A DNA stretch of 21,770 bases from a virus: the UHGV virus genome UHGV-1845973; one strand, given 5' to 3'. The notes under the pieces were generated by a model that did not search any database, was not told the DNA's origin, and worked only from the letters and a program-made list of their open reading frames with translations. The position numbers and the translations under genes are program-made. This document shows, in pieces, positions 1 through 21,770 of this stretch (the stretch's first letter is position 1; the number at the start of each line of letters is the position of its first letter).

Positions 1-12
1 GGACATACCTCG

Positions 13-969
13 TTAACCGATTGCTTTCAGGCCATGAACAAGAGCAAGTTGCGGGTCATCCGCCACGAAGAAACGGTCATCACGAATATTAACTTGCTCG
101 CGAATTGCATCTGCCACCAGCGGTGCGCCACCACCGATCACCATGACATGCGTATATCCTTTAAAGTCGCCAATCACATCAAGAACGCGGGTACGCAGAC
201 GGTCAATGCTTGCGGCAATGGCCTTTTTCACATCACCAATCGCTGATGGGTCATTGATATTGTCGTTCAGATAATCTTCATCGTGGCGGTTAATAATGAG
301 CTGATCAACATTGTAATTGGACGTTTCGGTATTGGCTCTGGCAAGTGCTTGCCTTACTTCCCTGGTAACCAGAGAGACGCCAAGATTCGAATCGCCAAAA
401 ACACGGGAAACTGCCGTCATTTGCCCGGCGACCATTGAAACATCAAGGGTAGTTCCACCCAAATCGACGATAAGAACAGAATGGGCAGGGTTCAGATTGT
501 CGCACAGGCCAATTCCTGCCGGAATAGACTCCGGTCGTACCGTAACTTTCTTAATCGTGAACACATTGCCTTTATTCAACGTGACGGGGCGCATAAGACT
601 GGATTTCTTGCGCTCGATGTTATCGAGATTGTATTGCGCGTCGTCGTCGTAAAACTCCGCCAGAGGCAGCGTGACCACAATTTCTACTTCCTGCGGCTCA
701 ATGCCACTTGTCAGCAGGGCATGGTGAACAGCCAGGACGTTAAGCGGGCTGTATTGCCATTCCACGTTATTCGTCGGCAGAACATCTGGCGAGATCAAAT
801 CATACGAATACTTTTCGTCGTCAATGACATAGTTAAACGGCTTGCCAGCACAAAATGTTGCTGACCATCCGCGCTTAAAGCTGTTAGGGCTGATGTGAGT
901 GCGAGTTTCCCCGTCGTGCTCCCACAGCATTTTGATATTGGTTGAACCATCATCGATAAAAATGCGCAT
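13..969 (-). CDS. parM: ParM/StbA-family actin-like plasmid segregation ATPase (type II partition)
   Basis: N-terminus MRIFIDDGSTNIK... and C-terminus ...LVHGLKAIG match the ParM family as I recall it (R1 ParM begins MLVFIDDGSTNIK). ATG at 969 is preferred over the GTG at 993 used by the ORF track because GGAG lies 7 nt upstream of it. Stop TAA at 15..13. Confidence 0.85.
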   Translation of the reverse strand: MRIFIDDGSTNIKMLWEHDGETRTHISPNSFKRGWSATFCAGKPFNYVIDDEKYSYDLISPDVLPTNNVEWQYSPLNVLAVHHALLTSGIEPQEVEIVVTLPLAEFYDDDAQYNLDNIERKKSSLMRPVTLNKGNVFTIKKVTVRPESIPAGIGLCDNLNPAHSVLIVDLGGTTLDVSMVAGQMTAVSRVFGDSNLGVSLVTREVRQALARANTETSNYNVDQLIINRHDEDYLNDNINDPSAIGDVKKAIAASIDRLRTRVLDVIGDFKGYTHVMVIGGGAPLVADAIREQVNIRDDRFFVADDPQLALVHGLKAIG

Positions 970-993
970 CTTCTTGCTCCACTTCTGAGACAC

Positions 994-1190
994 ATTTGAG
1001 AATCAAAATGCAATTTTAAAAGAGAAGCACCCAAAAATCCACACCAAAAGAGATAATAAAGAGTGATTATTGAGTTCATTTTGAGAATATCTTAATCACC
1101 CAATGAATGATGGTCTGACAGTGAGATTTATTTGAGGATGAATTGAGAATACAAAAATATTCCGAAATTTTACTCTCAGTTTGAATGACG
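994..1190. repeat. Candidate parC-like centromere/promoter region upstream of parM with TTGAGAAT-like repeats
   Basis: AT-rich intergenic region between divergent parM and the PAAR gene. TTGAGAAT at 996, 1081 and 1143; related 8-mers at 1070 (ttgagttc), 1121 (gtgagatt) and 1132 (ttgaggat). Two clusters show exact 11-bp spacing (1070/1081 and 1121/1132/1143), as in the 11-bp iterons of R1 parC. Confidence 0.4.
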
Positions 1191-1235
1191 AAATAACAAA
1201 GTGATGACAATAGGAGGATAACCAGGAGGTGAAGA

Positions 1236-1520
1236 ATGAGCGCAATAGCCACCAGCGACACCCTTTGTTCTGGTCACGGAGGATTTCCGCCGCGACTGGT
1301 AGCTGAAACTGTTCCCTGGTTCACCGTTAACGGTAAGCCAATTGTTGTAGATGGTGCCATGTTTCCCAGTCACACTGACGGTAACAGTGCACATCCAGGG
1401 GCAGCTGTATCGACGCGAGTATGGTTTTCGATAGGTGGAAAGGGAGTTGTCTGTGTAGGCGATCCGCTTTCTTGTGGTTCTGTTATCGCCAACGGCGAGG
1501 ATATTTTTCAGGTTGCATAA
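1236..1520 (+). CDS. PAAR-domain protein (spike-tip sharpening protein)
   Basis: 94 aa. Contains the three PAAR-type motifs: SDTLCSGHGG, FTVNGKPIVVDG and VGDPLSCGSVIANGEDIF. Strong RBS AGGAGG 7 nt upstream of the ATG. Confidence 0.7.
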   Translation: MSAIATSDTLCSGHGGFPPRLVAETVPWFTVNGKPIVVDGAMFPSHTDGNSAHPGAAVSTRVWFSIGGKGVVCVGDPLSCGSVIANGEDIFQVA

Positions 1521-2326
1521 TGCTTGATTCAATAGGTGAAGTTAAAGCCTTCAAAATTCTGTCAGATGCCGGTATCTCTACACCAGAATCTATAACCATA
1601 AGCCGGGCAGCGTCTGTAAAAGCCTCATCACTCGCCAGCGCCATACAGGGAATAGTTCACGCCGATAAAACCTATCCTGATTCTGTTTCGGCCTGGACTA
1701 CTCAATTGCTTGGCTTTTCTGAACAGCTAAATGAGGCCAGCAAAGCGTCTTCATTACTGGCTGATTCTCTTTCCCCATACACCAAGCCATCAGAGCTGTT
1801 ACAGATGAAGATTGGCTGGGAATGCTACGTAAAAGGTAACGAGCTGACCCCCATACCTGCTTTCGCCCTTGTTGAGGGGATGGGGAATGTTTCCATTCCG
1901 CAATCTCTAACGGACGCATTGACGGCGCTAAAACTTGATGCTCTGAAAACCGCCATGAACGCCATTAACGCAAAAATAGAAGCTGCCGGAAGTGCTGGTG
2001 GTGGTGATAGCAATGGTGGACAGGGTGGTACTGGGGGCGCTCAGGCTCCAGTCATTACTCAGGATGAAATTGATGCTTTACGGGAAGCAGTGACAGCCGC
2101 CGAAGTTTTACTCTCCGAAATTAACTCAGCAAGTGAGAGTGTCGTAGCCCTTACAGGTCGCATTAAAACGTCAACCACTCAGGCAACCAAAGGTTTAGAA
2201 AACGCTGTCGCCATCACGTTAACTGGTTCTCTACTGGATGATGCAGTAATGAGTCCGGCAATCAGTTTAATCATGCCACAAGGCGTTATCGATGCGCTCC
2301 AAAAGAACACCAAAAAGGAACAATAG
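1520..2326 (+). CDS. Hypothetical protein, translationally coupled to the PAAR gene
   Basis: ATG at 1520 overlaps the PAAR stop (TAATG). 268 aa with a Gly-rich linker (AAGSAGGGDSNGGQGGTGGAQAP) separating an N-terminal ~160-aa part from a C-terminal ~90-aa part. No motif recognised. The ORF track start at 1421 overlaps the PAAR gene and is unlikely. Confidence 0.55.
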   Translation: MLDSIGEVKAFKILSDAGISTPESITISRAASVKASSLASAIQGIVHADKTYPDSVSAWTTQLLGFSEQLNEASKASSLLADSLSPYTKPSELLQMKIGWECYVKGNELTPIPAFALVEGMGNVSIPQSLTDALTALKLDALKTAMNAINAKIEAAGSAGGGDSNGGQGGTGGAQAPVITQDEIDALREAVTAAEVLLSEINSASESVVALTGRIKTSTTQATKGLENAVAITLTGSLLDDAVMSPAISLIMPQGVIDALQKNTKKEQ

Positions 2327-2381
2327 CAACACCACTTAGGAACACAAAAGGATGTGAATTGGTACATGTTTAACACCAAAA

Positions 2382-2855
2382 ATGAACCTGAAGAGGATGG
2401 TTTTGAAAAAGATAATTTTGATTGTAATTGCGCTTTTAGCCATTTCTGGAATTTACCGAACAACGACGGCAGTTATCGAACACATCAGGTATGTCCGATC
2501 GCTTGAAGACTCAAAATCACAACTGGAAAGCACGAACAACACGCTTTCTACCGCATTACAGTTAAGTGAGAACGCTCGCTCAGCCATGCTGACCGAAAAC
2601 GAAAGAATTAAAGCACTGGAAAAGGAGTACCAGCGCAAAACAGCAGAACTGAATGCCAACCTAATCAAACAACGAGAGGAAAGCCAGAATGAAATCACTC
2701 GCCTTGAAAATGCGTTACGCCGTGCTGGGATTAACGATGTGCGTGTGCCTGATGACGTTATCAGGATGCAGCGGGAACGGGCAAAAGCCATCAACCAGCG
2801 TGCCAGTGAAAATTACCGTAGAAGCCACCAGCAAGCCGCAGGCAAATCTGATTGA
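2382..2855 (+). CDS. Rz-like i-spanin (type II inner-membrane protein with coiled-coil periplasmic domain)
   Basis: N-terminal basic stretch followed by one hydrophobic TM segment (IILIVIALLAISGIY), then a long charged helical region rich in E/R/K/Q/L. A lipoprotein gene is embedded in the +1 frame, which is the spanin hallmark. The alternative start at 2397 is not excluded. Confidence 0.6.
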   Translation: MNLKRMVLKKIILIVIALLAISGIYRTTTAVIEHIRYVRSLEDSKSQLESTNNTLSTALQLSENARSAMLTENERIKALEKEYQRKTAELNANLIKQREESQNEITRLENALRRAGINDVRVPDDVIRMQRERAKAINQRASENYRRSHQQAAGKSD

Positions 2856-3021
2856 TTACTCCCCTTGTTTAGTGCCAGAGGACACGCCAGTGCTGTTAAA
2901 CAAGTATCCGACATACGCTGAACAGTTATTCAGCACGATCGACGAATGCAACCAACGAAACGCACTGAATAACCAAAAAAACAGGGAGATTTGGGAAGGG
3001 AAGGGGGATCAAGGCTCCTGA
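2689..3021 (+). CDS. Rz1-like o-spanin (outer-membrane lipoprotein), starts inside the Rz gene in another frame
   Basis: Signal peptide with lipobox: MKSLALKMRYAVLGLTMCVCLMTLSG|C. Mature part is Pro/Thr/Ser-rich. RBS GAGAGGA 8 nt upstream of the ATG. It begins within Rz and extends 166 nt beyond the Rz stop. Confidence 0.55.
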   Translation: MKSLALKMRYAVLGLTMCVCLMTLSGCSGNGQKPSTSVPVKITVEATSKPQANLIDYSPCLVPEDTPVLLNKYPTYAEQLFSTIDECNQRNALNNQKNREIWEGKGDQGS

Positions 3022-3467
3022 AGCCAGATGTCCTGGCTGTCAGCTTCTTCGAAACCGTGACAGACGTTAAAGTCACTCAAGCGATACTGACGCTGACGGC
3101 CTCTATTTCGCTCATGCCAATGCATGTATCCACCAGCAAATGCCAGCGGACAATCACTATAGTCTATGTAACCAATACCATTCCCCAAACGTGCTTCGCG
3201 CGCACCGGCTTTCCAGGACAGTAGAAAAGAGTCACGATCCGCCAGCATAACAACAAAATCGTCCGGATCTCCGATACAGTGAAGAATACCTGCCTTACAT
3301 AACTGCTTGAGCGCTTTGGGCTGGCTCAGGATGTCTTCTCCGTAATACTGAAAACAATCATCAACAACAGCGGGATAGCCTGCCGGGGGATTCAGGCTGG
3401 TTGGTATAGCTGACGCGATCGCCAGCATTAAGCGATATTGTGTTTTTGATGGGTTAACGTGACTCAT
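3009..3467 (-). CDS. Hypothetical protein (downstream gene of an unknown two-gene module)
   Basis: 152-aa ORF with ATG start, 16 nt after the stop of the upstream ORF on the same strand. Its 3-prime end overlaps the convergent Rz1 end by 13 nt. No motif recognised with confidence. Confidence 0.5.
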   Translation of the reverse strand: MSHVNPSKTQYRLMLAIASAIPTSLNPPAGYPAVVDDCFQYYGEDILSQPKALKQLCKAGILHCIGDPDDFVVMLADRDSFLLSWKAGAREARLGNGIGYIDYSDCPLAFAGGYMHWHERNRGRQRQYRLSDFNVCHGFEEADSQDIWLQEP

Positions 3468-3483
3468 TTTGTCCCTTGTTTAC

Positions 3484-3918
3484 TCATTGTCGCCATGCAT
3501 TTTTTAACTCAGGAATATCTGCCATTTCAATTAACTTGCGAAGTCCAGCACTGACTTTCCCATTGCCAACCATAGCAAGCCAATCTCTTACAGCTTTCGG
3601 CATGTAGAGCGTTGCAGTTACCGGCTCTTCAACCCTGGCAGGACATCCGCATACAGGCCATTTAATTGACTCCATAACTTCGGATGCCGGGGTGAGGGCG
3701 GGGACATTGAGTATATCTCTACCAGAAAACTGGATAACGATCCGTTCAGCGAGCGAGAGTATCTCACTTTCGGCAAGAATTGATGCCAACTGCGCCTCAA
3801 CAAGAAAGCGACTTGTTGTGTTCAGAGAGTGGCTCTTAGCGCCATTTTTATACGAAACAAAGATTCGATACGCCATAACTCTAATGATTTGTGTTAGAAA
3901 ACTAAAATTAAACCACAT
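3484..3918 (-). CDS. Hypothetical protein with a C-terminal segment resembling a ribbon-helix-helix DNA-binding motif (upstream gene of the module)
   Basis: ORF open from ATG 3918; an alternative ATG at 3876 would give MAYRIFVSY... (131 aa). C-terminal segment TATLYMPKAVRDWLAMVGNGKVSAGLRKLIEMA fits a beta-strand/helix/G-x-G turn/helix pattern. Neither start has a convincing RBS. Confidence 0.5.
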   Translation of the reverse strand: MWFNFSFLTQIIRVMAYRIFVSYKNGAKSHSLNTTSRFLVEAQLASILAESEILSLAERIVIQFSGRDILNVPALTPASEVMESIKWPVCGCPARVEEPVTATLYMPKAVRDWLAMVGNGKVSAGLRKLIEMADIPELKNAWRQ

Positions 3919-4034
3919 AACAACATGTGTGTTAATAGATTTTATTTTACTAAACCTATTGACTAAATCACAAAGTAGGTATTGTTAGTCCGTCAAAAGA
4001 ACCTTCACGCCGCGCCCGAATTTAGGGCTTAACC

Positions 4035-5732
4035 GTGAATAAAAACATTCAGCCAGCTCGTGATCGCGAGCGCGAGATTATGAATCGGGCGGCAAGCGTC
4101 ATGGCTATGACCGTCGATCCGACCACCGATGCAGCAGGCAACATGATTGCTGACCAGGCAGTAATGATGGAAAACCTGGATAAAGCAATCCAGAAAGTGC
4201 CTATGTTTGAAGGCGTAAATCCAGAGGTCGCTCGTCAGATCACTGGTGGGTGGGCTATGTCTCTGCATGAGTATAAACGTCAACATGGTCATTACCCGGC
4301 AAGTGACATCCTGGCGAACGCACACATGGCTCTTGAACGCCTAATGACTGAATGTGCCAGTGATACCCACGAAGGCACGGGTAAGGCAATGTTTGAGTCT
4401 GTCGCGCAATCAATGCGTAGCTCTGACGGCGTAATGAAAGTTGCTCAATATGCTGCTCTAATTCTGCCTGCCTCTCTGGGCGCTGCTACCAGTGATGCCT
4501 GTACTTTTGTTCCTTGTGATCGTGACGAGTCAAATATTTATGAACTGGTCAACGTAGCAGGCACAAAATTCGGCACCTTCAAACAAGGTGACGAACTGAA
4601 TATGCAGTCAGCTGGTGTTTATTCTCAAATGAAGCGCCTGTATACCCTTTCCACTAAAGGGGATGGCAGCACCAAAACCTTCCAGTTCGACATCCAAAAT
4701 TTTGAGGGACAATCCTGCCCGCTTCGCGCTGGTTATAGCAAACTGCTGATCAACCGCAAACCGTCCAAAGTTGACGACGGCGATGGCAACCTTTATTTCA
4801 ATGCTAAAGACAGCAAAGGTAAAGCTTTCTCAGCGACTGCCAAAGTCGCCTATGACACTGGTGTCATTGACATTACATTTACCCAGGCTCCGCCAGAAGG
4901 TACTGAAATTGCTGTTCAGGTCGAAATTAACATCGAGCGCAATCCAAGCCTGATTCCTGTGATCAACCAGGCTATGCGTAAGTACGAAGTTCGTCCGTCC
5001 CAGTACGTAATTGCTTCCGAACACACGGTAATGTCCGCATCCGATTTAAGCCGTGAGCACGGCCTTGAATTAGCGGCACTTCAGTTCTCCGCGATGCGTA
5101 ACTGGATCTCCCATGAAACCGACATCATGCGTCTGCGCACCCTGGTATTCCATACCGTTTATGGTCGTGAATTTGATGTGGCTCTGCCGGAAGCTCAAAA
5201 CTATGAGTCCTGGGTCGGCCTCCTGCGTCACGTAGTAAACGCTCTGTCTCAAGAAATGGCAAATCGTACCCTGACAACGGGTATTCGTGGCGGCTTTGCT
5301 GGTGGTGACGCCGCGAACTTCCTGCGCTCTCTGCCTCCACAGCACTTCCAGATCGCACCAGGTTACGTTCAGTCGCCGTATGTACAGTACATCGGCACCC
5401 TGTTTGGCACGATTCGTATTTACGAAGTGCCGCAACCTGTCTGTGAGCAATTCCAGGCACAGGGATATGACTTCGGGCTGGATGACATCTTCTTCTATGG
5501 GCGTGGCGAAGGCATCGGTAAAGCCGGTCTGATTGCTGGTGATGCAGTCCCAGCAATCCCTTACGTGCACGAAACCAATCCGTCTCTCGTTAACCGTACC
5601 ACTCTCTGGGGCAGTGCCATCAACGAAGTACATCCTCGCAACGGTGAAAACTACTTCACCCGCCTGCGTCTGACTCGCGCCAAAGAAGGTGCTATCGACA
5701 TGCTGACAGGCAAGGTTAACGAAAAAAAGTGA
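4035..5732 (+). CDS. Putative major capsid protein precursor (large head protein)
   Basis: 565-aa ORF with GTG start, the first gene of the long + strand structural operon, immediately upstream of an Ig-like protein gene and the sheath gene. The functional call rests on position and size only. Confidence 0.55.
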   Translation: MNKNIQPARDREREIMNRAASVMAMTVDPTTDAAGNMIADQAVMMENLDKAIQKVPMFEGVNPEVARQITGGWAMSLHEYKRQHGHYPASDILANAHMALERLMTECASDTHEGTGKAMFESVAQSMRSSDGVMKVAQYAALILPASLGAATSDACTFVPCDRDESNIYELVNVAGTKFGTFKQGDELNMQSAGVYSQMKRLYTLSTKGDGSTKTFQFDIQNFEGQSCPLRAGYSKLLINRKPSKVDDGDGNLYFNAKDSKGKAFSATAKVAYDTGVIDITFTQAPPEGTEIAVQVEINIERNPSLIPVINQAMRKYEVRPSQYVIASEHTVMSASDLSREHGLELAALQFSAMRNWISHETDIMRLRTLVFHTVYGREFDVALPEAQNYESWVGLLRHVVNALSQEMANRTLTTGIRGGFAGGDAANFLRSLPPQHFQIAPGYVQSPYVQYIGTLFGTIRIYEVPQPVCEQFQAQGYDFGLDDIFFYGRGEGIGKAGLIAGDAVPAIPYVHETNPSLVNRTTLWGSAINEVHPRNGENYFTRLRLTRAKEGAIDMLTGKVNEKK

Positions 5733-5836
5733 TGGTGGCGAACGTGTCGGTATCACCAACGTCACTTGACGTAGATGAAGGTGAAACTATCGCCGCGAAC
5801 ACTTCAAAGGCACAGAAAAAAACAAAGCAGAAGTAA
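5732..5836 (+). CDS. Small -1 frame ORF (34 aa) overlapping the capsid stop; possible frameshift extension or coupled small gene
   Basis: ATG overlaps the capsid TGA (TGATG). Encodes MVANVSVSPTSLDVDEGETIAANTSKAQKKTKQK; the VSVSPTSLDVDEGETIA part looks like the first beta-strands of a Big_2 domain. An A_AAA_AAG heptamer sits directly before the capsid stop. Confidence 0.3.
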   Translation: MVANVSVSPTSLDVDEGETIAANTSKAQKKTKQK

Positions 5837-5845
5837 GGCAAAAAC

Positions 5846-5866
5846 ACGCCCCTGATTAAGGGGCGT
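5846..5866 (+). terminator. GC-rich hairpin (8-bp stem ACGCCCCT/AGGGGCGT, 5-nt loop) without a U-tract
   Basis: Perfect inverted repeat read directly from the sequence. It is followed immediately by RBS AGGAG and the ATG at 5880, so it is more likely an attenuator or RNA-stability element than a full terminator. Confidence 0.3.
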
Positions 5867-5879
5867 TCAGGAGAAAAGA

Positions 5880-6158
5880 ATGGCAAACATTCAAGTAACT
5901 ATCACGCCATCTGACGCAACAGACAAATCTTTCACTGTTGAGTCAGATCACCCTGAAATTGTCCGGGTTGATGGCACTACATGTACCGCTCTTAAGGCCG
6001 GGCAGGCAGTGCTGACAATCAAAACAAATGACGGCAATAAAACCGCACAGTGCACAGTCACTGTTAGGGAGGCACATAAAAGCGTAAGCACCGTCAGTGT
6101 TGAACCAACTACGAAAGAAGTAACCGTAGGCGATAACTTCACGGTAAGCCAATCCTGA
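5880..6158 (+). CDS. Bacterial Ig-like (Big_2-type) domain protein, candidate capsid decoration protein
   Basis: ITPSDATDKSFTVESDHPEIVRVDGTTCTALKAGQAVLTIKTNDGNKTAQCTVTV matches the Big_2 core pattern. RBS AGGAG 6 nt upstream of the ATG. Confidence 0.65.
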   Translation: MANIQVTITPSDATDKSFTVESDHPEIVRVDGTTCTALKAGQAVLTIKTNDGNKTAQCTVTVREAHKSVSTVSVEPTTKEVTVGDNFTVSQS

Positions 6159-6162
6159 TCAG

Positions 6163-6189
6163 AGGCTGCCCATTAACCGTGGGTAGCCT
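6163..6189 (+). terminator. Hairpin (10-bp stem with one G-U pair, 7-nt loop) followed by a T/C-rich stretch
   Basis: AGGCTGCCCA ttaaccg TGGGTAGCCT followed by tgcctcgttctctcgcttt. Lies between the Ig-like gene and the sheath gene. Confidence 0.3.
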
Positions 6190-6225
6190 TGCCTCGTTCT
6201 CTCGCTTTAGAGGATAAGAACCAGC

Positions 6226-7884
6226 ATGAATAAGATTAGTTTTTCGGTAGGGCAGGCAGCTGGCGTTGCTGTAATGTCAGTAAATGCTGACGCTACCCTC
6301 ACCAATACCAGCGGTGGCGCATCCGTCTTTGCTGGGCTTGTAATATCGCGTCGTGGCGCACCGGGTAAGGTACTGAAAGTTGACGATACGACTTATCAAA
6401 GCGTATTAGGTTCACCGATTCACCCTCGCCAGGGCGCGGCATTTGAACCATATCGCCACGTGGAGCGTGCAGTAAAAGGCGGCTCTGGATATGTCGTTCG
6501 AGTTTGCGCTAAAGACATGAAGGTGCCGGGTATTTCTGTTTCCGTTGTGGGCAAAGCAAAAGCGGCAAAGGCGAGCAAAGAACTTTCCGTTGAACCTACT
6601 GAAACCACAGTAAATCCAGGTGACACATTAAGCGTTGGTGTTGCTTCAACTGCAACGACTCAATCAGTGACCTTCACACCCAAAGAGACGCCCCAGATTA
6701 AAGGTGAAGAGAAGGCATTATTCTTCATCAAAGATGGTGATGCATCTCAAAATCGCACGTTATCACTAACTCGCGATGATGAAGAAAGCGAACTCTTTAC
6801 GCTGACGCTGAAAGAAAAACAAACCGATGGGTCCATTGAGGTGCTGGAAAGCCACCAAGTGTCTTTCAATCCAGAAGGCACCAACGACATGGGCCAACCA
6901 GCATGGATTCCGACACTGCTTGAAAGCCAGTCCACTCGCATTGGTGCCGTACTGGCAGATAATGCAGAAGCATCCGCTGCTCAACTCATTTTTGAGGATG
7001 TAGCTTTTGAAGGTGGTACTGATGGAAATCTGTCCGAAATTAACGCTGCAGACTATCTGGAAGCATTAAAGGTTCTCGAAGCTTCAGAGGTTAATTACAC
7101 CGCATTGCTGTCACTGGGTTGTTATGACGCATCCGCCTTAGCCGCAATCAAAAAGCTGGCTGAAGATGTTCGCGTAGACATGTTCTATGACCTGAAGGGC
7201 AACCAGACACCTGAAAACGCTATTTCAGAAGCGAAAAGCCATAGTTTTGGCGGCTCACATCAACCAAGCCGTTACTACTTCCCGCTCTCCTGCCGAGATA
7301 CCTTCACTGGGATGAATGTCGTCTATGGCATTAGTTGCGACGCATTCGTAGCAAAAGCAAAAGGGGTAGCGCTGGTACCGGATGTTGGTGGTTGGCATTA
7401 CGCACCGGCAGGTATATCACGCGCGATTATTGATCGACAGAACATTGCCCGAATTCCAAATATCGGTGCAGTTGATCGTGAAGCGTTCGTTCTTGCGCGC
7501 ATTAATCCGGTTTCAGTTGCTGCTGATGGGTCCGTTTACATTGACGACTCTTTAACAACTTACAGCAAAAACAACTATCTGCGATTCCAGCATGTGTCTT
7601 CCTTGATGAACGCCATCGCCAGAGATTTCTATGAAGTAGCTCAGGCGATTAAGCACGAACCGGATGGCATTACCAAAGAAACGCTAATGAAAGCAATGAC
7701 TGAATTGCTTGACCGTTACGTTGCAGCCGGTGCGCTGGTTACTCCACGTGACAAGTCCCAGGGTGAAGATCCATACGTTGTTCAGGTTGTCCAAAAGGAC
7801 ATCGATCTGTGGGAAGTGTCCTGGTCTGTTTGTCCGACCGGTACAGCTCGCCGAATCGTCGGTAAGCCAATTCTGATGCGCTGA
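6226..7884 (+). CDS. Tail sheath protein (contractile tail) with an internal Ig-like segment
   Basis: 552 aa. The C-terminal region GWHYAPAGISRAIIDRQ...ARINPVSVAADGSVYIDDSLTTY...LRFQHVSSLMNAI follows the conserved sheath C-terminal pattern (SPAG..RG / INP / V..GD.T / RINVRRL in T4 gp18-type sheaths). An N-proximal segment ELSVEPTETTVNPGDTLSVGV is Big_2-like. Confidence 0.8.
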   Translation: MNKISFSVGQAAGVAVMSVNADATLTNTSGGASVFAGLVISRRGAPGKVLKVDDTTYQSVLGSPIHPRQGAAFEPYRHVERAVKGGSGYVVRVCAKDMKVPGISVSVVGKAKAAKASKELSVEPTETTVNPGDTLSVGVASTATTQSVTFTPKETPQIKGEEKALFFIKDGDASQNRTLSLTRDDEESELFTLTLKEKQTDGSIEVLESHQVSFNPEGTNDMGQPAWIPTLLESQSTRIGAVLADNAEASAAQLIFEDVAFEGGTDGNLSEINAADYLEALKVLEASEVNYTALLSLGCYDASALAAIKKLAEDVRVDMFYDLKGNQTPENAISEAKSHSFGGSHQPSRYYFPLSCRDTFTGMNVVYGISCDAFVAKAKGVALVPDVGGWHYAPAGISRAIIDRQNIARIPNIGAVDREAFVLARINPVSVAADGSVYIDDSLTTYSKNNYLRFQHVSSLMNAIARDFYEVAQAIKHEPDGITKETLMKAMTELLDRYVAAGALVTPRDKSQGEDPYVVQVVQKDIDLWEVSWSVCPTGTARRIVGKPILMR

Positions 7885-7891
7885 TTTATAA

Positions 7892-7913
7892 CCCCCGCTA
7901 AATGATGCGGGGG
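7892..7913 (+). terminator. GC-rich hairpin (7-bp stem CCCCCGC/GCGGGGG, 8-nt loop) downstream of the sheath gene, no U-tract
   Basis: Perfect inverted repeat 8 nt after the sheath stop. It is followed by the RBS GAGAGAGG of the next gene. Confidence 0.3.
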
Positions 7914-7927
7914 AGAGAGGTTTGAAT

Positions 7928-8662
7928 ATGAAAAATTATACTGCTGATCCTTTTATGCGTGCGATTTTCGGTTCTGGCTGCTTTGAAAGCGGTGATAAAT
8001 CCACGCAGGACAATAATGATAACGCCATGCTGGAAAGCGCAGGACAGAAAGGAAAGGACACTCAACCAAAGCCCAAAGACGACATTGAAACCGCGATGAT
8101 GGAAGCGGTTGAATCCCGTGCACAAGGTGATATGCGCAGCCTGGCAGCTTCCATGCTTGCTGGTTGGGTTGAAGATGGTGATCCGGAGGCTGACTCATTT
8201 GATGCATTAGCAATCACTATGGCTGGCCTGGCTGATATCGATGAAGACACCGATTTCACCGATGAGCAAATCGATGCTTATAACGATGCACTCGCAGCTC
8301 TTGCTGATGCAGCTGTTGCGCTTGGCGCTGATCAGGATGATGTAACCGAAATGATCGACGATGAAGATGACTCAGCTGCCGAACGTGTTTATGACGCTCT
8401 TTCCGAAAGCGACACCGACATGATGGAAACAGCTATTGCCATTTACACCGTTGCTGGTGGTGATAGCGCAATGCTGGAAGCGGTACGTAAAAAAGTGGTT
8501 CGTGATGGCAAGGTAACCATCATCCGTAAACGCCCGCGTCCTCGCCGCATGACGTCATTGCAAAAACAGGCGCTGAAAAAAGCACGCCGCAAAGCACATA
8601 CATCCGTAGCGAATATCAACCGCAAAAAATCAATGCGCATTCGCAAAAAACGCGGTTTGTAA
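7928..8662 (+). CDS. Hypothetical virion-associated protein with a strongly acidic body and a strongly basic C-terminal tail
   Basis: 244 aa from ATG 7928 (RBS GAGAGAGG upstream). About 190 D/E-rich residues (e.g. MIDDEDDSAAE) are followed by the basic tail RKRPRPRRMTSLQKQALKKARRKAHTSVANINRKKSMRIRKKRGL. Confidence 0.55.
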   Translation: MKNYTADPFMRAIFGSGCFESGDKSTQDNNDNAMLESAGQKGKDTQPKPKDDIETAMMEAVESRAQGDMRSLAASMLAGWVEDGDPEADSFDALAITMAGLADIDEDTDFTDEQIDAYNDALAALADAAVALGADQDDVTEMIDDEDDSAAERVYDALSESDTDMMETAIAIYTVAGGDSAMLEAVRKKVVRDGKVTIIRKRPRPRRMTSLQKQALKKARRKAHTSVANINRKKSMRIRKKRGL

Positions 8663-8711
8663 GTGACATAGGCCGTCTGCAAAGGTGGCCTCTACCTGGG
8701 AGAAATAGCGT

Positions 8712-9302
8712 TTGATTTGCGGCGCGATAATGCCTGACGGAATAAGTCCGTTAATGAAGGTTTATATCCTCTCTTCAGAGGATATGGTCGTCGGTTATAT
8801 CGGTGAAGGATCTACCGCAGAACTGTCATCAATGTGGCAATCACCATTTGAAAACCAGTCAGTAGGAGGTTTGCTTGGTGGTATTAGCGCTGCGGCTGGC
8901 TCTCTTGCAGATACGCTTCAGACCGCAACCGGCGTAACAACAAAAACCCTCTTCAACTCAATGCTTGTTTGGGAAGGTCAGCAACCGCCTGAATTTAATC
9001 TGGTAATTGATTTCATGGCGACAACGAACGCGCAACTTGAAGTAAACGCAGCCATTACAGCATTGCTGAAGATGGAATCGCCGGAACTGAACAATGTAGC
9101 GCCATTCGGTCGTCGCCCGGAGACAGTAACGTTAAACATAGGTAGGAACATAGCCCTTACCGACGTTGTTATCAAAAGCGTGAGTTACCAACTGGACGCC
9201 CCACGCACACCGGAAGGCTATTTCACTCATAACACGGTAACCCTGCAATGCAGCGGAAACACCTCGATTAACCGTAGCAACATATCATCTGTTTTTGTGT
9301 AG
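8712..9302 (+). CDS. Hypothetical tail protein
   Basis: 196-aa ORF in the sheath-to-tape-measure interval. TTG start with GGGAG 9 nt upstream; internal ATGs at 8730 and 8754 are possible alternative starts. No motif recognised. Confidence 0.45.
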   Translation: MICGAIMPDGISPLMKVYILSSEDMVVGYIGEGSTAELSSMWQSPFENQSVGGLLGGISAAAGSLADTLQTATGVTTKTLFNSMLVWEGQQPPEFNLVIDFMATTNAQLEVNAAITALLKMESPELNNVAPFGRRPETVTLNIGRNIALTDVVIKSVSYQLDAPRTPEGYFTHNTVTLQCSGNTSINRSNISSVFV

Positions 9303-9310
9303 GAGTATTT

Positions 9311-9802
9311 ATGTCCGGTTTTGCAAATACAAAAGCCGATATCGCTTTTCTGAAATCCCGGTTGAACAAAAACCTGGCAGCGGGCGAAAAACTTATTGGT
9401 TCAGAATTCTGGATGACTATTAAAGGTTACGAAAAACTATCTGTACTTGTTCGTACCACTCAGTTGCCGGAAATGACTCGCGAAGACGTGGAAGACTATG
9501 GTCCTGGCGGCATGAAGATCAACCAGCACGGGCCATTGCGTAACTCAGGTGAATTCCAGGTTACCTGCTCTGAAACCATCGAAGGGGATGTTCTGGCCGC
9601 CGTAAAACAAATGGTATATGGCAAAGAATATCTGGAAATTACCTTACAGGCAGCGGCTGAATCCAATAGCGGTAACCATAAAGGTCTGATCCGCACATAT
9701 TATCACTGCAAAGTGTATTCCGACGCAGTGGACTTCTCCACCGAAGACGTAACAGCAGTCGTTAAGCCTTCCCTGCGTATTGTTTACAACTGGGTAGAGT
9801 GA
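9311..9802 (+). CDS. Hypothetical tail protein (tube-sized)
   Basis: 163 aa. RBS AGGAG 5 nt upstream of the ATG, tightly packed after the previous gene. Function inferred from position and size only. Confidence 0.5.
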   Translation: MSGFANTKADIAFLKSRLNKNLAAGEKLIGSEFWMTIKGYEKLSVLVRTTQLPEMTREDVEDYGPGGMKINQHGPLRNSGEFQVTCSETIEGDVLAAVKQMVYGKEYLEITLQAAAESNSGNHKGLIRTYYHCKVYSDAVDFSTEDVTAVVKPSLRIVYNWVE

Positions 9803-9807
9803 TCTCT

Positions 9808-9828
9808 TTCCCGCCCTTGTGGCGGGAA
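9808..9828 (+). terminator. GC-rich hairpin (8-bp stem TTCCCGCC/GGCGGGAA, 5-nt loop), weak T content downstream
   Basis: Perfect inverted repeat 6 nt after the stop at 9802. Confidence 0.3.
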
Positions 9829-9854
9829 CTCCTTGTATTTGAGTTGTAGGTACG

Positions 9855-10406
9855 ATGACACCAACCGAATTATTAGAAAGCGTTAAAGTACGATTTAATC
9901 CACTGCTTGTGCGTGAAGAAGAAACGCTGAAAGCCTTCCTGATCAAAGCTCTGACCACGTATCAGGACAGGGCAGGGGTAGTGAAAACGTTAAAACTTGA
10001 AAAAGCTGGTGGTACTGCAATCCCATTACCAGAAGATTATCTCTCTCTGGTTCATGTTACCGACAACAATGGCCTGTTGGTCTATTCGGATGAATTATCC
10101 GGATTTATTGAATTAGAGCTAACAGGTTCAGAACGCTGGCCTTTTCGAATGCTGTATCTGGTTAATCTACGCGACAGAAAGCTGGATGAATGGCAAGTGC
10201 CTCCTGCAATCATTGGAATGCTGGAGGAATATCTGGAGGCGCTTATCAATGTAAGAAATGTCGCCCGGCAGCGTAGAGCGTCCATCGACGGGAAATTTGA
10301 CTACTCCGATCTGCCCGATGAAGCCACGCTATATGCCCGCGTGCAGGAGATTGAGGAAAAAATGTCCTCAAACCGGGCCATTATTCCGGGGGCTACCATT
10401 TTTTAA
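9855..10406 (+). CDS. Hypothetical tail protein
   Basis: 183-aa ORF in the tail gene block. No motif recognised. Confidence 0.45.
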   Translation: MTPTELLESVKVRFNPLLVREEETLKAFLIKALTTYQDRAGVVKTLKLEKAGGTAIPLPEDYLSLVHVTDNNGLLVYSDELSGFIELELTGSERWPFRMLYLVNLRDRKLDEWQVPPAIIGMLEEYLEALINVRNVARQRRASIDGKFDYSDLPDEATLYARVQEIEEKMSSNRAIIPGATIF

Positions 10407-10421
10407 CGCTGGAGGCGCAGA

Positions 10422-11129
10422 GTGAGTATTTTCAGCAGCGTTGGTAGAACGTTGACCACCGCATTGTCATTTAACACGAAATCATTCACCAGCAACCTCA
10501 TTAGCGACATTCTTGATAAAGCCATATCAGGCGGCGGGGTAAGCGGGAATTACAGTAGCGATATTGCCTACGGGAAAAATATTGTTGCTGCCGCTATGCG
10601 TATCCGTTACGCCCAGGGGTGGCAGTGGACCGTTGAAGTGGATGGCCTGAACGGCTTCGATATGTTCGTGAAGGATATCACCTACAGCAGTGGAAACATT
10701 GAGACAGAAAGCAAGGTGATCGGCAGCGTAGAATTCAGCAAGCCAACCTATGTTAGCGCTGGACCGGTCACTATGACCGTGAGGGATACCGAAGATGGCA
10801 AGATCATGGACTGGTTCAAAGAGCGTCGTTCTCGTGTAACAAATCCTGATGGAACAATAAACCTTCCTCCGGAATATCTGATGAAAATCCGTGTCTACCG
10901 GGTAACTCAGGACGGCGGAAAAGAACTGGAAGAAGAAATGCGCGTATTTCCTACACAACTTGGGGAAATCACTCGCTCACGTGATCAGGTGTCAGAGTTC
11001 TTGTCATACCCAATCACTTTCCAGAAATACACATCTGCAGGCTCAGGTGTTTCTGCCTTGGTCAACGGTGCCGCTGGCATGGCTACAAGTGCGTTAAAGG
11101 GGGCTATCAGTGGAGTGATCAAATTCTGA
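10422..11129 (+). CDS. Hypothetical tail protein (possibly tube, spike or baseplate-associated)
   Basis: 235 aa. GTG start with RBS GGAGG 6 nt upstream. It is the last + strand structural gene before the replicon. Confidence 0.5.
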   Translation: MSIFSSVGRTLTTALSFNTKSFTSNLISDILDKAISGGGVSGNYSSDIAYGKNIVAAAMRIRYAQGWQWTVEVDGLNGFDMFVKDITYSSGNIETESKVIGSVEFSKPTYVSAGPVTMTVRDTEDGKIMDWFKERRSRVTNPDGTINLPPEYLMKIRVYRVTQDGGKELEEEMRVFPTQLGEITRSRDQVSEFLSYPITFQKYTSAGSGVSALVNGAAGMATSALKGAISGVIKF

Positions 11130-11141
11130 AATGCTTTAATT

Positions 11142-11363
11142 ATGTGTGCTGTAGGGAAAGGTTTACGTTAAATGTGTGCTGCCGGGAAACCCCATTGCTC
11201 AAGATGTGTTGTAGAGGGAATGGTAATGGCAACATGTGTGCTGGAGGGGAATTTCGCATGTAAAGAGCGTCATTTATCCCTCCAGCACACATCTGAAATA
11301 AGCAATCCTCTGAAATTCCCTCCACCACACATCCAGACATGAAACTATCCCTTCAGCACACAT
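11142..11363. repeat. incA-like iteron array (7 P1-type RepA-binding iterons) downstream of repA
   Basis: Four copies in one orientation (ATGTGTGCTG[T/C/G]AGGGAAA-like at 11142, 11172, 11204 and 11234; the third is degenerate) and three in the opposite orientation (TCCCTCCAGCACACAT-like at 11277, 11317 and 11348). The core matches the P1 iteron consensus GATGTGTGCTGGAGGGAAA as I recall it. The last iteron overlaps the repA stop codon. Confidence 0.8.
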
Positions 11364-12224
11364 TTAATCTGTTGGTTTAAGTTTCGGATTCCGAGAGTGA
11401 ACGATAATGAAGTTTTCACGACCTTGCTTTTCAATGGTGCAATCGAGATAACCTATTGTTTTTAACTGGTCTATAGCTTTTTTTATCGTTCTGTTTTGCT
11501 CACTTACCGATGACATCAAGGCTAATCTTTCACGTATTCTGGCAAATGAAATAGGTATTGGACGTGCCGGGAGGCTTTCTATAAAGGTATATATGGCCTG
11601 GGCTGCTTCTTTTTTAGGTAAAGCGCGAAGTGCGTGTTGCTGTAGAAGCACCCGATAGTCTAGCTGGAAGATTTCCCATAACTTGGAATCAGCCTCCAGT
11701 TCAACGACATCTGTTTCAAAGTCAAAATATCCCGTTTTAAGCAGGCCAGTATTGTAGCTTCCACGAGCACTTTTCCCTCTTTTGAATGAGATGCCTTTGT
11801 TGCGTAACCGACCTAAAGAATCGTGGATCGTGTTTCTTAATTTCCCATCAAGTCGCTTAGATGGAAATCCGCACGCCTTTGCAAATTCTTGAAAAGAAAG
11901 GCGAATTGTATTCGATGATAAGCCATACTTGCTAAATGAGTAGATTACCCCAATCCAGACTTTGAAATCAGTATCCATGTCCAAGCGAGGGCCAGTGATC
12001 TTGATGTTGTCGTAGCCTTCTGCTTGAGCTATTTCCAATTTGGAAAAAACAGATGATGCATCTATCTCGTTGTTTTCACCCTGTTTTTTAGTTGGTTTAG
12101 GGACGAAAACACCAAGCCGCATAAGTGCGACAGGTTGAACAGTATTGTTCGAATTAACTGTTAATTCTTTAGCCTTGCTTTCAATGTCAGCATAAAGAAT
12201 ATCAGAGATAAATGACTTATCCAT
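11364..12224 (-). CDS. repA: RepA replication initiator, P1 / IncY-type iteron plasmid family
   Basis: 286 aa beginning MDKSFISDILYADIESKAKELTVNSN..., which I recognise as P1 RepA-like, and flanked on both sides by P1-type 19-bp iterons. ATG at 12224; the ORF track adds one upstream TTG codon. Confidence 0.9.
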   Translation of the reverse strand: MDKSFISDILYADIESKAKELTVNSNNTVQPVALMRLGVFVPKPTKKQGENNEIDASSVFSKLEIAQAEGYDNIKITGPRLDMDTDFKVWIGVIYSFSKYGLSSNTIRLSFQEFAKACGFPSKRLDGKLRNTIHDSLGRLRNKGISFKRGKSARGSYNTGLLKTGYFDFETDVVELEADSKLWEIFQLDYRVLLQQHALRALPKKEAAQAIYTFIESLPARPIPISFARIRERLALMSSVSEQNRTIKKAIDQLKTIGYLDCTIEKQGRENFIIVHSRNPKLKPTD

Positions 12225-12262
12225 CAATAAGTTACCGTCATGTTGTGAATAAAGTTTACGAC

Positions 12263-12495
12263 AGTGGATATCCGGCTTTTTTTCCCGTCAGCACACATCC
12301 TACATCCCGTCAGCACACATGTAAAACCCTCCAGCACACATATTTTTCCCGTCAGCACACATCGTTCTCCCTCCAGCACACATCTGAATAGTGGTTAAAG
12401 CCTTATGTGGCGCGGCCTGAAGAGCTACGGGATCTATTTGGTACTATATGGATCTAATCAGGATCTATATATTGGATCTATCCTGTGGATAAAAA
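12263..12495. other. oriR-like replication origin: iterons, GATC-heptamer cluster and DnaA box
   Basis: Perfect DnaA box TGTGGATAA at 12484..12492. Four GATC sites inside GGATCTA heptamers at 12431, 12451, 12462 and 12475. A degenerate DnaA-like box AGTGGATAT at 12263. This DnaA box / methylatable GATC repeats / 5 iterons / repA layout matches the P1 R origin as I recall it. Confidence 0.7.
12283..12385. repeat. incC-like origin iterons (5 direct repeats) covering the repA promoter region
   Basis: Five copies of CCC[G/T][T/C]CAGCACACAT at about 12283, 12305, 12326, 12348 and 12368, regularly spaced at ~21-22 bp and all in the same orientation, immediately upstream of repA. Confidence 0.85.
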
Positions 12496-12578
12496 AGAAG
12501 AATTACAAAGCTCCACCCAATTTCACACACTACCTATCCTCCAACGAATAAACAGACATCTGCTTATCGGAGGAATAC

Positions 12579-13400
12579 TTGAACATTCCAAAATTCCCAT
12601 TGCCTTCCCGTCCTGAGACAGAAATTCAGTTCCACGCCCCTACCGTGAAGGATGCGCTGAAATATTCTGACCTGAACCCGGCAGAAGATGAGGCAACTAC
12701 TACAGAGTACCTTAACTCTATGCAGGATGGTGAAATTAACGACAGTGCTTACTGGACAGTCCAGGATCGCAGAACTGCCCTTTGGTGGATATTTGTTAAT
12801 TCGCGCCCCGATGCAGTAATGACCTACTCCTATGAGTGCAGTCACTGCGGTAATACGCATCATGCAGATATTAACCTGAGCGACCTGGCCCAAACAGTAG
12901 AAATACTCACTGTACCTCCTTACGTGAAAACCAACGTACCAGTAAATGGAGTACCAACTGACTGGATACTTAAACCATTAACCGGGAAAGGTGCGGAACT
13001 CCTTGAACGAATGCGAGCGTCACTTCCTGATATGAAAAGTCCCGAATACAGTGCTGGCGTAGCACGGATGCGAATTGCTGAACTCGCTTTATGCACGGCG
13101 CTTGAAGACGATCCGGAGGACTTCACGCAGGCCGCTAACCGACGCTTTGACATCATTGAAAGCATGGCGCTTGAAACCGAATTTACTCCGCTTGTGGCTC
13201 GCATACAGCTTATGCAAAAAGACCTACGTCACGGCCTGAAAATGTCTATTGAGAGAGGCTCAAGCCGACTGATCCTGCCTCCGCAACATTGCAAAAACGC
13301 TAAGGAGGGTGCAGATGTGACAACCACACTGTACGTCCCCTTTCTCAATAGAGAGTTTATCCCATCAATTAGATCTGAATGGATGGCTAACCATTATTAA
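12579..13400 (+). CDS. Hypothetical protein with a Cys/His cluster, immediately upstream of the tape-measure gene
   Basis: 273 aa. TTG start with strong RBS GGAGG 6 nt upstream. Contains YECSHCGNTHHADINL. Possibly a tail assembly or tail structural protein by position. Confidence 0.5.
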   Translation: MNIPKFPLPSRPETEIQFHAPTVKDALKYSDLNPAEDEATTTEYLNSMQDGEINDSAYWTVQDRRTALWWIFVNSRPDAVMTYSYECSHCGNTHHADINLSDLAQTVEILTVPPYVKTNVPVNGVPTDWILKPLTGKGAELLERMRASLPDMKSPEYSAGVARMRIAELALCTALEDDPEDFTQAANRRFDIIESMALETEFTPLVARIQLMQKDLRHGLKMSIERGSSRLILPPQHCKNAKEGADVTTTLYVPFLNREFIPSIRSEWMANHY

Positions 13401-13414
13401 CAACCTGACTCTGT

Positions 13415-16400
13415 ATGGATATCAGCCCATTAGTGACGTTGAACAATTACCGCAATGGCGAGCACTCCATATGTCAAAAGCCCTGGAAGAAAAATACAAA
13501 GCTCAAGCCGGGAAACGTTGATCGCGCTGGTAAAAGAGAGGTTATTTTGAAAGAGAATAAAGACCGTATCGCAATAATTGACGCTATTCAGGAAGCGAGC
13601 ACAAACGAACTTAAAGCTCTTGCTGAGGTAAAAGACGCCATTCTTTCTGGGGCAAGCACCATAACTCAACAGGACGAAAGGCAAGGCAGAGTTAGCAACA
13701 GACTATCACGCAGGCGTAAAGAGTACGAGCAAAGTACATCTGATAGCGTTAGAGATGTCCAAACTAACCCATATAAAAAACGTCTCCCTGCTAAAAAGGA
13801 GAGGGCACCGATAAACCAAACCGTGGACCGCTCTATCGTTGCAACGAACACACCAGAAAGTGTTCGCTCCGTGCAATCACGTCAGACCATCCGAAAATCG
13901 GACGGTTTTATACCGGTAGCTGCTAATTCAGCCCCTCTTGAACCACAATCCCCCCAAAGTCTAAAAGGCCCGCTGCGGGATAGTAATGGACGTTTTGTAT
14001 CCCAAAAAAGCAATGAGGATGTAGCCAGAAAAAAAGAATTGCAGAACGCACGTAAAGCCGACGCAAAATTACAAGCTGGCTTTCTCAGAAAGCTAGGTTC
14101 CATTATGGGGGTAGATGGCAATCGGTCTTCCAGTGAAGAGTCTTTAACAAATGCAGCTGGTGTCGGTGCTGGTGGGCCGTTCTGGATGGCGGCTCGTGGC
14201 ATGTACGACATAACTAAAGAGATCACAGGTAAAGCAGAATCTCTTAAAGAATGGGTAGAAAAGGGGAAAAAAGAAACATCAACCTCGAAAGCAATATCAC
14301 CAGTAATTACTTATCCGGCGGCGGTGAATTCTCAAAAAGCAACATCTGCAAAAGCGTTCAATAACGCTGTTGAGACAAAATCCGCACAAGCAGTAGAAGA
14401 GCAAACCAAAATCCTTCAGACCAATGACAACAAAATAATTGATGGTCTGGAAAATGTTTCTGACGAGATAGTTAAGCTTCGGAAATCAGTGTCTTCTGGA
14501 AATAAGTTCGGCTTAAGTGATCTCTGGAAAAATCGAGCAAGCAGAAGAAATAAAATCAATATTGGTGATCAGACGGGAAAAAATAAACGGAACAAATCGA
14601 AAAGGAAAGGACGCAATCTTGGGAAAAAAGCACTCTCCGCTGGCGAAAAAGTTGCTGCCGGTAGCGCTGCGGCTGGCACTGGTGTCGGAGCAGCAAAAGT
14701 AGTTAAAAATAAGATCAGCAAACCCAAAGATGTAAGCACTATCAGCGATACATCAAAGGGGATTGCAAAGGAAACAAAAAATACTGCTAAGGCCGTGAAG
14801 TCAGCTGGTGTTGTGGCTGAAGATGCCACCATTAAAACCGGCGAAGCCATTGCAAAGAAAAAAACTGAATCTGTAGCCCTCAAAAGTGCTGCAAAAATAG
14901 GTGTTAAATCAGCAGCATCCACAGCGGCAAGAGCGGTCCCTATCATCGGTTCGCTGGCAATGGCTGGATATGACGCCATAGATGGTTACACAGATACAGA
15001 GGCGCAAAAGGCAGCCTTTGGATTAAGTGACGATAATGCTGTATCCGAACAGCAAAAAACGGCTTACGCAACAGCTAATGTGCTCGATATGGGGGGCTTG
15101 GTGTCGGGCGCAACGAACTTGATAGGGAAAGGAATTTCTGCGCTAGGATTTGAAAGAGCAGGTGAAAAACTTCAGAATTTTGATACCGGAGATATTGCTC
15201 GTGGTGTTAACGGCGCGGTAGATATCACCAAATCTGTTTTTGGTAGCCTTAAGGATACATTTTTATCCACTGATGAAAACACGAAACAAGTAAAAAAAGC
15301 TGTTGAAGACGGCACCAAAAAAACTGTCGATGCGATTCATTCTCTAGGTGAACAATTACAAGGTGGGCGTAATGGCGAGGATGGAGTTGGTGAGCACGGG
15401 TATACTTCTCCAACTGAATTTAGTGCACCTGCCAACAACACCATTGCAGCGGATCTGAATATTGGCGGCAGCAACGCTAAAAACCGCAATTACCGAAATA
15501 ATAATCTCGGCAATCTTGTTTTTGCCAACCAGGAAGGGGCGACGCTGGAATCGCCAAATGCAAAAGGTGAACAACGTTTTGCGCGATTTAACACACCTGA
15601 AGAAGGGATCAGGGCACTGGCAAACCAGGTTTCCAGCTATTACAACGGCACCAGTGCCGCAGCGGGATATCAGAAGTTACAGACGGTATCCAGCATCATT
15701 TCAAAATGGGCACCGCCAAATGAGAACAATACTAACCAATATATTGATAACGTCAGTAAATATCTTGGTGTATCGCCTAATGAAAAAATAGATGTCAGCA
15801 AACCAGAGGTTATGACGCAATTAGTTCGTGCAATTGCGACGAAAGAAGGCGGAAATCCGGCAGTTAATAATGAGTTCATTAAGAACGCACTTGGAGCATT
15901 TAACACAAACACTGGTCGATGGGAGGGACAATTCTCTGACGAAACATTGGCGCGGATTAATAAAATTCAGAAAGAAAATGGTGGTCAGCTAATTGCCCGC
16001 GATTCGCAATATAGTGTTGGTCGCAAGGTAAAATATGCTAATGGAAAATCTCCAGCTCAACCAGTTTTGAATGCCGTTCCGACAGCAACACAACAGCCAA
16101 TTGAGGTTGCACAACATGCCCAGGCAGTCAAAAAGCCACAAAAAACAGGTAACCAACCACAACCGATTAATCCAGAGAACGCTGATGTTAATACCGGCTC
16201 TCCATCGAGTTTGCTTGAGCGGTTAATCACAATAAATGAAAGCGGAATCAGTGGTGCAAGTAATTTATTTGGCGGCGCGGCTACCAGCCTTGCTGGAACA
16301 AGTCTGGACCTGGTAAAGGATTTTGCGTTGGCTACTTCGTTTGGTTCTATATCTTCGCTTTCCGAAAAAGCGAAAGGAATGGATCAGGCTCTTACTGAAA

Positions 16401-17359
16401 AGATATCCGGCTTAACCGGTAAATCTTTTGGATTTAAAATAGCTTCTCAAGTGGCTGATATCGCAACAGCCATACAACAAAAACGCACTGTTAATCACGA
16501 TACAGAAATCATTGATCTACTTCCGGGAGATCAAGTATCCCCTTCTACTCCGAAAACCCCACAGCAGGAGCAGGCTCTAGCAATCAGCCAGGCTATGGAG
16601 GGCTTTTCATCTGCAGCGCCAGCACCGAAAACCCCACAGCAGGAGCAGGCTCTAGCAATCAACCAGGCTATGGCGGGAGCTGCGCCAGTAGTTACCTCTG
16701 GAAAACGAACTATCACGGCACCAAGTGATGTGCAGATTTATGACAACGGCTACAAGGTGGTTACAGGTGAGGATAAGAGCTTCTTTGGTTCGCTATTTGA
16801 TTCCACGGTGTCAGGGCTTAAACAGACAGGAACCGCAGTAATTCCTGCCGTTGGCGATAACCTTTCACGACTTGTTGGGGGGATTGATAGTACAGGGATA
16901 TTGAACGATCTTGTAATGCAGTCTACTGGGCAGAATAGTGCGATTGCGCGAGCTATTAGCCCATTAACAAGAAATGTTGGAGACTGGCTGAATGGGGGGA
17001 TTCAACAAACCGCTAATAGCATTAGGGGAATAGCAACTGGTGCCAATAACGCCATATTTGGCTCTGCTTCAGCTGTGCAAGAACCTTTTCTTGCTATGCC
17101 GCCACAACTCCCTACTGTAACCGATCTCGCACGAAGCGGAATAAGACAACCATTAACTACTGACACTATAAATAACGATCCTGCTATGTTGAAGGCGCTG
17201 GATAACATCTGCTCTATCCTGAACGATCTGCTGAATGTGAACAAGAACAATACAAAAGGCGATCCGGATAATGTTGTCAAAACATCGCAGCCGCAGCCGC
17301 GACCACGTGCGAGCACAACTATTAATGACCAGTCGCTGGATGCTCTGCTTGAGGATTAA
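13415..17359 (+). CDS. Tail tape-measure protein with an embedded globular domain
   Basis: 1314 aa. Long Ala/Lys/Gly-rich low-complexity helical regions, central hydrophobic Gly-rich segments, and a position between tail genes and baseplate genes. A globular segment (about nt 15480..15900) differs from the rest. Confidence 0.8.
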   Translation: MDISPLVTLNNYRNGEHSICQKPWKKNTKLKPGNVDRAGKREVILKENKDRIAIIDAIQEASTNELKALAEVKDAILSGASTITQQDERQGRVSNRLSRRRKEYEQSTSDSVRDVQTNPYKKRLPAKKERAPINQTVDRSIVATNTPESVRSVQSRQTIRKSDGFIPVAANSAPLEPQSPQSLKGPLRDSNGRFVSQKSNEDVARKKELQNARKADAKLQAGFLRKLGSIMGVDGNRSSSEESLTNAAGVGAGGPFWMAARGMYDITKEITGKAESLKEWVEKGKKETSTSKAISPVITYPAAVNSQKATSAKAFNNAVETKSAQAVEEQTKILQTNDNKIIDGLENVSDEIVKLRKSVSSGNKFGLSDLWKNRASRRNKINIGDQTGKNKRNKSKRKGRNLGKKALSAGEKVAAGSAAAGTGVGAAKVVKNKISKPKDVSTISDTSKGIAKETKNTAKAVKSAGVVAEDATIKTGEAIAKKKTESVALKSAAKIGVKSAASTAARAVPIIGSLAMAGYDAIDGYTDTEAQKAAFGLSDDNAVSEQQKTAYATANVLDMGGLVSGATNLIGKGISALGFERAGEKLQNFDTGDIARGVNGAVDITKSVFGSLKDTFLSTDENTKQVKKAVEDGTKKTVDAIHSLGEQLQGGRNGEDGVGEHGYTSPTEFSAPANNTIAADLNIGGSNAKNRNYRNNNLGNLVFANQEGATLESPNAKGEQRFARFNTPEEGIRALANQVSSYYNGTSAAAGYQKLQTVSSIISKWAPPNENNTNQYIDNVSKYLGVSPNEKIDVSKPEVMTQLVRAIATKEGGNPAVNNEFIKNALGAFNTNTGRWEGQFSDETLARINKIQKENGGQLIARDSQYSVGRKVKYANGKSPAQPVLNAVPTATQQPIEVAQHAQAVKKPQKTGNQPQPINPENADVNTGSPSSLLERLITINESGISGASNLFGGAATSLAGTSLDLVKDFALATSFGSISSLSEKAKGMDQALTEKISGLTGKSFGFKIASQVADIATAIQQKRTVNHDTEIIDLLPGDQVSPSTPKTPQQEQALAISQAMEGFSSAAPAPKTPQQEQALAINQAMAGAAPVVTSGKRTITAPSDVQIYDNGYKVVTGEDKSFFGSLFDSTVSGLKQTGTAVIPAVGDNLSRLVGGIDSTGILNDLVMQSTGQNSAIARAISPLTRNVGDWLNGGIQQTANSIRGIATGANNAIFGSASAVQEPFLAMPPQLPTVTDLARSGIRQPLTTDTINNDPAMLKALDNICSILNDLLNVNKNNTKGDPDNVVKTSQPQPRPRASTTINDQSLDALLED
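16550..16680 (+). repeat. Tandem ~75-bp duplication inside the tape-measure gene
   Basis: CCGAAAACCCCACAGCAGGAGCAGGCTCTAGCAATCA[G/A]CCAGGCTATGG[A/C]GGG occurs at 16550 and again at 16625 with two mismatches (protein repeat KTPQQEQALAI[S/N]QAM[E/A]G). Confidence 0.75.
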
Positions 17360-17364
17360 TACTG

Positions 17365-17739
17365 ATGCTTTACGAAATAGACGCAAGACTTCAAACGAAT
17401 GAGAGCGGTGTCATTATTGCAGAAGGAAGTACCGCAGCATGGATGGCCCGACTTGACGAGTGGCTACGAACCCCTGAAGGGAGTGTTTATGGTTTACCCT
17501 CTTGGGGGAGTCCAATGGAAGAATTTAAGCATGAACCATTCGGCTCTGAAACTTCGCACATAGTTGAAGTGGCTATTGAAGGGAGAATGATGAAAAAACT
17601 ACGACAAGACTTGCCAGGTTTGGATGTGCAGGGGATTCGTTGCACATCAATTTCTGAAGATTCTTTATTAATTAGTTTTTATGCGAAAGGTGGGAGCATG
17701 GATATTGTTATGCAGAAATCAAGTGGGGTGGGCGCGTGA
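17365..17739 (+). CDS. Baseplate wedge protein, gpW / gp25-like
   Basis: 124 aa. The segment WLRTPEGSVYGLPSWGSPMEEF resembles the conserved LRTP.GSR core of the P2 gpW / T4 gp25 family. RBS GAGGA 9 nt upstream. Lies directly after the tape-measure gene. Confidence 0.6.
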   Translation: MLYEIDARLQTNESGVIIAEGSTAAWMARLDEWLRTPEGSVYGLPSWGSPMEEFKHEPFGSETSHIVEVAIEGRMMKKLRQDLPGLDVQGIRCTSISEDSLLISFYAKGGSMDIVMQKSSGVGA

Positions 17740-19166
17740 CGATTACAGAATTACTGGACAAATTTAACGCCAAGTTAAACGAAAACACATGGTGGTCACG
17801 ATTTGTAAATAGTCAGTTTGTGCAGATGCACGCTATATTCGGAGCGCAGCTTATTTATATTGCCCGTACATTTGCAAGCCGCGGCCTCACTGAGGGACTT
17901 ATTTCAACGGCAACGCGTCGCTCAAGTATTTTAGCGGTTGCTGAAGACCGTAGCTACGTAGGGCGATTTGTTAGTGCTTCATACGGAACAACGTCTATAA
18001 CCAATAAAACTGATCGGGATATTACGTTACCAGCCGGGGCTGAATTGCTTGCCAATGACCAAACACCTTTGGCAATTATTAACAGTGTTGTAATTCCTGC
18101 TGGAGGAACTGTTTCTGGCGTAGAAACTAAACAGCATGAAGCTGTTAGCATTACATTTGATATTGAGAAGGAAACTTTATTTCTGACATTGTTGCTTTCC
18201 AGAGAGTTAACAAAAGAAGTCTCTAGCCTGGATGTTTATGTTATTACAGATGGAGTAGAAGAAAAATGGACATATAACCCATTATTTAGAATGTCCAGAG
18301 ACAAGAGTAAGCACTATTCATTGGCATATAAACCTACAGAACAACTTGGAGTCAAGTTTGGTGATGGTTCTATGGGTATGATGCCTCCAGCAGGCTGTCA
18401 GGTTCGAATCGATGTTATGGCTAGCCTTGGCGACTATACTTTGGCTGAAGGACAAAAGTTAGAACCGGCTGGAAATATCGCTCAATATGCGGAGTCACTA
18501 GAGTTTAAAACTGATTCGATCATTACCGGTGGTAGTGGTATGGAAACTACAGAAGAAACTCGAAATCGTGCTCAGTATTATGTTGCATACGATGAACAAG
18601 TGGTATGGGGCGGTGATTATCGCCAATTCATTCAGAATGTTGTTCATGGAACTTCATGGTTGAACGTTTGGGGCGAAGCGTTACAAGAGAAAATAACTGG
18701 GTTTGACGTTCGAAACATCAACAAAATTTTCTTTTGCGGACATAAGCCGGGTGTAAGCCAGGCTCAGCTAAAATCAGAAATACTGAAAGCCCTGGAGAAT
18801 GTTCCAAATGAGTTGAACAAGCGGTTCGAGTATGTAGATACAAATGAACAGCCATTTACTATAAAATTTATAGGTATTGCACGTAAAAATGTTCTGATAG
18901 ACGATGCTCAAAATGCTATTAAAGCAGCGTTGGAAGATAATTTTGGCCGTGATTCGTCATCATTCAGTTTATTACTACAGAGTGATGATGATTCCCAGCA
19001 ATGTTATGCACAGGTAAAAGTTAAAGATATTTGGCGAGTAATAGAGTCTCTGGATATGTTTCTGTCTTACGACATAACAATACAAAATATGAAAGATGCT
19101 GTTTACTTTAATGACTTCATTTATCTTAACGTAAAATCTTCAACGTTCAGCATTTCTTACCCGTAA
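17736..19166 (+). CDS. Baseplate J-like protein (P2 gpJ / T4 gp6 family)
   Basis: 476 aa. GTG start overlapping the upstream stop (GTGA). The N-terminal region ...ILAVAEDRSYVGRFVSASYGTTSITNKTDRDITLPAGAELLANDQ fits the Baseplate_J pattern. Conserved W then J gene order. Confidence 0.6.
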   Translation: MTITELLDKFNAKLNENTWWSRFVNSQFVQMHAIFGAQLIYIARTFASRGLTEGLISTATRRSSILAVAEDRSYVGRFVSASYGTTSITNKTDRDITLPAGAELLANDQTPLAIINSVVIPAGGTVSGVETKQHEAVSITFDIEKETLFLTLLLSRELTKEVSSLDVYVITDGVEEKWTYNPLFRMSRDKSKHYSLAYKPTEQLGVKFGDGSMGMMPPAGCQVRIDVMASLGDYTLAEGQKLEPAGNIAQYAESLEFKTDSIITGGSGMETTEETRNRAQYYVAYDEQVVWGGDYRQFIQNVVHGTSWLNVWGEALQEKITGFDVRNINKIFFCGHKPGVSQAQLKSEILKALENVPNELNKRFEYVDTNEQPFTIKFIGIARKNVLIDDAQNAIKAALEDNFGRDSSSFSLLLQSDDDSQQCYAQVKVKDIWRVIESLDMFLSYDITIQNMKDAVYFNDFIYLNVKSSTFSISYP

Positions 19167-19176
19167 TGAGGTTAGC

Positions 19177-20022
19177 ATGAAAGATAATTGGCTTAAGGAA
19201 CGATTAACTAAAGTAAAACAGGATTCACATCTCTGGAGTGCATTTATAGACGCTTTACAGGATGTCTGGAATGAGGCAGTAGAACCAATATTAACAAGAA
19301 TAAGTAACAGAAAATCCTTCTTCACTATGGACAGTGAGGATATGGATGCCCGCATTGCTGAATACGGGCGTTTTTTCGTTATCACTGAAAAAGATAATGC
19401 CCGTAGGCCAATGCTTCTGGCGCAGCGTTTAGATGAAGTGCACTTTAAAGGTACTATCTTGCCTATTGAGCAGACATTCTGGCGTGAATTCGGTTGTATT
19501 CCTGTTAGTTGGGAACCGCTGTATGCACCTGTAAATATAGAAAAACACCCCTATGGTTCATATTTTGCGACCGAAATAGAAATACCTACGGCACAGGCTC
19601 AATTCGGTGAGCTCTTCCTGACATCAAGGGGGCTGGTCGTTGTTGATCAGAACAAGCTATATCGCTCATATGGAGAGCAGGATAAAGAAGCCGCTGTGCA
19701 GAAATTGTTATCTGACTTCGAAACAGTAATAGCCCCTTTGTTGCCATTGCATATTGTTTTTGATGGCGTCTCGTTTCGGCTTAGTGCTGTATTCCCTGAA
19801 GTGGCAGAAATATTAAATTACCTGTCTACGGATGTTTCGGTAATTGAAGGTGTTTATGTTACTGAGAGTATGGCTGATATGCTATCCCGTAGTGATACCT
19901 CCTGCCAGGCAGACAATATTTCTCTTAATGCCATACCGAACCGAACGGCAGAAAAGCAATTACATCTTGATGTAACCCCACTCGATGCGTGGCCTTTGGA
20001 TTACCACCTTCAACCTGTTTAA
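19177..20022 (+). CDS. Hypothetical baseplate / tail protein (gpI-position)
   Basis: 281 aa. RBS GAGG 6 nt upstream of the ATG. Occupies the position after the J-like gene and before the fibre genes. Confidence 0.45.
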   Translation: MKDNWLKERLTKVKQDSHLWSAFIDALQDVWNEAVEPILTRISNRKSFFTMDSEDMDARIAEYGRFFVITEKDNARRPMLLAQRLDEVHFKGTILPIEQTFWREFGCIPVSWEPLYAPVNIEKHPYGSYFATEIEIPTAQAQFGELFLTSRGLVVVDQNKLYRSYGEQDKEAAVQKLLSDFETVIAPLLPLHIVFDGVSFRLSAVFPEVAEILNYLSTDVSVIEGVYVTESMADMLSRSDTSCQADNISLNAIPNRTAEKQLHLDVTPLDAWPLDYHLQPV

Positions 20023-20025
20023 TAA

Positions 20026-20051
20026 TTCTTCCCCCGCATTTGGGGGAAGAA
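20026..20051 (+). terminator. GC-rich hairpin (10-bp stem TTCTTCCCCC/GGGGGAAGAA, 6-nt loop), no U-tract
   Basis: Perfect inverted repeat 4 nt after the stop at 20022. Confidence 0.3.
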
Positions 20052-20116
20052 CAACGGAAATCACAAACTGAGCATACTCTCCTTTGGTTCATTGCTTATG
20101 AAGGGGCTATGTTCGT

Positions 20117-20563
20117 ATGGCTGAAAATTTAAAGGTAAGAGATGGTAACCGCCTGTATAAGGCGCAATTACTTTCCTACTATTATTCACGCCGCGCAGAG
20201 TCGGCGATCGGCAAAGGTGCGCGTTTTGTTATCTCTAAGGCGTATTGGTGCAAATCTAGTCTGGTAACTGCTAATGGTGCAGGAGGCTGGAATATAGCGG
20301 ACATTCCGCTCGATTTTAAATTGAGTGGCGCTCAACAGTTTGCTGTGTCCGATCTGATATTGTCCAGCGTGGATGGGATTATCACGATCAATGCAGCCTT
20401 CCCTCAAGAAAGAATGCCGGATAACACGCCTTACGACTTTAACACGCTTGTGCTTGTTGATGCTGAGGAACAGGCTTTTGGTGTGCTTTGCACCCAGCAA
20501 GATACCCTCTATAAAGGTAAACGTTACAGTATTCTCATGACAATCGAGCAAGTTGAGGGTTGA
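20117..20563 (+). CDS. Hypothetical tail-fibre-associated structural protein
   Basis: 148 aa. Its stop lies 3 nt before the tail fibre start. The functional guess is from position only. Confidence 0.45.
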   Translation: MAENLKVRDGNRLYKAQLLSYYYSRRAESAIGKGARFVISKAYWCKSSLVTANGAGGWNIADIPLDFKLSGAQQFAVSDLILSSVDGIITINAAFPQERMPDNTPYDFNTLVLVDAEEQAFGVLCTQQDTLYKGKRYSILMTIEQVEG

Positions 20564-20565
20564 TT

Positions 20566-21770
20566 ATGGGGGCTGATAAAACGAACAACATAATGACACT
20601 ATCCTCTGGTGTCTCACAGTCGTTGCTTGCTGATGTTCAATATTTCGAACTCTATAGTAGTCTGGCTCTTAACAGAAAACTAAAAAATATTGTTTTGCCT
20701 GGCTTTTACTGTGGATTTGAACCGGTTCCCGGCACAGGGTTGAGTGTCCGCATAACTTCTGAAAACTCCGAAGGTAAAGGGGCTGCTTCAGTAGATGTAA
20801 ATAATGTTCAGATATCCGTTCAGCAAATAGAAGATGTGACTGTCTCGGTAAAGGCAGGGGCTACCAACATTATTGTGCTGGAAGCCAATTTTGAACATGG
20901 TGTAAAAACGACACAGGTAGATAGCGCATCTTCTGTCAGTGCTGCAAGAATTTACGCGCGTACGGACAATACTATTGGGCAGAATCAAATTGAATTATGT
21001 CGAGTTATCGTGCCTAGCGGCGCAACGGCTGTGACTAAAGAAATGATTGTGCTTAAATACCGGGTTAACCGTGCTGTTGGTGTCGAATTCTCTAATGAAA
21101 TAAGCAGTACAGAAGAAAGAAAAGCGGCTACACCGAAAGCTGTCAAGGCTGCATATGACCTGGCTAACGGGAAGTATACAGCCCAGGATGCAACCACGAC
21201 ACAAAAAGGGATAGTTCAGCTCAGTAGCGACACCAACAGCACTTCTGAAACATTAGCTGCAACTCCAAAAGCGGTTAAAGCTGCATACGATCTAGCAGCC
21301 GGAAAGGCACCATCCAGTCATACACATCCCTGGAATCAGATCACTGGTGTGCCAACAGCTTCATTGACAGCGAAAGGCATCACTCAGCTCAGTAGTGCCA
21401 CTAACAGCACGTCTGAAGTGCTGGCCGCTACACCGAAAGCTGTCAAGGCTGCATATGACCTGGCTAACGGGAAGTACACAGCCCAGGATGCAACCACGAC
21501 ACAAAAAGGGATAGTTCAGCTCAGTAGCGACACCAACAGCACTTCTGAAACATTAGCTGCAACTCCAAAAGCGGTTAAAGCTGCATACGATCTAGCAGCC
21601 GGAAAGGCACCATCCAGTCATACACATCCCTGGAATCAGATCACTGGTGTGCCAACAGCTTCATTGACAGCGAAAGGCATCACTCAGCTCAGTAGTGCCA
21701 CTAACAGCACGTCTGAAGTGCTGGCCGCTACACCGAAAGCTGTCAAGGCTGCATATGACCTGGCTAACGG
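20566..21770 (+). CDS. Tail fibre protein (P1 S / P2 H-type, PF03406-type repeats), 3-prime partial
   Basis: ATG at 20566 with RBS GAGGG 6 nt upstream; the ORF is open to the window end. Repeated motifs SSxTNSTSExLAATPKAVKAAYDLAxGK are the hallmark of the phage tail fibre repeat. Confidence 0.8.
   Translation, partial: MGADKTNNIMTLSSGVSQSLLADVQYFELYSSLALNRKLKNIVLPGFYCGFEPVPGTGLSVRITSENSEGKGAASVDVNNVQISVQQIEDVTVSVKAGATNIIVLEANFEHGVKTTQVDSASSVSAARIYARTDNTIGQNQIELCRVIVPSGATAVTKEMIVLKYRVNRAVGVEFSNEISSTEERKAATPKAVKAAYDLANGKYTAQDATTTQKGIVQLSSDTNSTSETLAATPKAVKAAYDLAAGKAPSSHTHPWNQITGVPTASLTAKGITQLSSATNSTSEVLAATPKAVKAAYDLANGKYTAQDATTTQKGIVQLSSDTNSTSETLAATPKAVKAAYDLAAGKAPSSHTHPWNQITGVPTASLTAKGITQLSSATNSTSEVLAATPKAVKAAYDLAN
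21127..21770 (+). repeat. Near-identical 300-bp tandem repeat (at least 2.1 copies) inside the tail fibre gene
   Basis: 21127..21426 is repeated at 21427..21726 with a single mismatch (21177 T versus 21477 C). A third copy begins at 21727 and is cut by the window end. Each 300-bp unit encodes 100 aa and itself contains diverged copies of the fibre repeat motif. Confidence 0.9.

Follow-up and report, generated by a model that had tools for sequence, protein, structure and literature searches.

A variable in-frame 300-bp tandem array in the S-type tail fibre gene of D6-like phage-plasmids of Escherichia coli

The tail fibre locus and its tandem array

Sequence comparison revealed that the window, by which we mean the whole stretch of 21,770 nucleotides analysed (UHGV-1845973), is 100% identical along its full length to pB2C_96 (NZ_CP035876.1), an E. 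coli plasmid of 96 kb known as the phage-like plasmid p4 of ETEC strain B2C (PMC13212926), and 97.3% identical over 89% of its length to Escherichia phage D6. These data indicate that the window is a segment of a D6-like phage-plasmid. Five copies of a 21-22-bp repeat (core CCCGTCAGCACACAT) were located at 12279-12385, just upstream of a RepB-family initiator gene on the minus strand (11364-12227), and are probably the iterons of the plasmid replicon; iterons beside repB have been mentioned for D6-like plasmids (PMC6799933). Annotation of the identical plasmid places a PAAR domain protein of 94 aa (1236-1520) and an Ig-like domain protein of 92 aa (5880-6158) in the morphogenesis region.

The right-most part of the window encodes two tail fibre genes on the plus strand. 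The upstream one, an ORF at 20117-20563, encodes a P1 R-type tail fibre protein of 148 aa; it corresponds to D6 orf36, annotated as 'similar to P1 gene R', and in related contigs the identical gene carries a record of PF26881 (Phage_P1_tail_fiber_R). It is followed at 20566-21770 by the 5′ part, 401 codons, of an S-type long tail fibre gene, assigned from its translation, the D6 and pB2C_96 annotations and Pfam, which in pB2C_96 has a full length of 2787 nt (928 aa). Its D6-type N-terminal region of 187 aa (20566-21126), presumed to be baseplate-proximal, and the 5′ 580 nt of the gene as a whole are 97.6% identical to phage D6, and the D6 megablast match covering orf36 and orf35 spans 20400-21146 at the same 97.6% and stops there. 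In D6, orf35 is annotated as 'long tail fiber protein, similar to P1 gene S'. Pfam PF03406 (Phage_fiber_2) matched the window protein with 287.6 bits against a cut-off of 22, in five stretches of the 401 aa, and the full pB2C_96 protein with 667.7 bits in 11 stretches, followed by a C-terminal Collar domain. The initial annotation, made from the sequence alone, had called a tail fibre gene here, and the gene is indeed a homologue of P1 gene S and D6 orf35 with five Phage_fiber_2 stretches and an R-type gene just 5′ of it.

Downstream of the fibre gene, beyond the window, pB2C_96 carries a tail fibre assembly gene (10953-11567 in L001 coordinates), then a reverse tail-protein fragment, and then a serine recombinase (12546-13118). 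In D6 the order is the R-type gene, orf35, U-type assembly genes, an inverted S′/U′ set, cix sites and the cin invertase. When the window and pB2C_96 are combined, the gene order R, S, U (assembly), invertible cassettes and invertase is matched, and the fibre gene occupies the same position as P1 gene S and D6 orf35, with an R-type gene before it and an assembly gene and a serine recombinase after it. A 229-nt segment is present in three copies, in inverted orientation, beside the recombinase (L001 10433-10661 versus 11815-12043 and 12254-12482), and in a near-identical relative (contig L030) the switchable segment lies in the opposite orientation. As with Cin and Min in P1 and D6, the inverted repeats flank alternative 3′ cassettes, and this region of pB2C_96 is a Min/Cin-like system that switches the fibre tip by inversion of multiple cassettes.

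From 21127 to the end of the window at 21770, the fibre gene consists of a tandem array, reported by Tandem Repeats Finder with a period of 300, 2.1 copies, 99% matches, a score of 1281 and no indels. It is the only long-period array that the program found in the window, and a repeat search gave the same pair of units. On the plus strand, unit 1 occupies 21127-21426, unit 2 occupies 21427-21726, and a third, partial copy (21727-21770) comprises the first 44 nt of a further unit and reaches the final base of the window. Units 1 and 2 differ at one base only, unit position 51, where 21177 is T and 21477 is C; the change is synonymous (TAT/TAC, Tyr in both). The T at 21177 is specific to the edge unit, and unit 2 is the same as all four interior units of pB2C_96. 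Translation showed that the frame is open from the ATG at 20566 to the end of the window, through the entire array. The array is thus made up of head-to-tail, near-identical, in-frame units, and a 300-bp repeat of 99.7% identity cannot have arisen by chance. The initial annotation had described two full 300-bp units with a single-nucleotide difference and a third copy begun at the window edge, exactly as is found; many independent assemblies show the same array. It had also described each unit as 100 aa carrying one fibre motif: each unit does correspond to 100 codons and 100 aa, and the motif, AATPKAVKAAYDLA, occurs in it twice, not once. It had missed three further features, namely the higher-order unit of two modules, the shuffled module order in relatives and the coincidence of the window edge with a repeat fork.

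Two other explanations of the locus were considered and dropped. A gene on the opposite strand was discarded, with only short chance ORFs of 69-70 aa found at 20985-21204. A diversity-generating retroelement was also set aside, no reverse transcriptase being annotated in the fetched regions of pB2C_96.

The two-module repeat unit

Each 300-bp unit was found to be composed of two diverged sub-repeats of 132 and 168 nt, which we call module A (44 aa) and module B (56 aa). Both are Phage_fiber_2 modules, and each matches the Pfam model well over threshold. Each module opens with a conserved core of 47 nt encoding AATPKAVKAAYDLA.GK; the repeat search placed the first at 21124-21170 and further plus-strand copies at 21256, 21424, 21556 and 21724, spaced alternately by 132, 168, 132 and 168 nt. 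The 47-nt cores of the two modules are 72% identical, and 14 of 51 bases differ between A-core and B-core, giving 12 synonymous codons and one non-synonymous codon out of 17. Because the two cores encode nearly the same peptide and their differences are mostly synonymous, the module types are old and constrained at the protein level, while successive A-B units are nucleotide-identical.

Module B contains the motif SSHTHPW. Its His-Thr-His codons lie at 21319-21327 on the plus strand, with a second copy at 21619-21627, as read from the sequence and its translation. Among modules taken from the 120 best database homologues, His-x-His was present in all 508 B modules and in none of the 455 A modules. 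The commonest differences between arrays are non-synonymous changes flanking the histidines (SSHTH, SNHTH, SNHIH), both histidines being invariant; they correspond to unit positions 191 and 197 (window 21317 and 21323, and their repeats). In R-pyocin fibres, T4 gp37 and P2 gpV, HxH sites bind iron on the trimer axis (PMC6116203). The likeness to these fibres, one strictly conserved His-x-His per B module, is at the level of the motif, and by this analogy the invariant pair may be a candidate axial metal site of three chains.

A perfect 15-nt inverted repeat (GTGCTGTTGGTGTCG / CGACACCAACAGCAC) was also observed, with one arm at 21071-21085 and the other at 21228-21242 and 21528-21542, joining the sequence just 5′ of the array to every A module. 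The chance expectation in 1.4 kb was estimated at far less than one match. The left arm has one mismatch in several relatives (AACCGGGCTG versus AACCGTGCTG).

Among solved structures, matches by sequence were to the C-terminal collar region (T4 gp37, 2XGF; short tail fibre, 9CUY) and to one motif in tail fibre S of phage Mu (PDB 5YVQ, residues 109-148), and none covers an A-B unit. The Mu protein has one Phage_fiber_2 motif, and its chain aligns to the end of a module plus the core. An AlphaFold2 monomer model of the 401-aa window protein, built from a 30-sequence alignment, was too poor to use (mean pLDDT 35.5, pTM 0.27), its sole hints being 11-residue helices on the TPKAVKAAYDL segments.

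Copy number, module order and assembly of the array

Comparison with relatives found that the number of units varies widely. The array of the identical plasmid pB2C_96 holds 5.1 units against 2.1 in the window, and completed plasmids range from 2.1 to 7.2: 2.1 in p1_000533, pKY1497_2 and p1_000837, 4.1 in p13ZX28-90 and pZX35-94k, 5.1 in pCUVET20-PYO4.3 and 7.2 in p702_18_3, with 4.7 in p95_MLI121 and 3.8 in the AR_0119 and AR_0118 unitigs. Module order varies too. The module strings of related completed plasmids include (AB)2, 4, 5 and 7, and also ABBBB, ABBBABBB and ABBB-ABBBBB-ABBB, and one P1-like phage has ABBABABBABABAB. The 120 best protein homologues span (AB)1 to (AB)6, with lengths of 528 aa for (AB)1, 600-628 aa for (AB)2, 700-711 aa for (AB)3, 800-828 aa for (AB)4, 911-928 aa for (AB)5 and about 1060 aa for (AB)6. 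Within one of these proteins the modules are mostly 100% identical, and the arrays are found behind D6-type and other N-termini and before at least two C-terminal types. A 60-nt pattern spanning the flank and unit 1 matched one IMG/VR contig, whose stored locus ends about 20 nt into the second unit, and had no match in species-representative genomes or metagenome contigs.

Copy number differs between close relatives. Over the 4.5 kb upstream of the array there is no difference among the window, pB2C_96 (5 units) and five assemblies that read through the array with 0, 1, 1, 2 and 4 units, the lowest of these counts coming from drafts that may be collapsed; the completed plasmids pF374-2 and pGF4-B likewise have identical upstream sequence and different module strings. 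Interior units are identical within each array, and array-specific substitutions are common to all interior units of that array, p702_18_3 having the same six changes in all six of them. At the edges, the first unit and the terminal partial unit depart from the interior sequence. This pattern fits the classic signature of repeated unequal exchange, in which the interior is homogenised and the edges drift, and within-array identity could alternatively come from amplification that took place very recently in each lineage. Recent or ongoing unequal recombination, as proposed in the initial annotation, is supported by the spread of 2.1 to 7.2 units in completed plasmids, by the 0 to 5 units found behind identical upstream sequence and by the homogeneity of the interior.

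The array is also difficult to assemble. Ten contigs carry exactly the same 1314-aa neighbouring protein; three of them break off on the array's first base or 50 nt further in, immediately ahead of the one base that is specific to unit 1, two contain runs of 92-100 N within the array, and five read through. The window itself ends in GCTAACGG, and its final base is the last one common to the path that continues into another unit (GG followed by GAAGTAC) and the path that leaves the array in pB2C_96 (GG followed by AAAACAACC). An arbitrary cut would fall on this shared fork base about once in 300 times. At the left end, the window begins with the base adjoining the start codon of the pB2C_96 parR-like gene (record 44757). 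It is reasonably probable that the window is a contig, or the trimmed viral region of one, whose right end is an unresolved repeat fork. Because the identical plasmid has 5.1 copies, the 2.1 copies of the window are a lower bound for its source.

The warning that the array is a likely source of assembly collapse was thus well placed, a window-identical plasmid having 5.1 copies, three of ten contigs stopping and two being gapped. One could go further and regard the tandem copies as an assembly artefact over a gene with a single unit, given that identical 300-bp units are difficult for short reads, that contigs stop or are gapped at the array, that drafts with 0 or 1 unit exist and that the window stops on the fork. 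This is, however, highly improbable. Many plasmids completed independently in different laboratories, unitig-type assemblies included, hold 2 to 7 units; the array is always in frame and the gene intact; and unit 1 has a substitution of its own, which a simple duplication artefact would not make. Furthermore, a search with one unit (coverage at least 80%) found it in 188 of 5,426 complete E. coli genomes, mostly on plasmids and also in some chromosomal prophages, and usually in several places per record (one to eight in the listed records whose unit identity was at least 95%). The counts of 0 and 1, which come from draft assemblies, may be collapsed, and the reliable part of the copy-number range is the 2 to 7 of the completed plasmids. 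For short-read assemblies the array is a systematic trap, and in this family the fibre gene lengths and 'partial' tail fibre proteins held in databases are not to be trusted without long reads.

Origin of the length variation and its meaning for the fibre

Taken together, we consider it likely that this is a real, in-frame array of variable copy number in the shaft-encoding, constant part of a D6-like S-type gene, where recombination drives changes of length. Both RecA-dependent unequal exchange and replication slippage act readily on identical direct repeats of 300 bp. Given 300 bp of identity between units, whole units would be added or removed by homologous exchange in which copies of the plasmid or phage genome are misaligned, or by slippage during replication, and since all module lengths are multiples of three, every product would be in frame. 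Each step would add or remove 100 aa per chain of the fibre protein and would leave untouched the D6-type N-terminal region and the C-terminal collar and receptor-binding part, which in the identical plasmid adjoins the invertase-switched segment. The product would be a trimeric fibre with a longer or shorter shaft and unchanged attachment and receptor-binding ends; on a rough scaling from the long fibre of T4, one unit would be worth about 5-7 nm. Repeated exchange would keep the interior units alike by concerted evolution, while the edge units drift. The array therefore differs from Cin/Min inversion, in that it lies upstream of the invertible segment and would vary by homologous and not by site-specific recombination. 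That the array is itself part of the invertible segment was rejected: in pB2C_96 it ends at L001 10271 and the inverted repeats start 160 nt later, at 10433, so that it lies outside them, in the gene's constant part, 5′ of the tip that the invertase controls, and its repeats are direct and not inverted.

The repeats might matter mainly as recombination joints, the AATPKAVK cores allowing distal parts of the fibre to be swapped and tandem expansion being secondary. D6 and the window are identical in pairwise alignment up to 21134 and then diverge inside the first AATPKAVK core. Two P1-like phages, vB_EcoM-673R5 and vB_EcoM-813R1, carry units at 98-99% identity with otherwise no megablast sharing with the window, and units also occur behind non-D6 N-termini and in some chromosomal prophages. 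Because units are common to phages otherwise unlike the window at the megablast level, the cores also act as joints at which phage lineages exchange the distal part of the fibre. As the main meaning of the repeats, however, this is a tentative reading that we do not favour: it leaves unexplained the identical interior units and the copy-number differences between otherwise identical plasmids, and it is compatible with variation of the array rather than a replacement for it. We also find it rather unlikely that the length variation is a neutral by-product of recombination without a role in fibre function or host range, any number of modules being tolerated. Copy number is independent of the C-terminal type, both C-termini occurring with 2, 4 and 5 units, and much of the copy-number spread may be noise. 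Against neutrality stand the strong constraint at the protein level seen in the 12 to 1 ratio of synonymous to non-synonymous codons and in the unvarying histidines of the B modules, the fact that arrays are in frame everywhere, and the finding in another phage that selection favoured duplications in the tail fibre only when phage and host co-evolved (PMC6365445).

The junction with D6 is sharp, at window 21134-21146, and the sequences are unrelated beyond it. In the arrays of vB_EcoM-673R5 (locus L016, 4955-6542) and vB_EcoM-813R1 (locus L017, 3474-5651), several of the modules are spaced 167 nt apart, not 168, and annotation splits the fibre gene into several 'tail protein (Fragment)' entries; the 167-nt spacings are probably single-base sequencing errors and not real frameshifts.

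Tandem duplication in tail fibre genes is already known. Duplications of the His-box in T4 gp37 broaden the host range (Tetart et al. 1996, as cited in PMC6365445), and in Enterococcus phage EfV12-phi1 tail fibre duplications of 1.8 kb arose repeatedly and were selected during co-evolution (PMC6365445). The present array resembles both in having in-frame tandem copies in variable number in a long tail fibre gene, with HxH in the repeat, but its unit is 300 bp and consists of two Pfam-recognised modules. In contrast to the T4 His-box, which would place the end points at the histidines, the array starts and ends in the AATPKAVKAAYDLA core, and its His-x-His lies in the middle of module B; and whereas the EfV12-phi1 variants came from a selection experiment, the variation described here extends across natural plasmid prophages. 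Other Phage_fiber_2 proteins have mostly diverged copies, whereas here the copies are nucleotide-identical and variable in number. Among the nearest systems, D6 orf35 has a single Phage_fiber_2 hit and no array, and the array had no megablast match in reference P1. The tail fibre or inversion region is named as the most variable in papers on D6-like and P1-like plasmids (PMC6799933, PMC6906374), and in the literature on phage D6, P1-like plasmids, Phage_fiber_2 and tail fiber repeats, of which our coverage was incomplete, we found no description of the array. What differs from precedent is the two-module unit, the end points in the Phage_fiber_2 core and the widespread natural polymorphism in phage-plasmids of E. 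coli.

Repeats have been viewed as a means of adjusting fibre length (PMC6116203), and the variation in copy number probably changes the length of this fibre. A more specific proposal, which we regard as speculative and on balance improbable, is that the array works as a fast-switching 'ruler' that keeps fibres of mixed lengths in the phage-plasmid population, matched to how thick the O-antigen or capsule of the host is. If so, gain and loss of units and reordering of A and B would act alongside the tip-changing invertase switch, and one gene would hold two independent generators of diversity, one for length and one for specificity. The array would likewise offer a natural template from which to engineer fibres of defined length. 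Tail fibres determine which bacteria are open to entry by a phage-plasmid, and in E. coli and Salmonella the P1- and D6-like phage-plasmids commonly carry accessory genes, resistance genes among them. Length steps of 100 aa, taken without any point substitution over the 4.5 kb 5′ of the array, would give these elements variation in adsorption at little cost.
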